The notes beneath the pieces are model-generated. The model worked only from the letters and a program-made list of their open reading frames with translations, searched no databases and had not been told where the DNA came from. A program made the position numbers and the translations under genes. From assembly GCA_001662655.1 (NCBI GenBank), contig KV460221.1: a stretch of 64,000 nucleotides of DNA; one strand, given 5' to 3'. Every line of letters starts with the position of its first letter. Within the stretch, counting starts at the first letter, position 1. The DNA is from Pseudogymnoascus verrucosus. Its lineage: Eukaryota. Of the stretch, positions 1 through 64,000 are shown piece after piece.

Positions 1-1006
1 AACCACCTTCTCATTTGCGAAATCCTCCGAGGAACCTTAAACTGCGGTGCTCGTATGTCGTATACGTCGCCCGCATCCAATTTCCACCGTGTTGCGCCAT
101 GTTACAGAGCCACGCCAACTTACCACGCCTTCATCATGAAGATGGAGTGAGATACCTGTATATCGCAATGGAGTGCCAATCCAATATTTCTGCGCCCGCA
201 CCCACACCGTTGTCGTACTCATCGGGTTCGACATGCCACATAGTGAACATACAGGGAACAGAGTGGAAGCTCCTCAACAGGGACCGGGTAACTATTGGAG
301 TACGATTATCAAGATTGTCCGTGCACTTATTTTCCGGCCGGCCTTTGTTCACTCATTTGGACGGGAACCCTGCAAGTGGCGATGCTCGTTGGAGGGCTAG
401 AATATAATACCGTCATTTATACCCCACTGATATGCCGTTAAAAGGTCCGAAAGGCGCCTCAGCCAACCAATGTGCGTCGCCGTTGGCTAGTCCAAAATGC
501 CGCCGTTAGACCAGCTGCTAACTATGGAGGTTGGCATGACTGTTTTTTGGGGATTCCTCCGCTTCTCCGATAGAATAGAGGGGTTCGGGGTTTGGAGCAT
601 GCCACGCAACGGCTGTATTTTGCCTTGCGCAAGTACTCCCAGCAATGCCGAGTTGGGTGAGCTGTGATCAACGGACAAACTCACTTGATGAGAGTAGCGA
701 TATGGAGCAAATTCTAGGTTGATCAGATCCTTAAATTGTTACTGAACCTCGTTGTAAAAGGGCTTTGAATTAATCCTATCCATAACGGCGCATAGGCCTT
801 TTGGTGTCGACGTCCTGCATCCAACGTGTAGTGCAACCCACAGCCTAGAGAGCCCACAAGACCTTGACGGCTTCCGCAGTCAAGTACAATGCCCTGTCCT
901 ATGATTCTCCGAGACACTTTTTCTACAAGAACTGAACCCACACCATGAGTAAAGTTATAAGCCAGGTCTGTCAGCCTGAGATATTAAGACAGAGAGTTCC
1001 ATTCCA

Positions 1007-1996
1007 TCAGCCGAGCGTTTGTAGCATACACCACATAAGTAGCGCAGAGATAGCTGTAGGAACCATAGACGGCAATGTCGAAGCTGCAGATGGTGAGTTG
1101 GCCTTGATCGCATCCGCTTCGACTTTGTCGTCATCTTCCCGTTTGCATTTAGTGATATCTGTGAGGACTTTCGGGCATGTCACCCGTTTATACTCGACAC
1201 TGTAATTCCACCGTTAGATTTCGCGGGACTGTCTAAACAGGCTGAAATAAGCACTCACTTTGGCCCCTCGGCATCGTTGAACCAGTCGAACCGCCACTGA
1301 CAGCCAGGCTTTAGTGCCGCGGGAAGGTTGTCGCAGTCAGCGCGATTTAATAAGCCCACATTTTTCGTACCAAACACAGAATCTGAGACGCTATATTCAA
1401 TACCGCATGCGCCAGCGTAGCTCGTGTTCCCGCCAGGTATCTGGTTTATGGTATTAGTAAGGTCGTAACTCACTCAATTTGGGGGAGAACGAGCAACATA
1501 CACCGAGAGTAAAGACATTCGCATTCGGGGAGTCGTAATTCGTGTTGGAGGCTTGCACAATCATCGACTTGCCCTTGACTGCCCCGCTGGTAAAGTTCAA
1601 TTGGTAGCAACTGCAGCACCAGCTGGACTCATCGCCGCCAACGAGGAAAGTGCCCACGAAACCGTAGGAGAACGTGTCATTGACGGCCCAAGGCGCGTTC
1701 GTCGGACATCCGAAAGCATGACCGCCATTGCAGCCTGTCCCTTGGGAATTATCTAGCAGCGGATTCTGATTGATATCGCATGACTGGACTGGAGACTTGT
1801 CGACGAAGCCTGCTTTGTCGGCCCAGCCGCAGGACGGTTTGCAGCAGTCCCAATACCGCGATGTTATCGCCGTGGAAGGTCCAAATAAATTCGACGTCGC
1901 TGCATCAGCACAGGAGAAAATGAGAGCAAAGAGGAAGACGGCGAAGGTGTGGCTTAGTGACCTTGATAGATTCGTCATGGCTAGGAGTGTGGGCAT
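1007..1996 (-). CDS. GH45 endoglucanase-like secreted protein, 3 exons, probable GPI-anchor tail, catalytic acid apparently substituted
   Basis: Signal peptide; GH45 motifs TSRYWDCCKPSCGW, CCSCYQLNFTSG, GKSMIVQ, LKPGCQWRFDWF, VTCP. Introns 1441-1501 and 1200-1258. Last exon ends ...SAASTLPSMVPTAISALLMWCMLQTLG*. Start may be the ATG at 1978. Confidence 0.9.
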
Positions 1997-3043
1997 TCTG
2001 GGGCTTCATGGGAGATGGAAGAAGTTTCTTCCTGGCAAAGGCACATGTTACCCTGTGAGAATTGGACAGTGCGCGCTGACAGTGCTGATAAGAGGCAGGG
2101 CGGCCGATAGTAGGATGGCCGGTGCTCGTAACAGGACCAGTAATTGAGTGGCAAAAGGATGACTAGAAAGAGGATGGCTGGTGCTCCTCTCCGCAGGAGA
2201 GTAGTAGGACAATTGCTGGGTCCTGCCGCACTTAACATTAGCAGATGAAGGGGCGGAGAGTGGAGAGCGCTTTACCCCGTGGTCAAATTATCCGGACGGT
2301 CCGCATGCCCGTCACCCCTTCACAATCCCTTCACTACCCCGCAAGGATCGGCATCGATCGGTACTTATGTGCAAGAGGCGTGTGCACAATTACCACGCTT
2401 TAAGGGGTTTTAGCGCCCGGCCATGGAATTCTTCGCAAGCTTCCTTCTATGCGGCCCGTTATTACGCGACTATTGTGCAGCGCAGTAAGCAGCCAGTAGC
2501 AGCCGGTGGACCCGAGCTTGACTCTTCCCGCAACTAAAATGGTGGAGTACCTCCGTATGTCAGTTACTGCCAGTGGACTACTGGTACTGGTGAGGCCAAG
2601 TCTGTTGAACCGTGGTCTGGTGGTATCCTTGGGTGAGGATGCTATGAAGACGACACCGCCCTGTAGTCATTCGTCGCCGCCCGGGCCCTTTTCCCCACAG
2701 TCTTGCCATGGGAGTCAAGCTGACGACAGGCCGACTCTGGTGAGTTTAACTATAGAGTAGTGCGAGTAGTGTGCCATTAGTTTCCCCCTCCTCGCTGACA
2801 TAGTGGTTTGGATAAGGCGGGGCGAGGCCTGCTTTTATATTAAACGCCACTATTTTCGCGACACGTGCAGCTCCACAGATTCGAATTTATCCAGAACATA
2901 TAACCAGACGATACCCATGTGTCCGATTCTTGTTCTTTCTTGGAGAGGATGGAACTTGACTTCCACGATATCGTCCAGACATTGCGAAACCCAATGCGTT
3001 GAATCCGAAATCTCGCCCTTCGTTCTGAGAGCGCAACTATGCG

Positions 3044-4323
3044 ATGCCGTCGTCGTACCCACTTCAGAATCTGTGCCTCGCGGTAATAGCAGGCACTCCC
3101 GCGATTGCCGGGTGCTTTGTCGGCCTGCGAATATATGCGCGGAGACGGGCTCGCATTGCTTTGGGATGGGGTATGTTAGATCGCTCGCCTGAGGAATTAC
3201 TGTACTGACGTTCAACTCCGCTTCCTAAAGACGATTACTTGGTCGTTCTTGCTCTAGTAAGTCTTTAAGTCCGGAGAATTGAAGTGACGTAATTAACTGT
3301 TTGTCAGCTATTCTCTTTCGGGCTGATCTACCCTTCAATTCGACGTACGATACCTCCCATATAAGATTGATATTTCAATTTACTAAATGCGCTTAGATGT
3401 CATTATCTGGCACGTCGGAATCCACATCTGGGATGTTGATCAGTACAACCTTGAACCAAACTATACCGAATACCACAAGGTAAAGATGCGGAAATTTACT
3501 TATGGGCTCTAATAAATGTATATTGACAGTTTATAGATCCTCATAGCATACAATTTGCTATATACGCCAATTCTACCTCTCGTCAAGGCGTCTATCATAT
3601 TCCTTCTTCTCAGGGCCGGATGGGTCGTCACCCCCATCAGAAGAACACTCTATGGCATTCTAGCCTTTGTTATTGGAGCCTGTCTCGGACCGTGGCTTGC
3701 TCTTATATTCCTGTGTCCGCCTCTAACTGGCGAAACGTCGGAGCCTACAGTATATGGAGGATTATCGTGTCTGACTCCAAAGCAAGGCGGTATTATCTAC
3801 GTCTTCCTAGTCACGGCCAACATGTTTACGGACCTCTTGATTCTGCCAATTCCAAGTCTGTTGGTATACAGGATACGAAACGCAAGTCTTCAGTCGCGAT
3901 TGACCGTCATATTTTCGTTCGCGCTCAGTTTAGGGTGAGCCGCTCTTTCCTATCACAGTCACGTTCACAGGAGTTTTTGCTAACACATAAATCAGGGTAA
4001 CCGCGATGGGCGCCATCAGGCTCAAGCTAAACTACCAAGGGATCCTCTATAAACATCACGAATCTGACTGGACCTATACTATCGTATATTGCCTTAGTCA
4101 CGCCGAAAACAACGTCGCGATCGTTATCGCCTGCATGCCGCCCCTCCGCAGTCTAATTCTCCGGTGGGCATCAAATAAAGACGAGGAAGCGCTTGTTCGA
4201 GACCAATCTGATACAATCAACCGGAGGATCTACGGGGAATCCTTCACTCTCCGGCCGATGTCGGCCACGGAGGATGCGAAAGACCAGTTTACGGGCACGT
4301 CAAAGCATAACGAAGGTTTCTGA
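3044..4323 (+). CDS. PTH11-like (fungal rhodopsin-domain) integral membrane protein without CFEM, multi-exon
   Basis: MPSSYPLQNLCLAVIAG...VGLRIYARRRARIALGWD, VKASIIFLLLR, NMFTDLLILPIP, AENNVAIVIACMPPLRSL are typical motifs; several GT-AG introns. Confidence 0.8.
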
Positions 4324-5986
4324 CAGCAAGCACGCATATAAGTTAAGCGGGACCGGAGTTACAGAGTACAATGATACCAATGTCGATGAGGAGTTATGGG
4401 GCCGCTGGTAGGCTGGTTGGTTGGTGGAGGTCTAGATGGAGGAGCATATATGGACGGTTTGGAGCTTTAAGGCCTATGATTTATGATTTTGTACGTCCGG
4501 AGCAAGAGAGATAGAAGAAAATGCATCCAGAATTACCACTCAATAAGTATAGTGCCTGATAGGACTACGAGTTGTCGCCGGCACAGTTCGTGTTATCGAT
4601 ATGTATAGAACTCCCTTCTACGCGCCCAGCGTGGAACACTTCCTTTCCGCAGCCCCCCGCACTACCAAAAAGCAGACGTAGAAAACAGCCACCGCACATT
4701 CAATGCACAAGGTGAAGTTATGCAGCCTCGGCAATGTCGTCGAGTGAGGCGGCTTAGATGTCTTCAACAAATCCGTAGTCGTTTTCAGATAGAGCGACTG
4801 ACAGCCACTACTACAAGAGAATCCACCAATTAACTATCTGACAGCCCGACAGCGGCAGCAACAGCACTTTTTCAGTCGACGCTAGAAACAAAAACCAATA
4901 GCGGGGCAGTGGGCGCTGGACTAGCATACTCTAGCGTTTGAACTACTGTACCGCACTTGTACAAGTGTGCTGAGGCACAAAGTCGGTTACTGAGGACGGC
5001 GGCGGTGAAGCCTGGACACAGGCTGTATATAATCGCTGTACTCCCCCTAGCCTTCTCAACCAAGCCGTCAAACTCCAAATTATGTGACAACAGGTTATGA
5101 CCCGGAACAGGCTATGAGCAAAAGCAGAACGAGGCCACACGATGTGTGCCGACACATAATTGGCGGCTTCCCTCATAGCTCTCCAAGGAGAGAGTAGCTA
5201 TGTTGTATAGACGGGCGCACGACTAGGTCGCATTTGGAGCACCGGAGCAACGTCGCCGTCGCGGAACGCCACCTCAAACCGAGCAACGCACAATGGGACA
5301 CAGCACTGCTGGCATATGCGGAGCAAGATTAGCGGGCGGCTACTTCGAACCGGAAGCTAGGAAATGATACTGCTGAGTATCGGGATACTGTCGGAACTTC
5401 AGTCATGTTAATTGCACCTCTGAACTGGACCTCAAGGAACGAGGCCGAGCCTGGACAGCCAGCTTGATTCGACACCGGAAGAGTGCGCACATACGGATGC
5501 GCACATATTGGGTGTGCAATTGCGGGTAGCAATTGCGGGTAGCGACGCGGGATATATTGTGAGACGTTGGACTCGGGGTACAGGAAGGCAGAGACTTGGA
5601 TATCAAGGAAAATGGAAGAAGGGTCGCCATTACAGAGACAAACATTGCACCGCGTGCATGTTGGGGCTTGGTGTGTAGAGTACGACTGCGGTCGTGATAG
5701 TGCGCTTCACTGTGGAACTACATACTGGTTGTTGAAAGGGCCCCTTTTTTTTTTTTTTAAGTCGTCAAACTCCAAAATTGTGCCACACATGCAAAGCGTG
5801 AAATGCCATCGTGACTGTTTATCAAATGCATCGATGCAAACGTCCAGTGACTTCGTTGATTGTGACCTTTGTCCTCTGTATGTCAAAGGCTATGGATAAC
5901 TCGAAATTATATGTAACGTCTAAATTACTAATACAGAAGACCTTTTGAGTAGCAGCCGTGACAGGTTATACTCAGATCGAGGCGAG

Positions 5987-7749
5987 TCAACATACACTCC
6001 GATGAACGCCGCCATCCATATCGTTACCCTTGTCACCGCCATCACCCTGCTTCCCCACCCTCCCATGAGCACCCTCCATAGTCTGCCGAGCCCGAAGAAG
6101 CTTCAAATCCATCTCATCGTTCTCAAGCAGAATCTGCGTGACAGAGCACAGATCCGCAATAAGCCGATCTAGCAGATCGAAGCTCATCGACTCTCGTACC
6201 ACCACTCTCAGGATCTCGGTCTTTTCCTCGCCAGGGGGGAGAGCGTAGTTAGGGATGATGTACTGTCTCGCACGCATCAGCTGAGACACGGACTCCTGCT
6301 TCACGTGGGGGTAGTCTTTCTTGAATGCATCCGAGAAGCAGAATGCCACGACAGGGAGACCGGCGTTATAGGCGGCGGAGGTTGGGTTGTCCGTAGTCGC
6401 GAATGCCCCTCCATCTTCGTCATTGTAGTCATGCACGCCTTTCTGGCGGTGGATATCAGACAAACACACGTACCAACCCGTAGCTTCGAGGCTCTTCGAC
6501 AGAAGCCTAGCGTTCGCGAGGCAGTTCTCCATTATCAAGCGATAGCCACTGAATCCAAGGTGTATGAGATTGAAATACTGCCCAATGACCTGGGCGCCTG
6601 GCCGGGAGAAATTCAGTGTGAATGACTCTTCGGTCCCGCCCAGATAATGGAGCTCAAATATCAAATGCTTGGGGAGGTACGACTCGTCGCGCCAGATTAT
6701 CCAGCCAACTCCAGCGTAGACGAGACCAAACTTGTGTCCGGAGGTGTTGATTGACTTTACGCGTGGCAGGTCAAAGTTCCACTTTGGGCCTCCGGCTCCA
6801 GCATGTGTGAACGGAGCTACAAAGCCACCGCTCGCGGCATCGACATGAATGGGAATGTCGACTCCGGATTTTTGCTGATATTCGTCAAGGATATTGGAGA
6901 TTTCCTCCACGGGCTCATAGTGACCCGTGTATGTGCTTCCAAGTATAACAAAGACTCCAATGGTATTTTCATCGATGTGTTCTTTCACTAGGTCAGGATC
7001 CAGCCTGTAGTTACTCCTTTTGGATACTGGTAGAATCCGTGCTTCGACGTCGAAATACCGGGCGAATTTTTCCAATGCAACTTGAGCATTGGCTCCCATA
7101 ATGATGTTCGGTTTGCTGCTGTCTTTCCCCTCCTCCTTTCTCTTTTCTTGCCATCGCCGCTTCATAGCGAGTCCGCCCAAATGAATGGCCTCTGATGAAC
7201 CAGTTGTTGCCGATCCAATCGGTTTCTCGTCTTTCTTCGCGCCCCAGAAGTCGGCGATAATGCTGACGCAGCGAGTATGCATGGTCATTAGAGCAGGATA
7301 TTCGTCGGAATCGGCCATATTCTTGGAGATATTTTCAATCATCAATTGCTCGGCCCGGGATTCCATGAATGTTCCAACGAAGCTGAGAACCTCTTGTCAG
7401 TATTTGTCTGCGGCGGGATTGATAAGTGTTATAACATACCTTGCCAAGTTCAGATTTGGTTTCCCATCTAGATCAAGTTCATCCTTGAGAATCTGGTAGA
7501 CAGCATCGGCTGGCGCTCCCTGCTGCGGGATTTGGAACTTGGGAATGTCTGACCGGCTTGCATATCGTGTCGAATATGGAGTTATGTGGGACGTGCCGCC
7601 ATTGGTATGGACATGACGTTTCCCAGCTTCAGCCATGTGCATTCCATGGAGGCGCTGGACGATCTCGTCCGAGTCAACCTATATGGGAGGTTAACAATCA
7701 AATCCAAGACTCGTCAGCGTGATCTTACATGTCTCGCAAGGCCAACCAT
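5987..7749 (-). CDS. GAD1: Glutamate decarboxylase (PLP-dependent)
   Basis: LDGKPNLNLA, GSATTGSSEAIHLGGLAMK, HVDAASGGF, PLP-lysine motif SINTSGHKFG. First exon MVGLARH starts at 7749; two introns. Confidence 0.95.
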
Positions 7750-8701
7750 ACTGAACTGGATTTTAAGGGTCTTGCTAAAAAAAGTTATTGGGTGGAAGGG
7801 TCTCCTAGTAGACTAAGGGAAGCTGATTGATACCGAGGAAAGTAGATATACAGCCCACGGCCAAACCAAGTACTCCAAATATGACGACAAAGTATCCGCG
7901 CATTTGGCATTTGGCATCATCATCGTTGAAAGTTGTAGTTCATCACAGCAACTTCGACATTGTTTACTTTCACATGGTCACATTCATAGCTTACCTGAAG
8001 ACAGCCATTAGTAGCCATGACCTACCTTTATTACCGCAAAACCATGCCCGTACCTTTCACAATACCTTCATGAACCGTTTGTTCTCTCTTAGTTCGTCAC
8101 GACGTCATATAAATTGACTTAATGCCAAGAAAGCTTGACTTTCATTTGCTGAAAATGCGATCACGTGATATAATGCACGGACACTAAAACCGGCCCTCAG
8201 AAAGGTGAGATGAGGGGAACAGCGACGAAGCTGTAGCCAATCAGGAAAGATAAAGCTAATAGGTGATGACGACGACGACGACGACACCACCAGCATCTCC
8301 GTCTTGAGGTACACAATCCGCTATACGCGAGAAAAAAGAAGCTCTATGCAGGAGAAGTAAACCACATGTCGCTTGTGAGATAGGTATGAGGAGAAAGGAC
8401 TGTACTAATTGGTGGAATGCCTTATGTTGTAGGTGCAAAAAAAAAGATAAATCGCAGCGGCTATATGATAAAAGTGATATTTATCTCGAAGAGACCGGGG
8501 ACTTCGAACTATCTGAGATGGACCTCGCCGCGTGTCCTCGGTTGTCACACCACTCGAATCCCTGAACCCCCTGGCGTCTATGTGCTAGCAGGTAATAATA
8601 CGCCATAATAACCCAGATTATATGATATCAGACACCCCTCTTCTCTTTCCTCTCTCTCCCCGATGTATCCCATCCCTTGATATATTTGATATATCATCAA
8701 G

Positions 8702-10380
8702 ATGAAGCTCATCAACATCCTTCCGCTTGTCGCTATATCTGCGGCCTTCGTTCTCCCTGAGGAGACCGAGGTTGGACAGCAAAAATTTGTGCCCAAGAAG
8801 TCAAAGACCTTCTTTGAGAGAATTTCTAGTAGTTTTGGAGACCGCTATCAGAAGAGCATCAGCCTTACCGAGAATGCTCTTGATGAAGCCATATCAGTGG
8901 CAGAAAGCCTAGCCAAAAAAGCTAAGGGATACAGCCTGTCCACATATGAGGCGTTCGATGCCGAGGCGTGGATCGACTCTGCTTCCGACGTCGTCGACGA
9001 GATCAATCCTTTCATGGTAGGAGATCATCCTCGTCACCCTGGTCATCCAGACCGCCCACATCGTCCGCATCGCCCAGATCATCCAGATCGTCCGGACCGC
9101 CCAGATCGTCCAGACCATCCGGATCACCCGGATCACCCAGACCACCCAGACCACCCTGATCATCCAGATCATCCAGACCACCCCGATCACCCGCCTCACC
9201 CACCTCACCCACCACATCCACCCCATCCCCCTCGTCCCCCTCATCCTCCTCACCATAAGAAGCCTCATCATGGCCACGGCAAGCCGAACCGTACGATATA
9301 TGAGCAAATCTCCAGCAGCAAGTTCACGACGGAACTGACCAAGATCATCAACCAGTTTGACGACCTTGTCCAGCTCCTCAACAGCACGGAGGCCAACTAC
9401 ACGATCTTTGCGCCAACGAATGATGCATTCAAGCATCTCCCTGGTTTTCATAAGAAGCCTAGCAAGGAGATCATCAAGGCAATCTTGGAGTACCACCTTT
9501 CGCCCGACCTCTACCCCCTCCGGAGGCTGCTGCTCAGCCACACAGTCCCAACGTCCTTGAAGGAAGATGGACTCGGTGGAAACGCTCAGAGGTTGCGGAT
9601 TGGACTTGGCCTACGTGGGCTAAATGTTAACTTTGTCACCCACTTCAAAGCGGTCAATATCGTAAGTTAATCCCCCCATTCGAATTTTACTCGCGTACTA
9701 ACCACCCCGTCTAGGGTGCAACCAACGGCATAATCCATGCCATCGATCACATCCTCCTCCCTCCTCCCTCCATCCTAACCATCCTATCTCACCTCCCTGG
9801 CCAATTCTCTACCCTCCAACTCGCTCTCACCAAAACAGGGCTGGCATCTGATATCGCGAAAGCCCACACCACCGGCGCCACATTCTTCGCGCCAGATAAC
9901 CGTGGCTTCCAGATTCTTGGGCCGAAGGTTCTTGCCTTTCTCTTTAGCCCTCGTGGAGAGAGCTACCTTAAGGCGCTGCTGAAGTATCACATCGTTGCCA
10001 ACCAGACGCTGTACTCTGACGCGTTCTACCACTCCAAGAAATATATTCCTGTCGGAGTTCCTCTGCATGTCGATCTGCCGACGTTGTTGGAGGGAAAGAG
10101 TCTCGGAATTGATATTGCACGTTTTGGGCGCTTAATTAATGTGAGAATTAATGGGTATACTGACGTCGCTGTCCAGGACGGAATTGCCCGTAATGGCGTC
10201 TTGCAGATTCCCCGCCATGTATTGATTCCACCGAAGCCTCCTGGGGACTATGAGGTGGAGGTGGAGGCCGAGGCCGGAGATATGACTGTGGAGGACTTCA
10301 CAAGTCGCTTTGGTGACTTGGTGGACGAGTCTCTAGAAAAGGAGAATAAAGCCAGGAAGGCCGCTTGGTGGGAGCTGTAG
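8702..10380 (+). CDS. Secreted fasciclin (FAS1)-domain protein with His/Pro/Asp-rich repeat, 2 exons
   Basis: Signal peptide; FAS1 motifs YTIFAPTNDAF, ATNGIIHAIDHILLP, TFFAPDN, ARNGVLQIPRHVLIP; intron ~9662-9714. Confidence 0.9.
9023..9280 (+). repeat. Coding 9-bp-period repeat encoding (R/H)PD then HPP triplets
   Basis: DHPRHPGHPDRPHRPHRPDHPDRPDRPDRPDHPDHPD...HPPHPPHPP in the ORF translation. Confidence 0.95.
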
Positions 10381-10863
10381 CCTCGGTTCGTAAAAATATT
10401 GTGCTTGGATTTCTACTATTTATATCAACGACGAATGAGTGGAACTCACTGACTAGGATATTTTTATTTCTTGGTTTGAACTGGAAATTATTGGATACAC
10501 GTTCATTTTAGCGTCGAGAGCAAGGGCTTAGTAAACCAAAATACACGTTTTCACCTTCTGTTGTGTTCCTGTTCCCATTATATTGTGACAATAAATCCTT
10601 CCTTCCATGCTGCGATGAGAACACCATCGCACCGTCCCTGGTGTGCTAGTACGTGGCTTGCCAATAGCTCCATTCTTTATTTAAACTAGGGCGGCTCACC
10701 TGAGCTTTCGGTTTAAAGGATTAACAATAGACCTGTATAAATAAAATATGTCAACAGAATTAAAGCTAAAGTAATTTTTATTTATAATTCTCTCGATCAT
10801 TTATATCATGATGTATCTCTTGCTCCTATTGGTTTCGGTGTGTTACCTTATATAAATTATAAA

Positions 10864-11189
10864 CAGTGTTCGGCACAGATCGTAGATGACCCGACCTGAT
10901 CCGGATCATGATCCGGATCTATCCTATCCGTCATAATTTTGGCGTATCCGTGAGATCCGAGGATAGATCCGGATCATACGGATATTGCCAAGAATAGCCA
11001 AGAATAGCCAAGGCTGCATAATAAATGTATAATTAATTCTAGCAAAGACGCTTTATATGTATATATTTTAAGCCTCATTTTTTAAGAGATCCGGATCTGA
11101 TCCGGATATATCCGTTAGATATTAGACGGATCATGATCTGACCCGTGAGGGCTACGGATCAGATCCGGATCACGATCTGCCGAACACTG
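10864..11189. mobile_element. Non-autonomous hAT-type DNA transposon (MITE), 326 bp
   Basis: Terminal inverted repeat CAGTGTTCGGCA...TGCCGAACACTG (extends through GATCGT with a 2-bp indel); exact 8-bp TSD ATTATAAA at 10856-10863 and 11190-11197; many subterminal GATCCGGATC motifs; no ORF. Confidence 0.9.
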
Positions 11190-12203
11190 ATTATAAACCA
11201 GAATCTGCAATGAAGACGTCTGGGGAAGGAAAATTCAAGCCCAAGTTACATCTTTGGCATAATGTCACACATGAATTTGATGTTGTGAGAAAACCACAAG
11301 GCGATCATAAAATGTCGAGCAAGGCAACGTGCCATTAAAAGTATGGCGAATATTTTTTAATATGGAGCAGGCGTATTTGTGTTATTTATTATAAGGTAGA
11401 AGTATTCTATTGGAAATTAGAAAACAATAGCTTCTTCTACGATGTCTTGAAGGACAAGACCTAGAAGTGCATGATATTTATTTTTCACGCCTAGACTGCT
11501 ATACACCATATGAGCAATTATTATTGAGCTACAATACACCGCTAAAAGGTATGCTTGTCTAGTAATAATAGTCGCTTCTTTTATACATCGCTACGGATGC
11601 GTGGAATGGCAGAAGGCACGCATCCTTGTCGAGTCAACCCAGCTATCATGATGTCACGAAGGATTCTCGTGGTGGTGAAGATAACGAAAACAGGCGCCCC
11701 TCAAACTTAGGAAATAGGGCAGTCGCCCATTTGTTACCAACCTATCTCACATGACGCCGGTGGCATTTTTTCTTTGGACGACGGACTTAAGGAACTGTTG
11801 CCGTGAAAGAAATCATTTTCACGTCGGCATAGAATCTGACAGATAGATCTACAATGGGCCCATCATCGTGTTTGGCACAAACCATCTATCCAAAAAGTCC
11901 AACCCGCGTAGGCACAAATGTGGAATGTGGGGATTGTCTACGGGGGGGGTTGGTTGCTGTTATGATCAAGGATTTTTGTGCCTACTCAATCTAAGCCTCG
12001 AAACAGGAGTTTGGTTTGGTAAATACCTTTCAACAATTATACCATTTATTATCCTATCCTAAATATACCGTATGTAATAACCTCTGAGTCAACCAACTGC
12101 CACAAGTAACAATCACGGCATCCTAGAAAGTTCCCTTGACGGAGGATAATACGATGAATCCGTTGTCCAGCTCGGTCGTAAAGCTACCTTACTTGAATAC
12201 TTC

Positions 12204-15200
12204 CTACTCTCCTAAATCTCCCCATTATACTATTACGCAGCTCTTCATCTGATCTGCCTTTTTCTAGTTCTGACTCACTCTTAATCATTGCATTTTGGTT
12301 TCTGACGGGTGGTTCTGTATCTACTGTTAGAAGAGGCACACAACATTTAGAGCACGGGTCGTCGCAGTTTTAGTTGAAGATACGAAACCCGAGCCAGTTT
12401 AATTTAAATACGTACCATCATCAGACTTCTTCTTTGGCTTGTGCTCAGTCTTTAGCCAGAAGATTCGTGGCGCCTCTTTCAATTTACCCCAAATATATAG
12501 GGCAGTGTCCACGTGAAAAGCAAAATAGATTGCTGGGATAGACATTGCGGCGGAGGGCCCGACTTAAAATGTTTATTAGTGAGGTGCAAACAAAACACCG
12601 GCCAGTGTGTGATTAGAGTATACATACAAATCATTGGAAAGATCCATCCAGGTTTGTATGATAATTTATCAGATGCATGGGGAAATACTGTGATATCTAG
12701 AGCAAACAGTGCTGCTAAGAATGACATGGGAAGCTGATTTCGGATTTTTCCTGTCAGAAAGATTCACCGTAGGTTGATCAGTTTGTGTTGAGATAACTCA
12801 CGAAGACAATGGTAACAATCGTAAACACCATAAGTGTAGTGCCTTGCATTGCCGTTTCTTCGGCTTGTTTACGTGATGATTGCGCTTCGGATAGGTTGGC
12901 TTGCTTTTGCTTTAAATCCAGAAGATCGTTTATCTGCATCGGTTAGCGGTGAAATCGCCATCGAGCAGGAAGCGTTAGGACGCACCGATCTCTCTACACG
13001 TGTGGCATCTGTGATCATCTCCTCCAACATTTCGAGAATCTCGCCTGGCTCTCTTGAATTTAGGTAGTCCTTCTCCATCGTATACTCCGAGAACGCATCA
13101 TGCCACCCCTTTTTTGGATCCTTTGTCAAAGATTTAATCTCCGTCGTGTATTCAGAGAAAGCATCGTGCCACACTTTTTTCTGGTCCTTTATTAGGGATT
13201 TGAGGATGTTGAGTTCGTCCAATATATCCTTGATTAAGACCAAATAGCCTATCTCTTCATCAATTGAATACCCTTCATCAGTTGAATTATTTTTATTAAG
13301 GGTCTCCTTGAACTTCGAAAAAAGTTTTAACTCGCCGTCTTCCTATAAAAGTATTAGCAATAGTACTTATATCCACAGAACAAGACCATAAGAACGATGA
13401 AAGTTAACTTACGACATCACCGATAGCATTCTCAAAAATCTCCAAGATGGACAATGACAGTTTTTTCTCTGGAAGTATTACTTTCCGTTGCTCAATGACC
13501 CCAGTAGCGCTGCTAACGATTAGTTGCATCAATTGCTCTGGTGATGAAGGGGGGTGCCTATCATGATCACGTCCATCGATCAAGTGCTTGAAGACTCTCT
13601 TTAGTATGATATCAGGCTCCCCGTCTGTTTGGTAGCTTGAGCTAGTGATTATTTTATCTTTGTGACGTTGTTAGCACCTCTAATACGCCACCAATTCAAG
13701 GGAATTTAGCTTTACCGCCATCAATCACCCATAACCACAGTTGGTCCACCTGCAAGATTAGGCCTGTCTCATCTCTCCTGGGTGAATTGTGTTGGTCCTC
13801 CTCTGATTTTTTGTGTTGATTTTCCTTGGGGTTTTTATGTTGTCGGTTCCTCGGCTTTTTTTTCACGTGTTGCTGATCCACTGGGGGTGCATCGCGCGGC
13901 CTGCCAATACTATTCTCCTCCTTTTTCAGTGTAATGTATTTTGTGAGCACCTGATCCCCATTTCTCTTCTGGACGTCTTCTTCTGGTAAAGACGAGTAGT
14001 AGTACCGATCTAAGGTTCGCAATTCATGGATTGTTTCTCTCCCATACGCATCGACCAATGAATTAGGTAATTGAACGGATGCTCCATTCCCCAGATTAGC
14101 TTTGGAAAAGGTGAGATATGGCATCTGACGCTGATGTTAGACTTCCGGCGGTGAATAGTGTCTGTGACATACGTAAAGTGCAATATGGCTAACACCGCTT
14201 GATGTCCTACGCATCTCTGCTCCCAATTCCCTTCCTTGGAGAGATTTGACCTGTTCAGTGTTGGGGACGGTGTTGGTTCCTAGTTTTGTTGCAACCTCGC
14301 CCCTACTAGTTGGATCTATATTGCCCTGCATGTTTCGCTCTGGATCGGTTTTCAATGGCTGTCTCTGTACACATTTTAGCCGTCACTACTAGGCGTTAAA
14401 TTCCGAAAGGGTAACTAACTGTACACAGAGGTTTCATACTCCGCGAGAATTGATATACGCCGGATTTATCCGCATACGCACTTTGGAGCTCATGTCTATT
14501 TCCACGGACAAAGTTGCTCACTGGACGGTGTTCTTTATTTGTCGAAAATGACCGACTTAGTAAATCCTAATGAATGAGTTGTAAGTATAATGTGTCATAC
14601 TTTGGCTTGTGAATATTCTACCTCAATCCACTCCATCTATCCAGGTTTTGCATGATTAGTTTGCAGCTCACCGCTTGAGGATTGGAGTTTTGCTCACATT
14701 GTTGGCCGGAACATGTATCCATCTAAATCTGTATCCATCTTCGTGCACATCTTTCTTCTTGGAGTTTTGTTCTTGCCTTGTAGCGGCTGCGTGCTTTTGT
14801 GTTCCGGCAGCGGGTGTTTCGGGAGCGGGCTGCCTAGTAGCGGGTGGTACGGCAGGTGCTTCGGCATCAGCGGCTCCAGCAGCGGGTGCTTCAGTAGCTA
14901 TCGGGTTACCCACGGCATTCTGAATAGGTTGATCTACCCCGGAAGCTTTATTCAATGATTTCGGCTCTTTGCGATCCATTCCGGCACCGGTCATGATCTC
15001 ATCTAACGTTAGGCTTTTATCGTAGATAGTTTCAAGCATCGTCCGGCTTAGAGCTGCAAAGCTGACATGGCCAGCCTTGTTGTAAAAATCTACGATAGTG
15101 GCCCTATATTTTTTGCACACCATTTCCTTTTTCCCTGACGGCTGCGGCACACTGGGAAATCCATCTGGATCGTACTGGTCATACACATTTTCCACTCGGG

Positions 15201-18021
15201 GAGGACTGTAAAGGCAATCCTTTATTTCCCTGTATTGCCGTTCCTTTTCGCTCTTTACTTCCAGGGTGAGACTCGCAGTATTGTTCAACTTGGTTAACAA
15301 TGTATCAACCATATCCGTTGCGTCTTCAAAAATTGGAGATGTTAAGATTGTCGGGCCATTCCTCCGCAATAGCCACCAGACAACCTTGTAGTGACCGTAA
15401 TACACAGCCCAAAGCAGACCAGTCCATTTCTGATCTGGAAACAAACCCTGGGGGCCGTTATCCAGAATATTAGGCGCCAGTATTTTTTTATCAACAATCA
15501 ATTCCACGTACTCTTCAAGCCCAGTTCGTGCAACCTCAGTCAATTCATCCCAAGCGACCTTGGAATCCCTACCAAAATCATGCTCCGTAAGAACTTCCAA
15601 AAGGGTTTTAGCTACACCTTGGTGGCCATTGTCGGCTGCCTGAGACAAGGGGGTTTTGCCGTCTTTGGTTTTTTTTCTGATGATTTTCTGTAGCTCCGAA
15701 TGCTTCTCCAACCACCGCAATAAGAAGGAGACAGCGTTTTGGTGACCATTCCTTGCAGCAAAATAGAGAGCTGTTTCCCCATTCCGTGATTCCACAAGAA
15801 TCTGAGCCCATGATTCCTTATAGAGCAACGCTTTATCATTTTTTGATTTAGCAGCAACTTCGTCGCTGACAGAACCTTCCAGCAAAGATGTCATTGTGTC
15901 CACGTAGCCATTACCTGCTGCGAAATGAAGCGGAATTATTTCGTCGTTCGTCTTGTCGGATATCTTCGCCATAACATTTGTTTCCATCGAACCACGTTTC
16001 TTAAAACAGTCCATGAGCTGCTCAAGAACACCGGGGTATCCATTACACGCAGCCACATGAAGCAGCGTTTCTCCCGATTTAGTTTTCAAGTCACACAGGT
16101 TCCCCTGCCGATTAAAACAAGTCCTGGCTACCGATTGCCATCCATAATATACCGCCCAATGCACTACCAGATGCCAATGCATCAGAGAATCCAGCTCACT
16201 TTCCGATTTGTCCTCAAAATAATCGATAAAAAACCTTCTGACTTCCTGTACGTCACGCTGATTCATCTTCGCAGAAGAACCAAGCTTAAGCCTAGGCAGC
16301 GCAAACGCCTCAAGGCCCATGAGGAAGCAAACTGCATCGTATTCTTGCTCAGTGGCAGCTACACTCAATGCCGTACCTCCCTTGTCGTCTTTCCAAAGTA
16401 TTGTGTCTCGATCGAGTTTCCCAACTAATTCTTCCAGGGTTTCAACGCTGCCAGATTCAGCGGCCATGTGCAACACTGTTCGCCCATCGTTCGTTTTTGC
16501 CAATAAATCGGAACCTGCCTTTAGGAGTGAGATTAATATATCCTTCTTGCCATTAAGAGCGGCAATGAGTAGCGGTGTCGATTGTGTTCTTTTTGTCACG
16601 ACCTTCAGTATTGATTCGTCACCAAGGAGAGAATCAACTTCAACGCCTCCTCGAGCGGCACTATGTAGAACTGTCCATCCATCATTATCTTGCTTGCCTA
16701 TCAAGTTTTTCGCACCATCTATAGCCAAGAGACGGCCAAAAGTCTTCTTGGAGCCATGGTAGGCAGCTGAATGTAGAGGAGTCCCTTCGTTGGTTGATTC
16801 AATCTTCCAATCTGCGTCATTATCCAAAAGCATATTGACGATATCCAGACAGTCTTCGCGAGCTGCAAGAAGTAAGGGGGTCTCCTTGTCTCGGTTCTCA
16901 AAATTAACAATAGTATGCTTTATCCCAATTCTATCTCCAGCCTCTAGAATCTGGCGTAGTACATCAATATTGTTGTTCTGGGCAGCAATATGAGCAGCCG
17001 TCCATCCGTTCGTCTCATCGTCTAAAAGGAAATCCTTGTCGTACTTCAGTTCTAAAATCTTCGCTGCGATCTCTGGCCAATCGTGTCGAGCAGCTAAAAA
17101 GAGGGTCGTCTGGTTTGGATCTCCATCCTCTTCATCATCATCAAATCTACTGTCGATTTTTGCACCTTCTCCTAGCAGGCGAATGAATTTCTCGAGATTT
17201 CCGTCTACAATTGCTTGACCAAAAGCTTGATTTAACTCAACCTCGCGAGACGTCAGATCCTCGGATGATATTTGGGCCAAGCGGACTTTGTAGGTATCCC
17301 TCGTTTCATCTTCGTCGTCGTCATCTTCTTCTTCCTGTTCCTCCTCCGGACTCGGTGCTGGACCTGATTCTGGGTCTGGCACCAGGTCCGCTGCTGGGTC
17401 TAATTCTTGGGCTGGTTGAGCGTCAGGTTCGGCGCCTAGCGCAGAGCCTGGTTCTAGATTCCGTTCCGTATCAAGTTCTGCATCCGATTGTAAGGGTAAC
17501 CTCCCATCTGACTGTGACGGAGGCCCATTATTAATCGGTATTTTTTCAACCCGCACCCCATTATCAACTAGACCCAAATCCACATTAGGGACAGTAGTGG
17601 CCGATTCAGTTTCGGTCACGTTCTGACTTCTGGTTAGGGAATCAGATTGAATGATAATTTCCCTAGTTCCGCCATCATTACTACTAGTCGCTGTGGCTGC
17701 ATCGGCAGTGTCAGACTGATGGATACGCGTATCCGGTTCTTGCTGGCCGCCATCAACGGCTGTATTATTGCCGCTATTGGAATCACGACTTGGCGTTGCC
17801 TCCTCGGTCACTGTCAAATTTTCGCCTGCGCTCACAGCATCAGAATGACTGATGCTTTGCTCATTATTGCCGGTCACCGCTGCTGGGTCGGCAGCGTCAG
17901 ACTGGTGGGTAGGCGTAGCGATTTCTTGTAGGACCTCGTCGGTTGATGGAGCCTCGCCGCCGTCGGAATTAAGATTCGGCCTTGCATCCTCCGCCGGTGT
18001 CGCGACACTGCTGCTATCCAT
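12204..18021 (-). CDS. Large ankyrin-repeat protein with C-terminal CorA-like two-TM domain, about 10 exons
   Basis: Acidic disordered N-terminus; many ANK repeats (GWTAAHIAA, ETPLLLAA, GTPLHSAA, GRTVLHMAA, GETALYFAA); FRWIHVPANN, VDQLWLWVIDG, IKDILDELNIL, LLDLKQKQANL, VFTIVTIVFLPMSFLAALFAL. The 3' end is uncertain. Confidence 0.8.
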
Positions 18022-18993
18022 TGGATATGGCCGAAATGATTGGCTCCCACGGGAGCAGAACGGACGCCAAGTGTGTCGTTTGAAATATAATGGAATTGAA
18101 GACCACGTTGGTTATCTATACCCACCACGTCGTCCGTCTGACGCGATCTGCGAACGCATAAATTATGCATGTAACCCACCCCCCACGAGGACGCGTCGGT
18201 CGGGTAATGATGCAGCCACAGTCACAATCACACAAAATCAAGCGGAGGAGGAATGTGAGGCTGATCGGCCTAGCCATTTATGAAAGCTAAGCACCTACTA
18301 TTAGCTAGCTGCATGTCATCAATTCACTGAAAATAGCCTACTGACGAAGGAAGCGATCCATCTCGAGGCTGGGGAGGATTGTAACCTTGCTGACAGGGGC
18401 CGAACAAGCGGCGGCGGGTACATTGCCTGTCAGCGAACATGGAGTTAATTTAACTGTTGCAAAGCTTCTTGGATCGATGATTTCCTCACCAAAACCGCCA
18501 TCGGCATAAGTGTCTTCTTCTCGCCTTCGATTGTTAGAAAAACAAATAAACGGACCCAAGGTGTGTATAAGAGCCCAAATTCTTCCTTCAGATGGCGTAA
18601 AGGGAGCTCGTTCGTCGTCGTGTCGTTGGTCAGCCTCGGCGATCAGGGTAGTGGTTGCGATGGACCGACACATCTCCCACCCCAAGACTTAGAGTCGCCA
18701 ATGGGTTGGAGCCCAATAAATGTCAATGCTGTACAGTTAAACCAACAATATACTTTTTCCTACGATCAAATGTGCTTTCTCCACGCGACGTTTAGCACCA
18801 ATCCCTTGTAATGGGTGAGTTGCAGCTTGTCCCATGGTGCCACCTGCTATTGAGCATGGAAGGGTAGCCGTGAGCCTATGAACTATGCGTTTGATGAAAA
18901 AAAGTCCCTCACGACTAGCGATCGAATCATCATAAATGGCTGGATTGCAGCCATCCCACGTCGTCAAGGGGACAACAGTATGACAGCTCCAAT

Positions 18994-20493
18994 CTACCAC
19001 TTAACAAATAGCTGATACTCCTCATAATGCTCCTCCGTATCCGCCTCCTTGAACTTCTCGATCCCGCCCAAGACGCCTTCCTCGCCGACTTCCCACTCCC
19101 CCGCTCCCACGAGATTCTGCCATAAATCCAGTATATCCCCAAGCTGTGGCCCATGCGCAGGGCCATAATGGTTGTATCCCAGCTGGTACAGGTCATTCCT
19201 CCGGCCGTTTGGCCTCGCCACTCTGCCTTCCTGGTTGTCGCCGATGAGGGAATCGTCGGCGTGGCGCGCAAACCCGTTTACGCCGACCTCAAATGGTAGG
19301 CAGAGACTGCAGGAGTCTTCAAATACGTGGTCGCTCTCTTTGTCCACGTAGCCGGTCCAAAGTCCGTGGGGCAGATTAGGGATGTCTTCAAACGGGTAGT
19401 GTTCAAAAACCGGCGTTGTGGAGTTGATGTCTGTGATGAAGAGAGGCACTGGGAGAACAGGATTGTGGTACTGAAAGCACCCAGGCATATCAAAGTCTTG
19501 GAGTGGGCGTGGCGAGAAGTCGTCTGCAGTAGGAAGACGGAGTCCTGGGGCTACGTATTTGATATTCTTCTTTGGCCGACGAACCATTGTGAGAAAATCC
19601 CGGACAAAGCCTTCTCCCAAGCCAGCGGCATCCAGGACTTCGTTGGAAATAAGGCCAAACTGATCTCGAGAGCGAGAGGCCTCAAATTTGGCTTTTACAA
19701 GAGCGAGCAGCTTCTCTTGGTCCTCTGGGTTATCTTTTGTTTGCAGCGAGGGATTTTCAATCAGACACTCCATCCTAAAAACTAGATTATCAAAACCATT
19801 AAGTGCCCTTTGGAGGTCATGTTGGCTGAATGGAAGCATCTCCCACGGCTCGGCTTCACACGGCCCATTGCCAGGCTGGGGTCTCGCGACCACCTTTCCG
19901 GTGTCTATCATGTCAAGCCATGCGCTCAAGACGACCTCAAGAGGATCCCATTCTGTTCGGCCATTCATTGTGATATGCGAGTCAAGGATATCACAATGAA
20001 AGATCGCCCGCGATATTTCTTGGTCAAAGCTAAACGCATATGAGAGTCAGTTCCGGATTATACGGAGCCAGGGGTTATTTTACTTCAGACCATCTCGGTG
20101 ACTACCAAGACTCAGATTGGTCATCTGGTATAAGCACATGATTTCTTCTTCATCGTGTCCTTGAATGAACAAGCGATCCGGCCAAGCCAGACCAGTAGAG
20201 TAGTAGAAGAAGTTCTGGCCAGGGGGCGTTTCGAATGCAGCCTGAAGGAACAGTTTCAGGGACGGCGATAACCTTGTCGACCATTTGTCCTCTAGAGCTT
20301 GATCCGTGATATGTCTCTGCCACCACGTCACCCTTGGCATTTCCGTCTCTGGTTTGCCGGTGACGGCCCAGCCCAGCCCCACAATTAGATTATGGAGAGC
20401 TGCGCAACGTTCCCAATCCATACCATCCACCTCACGGCATGGTACTTCGGCAGTAGCTCGCCATGTGAGCTCGTTGTCGATAGAGAAACTCAT
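18994..20493 (-). CDS. Hypothetical protein, 2 exons
   Basis: ORFs 20080-20550 and 18994-19968 join across an intron (~20031-20083) into a continuous protein (MSFSIDNELTW...DWERCAALHN...WDPLEVVLSAWLDMI...GEWEVGEEGVLGGIEKFKEAD). Confidence 0.7.
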
Positions 20494-20910
20494 GATGCAA
20501 AGGCTTTGAAGCTGGAATGGTGGGGTGGGAAGGAAAGAAGAAGAGAGCACTTGTCTGTCGTAAGGCTGCGAAGCTACTTGGCTTCAAAATATTGCGATTG
20601 GAAAAGTAGGACGCGAAAATCAACGAATTTGTCGTCACTATTAATGTTTTCTACAAATTGCCACCTATTTAATCGGAGCAGCCGCCCCAGGGACAGGACA
20701 GCCACGTTTTTCAAAAGAAGCTCAAAGTTAGCGTTTTGCCGCCGCTTGGCGTAGTCAATAGTTTACAAACTATTGCCTACGCAGCCAACAAGGTTCCAAT
20801 GCGGATATTACATATACCCGGCTAAAACGGCATGCATAACTTATACAGGTATAAACACACTAAGCAGGAAAATAATCATATATGCAGGACAAGTTTTAAG
20901 CACCATACAC

Positions 20911-22293
20911 CTATACTCTTTCGCCCTCGAATGGCTTCCTGCCATATACGAAGTGAAACTTGATGTATAGATGGTAATCAGGGTTACGCATACCCTGACG
21001 AGGGCCAACCATCATAAGCTGAGCCTGTTCGGGACTCATATTTAGCGCGCGGGTGAAGAGTGCCATGCTAACGGGCTCGACAGCATCGACGCTCTGGGTT
21101 TGGAAATAGAGACCCATCTCCTTCAACCTTGGGTCTCGCGGCCAGCGTCCGAGTGGAACCTGCGATACGGACAACTAGTTAGCTACGACTCCAAATGCCA
21201 CTGGGGCAGGGAATGGGGAGACTGGACGTACTTTGTAGATATCATCGCGAACGTCGACGAATCCGGCATCAATCATCCATTGTTTCTGCTTGTCTGCCAC
21301 ATCCATTTTCTTACCAAATACCTCGGCCGCTTTATCGACCGTTGAAAACCAATCCACGACTTCAGTAGCCCGATCAACGGAGTCATCGTCGGATGAAACT
21401 CGGACATCGTGTTCTTGCGCCTCAAGCCACGCTCCTGGCTTGAGATGCTTAAACGCCTGCGAGTACAGGCGTGGCCAGTCCTTGATTGACCCCGACAAGA
21501 CACGCCAATGAATTAAGTCAAACGCTTTGCTCGGTGCATACGGCCATTCCTCCTCTGCATTGTCAACGACGAACTCACAATTCGGCGGTACCCATGAGGG
21601 TTGAATCGGACTCAAGTCAATACCGACGACCTGCGCGCTTGGATATTCATCTGCCACGTCGATGGCCCAAATACCCGTACCCGTTCCCACGTCCAAAATC
21701 CGCTGTGGATTCGGTCCAATTGGAGCACGGAACATCTTTCCCCTCAGAACGAGTTTAAAGACGTGATGCTTGAGATCAAGTCTATCTTGTTCCTTAGCAT
21801 CGTTTGGCAGTGGGTACTCTCCATTGTGATACGCGTGATACCGGCGGCCATTCTCGTACGTATAATTAAAGATAGATGACGCGAGCGAAGTGGTAGAGCT
21901 CTCGTTGTCTCCAAAGGTCGAGTCAACCTCGCCGAAATCCTGACAAATGTCAATAGCGCTTCATGGTCAAGTGGGTGAGGCACGAACAATCTCAACATGG
22001 TCATGTTCGTTTGGTCCCTGCTCAGTTCCAGGAGTTTCTGCCCTAGGGACATCCGGCTCTTCATCATGGGGGGCAGGCACTACAGGCGCAGGCATATCTT
22101 CTTCCGGAGCCTTTGACTCTTCTTCGTGAGAAGTTGCTGTAACAGGGGCAGGCACATCTGTCTCCGGCACCTTTGACTCTTGGTGAGAGGTCGCTACAAT
22201 AGGAGCAGGTGTATCTACCACAGGGGTCTTCAGCTCTTCATCGGGGAGGCTTGACGCCTGGACAGGCGGAGCAGAGCTTTGCGCTTGCTCCAT
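20911..22293 (-). CDS. Class I SAM-dependent methyltransferase (LaeA/TAM-like family)
   Basis: YENGRRYHAY, RILDVGTGTGIWAIDVADEYP, GIDLSPIQP, FKHLKPGAWLE, FHFVYGRKP; two introns. Confidence 0.9.
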
Positions 22294-22962
22294 AGTGTCG
22301 GGAAATATGAGCAGTCAGTCGTTTAACAAAATTGCCCCAGGAAGCCGTACGCCGAGCTCTTACTGAACTCTTACTGTTAGATAGTCAGATTGGACTCGTC
22401 AAAGTACGGCAATGGTGCACGGTTTTTCTGCCAGAGAGACTCCTCGGTAGTAATATAAACAAGGGCGGGTGACAGCGACGAGGGCGGATGTGCATACGAG
22501 CACACAGTAACCTACAAGTTGCATGAATTCTTCGGGCAACGTTGAGAATCTCCAGCAGTAGCTCCTTCCGCAAACCACGTTGTGGCTTCTTTGGTTGGGT
22601 GTCAGGGTCGTAACGCTAGGGAACTTTGGCCGGGCCGTAGCGGAAATCAAAGCCGGCGTCCCCGCTCTCATCCTCGCCCTCACAATGGGTAGAAAGTGAA
22701 GAAAGTGGGGTTCTCGGTCCATGGCAGGTCATGATAACTGGTGAGTTATGAGTGTCACGAGTGATAAGAAAGTAGGCCCAATGGGACTCTGGATGCACGA
22801 TTACGTATACTGCACATACCCCGCTATACTGGCCCCCAAAGTGGTCGCTGAAGAACTTGGGGGTGAGTTGTCCATACGGAGCAGATCGGAGATATAAACT
22901 GCATAACCTCATTTTACCACCCTGCAGAATCGCACGCATTAGACCCAACAAAAGTCCCAGCT

Positions 22963-24500
22963 ATGGAGAAAACTCCCGAATCCGTCGCGCAAGAAATTGC
23001 CGCCATCCGACAGTCTTTAAAGGAAGTGAGCGCGGCTGTGGATCGCTATGCCGAGATTGCCACGAAGAATGTATCCCAGGCGGGTACCACTGCGGCGGGA
23101 GAGGTCAGCGAGTCCCATACGGCGCTCTTCATGGAGAGCCATAAGTTCATGAGGACCGCGCGAGGGCCTTTGGACATGGTGTTTTCCCATTCCGAAAATG
23201 TGAGCAATCTCAATATTTGTTGTGCCGTCAAATAGTCTGGAGGCGGAGATAATTGAGCTCATGTTCCATCGTACAGTCGTCGCATTCTGGTGCTTTGCGG
23301 GCGGTGATGGAGATGGGCGTCTTCGATGCAATTCCCCTCGACGGGTCTACGACTGCGACGGAATTGGCAGAGAAACTTAATGCGGACAAAAATTTACTTG
23401 GTAAGTTATCGCAAATTGCGCTTGCCGTTGAAAACATTGCGACCTGGGTTTCTAATTGCCATCCGTGGCGTAGTTCGTCTTATGAGATGTGTTACCATCG
23501 TCGGCCCATTCGCAGAACTTGGTCCAGAAGAATATGCCCATACTGCGTATTCGAAGATGTATCTGGTCCCGGAGATCAAGGGTCTTTTCAAACTAATGTC
23601 TGTACCAACCAAATAATCTTATACTTTTGGCTTCAACGATACCGGGTTAACCGTTATGTAGGTACGACGAGTTTGCCCCCCCAAATACCAAAATGTATGA
23701 ATTCTTCCGCGAACAGGGCTTCCAGACGCCTAATTCAGAGGTAATTAATCCCTACTGTTTCGCCCACAAAACCGGCGACCAGTCCATTTGGGAATATCTC
23801 GGGCAACGTCCCGACCGCCTTAGCGCCCTCAACTTTGGCATGGCCGCGCAGAGCGAAGCAGCCTCATGGACGGTCGGGATATTCCCCTTTGGGTCCGAGC
23901 TTCGCAAAGTCGAGACCACCGACGAAACCGTCCTGCTGATCGATATCGGCGGCGGCAAGGGACATGTCACGAAGCAGATCAGAGCGCTCACCGAGGGCGT
24001 AAAGGGGAAGATCATCCTCCAAGAACGGCCGGAAGTCCTTGCTGAGATCACCGATCCATTGCCCGGGATTGAGAAGATGGAATACGATTTCTTCAAGCCA
24101 CAGACAGTGAAAGGTTCGTTCTCGCCCCAGTGGCAATGGTTTCCTCCGAGTATGTAGGTGCTGGCCCTTTAGCATACTGACAAACACAGGTGCTCAAATA
24201 TACTACATCCGCCGTTGTCTCCATGACTGGTCTGACACGGACTGTGTGCGCATCCTCAAGAACACCGCCAGCGCCATGACGCCCGGTGTCTCTCGCCTGC
24301 TCATCTCCGAGATCGTGCTCCCAGCCACCGGCGCGGACGTCGAGGCTGGGTGGATGGACATGACGATGTTGTCCGTCAGCGGTTCAGAGAGGGACGAGGG
24401 ACACTGGTCGAGGCTGCTGGCTGAGGCGGGATTGAAAATGGAGCGAACTTACCATGCGCCAGGCACGAATTATGGCGCCGTTGAGGCATACTTGGCATAG
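22963..24500 (+). CDS. O-methyltransferase (Methyltransf_2 type, secondary-metabolism family), 5 exons
   Basis: N-terminal dimerisation region (GVFDAIP...TATELA), LLIDIGGGKGH, YDFFKPQ, YYIRRCLHDWSD, ERDEGHW. Confidence 0.9.
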
Positions 24501-24882
24501 AAGATGATTCATGCATTGGACGTCGAAGAGATGAGGATTTGCATACCGCATAGAGAGTTCAATGATTGGGTAACAAACAAGGCTATCTCTATTAATTTTG
24601 CTTCAAATGCGAATATATGGGTATTATCTTCGTGACTCTTATCACCATGCCTTCTTGAAAGAATGCCATAGCCAAACACTGCGGCCAGCCACAGTTGCCT
24701 GACCTATCGTCTATATGGCGTTACATATCATACAAACTATCGCCATATCCGGCGATTCTTCCCCGGATGCCCGCCCTGCGCATACATCCATATCCATCAA
24801 TCCCGTGCGCTTGTCATGCCACTTACATCTCGCTATCCGAACATAAAGTAAAAATATCAGTCAGAATAGGAACAACTCATCC

Positions 24883-26134
24883 CTATTTCCACCCAACCAC
24901 CTGCGTCCTGTCCCATTTCCCCTTTCCTGGCCCCTTCTCTGTCCCTTCGCTCCTTGTCATCGACACCTCCGTCTCCTTCAGGATATGCCTCGAGCTATCA
25001 GCATCTGTGTCGCCGAGCTGTTGGAACGTATCGAGATTGATCTCGTTGCGTTGGGCCTGGTGCCCGTTCGATTGCTTGAACTTGTTGCTTGCTGATGCGG
25101 AGGCACCGGTGTTGTCGACTGAGCTTCCACCGCCGAAGATGCGGAGAGATAGAAGCGGGCGCAGGGCGTGAAGGGAGCCGGCGGTAATTCCGATACCCTC
25201 CTCGATGATGGACCAGAGGCCGATTTTGCCGGTGCCGAACATGAATTCAGCGGGGTTGTCGTAGAGGGTTAGGTATCTGAGGCGGACGATGGTGGCACAG
25301 CTTGCACTGAAGGGGGTTAGTCTCCTATGTCTATGGATTTGTAGTGGTGGTGGGACGAAGCAAGAGGAATTAGGGGGTACGTACAAAGCACCCAAACCGA
25401 GAATAATACCCACGGAAAACTTGACCCTAGCCTTCATCTGGATGTTCCATAGCAAGATCGCGGGCAAAATTGCCAAACTAAAGTCCGTCACAATCTCTAT
25501 AGCAGAGAAGAAGAAGCTGACGTCGCTGTTTAGCTTCAGGTTACAGGAACCTGTTGTAGTTTCACCCCATAGCGTGGTGATCGGGTGGCAGATATTAGCG
25601 ATACCGGCAATGAAGACAATAGCAGAGATGGCAGTAGCGGCCATGATAGCCCAGATCGTCCACACGAAGCTCCGGCGAGTGTCGGCAATTCTGAGTAGTG
25701 TAATGGCGATGCTGCACTTGATGATGGCGGCGCCGGAAGCGTAGAAGAACTCGGCGATGAAGAAGAGCTTGGCGGCGGTCAGTTCTACTTTGTTCTATTT
25801 CCAACTGTAGAAAGCAAGAGTACAAACCTTAATTCCCTTCATGGTTTCATTGGGAGGGACACCAGCAGCGAGCTGGCCGGACCCGAGGAAGGAACAGACA
25901 ATACATAGGCAGGCTGTTACTGTGAAGAGAAGCTGGGGCTCATTAGTACTGTCTTTGGTCTGGGAAGGGATGCGGTGGACGTACGAGGCCTATGAACATC
26001 AACAAGTCATCCCAGCCAGAGTTTTTCCTCCATATTCGCACTGATATCCGTGTGGTGAATGTGAGCCAAGTCACAGCTAGCAGGACTATCGAAGTATACA
26101 GAAGAGGGACGCCGTCCCCTGCCGGCTGAACCAT
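24883..26134 (-). CDS. PTH11-like (rhodopsin-domain) integral membrane protein without CFEM
   Basis: RISVRIWRKNSGWDD, IKCSIAITLLRI, EIVTDFSLAILP, CATIVRLRY, WSIIEEGIGITAGSLHALRPL; three introns. Confidence 0.85.
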
Positions 26135-27339
26135 AATTGCAACACAAAATCGGGTGCTGCGGGTAAACGATGGTGAATGAAGCAAATAAGAAGAGGCGCA
26201 AAAAGGAAGGGAAGAAGGGAAGAGGTATTGATATGGAGAAGAATAGAATACGAGTGCTTCTCCGTTTCTTCGAGGCACTCAACGAGATTTTGATTTTGTG
26301 GAGAATTAAGTTTAAGCGTGAACACCTTGACACGCAGGCATATCTGACCTGTTATTTTCCCAATGGCATTGAACCCTGGACGAACAGGGCCAAGGGATGC
26401 AATGCTACGCTGCTTTCACCATGACTGCCGAGTCGGGATTTTTAACATTGCTGCTGCTACTTTTGGAAACCCTTACCGACTGGAGTATTGTCGCTCTTGC
26501 CCTCGTTGCTCTAGCTTTTAAGTTCTTACCAAACTTCCTTTAGTCCCTGTATCTCCCCTGAGACATTTTTTCCCACTACTGCCGGGGACTACACCAAAGC
26601 TTGCGACGCCTTTAGTCAACGGGGACTACGGAGCGGCTCCAGTAGCCTGCTTCTGAGGGGTATATGTGGTCCCGGGTATATGTCCTTGGGTCCCCGGCAA
26701 CAGGGGTTAAGCCCGGGTTCTTGAAGCCGTTCCCACGAAGCGGGAGAAGAGAGTGATATGTTCCCTGCCAAGGTGAAGACACGACTCGCAGGACCTCATT
26801 TCTTGCAGCAGCCCATATGCCACTCAATATAGTTCGCTGTTCCACTACCGTGCTGGGAATGTATGGAAAAGGAGCATCAAATGCCGCCGAAGGGGTTCCA
26901 AGAAACACGTGTGGTGGGTCATTTCTCTTGGATGCAGGGTATGTCAAACACGGAAACGGGGCCTGGACGGGCCAGAGGCGGGAGCCGCGGTCAAAGGCGA
27001 TTAGAAGTGGAAACGATCATCGCGAGGACCCCATGGAGATATCCACAAAATCCACAAAACACCGTTTTATACCCCGCTCCTGCTAGTTCTATTACCTATA
27101 GCGCTGCGAAATAAGGGTTACATTTGGGACGGGCTAGGAGGACTAGGAGGTTGGGCCACCTGCCAGATCCATCTCGGAACTAAAGCCGCTTGCCCGGTCC
27201 CTGGCATATCCATACTCTACTCCCTCTGTCTCTTGTATCGTCTTGACATTGTTTCTCTTGTCCATTTACTTCCAGGATTAGAAGAAATTGATTGCTTTTT
27301 ATCATCCAGTTAGCTACTCGCAAACCGCTTATCATCATT

Positions 27340-28369
27340 ATGGCAGAATTCCTCATCAAAGACGAGGACCTTACTAGCCTCAAGGACAAGGTTGTCGTTC
27401 TCACAGGTACTACCACTTCCCCGCCTCACCGCTGAATAGCATTCCCATGATAATATTTACCTCCAACTAACCAACCTCCACAGGCGGTTCCTCAGGCATT
27501 GGCCTCGCAACAGTCACCCTCCTCCTCTCTTTGGGCGCCTCCGTAGTCAGCGGCGACATCAACCCCCCCGCCGAGTCCCCCGCCTCCCCAGCCTTCACCT
27601 TCGTCAAGACCAACGTCGCCAGCTGGTCCGACCTCCGCACCCTCTTCAAGACCGCCCATGAGCACCACAGCCGCATCGACTATGTCTTTGCGAATGCTGG
27701 TATCGGTCCCCGCGCCGACTATCTCAGCCTTGCTTCCAACGAGGCTGGGGAACTCCAGGAGCCAAGCCATGAGTTGATTGATGTTAGTCTCAAGGGTGTT
27801 GTCAACACCGCTGTCCTGGGTGTGCACTACATGAAGACGCAATCTGGGGGTGGCAACATCGTGTTGATGGGATCGAGCACTGGACTCCAGCCACTGCGGG
27901 CACCAGATTACTGTAAGCTGCTACCCATCCCCCTCGTGGCCTTGGAAATAGTTGGCATTTGAAGATGATTGGACTAACGCACACAGCGACCGCCAAGCAC
28001 GGTGTCCTCGGCTTCGGCCGCGGCTACGCTCGTCTCCTCGACGTGGCTTCGATCCCCGTGCGTATCAACACCCTGATGCCATCATGGACCAACACCAGTG
28101 TCATCCCCAGCATGGAAATTATCATGCCTGGTATCTCACAGCCAATGCAAGCACCCGTCATCGTAGCACGCGCAGCAGTGTATCTGATGGCCACGACGGA
28201 GAGGCAAGGCGAGGTTGTGTACGTGGCTGATGGGAAGTACACTGAGGTTGAGAAGACGATCCTGTACCCAGCTTATGAAAAGATTAAGGGGGAGGGCAAC
28301 AAGTCCGATGATCAGGTGTTGGAGAATATTTTGGCGTTTGCGGCCAAGGCTGCTGCTGCTGGACAGTGA
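27340..28369 (+). CDS. Short-chain dehydrogenase/reductase
   Basis: [32 protein letters not shown], catalytic YxxxK split by an intron (DY/STAKHG), VRINTLMP. Confidence 0.9.
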
Positions 28370-28441
28370 TGCGGGTTTTATAATTCTATAACTATAGATT
28401 TTCTGAATTGAGATATTATTCGGTTGCTTCAGATGGGTTGC

Positions 28442-28482
28442 TCAGTAGCTGGGGAGTGACCACCAGCGACTACCTTGTATGT
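28442..28482 (+). pseudogene. 5S rRNA 3'-end fragment (pseudogene)
   Basis: TCAGTAGCTGGGGAGTGACCACCAGCGACTACCTTGTATGT resembles the filamentous-ascomycete 5S 3' end as recalled (TAGTAGTTGGGTGGGTGACCACCAGCGAAT...TTGTATGT). The 5' part is not recognisable. Confidence 0.6.
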
Positions 28483-28861
28483 TCTAAGGTATAGCCCTTT
28501 TTGGTCATGTTCTCGACTTTTGATGTTTACAAGGCATGGAAGCCCTCGGGGTTGAATCGCGGTTTCACATGACTCGCTTCTCCTAAACGACTAAAGAAAA
28601 AGGGGGATGGTAACTCGAAACACGGCAGCCAATAGGACTCACATGCTAGAACTCAGAAGCCTATATTTCAACTACATATTGCATTAAATCCAACAACCCT
28701 CAGCCGCAATATCCACATCTCCCCCCAATGGGGTATATACCTAAACACTCCCAACCACAAAAATCTACATCCCCTAGGCTCTCCTCCTTCCAGCCCTTTC
28801 CATTCCAAAATATATACAAAGAACTCGGGTATTTCCCTCCCCATCCACATCCCTACCACCG

Positions 28862-30220
28862 TCACCTCCTCCCACCATGCACACTATCATCATCATCCCC
28901 CCCAGCCGCATACTCAGGATACAACTCCGCCGGGTCCGGCAACGGTCCCCCGCCACCAGACCACTGCCTCGACGCCCCCTCCACCGGCGGCACCGGCAGC
29001 CTCTGTGACGGCACAATCGGTGCGCTAGCCTGCTGTGCGTATTCCGGTGCCGCAGCGGGCGCGTACCCACTCGGCGCACTCGGCGCCCTAGCCTCCTGTC
29101 CATACCCTTCCTGCCCCGACCCTACAACTGGCGCATACCCAGTATCATGTGAAGGCGCATACGCTCCCACCTGCGCAACCGGCGCATATCCCGTTTCATG
29201 TGCAGGTGCGTACGCACCCACCTGCGCAACCGGTGCATATCCCGTACTCTGCGCCCCTCCAAAGCGCGGCGACCCCGCCGCACTCGGTGTATAAATCTCG
29301 CTCGCGCGTGCCATCTCTTCAGGTTTAGCCTCCCAGTATCCCGCAGGCACGGATTGTTCCATAGGCTGGTAGTACTGCTGTGGTGGAGGAGGTTGAGAGT
29401 ACTGCTGAGGCGGGGGTTGGGCGTACGCTTGTTGTTGTTGCGGGGGTGCTTGGGGAGGGCCGGCGACGGTAGGGGTGGTGGCGGCGCGGCGGCGGCGGAA
29501 TAAAAGGAAGGCGAGGATGGCGAGGATGATCACCGCGACGGGGATGCCGAGGCCTAATCCGATTTTGCCGCCGAGGGGGAGGCCGGAGTTGGATTCGGAG
29601 GAGGAGGGGTCTGATGGGGTGAAGGTGGAGGTGGGCGCTGCGATGGAATTGGTGGCAGACGAGGATTTCGATGCGGTGGTGGTGGGGAAGTCGCCGTCGC
29701 GGTAGCGGACGATTATGCCGGTGGCCCATACCATTTCGTCTGGAATGTAAGATGGAGTTGGGGTGGGGTCGACGCGGAGCTCATTCTTATAGAGGACAAC
29801 GGATGTGGTTGTGCTTTCGGTGACTGATGAGCGGCAGAGCTCGCCGCTGAAGGTGAAGGAGGTGGGGCAGCATTGGATGGTTGTCTCGCCATTCTGGGCT
29901 GTGGTTACAACGCCCTCCCAGGCGGCGGGGCAGCGTCCGGGGGAGTAGTAGGCGGAGTAAGTGGTGTAGCCTTCGGGATAGCAGGAGTCGTCGAGGACGT
30001 AGTCGTACTTCTCGAGGTAAGCGGTAGTCGAAGTGGTGATGGTGGGGACGGTGTAGACGGAGACGGCTGAGCCGTCGGAGATAGTTTTTGTCACGGTAAC
30101 TACGGTGCTGTAGACAGTGGAGATTGAGAGGACGGTGAGGTCATGGCAGGTAGCAGGCGGGGTGAATATGGTCGTGAGGGGACCGAGGAGGGTCAGGCCG
30201 GAGTCGTCCTGGGACGCCAT
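28862..30220 (-). CDS. Single-pass membrane protein: Cys/Thr-rich N-terminal domain, Ser/Thr stalk, TM helix, Gln/Pro/Tyr-rich tail
   Basis: 452-aa ORF with GPLTTIFTPPATC, CYPEGY, YYSPGRCP, TIQCCPT; TM IGLGLGIPVAVIILAILAFLLF followed by RRRR. Confidence 0.8.
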   Translation of the reverse strand: MASQDDSGLTLLGPLTTIFTPPATCHDLTVLSISTVYSTVVTVTKTISDGSAVSVYTVPTITTSTTAYLEKYDYVLDDSCYPEGYTTYSAYYSPGRCPAAWEGVVTTAQNGETTIQCCPTSFTFSGELCRSSVTESTTTSVVLYKNELRVDPTPTPSYIPDEMVWATGIIVRYRDGDFPTTTASKSSSATNSIAAPTSTFTPSDPSSSESNSGLPLGGKIGLGLGIPVAVIILAILAFLLFRRRRAATTPTVAGPPQAPPQQQQAYAQPPPQQYSQPPPPQQYYQPMEQSVPAGYWEAKPEEMARASEIYTPSAAGSPRFGGAQSTGYAPVAQVGAYAPAHETGYAPVAQVGAYAPSHDTGYAPVVGSGQEGYGQEARAPSAPSGYAPAAAPEYAQQASAPIVPSQRLPVPPVEGASRQWSGGGGPLPDPAELYPEYAAGGDDDDSVHGGRR

Positions 30221-31247
30221 GATGGCTCGCGACTCGGTCCGCGAAGGTGGAGGATGGAGTCAGTCGCGAGGGGAGAGCGAGGACGAGGCCACCGGCGATG
30301 CGACGGGAACAGCTATAGAGTCGGCACCCGTTATGAAATGAGCCAGGCGCGGCGGCCAAGAGTGAAATGAGAAAAGACGAAGGATCACCGGAGCGAGAGC
30401 TCATGGAGCAATCTAACCCCAGAGTAGTTAGTAACATTGAGGAGGAAGGAGGGAATCCTTGGGGTCGATAATGGAGCATCTCTAGTCCATTTTAAGATTA
30501 GTGTTGCTATTCTCGAAGCTCGCTGACCCCTGTTCATTGACATGTCAATCCCATCACCACCATAGCTTCCATTCGCCCCGCTTTTGACACGACATGAAGA
30601 TATTTTATTGGTCAATCCCTCCCGTGAACTGTGCCGTAGCAACCCCCCATCCTCGAATCCTTCGAGACCCAAATCTCGGATATTTGAAACGCCGTCACCC
30701 CGCTCAGTCCTATCAAATCCCCGGGTTTTCCGGGACCCACACTACCGATCGCTCAATGGGTTGTGCCAAGAAAAGCATCAACGCCAAGTATCGCGATATT
30801 TGGCACGGAGGCAATTTTGGATGCTTAAATTACCGGTTGTTGATGCTGTTCGGCGTCGTGGGGCGGCAGATGGCGGAGCGGGATGGCACGGGGGACGGCA
30901 CGGCACGGGAGTAAGTTGGTCAATGGGAAAGACTTGGCGTATAATTTAGCGGTGAGGAATAGGCCTTTGAGGGAGTGTCGAAGAAAGATACCAGAAGGAT
31001 TCCATAGTCAGCTGTTTGTCGAATACTTGATACGTGTGTACCGAGATACTCGGGTACTGAACAGTTGACTCCCTTGAAGGAAAAAAGAATGCCCCTGGGG
31101 GACATGAACAAATAACGATCCATGTCTATAAAATTGTGGTATATATCGCTTTGTATAGTCCGTCTATTATAGGTGGGGTAGATAGATGTATTGACATGGA
31201 AATGCGCCGACGCAAAGTGAGACCGGAGACCAGTTGGCGGTTCCCCT

Positions 31248-32830
31248 CTATATTGTCTCCATATAACGCTTCACTTCCCTGCGCACAAGTTAGTAAGATA
31301 TAATAACAAACACGCATAAACCTCAATCAAGAAGGTGGAAACTTACCAATCCGTAACAGCCTCATCATACAACCTCACCTCATGCTGCCTCGTCCCTCCA
31401 AAGTGCTCCACAAACTCATCCCCAAACACCTCTCTTGCCAAACTGTCCTTCGCCATGAACCTCCTTGTCGCCTCTCCCAAATTTTTCGCCAGCCGCTTCC
31501 CAGCATCCGACTCGCCGCCCACATCCTCACCCTTCCCCAGCGGTGGTAAAGTAAGCTCTAGCTTCTTCGTCACACCGCGCCATCCCAGCGCTAGACACGC
31601 CGCAAGCACGTAATGGGGGTTTGCATCCGCACCAGGGACGCGGATCTCAAAGCGAGTGGCGGACGCCTTTGCTGTCGGTGGGGCGATGAGCCGGATACTA
31701 GCGGCGCGGTGCTCAAGGCCCCAGGAGACGGTGACGGGGGCCCAGAAGTTCTCGACGAGGCGCTTGTAGCTGTTCACCGTAGGCGCGAGGATGGGCATGA
31801 TGTCTGGCAGGCCCTCGAGGATACCGGCAAGGAAGTGGCGGCCCATGTCGGAGAGGTTGGCGACGTCCGGGAAGGGCGGGTTGGGGTCCGTGGATTCGCG
31901 CGCGAAGAGGTTGGCGCCGGAGGATGAGACGAGGGAGACGTGCATGTGGCCACTGTTTCCGGGCAGTCCCTGACGGGGTTTGGCCATGAAGCAGGGTGTG
32001 ATGCCGTATGTTGTGGCGATGGATTTAACAACGTATTTAAATAAACCAGCGCGGTCGGCCATGCCTTTGATGTCTCCAAAGGCGAGGGCGGCTTCGAAAA
32101 CGCCGGGGCCGGACTCAGTATGCCAGCCCTCAATGTTGGTGTTGAACTTCTCGCAGGCGTCGAAGATGCCATAGTAATAGTCTTTGTTATGGAGGGGACG
32201 CGTTAAGCTGTATCCGAACATGCCTTCGGTGAGGGATGGGAGGGAGTCGACTGGGTTGTTCTGGAGGAAGGTGGCAGTCGAAGAGTTGTTGCGTTCAGAT
32301 ATCGGAGCATTGCCGCTCTGTGGTGCACGGAATTGGTAGAATTCGTATTCAGCTAGAGGTGCGGTTAGTTACTGTTGTAGGGAAATAGCAGGGTGAGATC
32401 TCATACCGCCTGCCATAGCACCAATGCCCTCGCCCTCTAGTTTCTTTAGTTGCCGGTCTAAAATTCCTCGCGGACATGCGCTGAGTGGTTCCTTGGTATC
32501 TGGGTCGAAGAAGCTGACGAGGAAGAAGGGCACATCGTCTTCCCATGGTATCCGCCTGAACGTTCTGAGGTCTGGAATAGCGATGACGTCGTGGTAACCA
32601 TTTTCCTTATTGCTAATCTTCAGCTCCTTGAAGTATGTCTTGTCGTGCATATCCCATCCAAACACCACCGAGCAGAAGCCAAAGCCCTCTTTTGCGACAC
32701 CGAGGAACTTCTTCTTCGACATCAGCTTACCCCGCAGCTGCCCGTCGACGTCGATACCGGCGACCTTGACCTTGGTGTCATTTTCGAGGATTTGGGCGAC
32801 GTTTTCGAGCGTCACCACAGTTTCCGCCAT
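31248..32830 (-). CDS. Glutamine-synthetase-like gamma-glutamyl ligase (GS type I-like, not the housekeeping GSII)
   Basis: AGIDVDGQLRGK, AEYEFY, HTESGPGVFE, FMAKP, GNSGHMHVSL, NSYKRL, RFEIRVPGADANP; last exon WEVKRYMETI*. Confidence 0.9.
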
Positions 32831-33694
32831 AATTATATTGGTATAGCTTCGGATATAGGCCGTATTATGCGTTGCTCGTTGAGAATCGGCGTGTCCGAGA
32901 AGCTGTCTTGACGAGGTGATTGAGGTGGATGAGGTGAGTCGCAGCCTACAGGTAGCTCAGAGGCCAATTTGCACAGCGCGGTCTTGTCAAGTAAGATATT
33001 TGAGCTGTACAAAGTATCTCACAACAACAGCACCTGTTATGATATCGTCAAACGCGTTAACAATCGTATGTTGAATATAGTTGTTCCTGGATTTGTTTGT
33101 TTTCCCGTAGTCCTGTCCATTGGCCAAGGCAGCGTCATGATCGCCGATAAGCTTCTCCTCACCGCCTTTGGTCCACTTTACCGCCCTGCCGCCCTTTTGC
33201 CCCTCGTTCTGCCCCTGAATAATCACGTGATGTCTCCGCAATTCTGGAATATTGTGTGTCATTTGGGGTCATTCGTCCCCTCTAGCTCCTCCCAACCCCG
33301 CCGACCAATATTTCTATATAAACAGACTCTTTATCTCTCACTTAAACTAAACCTCATCCTTTCAAAAACAAAGACCAGATTGCTTCATCTTTGGTTCCCT
33401 TTCCCTACTCTCCATTAAATATATCAGGTGGCAAAAAAAAGCATCAATATATAAACTACAGACTACAGTAAGTAATCAATGCTTATCTATACACCGCGCC
33501 ACCCCGCGAGTCAGATTATAACCCGATCATGTGTCTTATCGCCCCCCCTTATATATAACTTCTTCGCATTTTCTTCAAACTTTTCTAAAACTGATCACAA
33601 TCGTTTCCAGCCTATATTCCATTAGAACATCACTTCGACTCTTAATTATCAAAAGAGCGAGGTCGATCCGCTCTCCCCCAAAACAAAGAGCATC

Positions 33695-34847
33695 ATGGCC
33701 GCCACCCCGCCCCCAGCCAAGAGCGGCCTCACCATCAACAGCATCCAGATGGGCAGACTGCACCGTAAGAATGCTATTGTCACCGGCGCTGCAGGGTAAG
33801 TTTCATATTGTTCTTAAATTCCTTCAATCTGGCCACTTTTCCTGTCCCTGCGTTGTCTCACCCCGCAATTGCCACATATGTCTTGCCCTTCTCCGATAAC
33901 GGACATCACGTTTCATACCCCAAGTCCCGTGAATTCGAACAGAACTCACAATGAGGGGCGAATAATACTGGCGTGGTTGAATCTCACATGGACAATGTAT
34001 ATACTAACACTATCCCAGTGGCATCGGTCTAGAGACCTCCATCCTCTTCGCCAAGGAAGGCGCCAACGTCCTCATGGCTGATATCTCTGAGACGGCCCTT
34101 GAGAAGGCAGTCGAGAAGCTGCGCCAACTCGTGCCCTCCGTCCACCGCGTTGAAGTCCGTGTCTGCGACGTCTCAAAGGAAGCCGATGTCGAGGCTCTCG
34201 TGGCACAGCTCGACAGCTGGGGCGGCGTGGACATCATGTTCAACAACGCCGGTATCATGCACGCGCTCGACGCCGACGCTGTTGACACTCCTGAGGCCGT
34301 GTGGGATCTTACTCAAGCCATTAACGTCAAGGGTGTCTGGTTCGGTTGCAAGCACGCCGTCCTCTCGCTGCGCCGCCACAACAAGCCTTCGGGCTCCATC
34401 ATCAACACCGCCTCCGTCGTCGCGCTTGTTGGCTCGGCCACCCCCCAGCTCGCCTACACTGCATCCAAGGGCGCGGTTCTAGCACTTACTCGCGAGCTGG
34501 CTATCGTACACGCCCGCGACGGGTACAGATTCAACGCACTCTGTCCGGCGCCGCTGAACACGCCACTCCTGCAGGATTGGCTCGGTGACGACAAGGAGAA
34601 GCGCCACCGCCGCGAAGTCCACTTCCCATCTGGCCGCTTCGGAGAGGCCGTGGAGCAGGCGCACGCGGTGCTGTTCCTGGCGAGCGACGAGAGCAGCTTC
34701 ATTAATGGGCAGGACTTTGTCGTGGATGGCGGGATGACAAAGGCGTATGTTACCCCTGAGGGACCGGCGAAGGCTGGCCCGAAGAACAATGCCCAGTTGA
34801 GTGAGCAGGTTGATGCTATTCGCGGGACTGGTATTGTGGATGCTTGA
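33695..34847 (+). CDS. Short-chain dehydrogenase/reductase divergent from the GS-like gene
   Basis: GRLHRKNAIVTGAAG|GIG, MFNNAGI, AYTASKG, NALCPAPLNTPLL, VDGGMTKAYVTP; intron ~33796-34018. Confidence 0.9.
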
Positions 34848-35188
34848 GAGAGCAAGGCAGGATGCTGGGTTATGTGATACATGAAGGGGTAACGGGGATG
34901 GGAATACGGGAATTGGGGAGTTGGTCGTTGGATAACGATGCAGGAAGACAGTCACTGCGCATTTTTGTTTCTCACTGTGCCGCGATTTTGCGGATATTTT
35001 ATAAAGGCAAAGGGATTGCGGGCGCCTACGTTTTGGTTTCTGATGAATGCATCGTTTCCACCTAGATACCTAGATACCTTTATAGAGAAATTGATTATCC
35101 GAAAAGAAGACATAGACCAGCTTGCGTCGTAAAATCGAAGTCTAGCCCGACTGGGCTTTGTCTCTCGTTCATAACCTTCCATACCGGC

Positions 35189-37349
35189 TCAAACAATCGT
35201 AAACCGCTCCTTCCGTCCCCACTCTTTCAAAACCACCCGATCGAGTATATTGCAGTGAATCACCCCTATCCTCTCAAAAACCAACTTACCCACCCCAACC
35301 TCCCTCAACACAAGAAACATCCTCGACTCATAAACACCAACCACAGCCATCTCCACTCCAACCTTCCTCCCGGCCTGCAACCCCCCCAAAACCTCCTCCG
35401 TATCCGGATATAAAAACCCATTCGTCTTCTCCACCGTCCCATCAGCCTTTTGGGTTTCCATCCTAAAAGGAAAATGCCACTCCGACCCCCCCGTCAACCA
35501 AACCCTGACATCACAAAGATACCCCTCAGCCGTCAACTCCGCATCCTTGACACTCCCGTACCTATTCCTCCCTGCCGGCGTGCACGTCACCTTCACATCC
35601 GTCAAATCCGGCTCACTCTCAGCCCACTTTCCGCGCCCATAACTCAGGTGCCAGAACAAGAATGTCACGCGCCCAGTCACACTACCCCATGACCAGGTGG
35701 GAGCTACGCCCGGGGTATTGCGGTGACTTTCATTTCCCCACAGCCTGCCGAAGTTTATTTCGCGATCAACGATCCATAGAAGTGTGGAGGGTAACTCATC
35801 AGACCAGAGTCCAGCGTAGTACTCTATATCCGGGCGTCTGACGTGGACATGGCTGGCCAAACCCGCCATAGCAGCCAGCCTGTCCGAATGGAACGTAAAT
35901 TCACGCTGGGTATACTGTTCAATAACCTCGCGCCAAAACTCCTTCAAATCTCTGGGCGTGATTTCGCGCGGCTCTTCAAGATCAAGGGGTCTATGCGCGA
36001 CGGAGGCGTGGAGGGGGATCTGGCATTCGCAGCGGGAGGAAACGGTGCATTTGAATGTTACCTCGTCGGGGAGGAAGTGGAGAACTCGGACGGGGAGGAA
36101 TGTTTCTTGGAGGACCCAGCCGCGACGGAGGAGGTAGCTGCCTTCTTGTTTTAGGCGTTGGGGGGGTTGGAGAGAGTCGGGTTCCCAACCATTGTAGTGG
36201 CGCCCGAAGCCGCCGATGCTGCCGTATTGTCGCCATGGTCTGACGAAGATTTCGCCTTTTTGGCCGGCTGGGCTGGTACAGGATATCTTTCTTGTTGCCT
36301 TGTGGAAGTCTCGCCTTTCGGGTGTTTCTAGGAACCCAGAGTCTCCGTTCTCGGCTGCATCGGCTGCGATGGTAAGACGACAGTGGGAATAGACTTGGTC
36401 CATCTTTGACCCCTGGATGTCCCAGTCGTCCTTCGAGTCTTGTATAATGCAAATGGAGTCGATCCATATATATTTTATCGACAGATTACGACACACAGTA
36501 ATAGCATCCTGGAATGTCTTTGGGAAGCTCGAGAAGGGGATGCCTTTCTTAAAGTCATCGAGGTTGGCAGTCTTCAGCTGCAATGATACCTGGCCGCCCC
36601 ATCGGTGACTGAGGGCAATATAATCTTCCCTAGTGCCTTTGGGAGGCTCGACGAGGTACGGATCTCTTCCCTCGCCGACGAATACAACACGATCGGGTAG
36701 GATTGAGGGATGATAGTCCTTGCAGCCAGGGTGTTGTGTTTCGCACTGTCTTAGCCAGCCACGGATGAGGTTGTGGAATTCATCGGTATTTGCAGTGGCT
36801 AGAATGGTTCTCGCGGTTCTGATTTTTGGCCAAGGGGAAGGGGCCCCTATTTATTATTTAAGGGGTCTTGTATTATATGGACAGCTGGTGGACTTCAGCG
36901 GAACTAACCTTCAAGAGTGAACAGCTCCACCGCGCGCTCAACCGGGGGATAAAATGCTGTCGTGGGATACTCAGGACCAGACACCCATCCTCCTTTACTG
37001 AAACCTACCACGGTAGTGTCAGTCTACCATATCCTCATATTCACCTCATAAACTCAGTGGAATTACCCTCTTCCGCACACAGCTTACGCGACATATCCTC
37101 CGACCCCGGATCAAAAGTATGGCAAACCTGCGAATCACCAAACAACCTCACATGTACCAATGTAATCCTCTGATCCGCAAGATCCGCCGGACTGATCGAC
37201 TCATACAGCAGGTGGCATGCCGGGCAGCCCGTTTCCGCGCCGTGGATGAGCGCAGCGGCCGGGATTCGGTGTTGGCCATCCTGTAGACCGCGGCAGTGCT
37301 GGCAGTTTCGGTTTTCTTTCTTCCAGAGGAGTCGCTGGAGTCGGTCCAT
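35189..37349 (-). CDS. HET (heterokaryon incompatibility)-domain protein, 3 exons
   Basis: LPDRVV, YIALSHRWGG, PKTFQDAITVCR, YIWIDSICIIQD, MDQVY, RGWVLQE, SDRLAAMAGLA, APTWSWGS. Start codon uncertain. Confidence 0.85.
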
Positions 37350-38501
37350 TGTTGGGATGGATTCTGTTCTACCTAGCTCGGGCATGAGAACAGAAGAGAG
37401 GGGAGATGAGTGAGAGAGTTTAAAGTCGGTGGTCCGAGCTTTGAGAGCTGTTATGCAGGACATCCATGACAGCTAACAACCCCTATCGCTGCTCGGCCAG
37501 CCGCTCGAAATACTTCTCTCTTTTCAGATAGTTTTTCCCTACGCGACCTATTCAAAGACAAAGTTCATGATGGGACATATGAACTAAAACCACCTATATC
37601 ATTCTACGTACAAGTCCCACAGGGACGACTTGTATCGAAGAATAGCTAGTATGAAGCAAACGATTACGACCGAGCAAAAGCACTCCAAAGCACCGTCCTC
37701 ATTGATGACGGGAAGGGGGGCGGTGGTGAGAGGGGTTGCGGTGACAGTAAGGGAGGCGGTAGTGAGAGGGGCTGCGGTGACAAGTTGTGGGGGCGGTGGG
37801 GGAATGTGGACGTGGTGACAAGAGAGATACGGGGGGAGAAGGGCTGAGCCCCGTCGCAAATTGTAGCCCGTCTGGTGAGTAGTGACATCAAGAGGTCTCG
37901 GTATCGGAAGATCTGCCTTCTCTGGTGGGATAATGAATCAGTGTGAGGTGTTTACTTCAGCTGGTACACATGCCTCTATTTCAGCCCAGGACGGAACGAC
38001 ATCGTTAATTACGGTATCAGTTCTCAGTTGAGCATGGCTGCTTTTCAGGCCCTGTGGCTGGACGAGGCAGTGTTGGCGCCTGTAGAGCACAACATAATAT
38101 CACATCACAATCCATAATCAAGAACAAAAATTCAGCATGGGAATCTCATTCATTTCATCTCCCATCTCATCCTCACCTCCTAAATTAAACCACCCCCCCA
38201 AATCTACCCATCTAATTCTAAACGCCAAACATTTTTTGTGCAGAAAAAAAACAAGACAAACAAAACAAAAAAGAAACATGCGTCTCGAGGCCGCCGGGAT
38301 ATCAAAAGTCTATATCATCATGGAAAACCCAAAAAACAACTTGGAGTAGTTTCGTTTAAAGGAGGCCCGCGTCCCCACCGCCCGCACCGCATCTCCACAC
38401 CGCCGAACCCCATATAGTCACGTGACATATGTACCGCCGCTTCAGCAAAAAAAAAAAAACTTTCAAAATATCCAAATCGGCGACGTTTTTTTCGAGGTTT
38501 T

Positions 38502-41500
38502 TTAGGCCTCATCGTCCGTATCAGGATAACGTGGAGTCCCCTTAGGACTGGAGAGCCACTCAATGTGTCTCAGACGTCTGCGGACCTCTCTGTCCTTGAG
38601 ATCCTTCTTGGTCATCTTCTTCTTCTTGCGGGCACGGAAAGTCATATCTCCCGTATCCTCGGCGCCGCTGTTGGCGGTGCTGGGGGCGGCGCTGGAGACG
38701 ACGCTGCTTGCCATCGAGGCGACGGTGCTGGGGATTCCGCTGCCGGGGCGGGAATCCTCGAAGCGGTCTGCGGAGACGGCGAGGTGACCCTTGTGGGTGA
38801 CGCGTCCATCAGCGACGTACCACTGCTCCGGGCAAAGCGCGCCAACAAACTCCTCGTTATGGGAGATCATGACGACACCACCCTTGTAGTCGCGGATAGC
38901 CACAGCGAGACCACCGAGGGAGTCGCGGTCCAAGAAATTGGTGGGCTCGTCGAGGACGAGGAGATGGGGGTTATTCCACATGGCGCCTGCGAGGACGACC
39001 TTAACCTTTTGGCCACCGGAGAGGCCGGAGATCTCGTTGTGGTTTGCGATTTCGGGGTCGAGACCCAGGTCTTCGAAGTGCTTGGAGATGACTTTGGGGG
39101 AGAGCTCGCGGAAGCCGAGACCTTCGCGGGAGGCTTCGTGGTCGTCGAATTCTTGGACGAGCTTGCTGAAGCCGCGGTCGACGAGGGTTTCGCGGGAGAT
39201 TTGGGTGTTGTCCTTGGGGAGCATGAACTTCCATTTACTGGGTCATTGTTAGCATTTTATTATCTCGATTTGGGGTGAATTTGGCTTACACTTCGTATTG
39301 GAAGGTCTTCTTCCACTTCTGACGACCCATAATGGACTCGATCATGCGTCCTCCGCGTCCGTCACCGAGATCAATCTCAACCTTCATCTGCTCCTTGTCG
39401 GCCTCAGAGAGGATACGAGTCTGCTTCATGTGGACCTCACGATCATCACCGTTGGCATAACGCCACTGGAGGTACTGGTTGGGGGTCTTCTCGAGATGCA
39501 TCTCCACGTGCTCAAGGGCGTGCTGCTTGATGTAACCAATACGCAAGTTGGGGTGCTTCTCAACACGGCCAGTGGTTGGGATGGTCTCGCCAGTCAGGAG
39601 CTTGATGAGAGTGGACTTTCCGGCACCGTTGCCACCGATGATGGCTGTGCGGGAGGAGAGGGACAGGGAGCAGGAGACGTCGTGGAGGGACGGCTTGTTG
39701 CTTCCGGGGTAGGTGTAGGAGCAGTTGGTCATGCGGAGGATGGAGCGGGTGTTGGACTTGACACCGGTCAAGATACCGGGAGGTGGGAACTTGAACTGCG
39801 CGTTCGAGGCGGAGAGGGTGTAGTAACTCTTGGCCTCGGGCTTCTGCTTGACAAATTCGGCCAAGTTGCCCTTGTAGCAGGCGAGCTTCTTTCCGGGCTC
39901 GTAGTGGTAGATATCCGTGCAGACTTCATCGAGGAAGCCGGAGTCGTGAGAAACGATCAGGGAAGTGATCTCGGTGTGGGTCTTGAGGTAATCCTGCAGC
40001 CACTTGACGTTGGCAACATCCAAGTGATTGGTAGGTTCGTCCAGAAGGAGAACATCAGCCTTCATCAACATAGCTCTAGCAAGAGCGAGCTTCATCTTCC
40101 ATCCACCGGACAGCGAGCCGACCTTCTCGGACTGGCGACCCTCGGGGCCGGCAGTGAAGCCGACCTCGGCAAGGACCTCAGAGATACGCTCCATTCCGGC
40201 GGAGGCGATGGCAGGATCCTTTGCGACAAAGTTCAGAATGCTAATATCAGCATCCTCACCCTGGTTGTGCTCGACGAAGCAGGTACGGAGGACATCCTGG
40301 CTGGGGAAACCCTCAAGCTTGCCGTTGGAGATGGCACGCATGAGAGTAGACTTTCCGGCACCGTTACGTCCGCAAAGACCGTATCTGTGGCCCTTGAGGA
40401 GACGGAGGTTGGTGTGGGAGAGCAAGAGCATACCACCGTAGGCAAGGGAGAAATCGGCGTTGACAATCTCAATCTCTCCGTCGTCCTCCTTGACTGGCTT
40501 ACCGTACTTGCGGTGGTCCTCCTCGACGTAGAAGTTCTGGACGGCATCACCAATGGCAGCGGCTGCCTCGGGGGTCTTCAGGACCTGGGGCAGGTATGGG
40601 GTAACTCTGGCAGCGATGCGGGGAGTCTGGCGGTGGTTGGCATCCTCGGCGACCATGGCGCCAATGTATGGGCCAAGGAGCTTGAAGATGGCGCTGGCGT
40701 CGCCAGCAAGACCTCCAGCCTTTGCGATCTCAGCATCAAGAACCTTGGTGACGTCCTCGATGGTGACGCGGGCAATCTCTCCGTGGGATGCTCCGGAGAC
40801 ATCATCACCCATAGCCTTCTTGATGACGTTAAGTGCTCTGGTGGCCATGTCACGGACCTCGGGTAGGGACGCTCTGTCCTGAACGCCCTTAACACCGGGA
40901 AGGAGCTTTGGCAAGAAAGTACGAGCCTCAACCGGGTCGTGGACAAGCTTTGTCAAGTTCTCCACGACAACAACGGTCTGTCTGAGGACCTCTTGTGCGG
41001 TGGTAGGGGTGTTGAGGGAACGCTCGAGGAGAGGGGTGAGGAGCGCCAGGACGGGGGAGGTGACGATGGCGACGAAGGTGGTTTGCGACAGGGCGTGGAT
41101 GGCCTTTTGCAGGGTCTCGGTGGACGGGTTCTGCATGGTCGCAACGAGGAGTGGGATGCGAGGGGCAACATCGTCGTTGGAAAGGAGGGTGGTAAGGGAG
41201 TTCATGGTGTTGATAGCGGCCTTCTCGACCTCAGTCTTCAAGTCGTGCATTCCCTCCTCGACAATTGGGATAAGACCAGCAAGCTTGGATCCCAGAGAGT
41301 CGCGGAGCATATCCTTATCGTTTGCCTCCTCCTTGGTGGTGCCAGCCTCAAGCTTGGCCTTGTCGGCGATGCGCTGGAGGAGCTTGTAGGCACCAACTGT
41401 TCCTTGCCACTTGCCGGTGCGCTTGGAGAGGTAGAGAGAGAGAACTGGGAGGAGTGCAATAACAAGAGCCTCGGAGCTCAGGAGGACAAAGAGAGCGTCA

Positions 41501-41931
41501 AGCGCGTACTGCGCGGCATCTCTCACCACAGCGCCCTTATCGGCGAGGGCGTCGAGAGCGCAGGGGACGAGACCGCCATCTTGTATGAGAAAGACAACCT
41601 CGGTGATTGGCTGCGGGGTAGGGAAACGCTCGAAGAGGGCACCGAGGAGGTTCTGGGCGCTCTCACGCTTCAGTCCGCTCTTCTTGTCCGCTGCGGCCTT
41701 CTTGATCTCGGCAACGATGCCGTAGGCGTGGAGGCCACGGTAGCCGACGGAGTTGAGGAGGATTTGTGTGAGGGCATAGGAAGCGTCGACGGAGGCAGCG
41801 GAGGAGTCGGCAGTGAAGATGGTGCTGAGGAGCGAGGAGATCTCCTCTTGGGTAGGCGCCACGGTGGACGGGACGTCAGATTTGATAAGCATGGTGGGCT
41901 GTGGTCGGGTTGGAGAGACTGGATGCGGCAT
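38502..41931 (-). CDS. NEW1: eEF3-like ABC-F protein, New1/Elf1 type
   Basis: HEAT region, two ABC cassettes (GRNGAGKST, LSGGWKMK, LLDEPTNHLD; GGNGAGKST, LSGGQKVK), chromodomain insert, C-terminus REVRRRLRHIEWLSSPKGTP; one intron ~39238-39291. Confidence 0.88.
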
Positions 41932-42491
41932 TATCTGAGCGCTTCCGGCGCTCTGTGAAATCGGACAACGGGTGTCTCTTGATTATTGAGGATTGTAGAT
42001 CTGTCAGTCGTGCAATAAATCGTAAATTCGTTCGTAATTATCCTGAAAGTGGGCGTCTTGGCCGAAAAAAAAACTCAGAAACGTGGCCGGGCTGGGGCAA
42101 AAAAAGATTTGAGAGTGGAGATTTTCTGACAGAGCAGAGGGGTAAAAAGGTAAGGAAGAAGAGGGCGAGGAGTTCAGTATATATATCTCAGCCGCGAGTG
42201 GCTAGAGAAGGGGTGAAATAAGAGTAGGAGAGAGATATCTCCGAGTCTTATTTTGCTTTCCTGAAGCCGGGTTGAGGGGTAGAGGAAGGAAGAGGTTCAG
42301 ATGAAAATAAGAGGAGAGGAGGGGAAGGGTGGCGGGCGTAATAGCTCGGGTCTGTTTCGATAGCGATTTTTAGATTTTTAGGGCCAGTTAGGCCGTATCA
42401 GTGGTAATCAGGTACGTATCGGGGCCTTATCCACTGTAGCAAAATCTCTGGTTCCTACTTTTTCTGTCACCGCCTTACCAATGGGTTCTAG

Positions 42492-42579
42492 CACGTGCAA
42501 GCTTAGTTATTTGCACGTGATTAAGAGATTACAAGCAATGCTTAGTAATGCTTATCATCACGTGAAATGGCATCACGTG
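42492..42579. promoter_or_regulatory. Cluster of four CACGTG E-boxes in a divergent promoter
   Basis: CACGTG at 42492, 42514, 42559 and 42574, between the New1-like (-) and DUF1275 (+) genes. Confidence 0.55.
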
Positions 42580-42938
42580 CCAAGCCCCCCTCTACGCCCA
42601 TCTTGGCAGCAATGCGGTGCCGTACTCCCGTTTCTGCCGTCGGATTCCGCCCTCCGTCCCACCCAAAACCCCCACGATAAGCTTCCCTGTGCACTCTTGT
42701 ACGCTCTTGTGAAAGTGCTTAGTCTCATTTTTATGACTATCACGCAAGGGAAGGTATGACTGATCTGCAAAAATATTTCTCTGTGGCTGGAAATATATAT
42801 ATCTACTCTATCTATTCTATATATTCCCATATCATGATCATACCCTGACTATTGGAAAAGTCCAGTGATATTAACAAAGACGCCAATTGACACACCAATT
42901 GACCTCAAGTGCCACCCAGCGACGACGACAACGACGCC

Positions 42939-43877
42939 ATGGCTTCAACTGAACCCCAACAACAACCCTCTCTCATATCAGCCACCCTCCCTGGGGAAAC
43001 CACCCCCGATGTCACCGACGCCGAGAAGCAGTCTCCCAAGGCGCGCTCCTCATGGCTCACAGAGCTCAAACGCGACGTCAACCTGAACCACACCGACATC
43101 CCCGTCATCGCCTCGTGCTTCTCCTCCGGTCTCTGCGACAGCAGCGCCTTCAACGCCTGGAACACCTTCGTGAGCATGCAAACCGGTATGTCCTCCCCCT
43201 CCCCCCACCATACCCCCTTGCCATTACCAGTCATCCGAGAATCGTGTAACTAACTCGCTCCCCCTCCTCCAGGTAACACCATCATCCTCGCCCTCGGCGC
43301 CTCTGGCCAACCCGTCTCCCAACCTTACATCTGGCTCAAATCCCTAACAGCCATCGTCTTCTTCCTCATCGGCTGCTACTTCTTCGCGCAGTCGCGGCGC
43401 ATCCACCCACACCGGCGCTTCACCCTCGCCGCCTCCTTCCTCGTGCAAGCGATCCTGATCTTCGTCGCCGCGGCCCTAGTCCAGCGACACGTCGTTCCCT
43501 CGCCCTCTGGCTACCACGAGCTCGACCCCGGGCGCGTAGCCTTCATCGAACTCCTCCCCATTGGCTTCCTCGCGTTCCAGAGCGGGGGACAGATCGTGAC
43601 GAGTCGGACGCTGGGGATTAATGAGGTGCCGACGACGGTGTTGACGAGCTTGTTTTGCGATTTGATGAGTGATCCGCATATGCTGGCGAGGGATAATGTG
43701 AAGAGGAATCGGAGGGTGGCGTCGGCGGTGACGTTGTTGTTGGGGGGGATTATTGGGGGGTGGTTGAGTAGGAGTAGTGTGGGGATGTCGGCGGCGTTGT
43801 GGTTGGCGGGGGGGGTGAAGGTGGGGATTGCGGTGGGGTGGGCGGTGTGGAGGGCGAAGGAGGAGGTTCCGGTTTGA
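42939..43877 (+). CDS. DUF1275/YoaK-family membrane protein, 2 exons
   Basis: CFSSGLCDSSAFNAWNTFVSMQTGNTI, LAFQSGGQ, EVPTTVLTS, RNRRVAS. Confidence 0.85.
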
Positions 43878-44420
43878 AGGGGTGGTGTTGCGGTTTGATA
43901 GGAGAGAGTACCTATTTGATGAGAGTGGTTGCGGCTTGAAGGGAGAGTATTTCGGTTTGATGAGAGAGGATTCCGGTTTGAAGGGAGAGTAGAGCGATAT
44001 ATACCCATACCCTTAATTATAGACGGCATTAGACGAATTGGCCCTGGACATTTTCTATCTTCTATCTTCGTCGTGGTGCCCATACCTTTCTTCCTTCTGT
44101 GGGCAAGTTCCCTGTTCCAAGTTCATTGTGTGTGTTGATGGGTTCTTCATGTATTTTGGTCTTCGTGTTGATGGGTCCATCAGGTCGATAGGTTTATGGT
44201 GTCGATTGGTTCATGATGTCGATGGGTCCATGGTGTTGATGGGCCCTTCATGTTGATTCCAAGTTCATTTTGTTGATGGTTCATCATGTTTATGACTCCT
44301 TCATTGTGTTGATAAGTCCACCACATGGGTGAGTTCATCCCACCATGAGTTCCTTCCATCAAACTTCAAAAAAGCAAGCCTCACCGCATCATCTCTTCCT
44401 CCCATCAAAAGTCAAAAGTC

Positions 44421-44665
44421 AAAAAAGCAAAAGACTCATCAGATCTCGAGATCTGATGAGGAGAAAATCATATTTATGATTTTGCTTTTTATCGTTTATA
44501 TTATGTTGTCGTGTTGATCGCTCGTTTCCAAATCTCTTTCTCTCATTTTTTTGGTTTCATCGTTTCCTCGCCAGGTCTCGAATCCATAACCTTCCCATTT
44601 ATCCTCCGCTGGCCAGATTGTCCAGACAGTGGTACTACCACTGCGCCACTGTGCCGCTGTGCCGC
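44421..44665 (-). ncRNA. Candidate RNA polymerase III transcription unit (tRNA-like head; identity unknown)
   Basis: TTTATAAA ~30 bp upstream (44690-44697); A box TGGCGCAGTGG (44638-44648); imperfect B box GGATTCGAGACC (44574-44585); 26-bp palindrome 44435-44460 followed by a T6 run. No tRNA acceptor stem. Confidence 0.35.
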
Positions 44666-44976
44666 TGATTTAAAGACGAGTTAAGTTGGTTTATAAAGGG
44701 GAGGGGTGTGGTTCGCTTTGTGGTTGGGGGGTGTGATCTGGATGGGGATGGGGGGGGATTTGGCTGGGTTCCCAGGGGTAAGCGTGGGATGCACGCAGAC
44801 CCAGAATTCGTCGAAAGTCGAATACGTACAAAGACATCATTCTTCAGACCTCGAATACGTGCAAAGGCTTTCATTGTTCTATGAGGCTCAAGAGCACACA
44901 AAGCTATTCAAAACCATTCGTTGTTCAACAACAGTCGAATTCACACAAAGACGTCGTTGCCCCTTATTTCATTGTG

Positions 44977-45214
44977 AACCTCCTTGGTCTCATAGGGATT
45001 TTTTATACTCGAACAAGATTATTGTTCGTCATCAAACCCTCATCATGGACGTTCTTTATATCCGAACAGGACTATTGTTCATCATCAAACCCTCCTTACT
45101 CTCATAGAGATTCTTTGTGCCCGAACAAGACTATTGTTCATCATCAAACCCTCCTTGCTCTCATGGAGATTCTTTGTGTTCGAACAAGAGTATTATTCAA
45201 CATCAAACCCTCAT
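44977..45214 (+). repeat. Minisatellite, ~59-bp unit, ~4 copies, each with an internal hairpin
   Basis: Unit consensus AACCCTCCTTRCTCTCATRGAGATTCTTTGTGYYCGAACAAGACTATTGTTCATCATCA. Confidence 0.85.
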
Positions 45215-45448
45215 CGTCGCTGCGTTCAATCCAATCCATGTTTCAAGATGATAATTCCCATTCATCATGGCCCTATAAGTATAGCCTCTTCATCCGTCAT
45301 TACAGTCCTTTTCTCTCCAGACCATTCTTCACCTGATTTACCTGGCATAGATCACACAACACAGCGACAACAAGATTAGTCTCAACACTCACAACACTCA
45401 CAACACCATCAGCAGCTTCACCACGCTCACCACCACACTTCCTCCAAG

Positions 45449-46477
45449 ATGTGCGTCACCACGGACACAGTCCACGAGGCCTGCCGGCACGTCATAAGCA
45501 TCACCCCCCCCTGCTTCGCCCGCCGCCACCCCGGCATCCCCTTCACGCGCTGCAAACGCACCTCCATCCTCTGCCCCTCCTGCGCCGCCGTCTTCAACGA
45601 GGCCCACATCGACAGTTTCTCCGGCGCCCGACTCGCCAACCAATTCCGGCGCCGCGAAAACTACGCCGGCGTCCTGATCCCCAGTCTCGGCCCGGATGGC
45701 ATCCGCATGATGGACCGCGATGGCAACCTTTTCGACCGCATGATCCCGAGGGGGTCGTCGTGGTTCACCGAGACGGGGGGAGATAGGGAGGGGGAGGCTT
45801 CGGGGGCGCACCCGAGGAGACAGCTGATGCGGTTTAGGGAGCTGGAATTCCTGAGGGATAGGCCGGAGACTAGGCCTCCTAGGTCTCCGAGAGGTCCTGA
45901 GACGCCTAGACAGAGGGAGAGGCGGGGCTCTACTAGGGAGCCGGAGGAGAGGGGTCGACAGAGGACGAGTCCGGAGTCTCCTCCGCCTACTAGGGAGAGG
46001 AGAGGTTCCAGAGATCCTCAGCCTCCTAGTGAGCCGAGAGGTTCGAGAGATCCTCGGCCTCCTACGTCTCGCAGAGAATCGAGAGGTCCTCAGCCTCCTA
46101 CGTCTCGGGGAGAGTCGAGAGATCCGCAGCCTCCTAGGTCTCTAGAAGTTTCGTTGACTCCTCGGCCTCCTAGGGAGCGGAGAGGTTCTAGAGATCCTCA
46201 ACCTCCTACGTCTCGGAGAGAGTCGAGAGGTCCTGAGCCTCCTTATCATCCAAGAGATTCGCTAGATCGTTCGCTTCCAAGGCGTCCGAGGTCTCCAGAG
46301 GGTCTTCAGGCTCCTAGACGGTTGAGGTGGGCTGGGAATCGGAGAGAACCAATAGATCCGAGGGATCCTCAGTATGCTCAATTTCCGAACGATTGGAGGA
46401 ATCCTGAGCTCCTTCGCGCACCGAGGAGATGGGGCGACCATCCCGAGGACAAGAATAGGAATAGCAATTTGTTCTAG
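45449..46477 (+). CDS. Orphan protein: N-terminal Cys/His motif plus Arg/Pro-rich 12-aa repeats
   Basis: 342-aa intronless ORF with a good start context (CAAGATG); MC..CRH..C..C..CPSC; repeats RRGSRDPQPPTS/RRESRGPQPPTS. Confidence 0.65.
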   Translation: MCVTTDTVHEACRHVISITPPCFARRHPGIPFTRCKRTSILCPSCAAVFNEAHIDSFSGARLANQFRRRENYAGVLIPSLGPDGIRMMDRDGNLFDRMIPRGSSWFTETGGDREGEASGAHPRRQLMRFRELEFLRDRPETRPPRSPRGPETPRQRERRGSTREPEERGRQRTSPESPPPTRERRGSRDPQPPSEPRGSRDPRPPTSRRESRGPQPPTSRGESRDPQPPRSLEVSLTPRPPRERRGSRDPQPPTSRRESRGPEPPYHPRDSLDRSLPRRPRSPEGLQAPRRLRWAGNRREPIDPRDPQYAQFPNDWRNPELLRAPRRWGDHPEDKNRNSNLF

Positions 46478-47888
46478 ATCTGGTAAGTCATTACCCCCAT
46501 TTCTCGATCTTCCCCTTTCCCCTTTCTCCCTCACATAAAACAAAGGGTGTGTAGGTATTTAAGGTAGGTGCGGTACAGGGTATCTATCAATCTTCTTTAG
46601 GCAATTCAAAATACTTACTCCAATCATGTTTATCTGAATCTAAATCGTGAACTTAAATCTTTCTTCGTGACTTTAATCCCATATCATACTATTGGAGGCG
46701 GTCCGACTAGCCCCATTAACCACAGTAGTTATAGCTGGCAGTGTGAGTAAGTATCACATATGGCCATCTACTCATGAAAATCGGATGTCCCGGTCTGCTC
46801 TGCCATACACAAGCTTGCAATCCACATGCTTAATACTCTCAATCTCGCCATCAGGCATAGCGTAGAACCCGTGCCTCTTGCCGATTAGGGTTATCATAGC
46901 ATCGGAGCTGCACACCCGCCCCGGCACCCGATGATCAACACAAGGATGAAAGCTTATTTGACGAACGACAAAGGATGACAGCGCTAGATTTTGTGCGCCG
47001 GCCTTCCTATTCCATCTTTTTGCCGCTACAGTGGAGGGCATACCCTAGTCTAGATGCAGGACGACTCCCAATCTCAGTAGTGCGCCGGCCTTCCTATTTC
47101 ATCTGTTTAGGGCTTTAGTGGCGGGCAGACCCTGCCTAAATGGATGACAGTTTCCGATCTCTTGTGGTGGAATGGCTTAAGCGACTTCGATTGTTTCTCA
47201 TTGTCAGATTTCATTGCTCTGGCTTCAAAAATATTGATATTACTTGAAGAGTAAATATCTCTGAGGTTGTTCGACAACACTGCCCAGTAGGCAATCTTCA
47301 TAGTGCAGTCCGGCATAGGCTCTCTTGAAAAGTGGCTGACAATCACAGGCTTGCAAAATAGGCTCCGAAAGATTGCGCCAACGATCTCAACCGCACCTTG
47401 CTCCAATCGGTAGTTGATAGACCAAGAAGCTAGTATAGTATAAGGCTAAAACTAGCCTCCTTCTCCATAGAGCCAAGCAAAGACCCCGATTTATAGTGAT
47501 ATTAAGCACAGCTCTCTGTGGCAGCCCTGGAATTACATTTGCTTTTTGAAATAACCGAGTTCGTGTGCTTCAACATACCTTTTGACTGCTCTGTTGGTTT
47601 CAGATTCAATTTTCGACCAGCCTAGATCAAGCCCTTTCTTTATCTAGTCAGCCATGAAGACCATGACGCCTTCAAATATCCTGTGCCGATTATCTACGCC
47701 AGTGTCATTTAGGAAAGTGATTCGGATTGCTTTATAACTTCGTGAAGTAACTAGTTCTCAAATCTTAGATATAAAACATAGACAAATCCCCTCGACGTAT
47801 GTAGAATGAACAGACACCCTGCTCAGAACTTCTCTATCTTGCCTCAGTATCTCCCGCCGATTTCCAAGTCTCATTTCTGGTTCCAATT

Positions 47889-48614
47889 ATGCGCCAATCT
47901 ATCGCCCTTGCCATCGCTGCCATTGCAGGCGTCTTCGCCGCACCAGCCAGCTACAGCCATGCACGCGGCAATTCCACCATGCAGGGACAAGGCGACTTCT
48001 TCTGGGGCGGAGCCGTCCAAGAAGGCCCCCAAGGCACCGGCTGGAACTTCGTCCAAGGTAGCGTAGTCGTCCCCAACTTCAGCGGCGGGGACCCGCGGCA
48101 GTCCGCGAACATGTGGGTCGGCATCGACGGCCGATACTGCTCCAGCGCCATCCTGCAGACCGGTCTTGTCGTCTACGGCGATGGGTCCTTCTGGCTCTGG
48201 ACAGAGTGGTGGAAGAATGTGATGCAGGATTATCAGAGTGGGCTTACTTTTGCGCCTGGTGATACGTTGCGCTTCACGGTGCATTCGACGAGCTATACGT
48301 CTGGCACCACGACGGTGGAGAACTTGAGCAATGGGGAGTGGGTCTCGCAGACTTATACGAGCGAGACGGACTATCCGCTCTGTGAGACGGATGCGGAGTG
48401 GATTCTTGAGGACTGGACGCAGAATGGACAGCCGGTGCCGCTTTATAATTGGGGTACTATTAGTATTTTTGATACGGCTGCGAGGAACCCCAATCGTCAG
48501 GTCACTGCTGCTGGCGCTGATATTGTTAATATCAACATCAATGGGTATATTCTTACTGAGAGCAATGTTCAGTCTGATGGTACTGTCAGCGTCACTTACA
48601 TTGGGCCTAACTAG
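47889..48614 (+). CDS. Secreted glutamic peptidase, family G1 (scytalidopepsin/aspergillopepsin-2-like)
   Basis: Signal peptide; WGGAV, MWVGIDG, catalytic Q in AILQTG, catalytic E in AEWILED. Confidence 0.9.
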   Translation: MRQSIALAIAAIAGVFAAPASYSHARGNSTMQGQGDFFWGGAVQEGPQGTGWNFVQGSVVVPNFSGGDPRQSANMWVGIDGRYCSSAILQTGLVVYGDGSFWLWTEWWKNVMQDYQSGLTFAPGDTLRFTVHSTSYTSGTTTVENLSNGEWVSQTYTSETDYPLCETDAEWILEDWTQNGQPVPLYNWGTISIFDTAARNPNRQVTAAGADIVNININGYILTESNVQSDGTVSVTYIGPN

Positions 48615-49099
48615 GATTGGGTATTTCGGGATAAGATAAAGTACGACGGTAGTGGAATATAAGTCTCGGTGTCTTGTTCTCATTTTCCATAATTCACATG
48701 TGAGCCATAAGTCCGAAAGTGCAGAGCGAGCAGCCGCCTGTCAGGTGGATCATCTCTCTGTGGATCTCCGGGTAGGTCCCGCTAGATGATGCCGGTAAAG
48801 GAGAATGGGCTGCATCGCCGCCTGGTATTCGAGAGAACCAATTCAGAGGGTATATAGGGCATATATGGTATATACTCTATTGTACTTTATGGTTCGATAT
48901 CATAATAAACTGTCACATACGACCACACAAGCTTACGTAACTCCTGGGTAGTAGTATCAGTCGCGCCAATAAGCTTAGCGTAGAGTCTAGGTCCCTTGCT
49001 GCCTAAAGCGGGATTTGGGGGAGAAACCAGGTCATCCTACTCCTGCTACCTGAGGATATATTTCCTTCACTAACCATCCAACGAATATCATCATTTACT

Positions 49100-50110
49100 A
49101 TGGCAAGAACAAAACAAACTGCCCGCAGGTCAACAGGTGGCGCTGCCCCTCGGGCACAGCTCGCTGGCAGCTATCAGCGAGGAGCTTATCTCTTCGATTA
49201 CGGAAACCTTCCAGTACAACAACATGATGATGTCTCGGAAGAGGAGCCTATAATTCCTGATATACCAATAGTTTTAAACGCAGCAACGACTTCGGGTGCT
49301 CAAACGGAGGTGTTTTCTACTCCGGACGTTCTTGTGATCATTCTATCTCAGCTTCCGCACTCCTCCTTGCTCAACGCCAAACTGGTTAATAAAACGTGGG
49401 CAAGCCTTTTCGATAACGTGGAAATCCGAGCTTCTTTATTTGAGTGCCCCAGACCTAAAGAATCGGCTCTGTATACGGAAACATATTCGGATCTATTGAT
49501 GGATAAGTTCTTGGCTCCTTGGCCAACCAACGAAGATGAGTATGCAGACAAGCACCTCAGTTGGCAATTGCGACAACTTCTTGTTTGCCAACCACCAGTT
49601 GAAGCTCTCGAGATTGTTCAAGAGGTCAACCAACGTTATGGCGGTGCTTTGGAATTTCGAACGATTATTCCTCGTCCCAACGGTTTGCGGATGGGGTTTC
49701 TTTATGATGCGATTAGACATTGGCATCAAGTGGAAAGAAGCCCTGTCAAGCTACTTTGGAATAGGAAAACTGGTGACCTTGCCGATAGCATGCATTATTA
49801 TCCAGATGGACCTGGTTACAAGACGTTTGGCGACAAGCCTTGCGTAACTATCTGGGGACAGAAAGGTGTAGGATGCGGGCAATACGGTGGTCTTACGTAC
49901 GAGCACTACCATTTTTTGCAGGATAATACGCAAACACAAAAGCCCAGAGTTCGGGTTATAGAAAGCGATGATGAGAAGGTGAAGTTTTCTATGTCGGAGC
50001 CTAAATCCGTAAAGCTTAATATGATGTTACTCCTTGCTTCTGACCTAAAAGGTCGGTTCAATAAATTTCTAGGAGAGTTATTGCCTAAACAGAACCAGCC
50101 TCAGGTCTAG
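49100..50110 (+). CDS. F-box-like protein with an N-terminal histone H3 tail mimic
   Basis: Starts [22 protein letters not shown]; aa ~71-114 [34 protein letters not shown] fit the F-box pattern; no histone fold. Confidence 0.8.
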   Translation: [336 protein letters not shown]

Positions 50111-51105
50111 ACAAATAGATTATCAAAGCTTTAAAAAATGGTATTTATTTATTTCTAGATACTGTAATTTAGGGTTGATTGAAATAAATACTTCGTCAAA
50201 ATCGTGAGGGCGGCGGTCGCTCACCCAATACGTCTCACACTGGTCAGATCCTCCCGAGCCTTCCTTCGGCCCGGTTAGTCTGTCCTGGCTGACTCTTATT
50301 CTGGGGATCTGACAGGTCCAACACGTCTAACAAGTCAATAGTTTCTTTTTTTCATCCGTTGATATTGAGTCGAAAATAGCTCGAAGGAGCAGTTATGTAG
50401 CCAACATGCGACCAAGGGCCAGAGTATGTCCAAAGGTAGTTGGTCGAACTTGCCAAGCCGATTATTTGTGCCAGGCATTAACCACCACGTAAAAACGCGG
50501 TCTTGAAACCCGCGACCACTTTCCCGAAAACACCAACACGCAGGGATCCCCATCTAATTTTAACCCTGTTCGCAGCTGCGGAACCATGTCGCGATCCTTC
50601 GGTGGTCGCTCCAAATGAAGCTATCCCTTATCATGAACATAACCATAAGCACATGACACTAGCATTCAATTACTACAGCACCAAGGGTCGCACCAACACA
50701 CAGCCCCAAAGTGCTGCCGCATCTCAGCCGCACAGCCATTTCGCGCATGCACCCTGACTTGTGAAACCCAAAAATGGATTTTTTAGAGGATCCCGACATG
50801 GTATCATTGCTGGCCTTGCCGGCAAGACGAGGCTGTGGGATTGCGTTCCCTGTTGCGGACCCCAACAGCATGCGAGCACTGTCCCATTAGGACGTGAAAT
50901 GTCCCGCGATAGTATCTCAGTGGGCCCTTATTTCGTTTTTCGCGTTGTAGAGGGGTTTTGTTCCGTGAAGAGGACATGGCGCTGGTTGAAACTTCATGGG
51001 CCAGGATGACAGGGCTCGACGACGGTTCGCAATGTATAAGGGTGTCGGTCGTCCATTGAGCATTAGGCGGACGACAGAAAGAAGTTTAGAGCTCGAGATT
51101 CAGCT

Positions 51106-53110
51106 ATGTTCGCGCCTTACTTTCTGTTCGCGCTTTGCTGGTCTATATGCCTCGGCTCCGTTGCTGCTGGCGCAGCTCCCTTGAACAGCAATCTCCAGAT
51201 TCGCAATGCTCCAGCGAAACCGTCGCCGGAGACGCTGTGGGCTATTCGGCGTGGACTCTCCTCTGCCGTAGCAGTGAAAAACGTTACCACCTTCAAAGGC
51301 AACACGTCTCTCGATAGTAGCTGGGATGGAGCGGTTTTGTTCCACTAGTACGTTAACAGCCTACATCTTGATGACTGGTGGCTAAACTATCCATAGCGAA
51401 GATGGAGCCGAGAAGGGCAATAATCTCTCCGTCAGCGCCAGCGTAGATATCATCTGCACGACGTGCTATATTAAAGGCCTGGCCAGTGTGCAGTTTACTA
51501 TAGATGGGGGCTTCAACTTCAGCGAGGCAGTTGGCACCGTCAAGACTGAGATCGGAGAGGAGGTCACCAACATTACCAACACAGTCGTTGACTATATTAA
51601 AGATTCAGCCAAGAATGTCACTCAGAGTGTGATAACTGGCGACTTTGATGGTTTTGACTTCCCGCCGTTCGATGTTGACTTCGATATCGACATTCCCAAG
51701 CTCCCAGAGTGCAACCTCAAATTCCAATTCGATGGTCTAGAGCTATACATGGAAATCGACACCATATTATCTGGAAGCGCCACATACACTCTCAATCTGT
51801 ACACGTCAAACACCCCAATAGGCTTTGCTGTTGGCAAGGAATTGTTGGTCGGTGTCGTCTTCTCTATCGACTTAATTATCAGTGTAGATGCCGAGATCGA
51901 TATCAGCACCGGCTTCCACATCCAGCTCAATGATGGAATAGCCATTGATATTCACATGTTCGACCACGACGTCTCAAGCATAACCTTGTAAGCCCAACAC
52001 CCCATCACTCCCCACAAACACCCGTCAGAAATACAACATACTAACCCACCACTCCCCCAGCAACGGCGGCAACTTCGAGTTCCTCCCCGTAACCCTCGTC
52101 GGCGCCGACCTCATCCTCACCGCCATCCTCCGCCTCGGCATCCGCTCTGGCCTCGAATTCAGCACCCCCACCTCTTTCATCGGTGGCATCCCCGTCAAAT
52201 TCAGCACCGGCATCGAAGCCGGCGTCTGGGCCGACGTCGCGAAGCTCGTCACGAATGTCACCGCCGCTCCCGACCGTGAGGACTGCCCCCTGCAAGTTGT
52301 GGAGGAGTACACCATGCTTGTTGGCGCGAATGCAGGCGCCTCGTTGGCGATCGGTGAGCATTCGTGGGGACCGGAGCCGAGCACGCAGGTGCCGATTTGG
52401 TATACCACGCTTGTGGATATCTGTGCGGGTGCAAAGACGACGGCGGCGGCGGCGGCAGTCACGAGCGTGGCGGTGGTGGGAAGAGATGAGGGGATGACTA
52501 CGACTGTTACGGTGGTTACGCAGACGGCGATCGTGTGTTTGTCTACTGGGCTTGTGGAATGTCCCGCGTCGCTGCAGTCGGCGGTGAAGAATGTGGTCAC
52601 GAGTACGTTGATAGCTCCCGTGCCAGTGGGTACTGCTGAGGCGTTCCCGACTACGACGGTGGATGCAGTTGTGAGGACCAAGGCGTTTGGGACGGGTGCG
52701 AAGGAGATTGGGGCTACGACTGGGAGTCCTGTGTCGTATGTCCCGACGGTTTCGTCTACTACTACTACGTCGGAGCCTACGAGCAGTGGATCTACGTCTG
52801 CACGAACAGATGACAACATTATTGAGGGGAAAACGAAAGGTGTGAGTAATAAAGTCATCATTGGCGTCAGTGTGGGTTTGGGCCTGCCGGTGTTGATTCT
52901 GATTATTGCTGCGTGCTTGTAAGTTTTCCAACCCCCCTTTTTTTGCGCTCAGCTTGGTTTCTGTATACTAACCACGCGAATAGTTACTGTTACAAGCGCC
53001 AGAGATATACTCCTGTGCAGATGACGGAGTCGCCGTATATTGGTGGGAAATCGAATTTTGGGACGCCAGAATCGGATAATAGCGGCTTTGATGTGGCGCA
53101 TAGGGGGTGA
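51106..53110 (+). CDS. Secreted single-pass membrane (cell-surface) protein, 4 exons
   Basis: Signal peptide; beta-rich ectodomain (DIICTTCYIKG), Thr-rich stalk, TM VIIGVSVGLGLPVLILIIAACF, short cytoplasmic tail. Confidence 0.75.
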
Positions 53111-54519
53111 GGATGGGCGGCACTCGTAAATGTGGTGTGTGGAGTTCGGGTCGGGATTGGATACCAGGATATTTTTATGAGAACTGGATGGTTCGGGGCG
53201 TCTATGAATATGAAAATGATATAATGCCTTTTTCACGTAGCTTTCGTCGTTTTGTTTCATGGAGGTGATTGTGTGGTCAATGTGGTCGTTTCAGCAAGGG
53301 CACGGACTTTGTTTCAGGAGCTGTTGTGGTGACAGAATGTCGACCTGAGGCTTGCGTTTCGTGTCCAATAACTATAAATCTCCTATTATAAAGCTATATA
53401 TCGCAATAACAAGTAGCTTGGATTAATAACTAGAGGCTAGAGGTTATTCTTCCTTGTTTGTATTTGAATATTCGTGTTGTTGAGGTGGGTTATCAATTTT
53501 ACATATTCTCCGAATATTATATTAAATTCCGACTATACTAAATATATTAACTTACTGAACACAAAAATTATTCCAACCTCTTAACATCTAAATAATGAAA
53601 CCCTAATAGAACATATCCATTTAAAAACACCCCGAACTTGCCAACGCAATTATCTCTCATCTGTGTGCGCTATTTGATGAACCATCATGTTCACGCAACA
53701 TGCGAGTCGTAGCACGTCATTGCCGATCAAGAATGGTAATATAAAAAGTGGCTGCCCACCTCCTCGATTATGTTGTTGTCCGTCTCTTCTATGAACATCT
53801 AACACGACAGGAACTATTATATTATATTGAATACTCGGATCACAATGGAGTTGAGGGTAGGTCTGCGTAAGTGTATTTGTTATTGATGTATTCTATCTCT
53901 AATGTGGCTGTTGCCTCTAAGTTGCTTCCTGCCTTTTACTGTCGGTCGTACCTTCCTTTTGCCTCACGTATCTTTTACCGTCAGTCGTACCTTCCATTTT
54001 ACAGTTTCCTGGGCTACACCGACACGAATTCATATTTACGAGTGTCAATGCCAAATTTCCATAAGTTCTTATGTGAATAAACATTACAATTTTAATTATG
54101 GGAAGTCCCATAGGCGAAGGTGTGTTGATAACAAGAGAGAACAGGAAGCAAATACAGGAGCAGTCACGATTCACAAGCATCATCAAGAGTCTGAATTAAA
54201 GGCAAGATTCCGATCCATTACTAGCACTATTAAAACTAAGGCCACAGGAGATCCCAACAGGCGTCCCCGTCCATCTCAACTCCGCGTGACTAAAGACTAG
54301 AAAAGACCCTTCCACAAGCCCGAATTATCACCCAATTTCCACTCCAACACCGAGAACAAAAGGAACCATCTCGCACATGCTGCCATATGCGAGAATATGT
54401 AAGGAATGTCGACCATGCGCACGCCGATCACGCGCACCGGCGAGAGTATGTGCAAAACTGTACGGCGGACCTGGCCAAGGCGGTATTGGCGAGTAGCCGA
54501 ATCAGGTCGAGTGTTGCAT

Positions 54520-54877
54520 TTACAACACAACGTTGACCTGGAGACCGTTCTGGTTCACACAGTTCTGGGTCTTTGGGAATGTTAGTGACTGAAGATGTGG
54601 TGGATGGATGAGGGATGGGAAAACTTACTCCGGAACCGGTGTTGCTGCAGCAGACTTGCTGGTTGGCGCAGGCACCGAGGACGTTCTGGAGAACGCAGCC
54701 GATGGCGAGGAGACCGGCCTGAGACTGGCAGCAGTAGTTGGAGCCGTTGGAGCACTGGATGTTGCCGTTGTTGGAGTGATCGCCACCGTGTCCACCGTCA
54801 TTGGGGGCGGCGTTGGGGGCGGCAGTGGAGACACAGGCAGTGGCCACAATGGTGGTGATGATCTTGGAGATTTGCAT
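54520..54877 (-). CDS. Hydrophobin, 2 exons
   Basis: Signal peptide; after splicing, 8-Cys pattern C-X6-CC-X10-C-X8-C-X5-CC-X9-C ending TQNCVNQNGLQVNVVL*. Confidence 0.85.
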
Positions 54878-57800
54878 ATTTGCGGTTGGTTGTTTGAAGC
54901 TGAAAGGCTTGAGAAGAGTTGATTGAAGGTGATTGAAAGTGATTGAAGTGAGATGAAGATGAGATTGTTGATGATGAGAAAGGAAATCGAATGAAGGAGA
55001 AGAGGGTGGTCTTTATAGATTTTTTCGAAGGGCAAGAGACGTACGAGCTCGCTCCTACATTCCCAGATAGGACATGTCTGTCCGTTTGTTGCTGTGGGCT
55101 GTTCTCAGGAGACAGAGATCGCCATGCCGCTAGCGGCTGTGGTGGAGATGCATTTCAAGACAGGAAGAGGGGGCTGGGTTGATGCAGTGCATGGTCGCGA
55201 GTGGATACGCGGTAAGAGTCTCAAGGTCTCTAGCTTATGCCCCTTGATCCGCCGCAAACTGACAAGTGAGACAGTAAGATGGGAGAAACGCACGGGGACA
55301 GACAAGTCAGCGGGAATTTGGGATATTGACCAGGTCATCTTGCAGCTCAGCGTTGCACTGGAATAGGTCGAACGGGCTGTTGAAGCTCGACTGAGCTAGC
55401 CGATCATCTAAATTCATATGTTCCTACTGTTTCTGGGAAAGATTCTAACTTTGGCATTCACAAAAACGGAGGCAATAGGGGATGGATGACGAAGATCTGC
55501 GGTACTAAACTGCACATGCCATCCTGCAGCATAGGGTTGCTTCCTTCTTGTTTCTCCGGGCACATGACAAACCGGCGGCATTGGGAATCCCGCTGTTCCA
55601 CAGCATAAACTTGCCGCTGAGAGGAAATTGAGGCATAGACTGACTGGCATTGACAATTATTTTCTTTAGCATAGCTCTATTAGGGATAGCTGGACAGCTC
55701 AGCGGGCCGATGTGCTGCAGCTATGGGTAAGAGCCTCCTTTCCTTGGATGCCGCGACCAACCAGTTTGATGCGCTAATATTGATTATACCCGTGGGCCCT
55801 GGTAAGGTTTGCCACCAGTCCCGCCTAAGATTGAAAGAGCTGTCTCTCAACAAGAGTCCATTCAAGGCTTGACAGCTCTCTGGAGGCTTTCATGTGGTCC
55901 GGATGGAGCCACTCGGAAGAAGAGGTTGGCATCCATGTTTCACTGTTGAGACATGTGTTTATACAACGCCGAGACACAACAAACAGAGCACCAATACCAC
56001 AACAATAATACTACCTGTTGCTAGACAACTATATGCGATGCCTCGGTATGTAACCGTTGTACCCGATAATTGACAACGAGGAGGCCAGGAATTTCTGTGC
56101 CACGTTTCGACGTACAGACAGTTTTAAAAGCAAATGTGATATTACAAGTGATTGGACGGGTACTCCCGACTCGTACGCAATAGCTGAAGATAGGGAAATG
56201 AGAAGCAGCAAGGAGAGTTGAATTTCCCAATAAAGAAATGAAGAGGTTTCAATCATATCAAACATATCAATCATAATCTCTCCTTTTGATCAGATTTGAT
56301 CAGATATCGATGTTTAACGCCCACTAGGGCTGAATTAGATCGCCCCGGAGGCACGGACAAGACGCTACTCGTATGGTGGGGAACACCATCACGGACCACC
56401 CCCATATTATTTACATATTATTGAGCTACTAAGCTGACCAGTTAGTTATCCGGGAGAACCCGGCCGCCACAGCTCCCGCCAACGAATGCAGGGGGGCCCG
56501 AAAGTATGGGGTGGCGTTGATATGTTTGTGATTTGTTTGTACTCCCTATCTCCTTTCGGCTTCGTACGCATATCAGCCTAGGCATTCTCCTTTTGGAGGT
56601 ATCAGTTCCGATATCCGCCCGCCAGGGGGTAGGTTGCTGCACGGGATATGTCTTGAGAAATGGCACAGCAACTCTGGACGTGGACTTGCTTGGACTCACA
56701 ACTAATTTTAAAACGCTGGCCTGGAGTGCTGAAAACGGTAGTACTGCATAGCATAGGCGCCGTACAGTATGATGCAGTACTGTACAGCGCATATGGTAGG
56801 TGTTTACTGAGGGGGTGGAGAGCTCCCTGTTCTTGCTTAGGGGGTAAGACTTCCCCGCAATTAGCCAGGCCAGTCTGGACGAATCTAGCAACGGCTATGT
56901 AAAACTCAATCTGCACGTTCTCCGATTGCAGGTATTATTACTTGTTGTGGAACTGTGCTGGCAGTCTGTGGTGGGGATGATTGGCCAAGACGGGGCATCT
57001 GTGAGACAACAGGATGTGATTGCCACCCACAGAACTAACGATTCATTGCAGTGCCAACGTTCCCTTGACATTTCCGTTTAGGTGTGTTTGTTTACGAAAA
57101 TCGATGTATTATAGTCGATCTGGCAGATCGCTCAAGACACTAGTGGATTTAGTAGGGGGAAATCGCGATCGAGGCAGAGTGGATGGACTCTCCCGATCCT
57201 ACTGCCCCTCGATGGAGCTCATTCCGGCTTACGGCTTATGGCTTACACGGCCCATAGTATTTTCTGTGGGCAATATTACTCCTGAACAGACGCCTCACCT
57301 TGCTTTAGGTATACCTGCCTTGCCTTGATTTTACCTTGCCTTCCCGCGCCTTTTGCCTTGCTTTGCAGGCATCATGCAAGGGGCCTTGTCGATAGATCAT
57401 TTTTTCGATGGAGCAAACAAAAAGGGGATTTGGCGTCGGAGATTTCTCAGCGACAAAACAGGGTAACCAAGCCTCAACCGCATGAGGCCCAGCCGGGGTG
57501 GCTGCACTCCTAGTTTGAGGCTCCACGGGGGTGGCTTGGTATTTGGAAGAGATCTCGCCAGTAAAAATCGAGGCGTTACCTAACTGGGTGTCTTACAAAC
57601 AGGCACGACGTTGACTCTCCTTCTGACCTAGTCATTTCCGTGCCCTGTGTCATACGCTCCAATGTGTGTCTGGAATATATCGATACGACAGACATCGGAT
57701 GATTGGGCGCTATTGAAATCTCTGCAGCGCGAACATGTAGCACAGCCTGACCAGCAGAACATGTTGTTGTCTCACGGGCTCAGGGGAAACACAGCAGCGA

Positions 57801-58259
57801 GAGGGCGAAGCGCCGGGGAGGCTCTCTTCCGATGTTGCCCACGGTGTGTAGGACGGTGTGTTGACAAGTCAAGAGGTGTTACACAGGAGTAAGACCGAAT
57901 TATCTATTATTAGGCAGGATTCATTGTTGGGCTGGCAGGATGAGAGACATATCTGGATTATTCCGGTTCAATAATGCACACCGCCAGCTGAAGCTGTATT
58001 GGAATTCGATGACCGAAGCGTGGCTGGATTGTTCGGTGGCAAATATCGAACGGTTTTGGAGACTCGAGCTGAACCTCGGGCGAAACATCTGAATTCAAAA
58101 TATGGTCAAGAACGGAAAGAGCTCGGTCCTATGTACAACCTCCTCATAGCCAGATATTCACAGTTCCCCCTTTCCCTGTCCAAAGCCGTCCTGCTTCCAG
58201 CCTCCTGCCTCCTCCCCCCACGCATCGCCAACTCTCCCATCCTCAGCGTCAGCAGCCAT

Positions 58260-59407
58260 TTAGCAAGTGAACAGAGCTGGGCCGGGAATGGTGTAAGTCT
58301 GCGCCTTGTACGAATCGTATACGATTCCTGGGTCAGTCGCCTTGTATGCGCCGGGGAAGGAGACCTTGGAGCTCGGTCCAGTGCTTGTTCCCGAGCCGGT
58401 AACCTGGATCTGGTGGCATGAAGGGTACCACTGCGCTCCCGGGTACTCGTACGCAGAGTGCAGGGCGATCGTCTCGTGGCGCACGAGATAGTATCCCGCC
58501 TTGAGGCATTTGGGGATCGTGTACTTGTAGGTCGACGGCGCGGTCATGAGTTGCGTCTGCGAGTGAGATCTTAGTTAGCGGCAACACACACGAGGGGGAT
58601 GAGTGAGTTGTGGTGCAGGGACGAGATGAGGAAGATGAGTGAGTTGTGGTGCAGGGACGAGATGAGGAAGATGTAAGATGTAAGATGTAAGACGTACAGA
58701 TCCCCAGACGTTGCTGGTTCCAACTCTGCCCATCTCTGCGACCTTGAACCAGACGGCCCTGTGCGTGGTTTGTCAGTTCGCGCGCGCTGGAAGACATGAT
58801 GATCTGATGTGAAACTCACTTAGTCCCAGGCTGCCAGGTCGTGCAGTCACCGTCGCAGAGCGCCATATATGTAATCGTCGGTCCCACTGCATCGTGTCAG
58901 TACCCCGCACCCAAAAACTCCCTTCGTGATCACCACACGTCACGATTTCCTCAAAGCACGACAGACACGGACGGGCTCGCCCGCTCTCAGAAGGAACAGT
59001 AAGGTAAGGAGACTCACCATGGGAATCGGGCCACAACGTCCAGTTAAGGCTGACTTCTGATCCTGCAGCTACCGGACCGCCAACGAGCGGCGCGGGCTTC
59101 GACCCGACGACGCCGCCCTCCGAATACCCATTGCACTGGATGTCGATGCTAGTCAAGTCCTGAACGGGCCCGTTGCCAGGGACGGCGCGCACGATGCGTG
59201 GCGGGGGGGTTGGGTAGTACGGGTCCGAGTAGGGCTGGTATCCCTATTTCCTGCGGCGTTAGTTTTCTGGACATATATAAGAGGAAGGGAGGGGGGGCAT
59301 ACGGTGTAGGTAGTCCCACCGATGACGAGTTTATCGACGTAGCCGTGGGCGGCGACGGTGGAGGCCAGGGAGGCGGCGGCCACGAGGGAGGTTGTCTGGA
59401 AACGCAT
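58260..59407 (-). CDS. AA9 lytic polysaccharide monooxygenase, multi-exon, no CBM
   Basis: Signal peptide then His1 (HGYVD); NGPVQD, WPDSH|VGP, YLVRHETIALH, GAQWYPSC, FPGAY, YTIPGP. Confidence 0.92.
58598..58669. repeat. Exact 36-bp tandem duplication inside an AA9 intron, next to (GATGTAA)3
   Basis: GATGAGTGAGTTGTGGTGCAGGGACGAGATGAGGAA x2. Confidence 0.85.
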
Positions 59408-60255
59408 GTTGAAGGTCTTGGAGAGCGGTATGGATTGCGGTGCGATCGACGATCGAGATCTCCTTCCAACCCTCACACCTCCCCAGCCTAGGAGCTTCTT
59501 ATATATCCCACGCCCTGACGCCTCGCCGGAGCCAAACCCTCCACCGCGCCGCAGCGCCGATACTCTTCATATCTCACTGACCTCATCCCCCACCCCCAGC
59601 CCGGCAGCGGCGCGGCGGCACTGGTGGAAATATTTAAGTTTTGGGGACAGGCACACACCCCGGTGATGTTTCCAATCTATTATATTGCGGGGTGGGCTAG
59701 GATGGCGAGATTAACCGGCAGCGACAGATTTGACGGCCTGAGACGCGCCAGTCCGTCCGCACTTTATATAAAGGTCCGCGTGGTCCACTCGGGGTGATCC
59801 TGAGTAAACTTTCATGCCCTTGTGTGTGCCGTGCTGGCGGTGCGTTGTTCGCGGCAGCTGGATTCTGGGGATTGTGGAGGGGGGATGCTTGGGTGGCTCT
59901 TGGGATTTGAGAGTAAGGGATTAGGGATTAGGTCCGAGTTAGAGTTTGGGGTTGATGGCGTGCGCCCCACGCCGAATGGTTGGCACGCCGTGGCGGCGGA
60001 TAGGCGGGACGTTCTCCACTGATCAGCTAGCCCTCGGGCGCTCCACGTGAGGGTTTAAGTGCCGTCTCTTCATGTCGGCATCTTGGCTTGCTACTCTATT
60101 TTTTGTGGTGGTGTTTTTGGTTTGTTTTTTTCTCGGAATACGGCTCACTATACTATGGCTGATCTTCGCTCTATGTACAATTATCCCTGATCCCTCCCCC
60201 TCCCCCTTCCCCACCGGTAAGCCCCTCCGGACTCTTTACTCTAAAACCTTTACTC

Positions 60256-62155
60256 TTAAAACTGCCCCTCGGTATTTCCCTCTCCCATGCTCTTACTGCT
60301 GCTGCTACCACTCTGGATGGCGCCGAGGATACCATCAATGTAGCTCGCCCCGCTCCACTTCTGGTGCGTCAGCACATCAACACCCAACTCCTTCTCCGGG
60401 CGCTGAATCAAATTGACATAAGCCAACATGCCCTCATCCTTGAACTTCCTCGACAGCTCCGTCGTAATGGTAGCCGTGGAGTGGATCCCCGCCAGCGAAA
60501 TCAGCTGCAGCACAAACCCATGCTTCGCAATGTCCCAGATAAACGACTTGAGCGTCTCATCCGTGAACCCGTGCCCGCTCCAGTTAAACGACGGCGACAA
60601 GTTATACACGAGGCCCTTGCCCGGGTGACGCTCGCGGATCTCCCCCGCGAACCGCGCTGCGTCCTTGACGACCGGATCCCCCGTCTCAACCCAGAGCAGA
60701 TCCGCGTACGGCGCGTACTCGATCGCGCGCTTGGTCGCTGCCGTCATCCCGGCGCGGTAGTGGTAGTACCCCTCGCGTGTTCGCGGCACGTCCCACGAGA
60801 AGAAGATGGGCGAGTCGGTGAAGCGCTGCGCGTACTCGTTGCGCTTGGTGACGGAGAGGTCGCGGTTCGCGGCCGTGTGGGCGAGGTAGGCGTCGATGTC
60901 TGATTGGGGCACGCCGCGGGCCTGGAAGGCTTGGACGGCGGCTTCGTCGAAGGAAACGAGCTTGGTGTTCTTGACCCAGTTGGCTTCGAAGTCGTCGATT
61001 TCGGAGCCCTTGGCGCCGGATTGCTCCATGGCTTGGAGGGTTTCGGCGAGGGGCTTGATGGAGGGGTCGGCGACACCGAGGATGAATTCGTGGTCGCGGA
61101 CGTCAATGGCGCTGCTGATGAGCTTGCCGCTCTCGGAGTCGGTGCGCGCGATGACGAGGTTCTCGGAGCCCATGACGTCCCACTGGAAGCGCGCGGCGAC
61201 GAGGCGGTTGATGTGCTCGCCGACGGGGACGAGGACTTTGCCGGCCAAGTGACCGCACTTCTTGCCGCCGTGCATCTGGTCCTCGAAGTGGACGCCTGCG
61301 GCGCCGTTCTCGGCGAAGAGCTTGGCGATCTTGAGGACTGAGGAGAGGCCGCCGTGGCCGGTGTCACCGTCTGCGATGATGGGGCGCAGGAAATCGGTGT
61401 AGGGGGTCTTGGCGCGTTGCTCGGGGGTCAGCTTGCGCCGGGCGTCCCAGTGTTTCCTGTCGTGCATGGATTGTGCCTTCGCGAGGCGCTGGACTTGGTT
61501 CGGGACGGTGTTGTAGGGATAGTCGCCGAAGTCTGGGGAGACTTCGTTGGTGGTGGTGAGGACGGCGGAGCAGGCCCAGCCGGAGACGTAGAGGACTTCT
61601 TGGTTTGGTGCTTGTTGGGTCATTTGGACGGGGTCAATTGCTCCCACTGTAGTTTTGTTAGCATTCTGTTATTCCTGTAGTATTTGTAGGGTGTAGTCTT
61701 TGTAGGGCGTAGTCTTCGTAGGGTGTGTCATGGCAGTACGTACTTGTGTGAATTGGCTCTCCTGCCGCCTCGCGCTCCTTGATGAGGTTGAACAGCTTCC
61801 TCGCCATCACAGAGCTGGGGTATGACTGCAGCTGACTGCCGCGCTTCGAGACGATGTCCGCAGCCGTGTAAGGCCTCTTGATGCCGTCGTATCGCGGGGT
61901 CGCCCACCACGCCTCGACATCCTTGATCTGCTGGTCGTACAGCGCATCTTCTGCCGCGCCGGCCTTCTCGCTCTCGGGCAGCAGCTGGAAGCCGTCGGAA
62001 GGCAGCTGTGCGGATATGGGTGGGTTGGCGGGCTTGAGGGCTGCCATCCTGGGGACGGCGGAGGAGAGAAGGCGGGTGCGGGGTTGTTGGGAGAGGGCGC
62101 TGGTGAGTGTCGCTGGGGCTTTGCGAGGGAGCGTGGAAGCTATCCTGCGGAGCAT
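60256..62155 (-). CDS. ICL2: Mitochondrial 2-methylisocitrate lyase
   Basis: Arg/Ser-rich presequence [30 protein letters not shown] catalytic motif, [16 protein letters not shown]; divergent from a methylcitrate synthase-type gene. Confidence 0.88.
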
Positions 62156-62549
62156 GGTGAGGGTAGTAGTGGGGGTTTGGAGGTGGTGGCGGTTGTGTTC
62201 GCACAGCTGTGCGGAGGTGGTGATGAGGTCGCAGGTGTGGTGTAGTCGTCGTAGAGTATATATTCGGTATAATCCCACTCGTCAAGTATGCTTCGTATAC
62301 TATCGTATGCTTCCGTAAGCTCTCTATCTGCGTATATAACAAGTAATATACAACAACTCGGTCATAAGGATGAGGATAAAGATGTTCTCCAGACCCTCAC
62401 AGCGAAGTTCGGCCTGTAGATCGCTGAGTTAGTCAGTCAGAGTTAGCAGTTGCCACATGCAGTCTAAGTCAAGTAAGCAAAATTATGTTATCCATGGCTA
62501 ACTGCGGCCATAATGCGGCCGTAAGGGAGAATTGCCGGTTAGACGATGT

Positions 62550-62705
62550 CTTATCCATGCTTATCCGTCTTATCGTTCTATCCATTGACAGCCATCCCTC
62601 GGCATGTTTCGGCATAACAATAAACCAACCATCACCGCCAATTCAACACACCCAACAAATGCCACCATACCCCGATTTTTAGCTGTTTGTACCGTACCGC
62701 CGAGG
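62550..62705. promoter_or_regulatory. Bidirectional promoter motifs: two CCGAGG (Far-type) sites and a GATA cluster
   Basis: CCTCGG 62597-62602, CCGAGG 62700-62705; CTTATC at 62550, 62560, 62569. Confidence 0.5.
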
Positions 62706-62910
62706 GATTGTGAAGTATATTTTCTTCTCAGCCTCAGCCTCTTTCTCTACCTTTCATCTCCCTATAAATATTCTTTATTCATCAATTTCATCCTCTCTTG
62801 AAGCTTCATATACCCCGGTCGCCTTCACGGATACCGTCGTAGACGAAGCTCTTATCGCACAACTCCCCGCTCTCTCCCCGCTTTCACCGCATACATAACC
62901 ATACATCACA

Positions 62911-64000
62911 ATGGCCATGAACGCAAGAACCACGACGAGGGCCTTCAGGGCTCTACGCGTAAGTCTACACCCTCAATGACCTCAATTACCTCAATTCCAC
63001 CTACCTGATCAATTCCTAACACTCCCCAGCCCTCCACCCTCCGCCCAATCGTCATCAATGCCACCCGCAGCTACGCCAGCTCCTCGGAGCCCAGCCTGAA
63101 GGACACCATGAAGGCCGTCATCCCCGCCAAGCGCGAGCTCCTCAAGAAAGTCAAGGCCCACAGCGACAAGGTCATCGGCGAGGTCAAGATCGAGAACACC
63201 CTCGGCGGCATGCGCGGTCTCAAAGCCATGGTCTGGGAAGGCTCCGTCCTCGACGCAAACGAGGGCATCCGCTTCCACGGCCGCACAATCAAGGAGTGCC
63301 AAGCTGAGCTCCCCAAGGGAACTTCCGGCACCGAGATGCTCCCCGAGGCCATGTTCTGGCTCCTCCTCACCGGCCAAGTCCCAACCGTCGGACAAACCCG
63401 CCAGTTCTCCCGCGAGCTCGCAGAGCAGGGCCAGCTCCCTGACTTCGTCAACTCCCTCCTCGACTCCCTACCAAAGGACCTGCACCCAATGACACAGTTC
63501 GCCATCGCCGTGTCAGCACTGAACCACACCTCCTCCTTCGCCAAGGCCTACGAGGCCGGCATCAACAAGGCCGACTACTGGGAGCCTACCTTCGACGACT
63601 CCATCTCCCTCCTCGCCAAGCTGCCCACCATCGCAGCCAAGATCTACCAGAACGCGTATAACGGCGGCGGTGCCCTGCCCGCTGAGATCGACACCGCGCA
63701 GGATTGGTCGTACAACTTCGCTGCCATGCTGGGACGTGGTGGCGAGAAGCACGAGGATTTCCAGGATCTTCTGCGTTTGTACCTTGCTCTGCACGGTGAC
63801 CACGAGGGTGGTAACGTCTCGGCGCATGCTACCCACTTGGTTGGCTCCGCGCTGAGCGACCCCTTCCTTTCTTACTCCGCTGGACTCCAGGGTCTCGCTG
63901 GTCCTCTTCACGGGTTCGTCCTCCTCCCTCCCCCCTCTTTCCACCCCACCCCCACCTCCTCAACATTTTATTTCATACCCTTGACGCACCCCCACTAACA
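62911..64000 (+). CDS. mcsA: Mitochondrial 2-methylcitrate synthase (partial, runs off the window)
   Basis: Presequence; GGMRGLKAMVWEGSVLDANEGIRF, LHPMTQF, HGDHEGGNVSAH, GLAGPLHG; adjacent to methylisocitrate lyase. Confidence 0.85.

Follow-up and report, generated by a model that had tools for sequence, protein, structure and literature searches.

Why does a fungal F-box protein begin with a near copy of the histone H3 tail? The question is raised by a gene in the 64-kb stretch of DNA of the soil fungus Pseudogymnoascus verrucosus analysed here (64,000 nt of contig KV460221.1; hereafter the window). The gene is a complete, single-exon CDS on the plus strand (49100..50110), an uninterrupted reading frame of 336 codons and a stop codon. 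Its product aligns end to end with the NCBI protein V499_01265 of Pseudogymnoascus sp. VKM F-103 at a reported identity of 100%, and by eye one residue differs near the C-terminus. No second copy of the gene and no H3 gene were found in the window by tblastn. Its neighbours in the window encode a peptidase A4, a DUF1275 protein, an EF3-like ABC protein, an isocitrate-lyase-family protein and a citrate-synthase-family protein, while a dynamin-family gene adjoins the related metagenome locus L009, and no conserved gene neighbourhood was found.

The ATG at 49100 is supported as the start codon by its surroundings and by related sequences. It has an A at -3 and a G at +4 (tttactATGG), the leader (49030..49099, plus strand) holds no in-frame ATG, and the closest in-frame stop upstream ends at 49006. 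The leader is partly conserved in five of the seven aligned metagenome loci, clearly in L002, L003, L004 and L006, and little in L001, L007 and L009. In each of the 10 related metagenome loci (7 distinct sequences), an unbroken frame runs from an ATG-Ala-Arg start (with R2G in L001) through the F-box and the C-terminal domain, and none has a same-frame ATG further upstream. A search for RNA runs covering the gene found none, and four runs with a small share yielded short contigs only, none of them reaching across the start. A start downstream of the tail had been named beforehand as one outcome that would speak against the proposed role, but the next in-frame ATG is found only at codon 134, beyond the F-box, and initiation there would therefore yield a protein without an F-box.

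Residues 2-22 of the protein (49103..49165, plus strand) are a copy of H3 residues 1-21, identical at 18 of 21 positions, the sole differences in the phmmer alignments being K9R, K14A and K18A. The preliminary description had read the same frame in the same way, and the alignments agree with it. When residues 1-40 were searched against all PDB chains with phmmer, 136 distinct sequences were matched at E ≤ 10, and the 60 listed of these 136 are H3 chains or H3 peptides (one labelled Cse4), with a best E of 8.5e-7. By these scores, the likeness to the H3 tail is far beyond chance. It ends at residue 22-23, the PDB matches spanning query residues 1-27 only, and Pfam returned no histone family at E ≤ 10, the core histone family PF00125 included, only two F-box families being matched; the protein thus lacks a histone fold, as had been proposed. 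The residue after the initiator Met is Ala, as in H3, so removal of the Met is expected. The start, M-A-R-T-K, also fits the motif iM-Z-R-X-K, where Z is permissive for Met removal, of the human H3TMs, non-histone proteins whose N-termini mimic the start of H3 once the Met has been removed (Chen et al. 2021, PMC8166343). The equivalent of K4 is the only lysine in residues 1-93, and the tail has a pLDDT of about 56 in the AlphaFold2 model.

A linker (residues 23-66; 49166..49297, plus strand) follows, which is modelled with low confidence and evolves rapidly. It contains a semi-conserved Y-x-Y-G motif at residues of about 30-35, and residues 31-40 reach a pLDDT of 73 and include a two-residue strand. 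The linker had earlier been called acidic; a short acidic patch, DDVSEEE, is indeed present in the P. verrucosus protein, but the description does not carry over to the region as such, which is the fastest-evolving part of the protein (pN/pS 0.69) and has a length of only some 20 residues in a second clade of tail-bearing relatives. The segment previously described as F-box-like is recognised by Pfam as an F-box (PF00646; residues 75-109; 49322..49426, plus strand) at 28.1 bits, above that family's own gathering threshold of 20.5, and PF12937 scores 22.0 bits, under its cut-off of 24.3. Its three short helices lie at residues 75-83, 87-96 and 98-105 of the AlphaFold2 model (pLDDT 81-89), L85 and P86 are invariant across an alignment of 39 sequences, and the F-box also scores above the Pfam gathering threshold in the second-clade members P0073 and P0135. 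The remainder is an alpha/beta domain (residues about 116-327; 49445..50080, plus strand), modelled with a pLDDT of about 90, carrying the family motifs WRQLL-x-CQPP and GLRMGFLYD, and presumed to be the substrate-binding domain. Foldseek found no match to its fold in the PDB at E ≤ 0.001; VIA-align, run over 48,161 chains, reached a Z of 3.1 at best (weakly Nudix-like), with none at Z ≥ 5, and the ESM Atlas returned only F-box clusters, with scores of at most 0.79. The Nudix-like rows are weak, and the domain is assigned to no family. The overall architecture is thus the one first outlined: a copy of H3(1-21) at the extreme N-terminus, a linker, an F-box and an unrelated C-terminal domain.

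The tail is found in at least 32 of 59 close relatives (28 with a strict H3 start and 4 near-intact), and a further 18 of the 59 are uninformative, being fragments or having fewer than 55 residues ahead of the F-box. P0032 belongs to this group, and locus L006 shows it to be a truncated gene call. Six close relatives have long N-termini but no tail. In the second clade (Xylariales and Periconia), 14 of 18 members carry it, and body identity between the two tail-bearing clades is only about 28-30%. With the fusion present in three classes of Pezizomycotina, it is, on this distribution, a family trait, and the orthologues have kept the tail where free loss or degradation had been considered as a sign against its importance. 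A separate search with residues 1-40 for other non-histone carriers of the tail collected five candidates only, and is not a census. Most listed members of the wider family begin directly at the F-box, without a tail, and for the tailless loci L011 and L012 the absence of an N-terminal extension was confirmed at the DNA level. Decay is seen at L001 (R2G, K4G, K9E and S10L), where pN (0.27) exceeds pS (0.12) in comparison with the P. verrucosus gene, and decayed tails also occur in P0005, P0043, P0049, P0133 and P0134. Together with the six long N-termini without a tail, these cases indicate that it is dispensable in some backgrounds. A quick tree placed the two tail-bearing clades apart, via weakly supported branches; a tree joining them was better by 17.35 log-likelihood units (p-AU 0.771), so that a single origin of the tail, as opposed to independent gains, is not rejected by the sequence data.

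Nucleotide divergence was estimated by the Nei-Gojobori method, pooled over 28 pairs from 8 coding sequences. The values of pS and pN were 0.48 and 0.17 for the tail, 0.60 and 0.41 for the linker, 0.51 and 0.11 for the F-box, and 0.65 and 0.22 for the C-terminal domain. Between the P. verrucosus gene and L009, the tail shows a pS of 0.70 and a pN of 0.07, and its pS rises to 0.76 between distant pairs. Since synonymous divergence in the tail resembles that of the F-box but amino-acid changes are few, these values indicate purifying selection on the tail. The divergence of synonymous sites while the peptide has been held also speaks against the tail having been captured recently or still undergoing conversion by an H3 gene.

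Conservation within the tail is specific to position. Among 27 distinct tails of the Leotiomycete clade (clade A), S10 is present in all 27, T11, G13, A15 and R17 in 26 each, and P16 and L20 in 25 each, but K9 is retained in just 16, K14 in 6 and K18 in 3. In clade B, the second tail-bearing clade, residues 1-8 are intact in 13 of 13 tails, K9 in 8, K14 in 1 and K18 in 2. Across the tails, variation falls on K9, K14 and K18, and residues 1-8, S10, T11 and G13 are retained; the tails were picked with a regular expression, which by itself accounts for part of the conservation at positions 1-8. The shared core of both clades, as aligned, is the extreme N-terminus around K4. K4 is replaced by Arg in 4 of 27 clade-A tails, so its methylation is not universally required. 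In clade A, conservation extends as far as L20, and recognition by a PHD finger or a WDR5-type pocket alone would not call for so long a stretch. LSD1 needs about 21 residues of the H3 tail, and by analogy a reader with a long cleft could explain the conservation of residues 15-20.

The lysine content of the N-terminal region was considered separately. A 'lysine desert' protecting against auto-ubiquitination was rejected as a family trait, as lysine makes up 5.6% of the N-region and 4.8% of the body in clade A, and 7.0% and 2.9%, respectively, in clade B. A lysine-poor N-region is true only of individual proteins, that of P. verrucosus among them.

From the sequence copy, the F-box, the conservation of their fusion across the three classes and the selection on the tail, we lean, with a little better than even confidence, towards a reading in which the protein is an SCF substrate receptor with a selectively kept H3 N-terminus as a docking hook for an H3-tail-binding factor. 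Removal of the Met would leave a free A1-R2-T3-K4 end as in H3, separated by a flexible linker of some 50 residues from an F-box that would assemble with Skp1 and Cul1. The cell's own binders of the H3 N-terminus might then engage the tail as they would unacetylated H3, candidates being an LSD1-type demethylase, a PHD finger, a WD40 protein of the RbAp48/Hat2 or WDR5 kind, Set1/COMPASS and Haspin/Bir1. The bound factor would be tethered to the SCF ligase, and would either be ubiquitinated or serve to place or regulate the ligase where that factor acts, with the C-terminal domain presumably recognising a ligand.

The protein may be a natural degrader with a histone bait, an SCF that captures and ubiquitinates proteins which read, write or erase marks in the H3K4 region, such as an LSD1-type demethylase or a PHD or WD40 module, but we hold this specific version of the docking hook to be rather unlikely. 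Regions N-terminal to an F-box are regulatory more often than substrate-binding, and degradation of the binder is therefore no better supported than localisation or regulation of the ligase. If the degrader version were true, Pezizomycotina could titrate chromatin factors not engaged on nucleosomes, and the kept non-lysine residues, with K9, K14 and K18 free to vary, would make the tail a permanently 'unacetylated' bait.

A second reading, to which we give about the same low weight as to degradation, is that the tail is itself a substrate of histone-modifying enzymes. Methylation of K4, or phosphorylation of T3, S10 and T11, would control the stability, localisation or activity of the F-box protein and so report chromatin or cell-cycle state to the ligase, and no binder would be degraded. 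The regulatory role common to regions ahead of F-boxes suits this reading, as do the solitary lysine at the K4 equivalent within residues 1-93 and the near invariance in clade A of the phosphorylatable T3, S10 (27/27) and T11 (26/27). H3K4 methyltransferases can also methylate K4 of human H3TM peptides in vitro, as described in PMC8166343. Lysine marks cannot be universally needed, however, given the Arg at K4 in 4 of 27 clade-A tails and the free replacement of K9. The reading also overlaps with the docking hook, because a modifying enzyme must bind the tail too.

The tail is basic and terminal, and H3 residues 1-28 act as a nuclear localisation signal (NLS) for Kap123 (PMC5677370), so it might instead bring the F-box protein into the nucleus via histone karyopherins. 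This is improbable in view of which residues have been kept. The Kap123-H3 structure orders only H3 residues 12-17 and 21-26, the key residues are K14 and K23, and K14A or K23A lowers the affinity for Kap123, according to the same source (PMC5677370). Position 14 is Ala here, there is no equivalent of K23, as the similarity to H3 ends before it, and a Lys at position 14 survives in no more than 6 of the 27 tails of clade A and 1 of the 13 of clade B. The pattern given for a Kap123-type NLS, a Lys14 flanked by small residues with a second Lys at least seven residues further on (PMC5677370), is thus not found in the P. verrucosus protein, and the best-conserved residues, 1-11, are the part that Kap123 does not hold.

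Pseudosubstrate control is a common design, and the C-terminal domain might bind H3-like N-termini, with the fused tail folding back to auto-inhibit or gate the receptor. The pLDDT of the tail (about 56) and of residues 31-40 (73, with the two-residue strand) are above what is usual, in general experience, for a free disordered end. Against this, most listed members of the wider family lack a tail, nothing ties their C-terminal domain to histones, and that of the P. verrucosus protein has no known reader fold by Foldseek or VIA-align; we regard intramolecular binding as just as improbable as nuclear import. Finally, although a 5' exon of an H3 gene is the obvious source of the sequence and the tail has decayed in several lineages, a functionless relic of such a captured piece (for example, the first exon), H3-like through recent origin or gene conversion, is hardly credible given a fusion in three classes of Pezizomycotina, tail residues 1-8 unchanged between clades with bodies 28-30% identical, a tail pS close to that of the F-box with low pN, and a pattern of kept non-lysines and free K9, K14 and K18 that is unlike the outcome of conversion by an H3 gene.

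Other non-histone proteins are known to mimic histone tails with short motifs of 4-6 residues, mostly in viruses and among animal transcription factors. What sets this case apart is a copy of 13-21 residues, at a true N-terminus and on a predicted ubiquitin-ligase subunit, that purifying selection has maintained within a single protein family in three classes of filamentous fungi. A full-text literature search found no paper joining an F-box protein with an H3-tail copy, and subscription journals and supplements could still hold one. The H3-tail F-box protein probably links chromatin-reading proteins to protein degradation, and a tail that shared the binding partners of H3 would directly and physically connect the histone-code machinery with SCF-dependent ubiquitination. 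It would then also become testable which H3-tail binders a cell permits to be bound away from chromatin, and to what effect. Variation among the natural tails can be read as a mutational scan of an H3 tail freed from nucleosome constraints, in which K4 and its surroundings are held and K9, K14 and K18 are free.

Comparison with known systems sets the protein apart in several ways. It has residues 1-21 in common with canonical H3, including the Ala after the initiator Met, but is an F-box protein without a histone fold, with no likeness past residue 22 and with K9, K14 and K18 replaced. Tailless F-box proteins of the wider family, such as Cadophora malorum KAG4411645.1 (P0128) and that of Mycena crocata (P0075), begin at the F-box, continue with the same C-terminal domain and share the motifs ASWRRML-x-x-QPP and GLRMG-x-LYD. 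The ARSK motif of influenza NS1 is a viral mimic of the H3 tail, presumed to engage host chromatin factors; there, a pathogen protein is aimed at a host, whereas the fungal mimic is a vertically inherited cellular gene and has its copy at the true N-terminus.

The SNAG domain of Snail, Gfi1 and Insm1 is also an N-terminal imitation of the H3 tail, described as a 'molecular hook' in the H3-binding cleft of LSD1 (PMC5066116), and the same hook logic may, by analogy, apply to the fungal tail. The resemblance of SNAG to H3 is loose (P2, R3, S4, F5, R8 and K9) and is found on animal zinc-finger repressors, and it is for SNAG that LSD1 binding has been shown. The human H3TMs are similar in their iM-Z-R-X-K start, and peptides derived from them are bound in vitro by NuRD and by PHD and Tudor domains that read H3K4, as described in PMC8166343; the P. 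verrucosus protein, as M-A-R-T-K, could by analogy do likewise. H3TMs have only the four-residue motif in common with H3, compared with 18 of 21 residues in the fungal protein and 13 or more in most of its relatives. No E3-ligase subunit is seen among the 48 H3TMs as described in sections 12 and 17 of that paper (PMC8166343), whereas the carrier here is a fungal F-box protein, in which the H3 tail is conserved as a trait of the family.

One open reading frame, 336 codons long (49100..50110, plus strand), makes up the coding sequence; its encoded N-terminus reads [23 protein letters not shown]. The upstream in-frame stop ends at 49006, no in-frame ATG lies between that stop and 49100, and the second in-frame ATG (codon 134) is already past the F-box, so that an F-box protein can be obtained from the first ATG only. 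Around the start codon, position -3 is A and position +4 is G. The product matches over its full length a hypothetical protein (V499_01265, NCBI) of Pseudogymnoascus sp. VKM F-103 (Leotiomycetes, Thelebolales). Identity was reported as 100% despite a single residue difference near residue 316 (about 50042-50047), where the window has ...ASDLKGRF... and V499_01265 (P0002) has ...ASDPKGRF..., which could reflect strain variation or the assembly. In each of ten related metagenome loci (seven distinct sequences), an unbroken frame opens with ATG-Ala-Arg, includes the F-box and extends to the C-terminal end; none has an upstream in-frame ATG. About 70 bases 5' of the ATG (49030-49099) are partly conserved with metagenome loci L002, L003, L004 and L006, whose synonymous coding divergence is 0.3-0.6; this stretch could be a conserved leader or promoter element. 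The neighboring genes, a secreted peptidase A4 (47889-48614, plus strand), an EF3/New1-like ABC ATPase (39286-41982, minus strand), and the adjoining genes for isocitrate-lyase-family (60256-61668, minus strand) and citrate-synthase-family (63009-63998, plus strand) enzymes, include none with a chromatin-related function.

Residues 1-40 were searched against every PDB chain (E<=10) and matched 136 distinct sequences, with a best E value of 8.5e-7; the 60 matches listed of these 136 are all chains or peptides of histone H3, one of them under the label Cse4. In the alignments shown, positions 9, 14 and 18 are the only ones at which the protein departs from H3, so the 18/21 identity given in the preliminary description is exact and a chance match is ruled out. 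Similarity to H3 stops at residue 22-23, and the protein is not a histone: the absence of a histone fold, also claimed there, agrees with a Pfam search that reports F-box families only at E<=10. The K4 equivalent is the sole lysine within residues 1-93, and general lysine depletion, considered as a family trait, was not seen across the family. A 176-base contig (run X3, record 5) matches 42 tail-coding bases (49099-49140) with six mismatches and continues, read by eye, with the genuine H3 sequence K-A-P-R-K-Q-L-A-T; it presumably comes from another organism's authentic H3 gene or transcript, and the match means that the mimic can draw in H3 reads.

The F-box, previously described only as F-box-like, scored 28.1 bits against Pfam PF00646 (cut-off 20.5, residues 75-109), and 22.0 bits against PF12937, under its 24.3 cut-off. 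An AlphaFold2 model built from a 39-sequence alignment (mean pLDDT 81, pTM 0.76) has predicted helices at 75-83, 87-96 and 98-105 in the F-box (residues 75-105, pLDDT 81-89), and by sequence and these predicted helices the protein belongs to the F-box family. The tail and start of the linker (residues 1-30) have pLDDT ~56 and no secondary structure; within the linker, residues 31-40 (pLDDT 73) include a strand of two residues, and residues 41-60 have pLDDT ~49. The C-terminal alpha/beta domain (residues 116-327) is modeled at pLDDT ~90. Foldseek found no structural relative of this domain at E<=0.001, and among 48,161 chains compared with VIA-align the highest Z was 3.1 (none Z>=5), the weak rows being mostly Nudix-like.

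With the whole protein as query, 59 proteins of clade A, the close relatives, were found. A strict H3 start is present in 28/59, and four (P0051, P0054, P0058 and P0060) have a near-intact tail; three (P0005, P0043 and P0049) have a decayed tail, and six have at least 55 residues ahead of the F-box but no tail. The other 18, undecidable, are fragments or start less than 55 residues ahead of the F-box; one of them, P0032, proves to be truncated as a gene call by comparison with locus L006, which has the full tailed frame, and the same holds for P0063 of the representative search, given locus L009. Named carriers include Leotiomycetes (Pseudogymnoascus, Venustampulla, Bisporella, Stipitochalara, Oidiodendron, Cadophora and Glarea) and Hypocreales (Aphanocladium and Lecanicillium). 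An all-against-all representative search gave 76 proteins at E<=1e-3, including one distant tailed member, P0073, and a search with the latter retrieved clade B, from Xylariales (Astrocystis, Xylaria, Pestalotiopsis and Neoarthrinium) and the Pleosporalean Dothideomycete Periconia. Its 18 members (H3 start in 14, decayed tail in two, short models in two) have a linker of only ~20 residues and ~28-30% identity to clade A. Orthologues keep the tail, strict or near-intact in at least 32/59 of clade A and as an H3 start in 14/18 of clade B. Most other listed members of the wider family, from ascomycetes and basidiomycetes, are ~200-330 residues long and start right at the F-box, with the C-terminal-domain motifs and F-box in common; at loci L011 and L012 the tail-less start is confirmed in DNA, a stop lying six codons ahead of the Met. 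Tail decay in some lineages is a main weakness of the finding. At locus L001 (258-1226, 71% identity) the tail is decayed (R2G, K4G, K9E and S10L) and the remaining gene is intact; this is a natural loss-of-tail allele, usable for comparison.

When 79 family members were placed in a tree after removal of every column ahead of the F-box, both clades emerged, A with 31 rows (SH-aLRT 100) and B with 16 (99), and tail-less proteins stand between them via weak branches only. Constraining the tree to unite both clades improved it by 17.35 log-likelihood units (p-AU 0.771), so the data fit a single ancient gain of the tail, then several losses, with two gains as a conceivable alternative. An H3 gene's 5' end is the obvious candidate source.

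Selection was assessed by the Nei-Gojobori method on a codon alignment of eight distinct coding sequences (window, L001, L002, L003, L004, L006, L007 and L009; near-identical L005, L008 and L010 omitted), pooled over 28 pairs. The pS and pN values were 0.48 and 0.17 for the tail (L001, with its decayed tail, included), 0.60 and 0.41 for the linker, 0.51 and 0.11 for the F-box, and 0.65 and 0.22 for the C-terminal domain. For the tail alone, the signal is clearest in distant pairs: window and L009 gave pS 0.70 and pN 0.07, and L004 and L009 gave 0.76 and 0.02. For L001 and the window, pN (0.27) exceeded pS (0.12). Synonymous sites have thus diverged in the tail as they have in other parts of the gene, but its amino-acid sequence is retained; this indicates purifying selection on the protein and argues against both recent capture of the tail and its homogenisation by H3 genes. 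Across three Pezizomycotina classes the tail is conserved more strongly than any other segment of the protein.

Position counts were made on tails chosen with a pattern under which positions 1-8 are partly fixed in advance and 9-22 are free, decayed tails being omitted. Among 27 distinct clade A tails, S10 (27), T11, G13, A15 and R17 (26 each), and P16 and L20 (25 each) are kept, K9 (16), G12 (18), K14 (6), K18 (3) and Q19 (14) vary, and position 4 holds Lys 23 times and Arg four times. The 13 distinct clade B tails keep residues 1-8 (13/13), S10, T11 and P16 (12 each), vary at K9 (8), K14 (1) and K18 (2), and past residue 17 show little H3 similarity. The common core is thus H3 residues 1-13, centered on K4, beyond which clade A holds residues 15-17 and 20.

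The window's protein is shown to be an F-box protein whose H3 N-terminus is maintained by selection; the earlier interpretation, of bait bringing H3K4 readers or writers to an SCF ligase, is partly supported, the bait itself being putative. A PHD or WDR5-type pocket by itself needs just about residues 1-8, LSD1 requires a long H3 peptide, and Ala at position 2 allows removal of the initiator Met. Since the first eight residues are identical to H3, N-terminal processing should equal that of H3. Removal of the Met is a precondition for binding by H3K4-reader PHD fingers (PMC8166343). On balance, we favor the tail as a hook that would tether one or more factors binding the H3 N-terminus to an SCF ligase; the bound factor might be ubiquitinated, the tail acting as bait, or else might merely position or regulate the ligase. 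Clade A conservation reaching residues 15-20 would fit a reader with a long cleft, or more than one reader. Since K9, K14 and K18 vary freely, the role of the mimic does not lie in its being acetylated or methylated at K9. A switch controlled by modification and acting on the ligase itself is rather unlikely. That the tail serves as a karyopherin NLS is improbable, since Kap123 holds K14 and K23, both missing here, and does not hold H3 residues 1-11 (PMC5677370). We give equally little credence to a putative fold-back of the tail as a pseudosubstrate. A functionless relic is scarcely credible against the family-wide fusion, purifying selection and position-specific residue conservation.

H3-like tails also occur elsewhere. 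Three proteins of an unrelated, unnamed family (P0124, P0125 and P0126; 217-248 residues), with neither a Pfam domain nor an F-box, start with one that shares the K9R change of the window's protein, and so the H3 N-terminus may serve several non-histone proteins as a portable module. Four others without a Pfam domain (P0085, P0105, P0111 and P0078) carry it in two to four tandem copies; the N-terminus of P0111 looks like a signal peptide, and P0078, annotated as hypothetical in the nematode Cooperia oncophora, could stem from an H3 array assembled wrongly. Full-text literature searches found no description of an F-box protein with an H3-tail copy. The closest known parallels are the human H3 N-terminal mimicry (H3TM) proteins, described as having a four-residue motif, iM-Z-R-X-K, and binding PHD, Tudor and NuRD in vitro (PMC8166343), and the SNAG domain, a hook for LSD1 (review: PMC5066116). 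The window's protein carries the H3TM motif but differs from H3TM proteins, as described there, in the length and fidelity of its H3 copy, in having by sequence (F-box) a ubiquitin-ligase subunit as carrier, and in belonging to a conserved fungal family. Histone-tail mimicry is already known as a kind, and this case is an unusually strong one.

Follow-up and report, generated by a model that had tools for sequence, protein, structure and literature searches.

Why a gene for an F-box protein should begin with a nearly exact copy of the histone H3 tail, and what the few departures from H3 in that copy signify, are the questions raised by a locus in the 64,000-nucleotide stretch of Pseudogymnoascus verrucosus DNA analysed here (the window; contig KV460221.1). 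An intronless ORF of 336 codons plus stop (49100..50110, + strand), with an uninterrupted reading frame, encodes in succession an H3-like tail, a linker, an F-box and a C-terminal domain. The start codon and the 21 codons that copy H3 residues 1-21 (49100..49165, + strand) read ATG GCA AGA ACA AAA CAA ACT GCC CGC AGG TCA ACA GGT GGC GCT GCC CCT CGG GCA CAG CTC GCT; 18 of the 21 encoded residues are those of H3, in exact N-terminal register. The original prediction was that the tail departs from H3 only by K9R, K14A and K18A and keeps R2, T3, K4, Q5, T6, R8, S10, T11 and R17, and both the translation and the best phmmer alignment to a PDB chain bear this out.

When residues 1-40 were compared by phmmer with all PDB chains, the matches were H3 tails and H3 proteins, with one row for Cse4, at E values of about 1e-6 (best 8.5e-7). 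At the DNA level, a degenerate pattern for the first nine codons has a single match in the window, at 49100, and with up to two mismatches allowed it matched in 0 of 100 dinucleotide shuffles. A histone-tail copy is thus present, beyond chance, on a protein that is not a histone. The idea that the protein is itself a histone was rejected: similarity to H3 is confined to the N-terminus, stopping at residue 22-27, and a Pfam scan at E<=1 gives F-box families only, with no histone-fold domain (PF00125). The AF2 model gives the tail a pLDDT of about 50, a value expected of a linear motif and uninformative. When residues 1-40 were compared with residues 41-140 by BLASTP, no alignment appeared at E<=100, and the tail takes part in no direct repeat of the DNA; a second H3-like stretch is therefore not seen there.

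Between an upstream in-frame stop and the ATG at 49100 there is no other ATG in frame, and the next Met after the start is residue 134, C-terminal to the F-box; every AUG-started product that contains the F-box therefore includes the tail. The protein is identical at 100% (rounded, with one residue different) to an NCBI hypothetical protein of Pseudogymnoascus sp. VKM F-103. Pieces of the ORF 151-255 nt long, with 0-1 differences, also turn up in sequencing runs X14, X16 and X17, whose RNA nature is only a guess and which give no evidence of expression; one 176-nt record of run X17 matches the window within 48900..50300 over 42 nt (6 differences), and its loose end continues as tail-like codons. 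In run X1, which may be the source of this DNA, a single contig matched 48900..50300 at a likeness of at least 80%, with no piece of an H3 gene and no further gene bearing the tail among the matches; as filters remove some records, this absence carries no weight as evidence.

The linker that follows the tail (residues 23-64; 49166..49291, + strand) is poorly conserved and predicted to be disordered (pLDDT 36-48), apart from a semi-conserved motif Y-G-x-x-P at residues 34-38, in which Y34 is found in 26 of 32 sequences, G35 in 25 and P38 in 23. The F-box itself (residues 75-109; 49322..49426, + strand) matches Pfam PF00646 at E=1.8e-6, scoring 28.1 bits where the cut-off is 20.5; I81, L82, S83, Q84, L85, P86, H87 and W100 are invariant in 45 aligned sequences, and the region has low pLDDT in the AF2 monomer model. 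Binding to Skp1 is assumed from the Pfam match alone. Beyond it lies an alpha/beta domain (about residues 165-330; 49592..50089, + strand), modelled by AF2 with pLDDT of about 85-94 and presumed to be the substrate-binding part. Its fold has no clear solved structural relative: Foldseek against PDB gave nothing at E<=1e-3, and a wide VIA-align search went no higher than Z=3.4, its rows including weak Nudix-like ones. A model of this domain alone, built from an 8-sequence alignment, has a mean pLDDT of 39.

It had been pointed out that the first codons end in A, unlike the C/G-ending bias of highly expressed genes; this is what is seen, the GC3 of the tail being 0.41, which fits its own gene (0.43 over the whole ORF, the lowest among the 20 ATG-ORFs of at least 200 aa in the window, the others ranging from 0.45 to 0.84) and not the high-GC3 genes there, such as those for isocitrate lyase (0.84), citrate synthase (0.79) and elongation factor 3 (0.72). 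The retained K4 is encoded by AAA (49112..49114, + strand), while the AGG of K9R (49127..49129, + strand) is one nucleotide from AAG. The genetic code likewise confirms that a change from K to A takes two nucleotide substitutions (AAR versus GCN, at codon positions 1 and 2), as in the GCT that places alanine at H3 position 14 (K14A; 49142..49144, + strand) and the GCA of K18A (49154..49156, + strand); at this last position the codons of orthologues (AAA, AGA, ACA and GCA) form one-step paths.

The tail is far from peculiar to this gene. An H3-type start is found in 31 of 59 database homologues, or 32 of 60 with the window protein, and the tail-bearing homologues span Leotiomycete genera and Hypocreales. 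Among metagenomic orthologue loci, 10 of 10 have uninterrupted ORFs from the same ATG, with the tail present in 9 and decayed in 1, and at least one homologue listed as lacking the tail, P0032, proves to be a truncated gene call when set against the ORF in L006. Searched with a profile, a set of 1.84 billion representatives yielded 424 relatives with E<=0.001. In the distant members of this set, proteins of about 240-330 aa, the alignment starts at residues 2-10, which correspond to profile positions of about 60-67, and the tail and linker are therefore missing there. These ordinary ascomycete F-box relatives share the F-box and the C-terminal domain, with its W-R-x-L-L-V-x-Q-P-P and G-L-R-M-G-x-L-Y-D motifs, but the distant ones start at the F-box; the tail is an add-on belonging to a single clade within a wider family of ascomycete F-box proteins. 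A search with residues 1-40 only, in which 5 candidates were examined, missed known members of the family and says little about how frequent the tail is.

Within the clade the tail is dispensable in some lineages, its presence or absence changing at least seven times on a 48-row tree. Decayed tails are found in two of the window protein's four closest relatives, P0005 (MARTRSTPHRR...) and L001 (MAGTGQTARELTGG...), the latter giving pN 0.27 and pS 0.12 in comparison with the window tail; since these sister tails have decayed, constraint may be weakening in the window's own subclade. In addition, a second and unrelated family of small proteins (P0061-P0064) begins with the same tail variant, which suggests that the tail is a portable module.

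Where it is intact, the tail has been closely held. The median number of changes per column on the tree is 1 for the tail and 1 for the F-box, against 5 for the C-terminal domain and 11 for the linker (range 3-20). The minimum number of changes is 16 each at K14 and K18, 12 at Q19, 10 at K9, 8 at A21, 7 at G12 and 5 at K4, with only 0-2 at each of the remaining 14 tail positions, and these counts are unchanged when the tree is built without the tail columns. Substitution among orthologues is thus strongly non-random, K14, K18, Q19 and K9 taking most of the changes. The alignment of orthologues and rate comparison proposed along with the original prediction give NG86 pN/pS values of 0.36 for the tail and 0.72 for the adjoining linker, with 0.22 for the F-box and 0.33 for the C-terminal domain. 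Between pairs of intact tails pN is 0.02-0.10 while pS reaches 0.76, as for L004 versus L009 (pS 0.76, pN 0.02) or the window versus L009 (pS 0.70, pN 0.07). Across seven orthologue DNAs, the encoded amino acid never varies at 14 of the 21 tail codons, and 13 of these 14 are spelled by 2-3 synonymous codons. In nucleotides, orthologue tails are identical at 46-57 of 66 positions. By these comparisons of sequence, purifying selection has kept the tail as strictly as the F-box, over a span running from A1 to G13 and from A15 to R17, excluding K14, K18 and Q19 and taking in K9 only loosely (K or R in 29 of 34 tails). P0007, whose tail equals that of H3 exactly, may reflect occasional gene conversion from H3.

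The claim that the tail reflects selection and not a fresh H3 fragment has therefore held, on its wide taxonomic presence, its pN/pS of 0.36 and synonymous divergence with residues retained. A functionless resemblance, whether a recently captured fragment, a relic or a gene-model artefact, is largely refuted and by now highly improbable: the loss or decay of the tail in several lineages would suit it, but not its occurrence from Leotiomycetes to Hypocreales, its place with the F-box in one uninterrupted ORF in the window and in all ten orthologue loci, with no alternative Met upstream of the F-box, its conservation equal to that of the F-box, or synonymous divergence near saturation. The prediction had gone further, however, in making the tail K4-specific, with K9, K14 and K18 removed on purpose against K9 methylation, K9/14/18 acetylation and auto-ubiquitylation, and such a design we consider unlikely. 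Residue counts at each position in 34 family tails do show K4 kept in 29 (R in 4, G in 1), K14 lost in 29 (K in 5) and K18 lost in 30 (K in 4), and positions 14 and 18 change as fast as the fastest linker columns; in the window protein K4 is the sole lysine in residues 1-93, with none in residues 6-93, and lysine-poor stretches in ubiquitin-system proteins, as described in PMC10665810 and PMC10169902, offer a precedent. But K9 is still K in 22 of the 34 tails (R in 7, other residues in 5), which makes K9R specific to the window's lineage, where it sits in a subclade with decaying sister tails. At position 14 lysine has given way to chemically diverse residues (A, P, V, I, Q, R, T and F), a pattern that resembles relaxed constraint, and at position 18 the usual residue is R, with the charge retained. 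K14 and K18 are both present in P0007, P0050 and P0054, the first of which retains all four lysines, and K4 is R in four tails, which argues against K4 methylation as an essential feature. The scarcity of sites for auto-ubiquitination holds for the window protein but not for its family, in which the linkers of orthologues contain 0-5 lysines and linker lysine amounts to 4.1%, compared with 4.7% elsewhere in the protein; these counts tell against a lysine desert as a family trait. The three lysine differences are best read, from the alignments, as family-wide freedom at positions 14 and 18 combined with a conservative K9R of one lineage and not as a purpose-built, K4-only design, and that freedom would imply a partner that does without the side chains at 14 and 18.

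Could so basic a tail instead be a borrowed nuclear import signal, the H3-tail NLS read by karyopherins? H3 residues 1-28 serve as an NLS for Kap123 (PMC5677370), the tails of the family are basic (18.9% Arg and 8.4% Lys), and R17 is nearly invariant, with R or K at position 18 in about half of them. Kap123, according to the same account, recognises H3 K14 and K23, with K14A lowering the affinity and only residues 12-17 and 21-26 ordered, and its consensus is small-K-small-(X)6 or more-K (PMC5677370), but the window tail has A14, K14 is found in 5 of the 34 tails, and likeness to H3 ends at A21, followed by GSYQRG, with no H3-like K23 and the next lysine at residue 94. A Kap123-type H3 NLS was accordingly rejected, the equivalents of K14 and K23 being missing. 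The best-conserved residues, 1-13, are moreover the part that Kap123 does not read as that source presents it (PMC5677370). A basic signal alone would not keep T3, Q5, T6, A7, S10, T11 and G13 nearly invariant, and we regard an import signal as very improbable. T3, S10 and T11 are phospho-acceptors in H3, and it may be asked whether kinases or methyltransferases directed at H3 act on the tail (at T3, S10 and T11, and at K4 or K9), leaving marks that would regulate the activity, stability or chromatin docking of the F-box protein. Each of these three residues is retained in 32-33 of the 34 tails, and the motif A-R-K/R-S in 29, but this evidence fits the best explanation equally well, and the K4R and K9R variants would be beyond the reach of lysine methyltransferases; we judge this reading quite unlikely. 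The explanation that we prefer, and to which the sequences lead us to give about an even chance, is that selection maintains an H3-tail mimic on this adaptor of SCF ligases, where it would be able to engage proteins that bind the H3 tail.

Such mimicry has parallels, none of them exact. The SNAG domain of SNAI1, GFI1 and INSM1 is described in PMC5066116 as an N-terminal mimic of the H3 tail that occupies the H3-binding cleft of LSD1, an enzyme that requires H3 peptides longer than 16 residues, and its residues are given there as P2, R3, S4, F5, R8 and K9. Like the fungal tail, it forms the very N-terminus of a regulator that is not a histone, with only the initiator Met before it, and the requirement for more than 16 residues (PMC5066116) matches the conserved span of the fungal tail from A1 to R17. 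The SNAG residues cited are not those of H3, however, whereas the fungal tail is identical to H3 at 18 of 21 positions (A-R-T-K-Q-T-A-R-R at its start), and the carrier in one case is an animal zinc-finger repressor and in the other a fungal F-box protein; LSD1 is for the fungal tail a candidate partner only. Membership of the SNAG family was rejected on these residues, which does not bear on use of the same cleft. A second parallel is PAF15, an endogenous protein whose H3-like N-terminus is recognised and ubiquitylated by UHRF1 (PMC7060239). There too the setting is that of ubiquitin ligases, the reader belonging to the ligase, but the mimic as described for PAF15 is on the ligase's substrate while the fungal one is on a ligase adaptor, and taxon and domain context differ. 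Viral histone mimics are motifs of 4-6 residues, internal or C-terminal, that are used against the host. Those described in influenza NS1, SARS-CoV-2 ORF8 and the HDV antigen (PMC6028506, 10.1101/2021.11.10.468057, PMC6972770) resemble the fungal tail in being short, disordered, histone-like motifs on non-histone proteins for which engagement of the chromatin machinery has been proposed. The fungal copy differs in being 21 residues long, in register, N-terminal and part of a cellular gene, with the organism's own chromatin factors as its proposed targets. In the open-access literature searched we found no published description of an F-box protein with an H3 tail.

How, then, might the tail act? 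Removal of the initiator Met is expected, by an established rule, when position 2 is Ala; its loss here would expose a free A-R-T-K N-terminus as in H3, and with the same free N-terminus the tail would be able to dock into proteins that recognise a long N-terminal stretch of H3, candidates being PHD-finger or WD40 readers or an LSD1-type demethylase. Docking to a single reader sits poorly with the conservation of 14 of 17 consecutive positions, which is more than one reader usually needs. Through its tail the F-box protein probably engages the normal readers or modifiers of the H3 tail. F-box proteins are the substrate-adaptor class of SCF ubiquitin ligases, and the F-box would couple a tail-bound partner to Skp1 and cullin, leading either to ubiquitylation of the partner, with the tail as bait, or to localisation of the ligase.

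The bait version can be put more specifically, though as a tentative and rather doubtful proposal: a clade of SCF adaptors uses the H3 tail to capture a chromatin enzyme or reader that binds the H3 N-terminus, and hands it to the ligase. The captured protein might be a demethylase of the LSD1 type, or else a PHD or WD40 subunit from a complex directed at K4. Nucleosomal H3 tails and the mimic would compete for it, thereby setting the levels of chromatin modifiers, and the variable K14 and K18 would be residues outside the contact with the partner. If the tail does engage H3 readers or enzymes, the protein would be a natural counterpart of the bait-type degraders that have been engineered, and the family a natural mutational scan, in which A1 to G13 and A15 to R17 are the residues that the partner requires and K14, K18 and Q19 those that it can do without.

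Most histone-tail mimicry known so far consists of viral motifs of 4-6 residues, with the SNAG domain and PAF15 among the few examples in animal regulators. The family described here is cellular, and its ubiquitin-ligase adaptor bears 21 residues of the H3 N-terminus, in register and maintained by selection. On the same condition, that H3 readers or enzymes are engaged, this would represent a new fungal coupling of the abundance or location of chromatin modifiers to the ubiquitin system.

The uninterrupted 336-codon ORF at 49100-50110 (+) encodes an F-box protein and opens with a copy of the histone H3 tail, written at 49100-49165 (+) as ATG GCA AGA ACA AAA CAA ACT GCC CGC AGG TCA ACA GGT GGC GCT GCC CCT CGG GCA CAG CTC GCT. 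When residues 1-40 are compared with all PDB chains by phmmer, every match is a histone H3 tail or an H3 protein, with Cse4 as the name on one row (best E=8.5e-7), and in the printed alignments three positions alone depart from H3, with R at 9 and A at 14 and 18; the original prediction of K9R, K14A and K18A as the sole differences is thus confirmed, and its list of retained H3 residues is correct. The ATG at 49100 is the earliest in-frame one downstream of the 5' in-frame stop, and the second Met of the protein is residue 134, past the F-box, so that every AUG-initiated product with an F-box carries the tail. A degenerate DNA pattern of codons 1-9 matches once in the window and in none of 100 shuffles. 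The H3 similarity stops at A21, the residue after which, as described in PMC3938757, yeast H3 is clipped, a correspondence that may be coincidental.

The F-box itself lies at residues 75-109 (28.1 bits vs. a Pfam cut-off of 20.5); the whole protein has no other Pfam match at E<=1, and a histone fold is absent. An AF2 model built from a 45-sequence alignment gives low confidence to residues 1-160 and predicts an alpha/beta domain at about residues 165-330 (pLDDT about 85-94). With this C-terminal domain Foldseek finds nothing at E<=1e-3 and the best Z in a VIA-align wide search is 3.4, so the modeled fold has no clear relative among solved structures. Within the otherwise fast-evolving linker (residues 23-64) sits a semi-conserved Y-G-x-x-P (residues 34-38, 49199-49213 (+); Y in 26/32, G in 25/32, P in 23/32), possibly another short linear motif. 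The neighboring ORFs match a large ankyrin-repeat protein (14668-18021, -), elongation factor 3 (39286-41931, -), a Peptidase A4 (47889-48614, +), isocitrate lyase (60256-61623, -) and citrate synthase (63108-63998, +), and none of these five has an evident chromatin link.

An NCBI hypothetical protein of Pseudogymnoascus sp. VKM F-103 has a listed identity of 100%, a rounded figure with 1 residue differing; the sole difference from the database representative P0002 is residue 316 (50045-50047), Leu in the window (ASDLKGRF) and Pro in P0002 (ASDPKGRF). At E<=0.001 there are 59 homologues among 1269 candidates, with source names including Pseudogymnoascus spp., Venustampulla, Bisporella, Stipitochalara, Oidiodendron, Cadophora, Glarea, Scytalidium, Xylogone, Zarea, Aphanocladium and Lecanicillium. 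With up to 3 substitutions allowed, 32 of 60 proteins have an H3-tail-type start, namely the window protein and 31 of the 59 homologues. Many of the tail-less homologues are fragments or begin at an internal Met some 48 residues further on, and one of them, P0032, is a truncated gene call, since its metagenome counterpart, ORF L006, opens with the tail. A metagenome scan yielded 14 loci, 10 of them orthologues, all 10 being uninterrupted ORFs from the same ATG; the tail is present in 9, and the tenth, L001, has a decayed version. The 509-aa Pseudogymnoascus homologue P0029 starts without a tail and is annotated as the family F-box and part of the C-terminal domain fused to an ankyrin-repeat region (PF13637); its gene model may be fused or truncated. 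When 1.84 billion representatives are searched with a profile, 424 relatives reach E<=0.001. In the distant members of this set, which are about 240-330 aa long, the alignment enters the profile at positions of about 60-67 and the protein at residues 2-10, so these proteins start at the F-box, and the tail and linker were added N-terminally in one clade. Early-branching members from the Hypocreales, with tails that retain K14 and K18, belong to this clade; by these sequence comparisons the tail is old and common to a clade.

Selection on the tail was followed on a 48-row tree from a quick IQ-TREE run, comprising 42 database proteins, picked because their N-terminal regions are complete or to serve as outgroups, together with 5 locus ORFs and the window protein; fragments and near-duplicates were excluded. 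In the 34 rows with a recognizable tail the minimum changes by H3 position are A1 0, R2 1, T3 1, K4 5, Q5 0, T6 2, A7 1, R8 0, K9 10, S10 1, T11 2, G12 7, G13 1, K14 16, A15 1, P16 1, R17 1, K18 16, Q19 12, L20 2 and A21 8, and building the tree without the tail columns alters none of these counts. The median per column is 1 for both tail and F-box, 5 for the C-terminal domain, 6 for the middle region and 11 for the linker. Nei-Gojobori pN/pS over 8 coding sequences (28 pairs) is 0.36 for the tail, a value that includes the decayed L001, 0.72 for the linker, 0.22 for the F-box and 0.33 for the C-terminal domain. For the intact tails of the window and L004, each against L009 (both metagenome orthologues), pN is 0.02-0.07 while pS is 0.70-0.76, and of the 14 of 21 tail codons whose amino acid is invariant in 7 DNA sequences, 13 use 2 or 3 synonymous codons. 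Synonymous drift with retention of the amino acids, from which selection had been predicted, is therefore borne out; substitution among the orthologues is not random, and selection on the tail is confirmed. GC3 is 0.41 in the tail and 0.43 in its own gene, the lowest among 20 long ORFs in the window, where isocitrate lyase has 0.84, citrate synthase 0.79 and elongation factor 3 0.72. Occasional gene conversion from H3 is a candidate process as well, the homologue P0007, with a tail exactly equal to H3, being a candidate case.

The three replaced lysines had been read as making the tail specific for K4 and poorer in auto-ubiquitination sites. Positions 14 and 18 are indeed the fastest-changing, with K14 retained in 5/34 tails and K18 in 4/34, and K4 is kept in 29; against this, K9 is kept in 22/34 and position 4 is R in 4 tails (G in 1). 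At position 14 the residue may be A, P, V, I, Q, R, T or F; at position 18 R predominates, and the orthologue codons there (AAA, AGA, ACA and GCA) connect to the window's GCA by single steps. R9 occurs in 7 tails, the window's among them, and since the closest relative, P0003, has K9, the change is recent in the window's lineage. The window protein is lysine-free between residues 6 and 93, in keeping with fewer ubiquitination sites, but family-wide the linker is not lysine-poor (4.1% vs. 4.7% elsewhere in the protein). Two of the 4 members of the window's subclade, L001 (L001:258-1229) and P0005, have decayed tails, MAGTGQTARELTGGPAPRVLLHG and MARTRSTPHRRSEYTARGL, and are 71-78% identical elsewhere; within this subclade of Pseudogymnoascus the constraint may be weakening. 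Taken together, these patterns only partly support a K4-only, ubiquitin-proof design, and we instead read K14A and K18A as signs that these side chains are probably free to vary throughout the family, and K9R as a local, conservative replacement.

Four proteins without a name (P0061-P0064; 142-232 aa) came from a region-restricted search; they have no further detectable similarity to the window protein and no Pfam domain. Three are full-length, starting MARTKQTAR[R/E]STGGMAPRAQ, and over the tail stretch P0061 shares 19/20 residues with the window protein, A18 included. A18 is found in all three full-length starts and R9 in two (P0061 and P0062; P0063 has E9), suggesting copying of the tail module from gene to gene in this lineage. 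A 176-nt contig from another organism (run X17, record 6) matches the first 42 tail bases (49099-49140) with 6 differences, and its loose end continues as codons for KAPRKQLAT; it resembles a genuine H3 message whose codons are A-rich. The 185-aa database ORF P0151 carries 3 tandem copies of an H3-tail-like unit and probably represents a tandem array of H3 first exons or pseudogenes in another organism.

By an established rule an initiator Met that precedes Ala is cleaved off, and its removal here would leave the same free A-R-T-K end as in H3. The constraint spans A1 to R17, skipping position 14, and would suit proteins that read a long unmodified H3 N-terminal stretch. A Kap123-type nuclear localization signal fits poorly: as presented in PMC5677370, this importin reads H3 K14 and K23, with only residues 12-17 and 21-26 ordered in the structure, whereas the window tail has A14 and its H3 likeness ends at A21. 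Precedents for a putative partner of the tail are LSD1, described as requiring H3 peptides of >16 residues and as hooked by N-terminal SNAG mimics (PMC5066116), and UHRF1, described as reading the H3-like N-terminus of PAF15 (PMC7060239). The F-box would connect such a partner to Skp1/cullin. No description of an F-box protein with an H3 tail was found in the part of the literature searched, which was of limited coverage. Judged from its sequence and that of its relatives, the predicted product of this gene is a fungal F-box protein that bears a conserved mimic of the H3 tail, histone mimicry in a new form.
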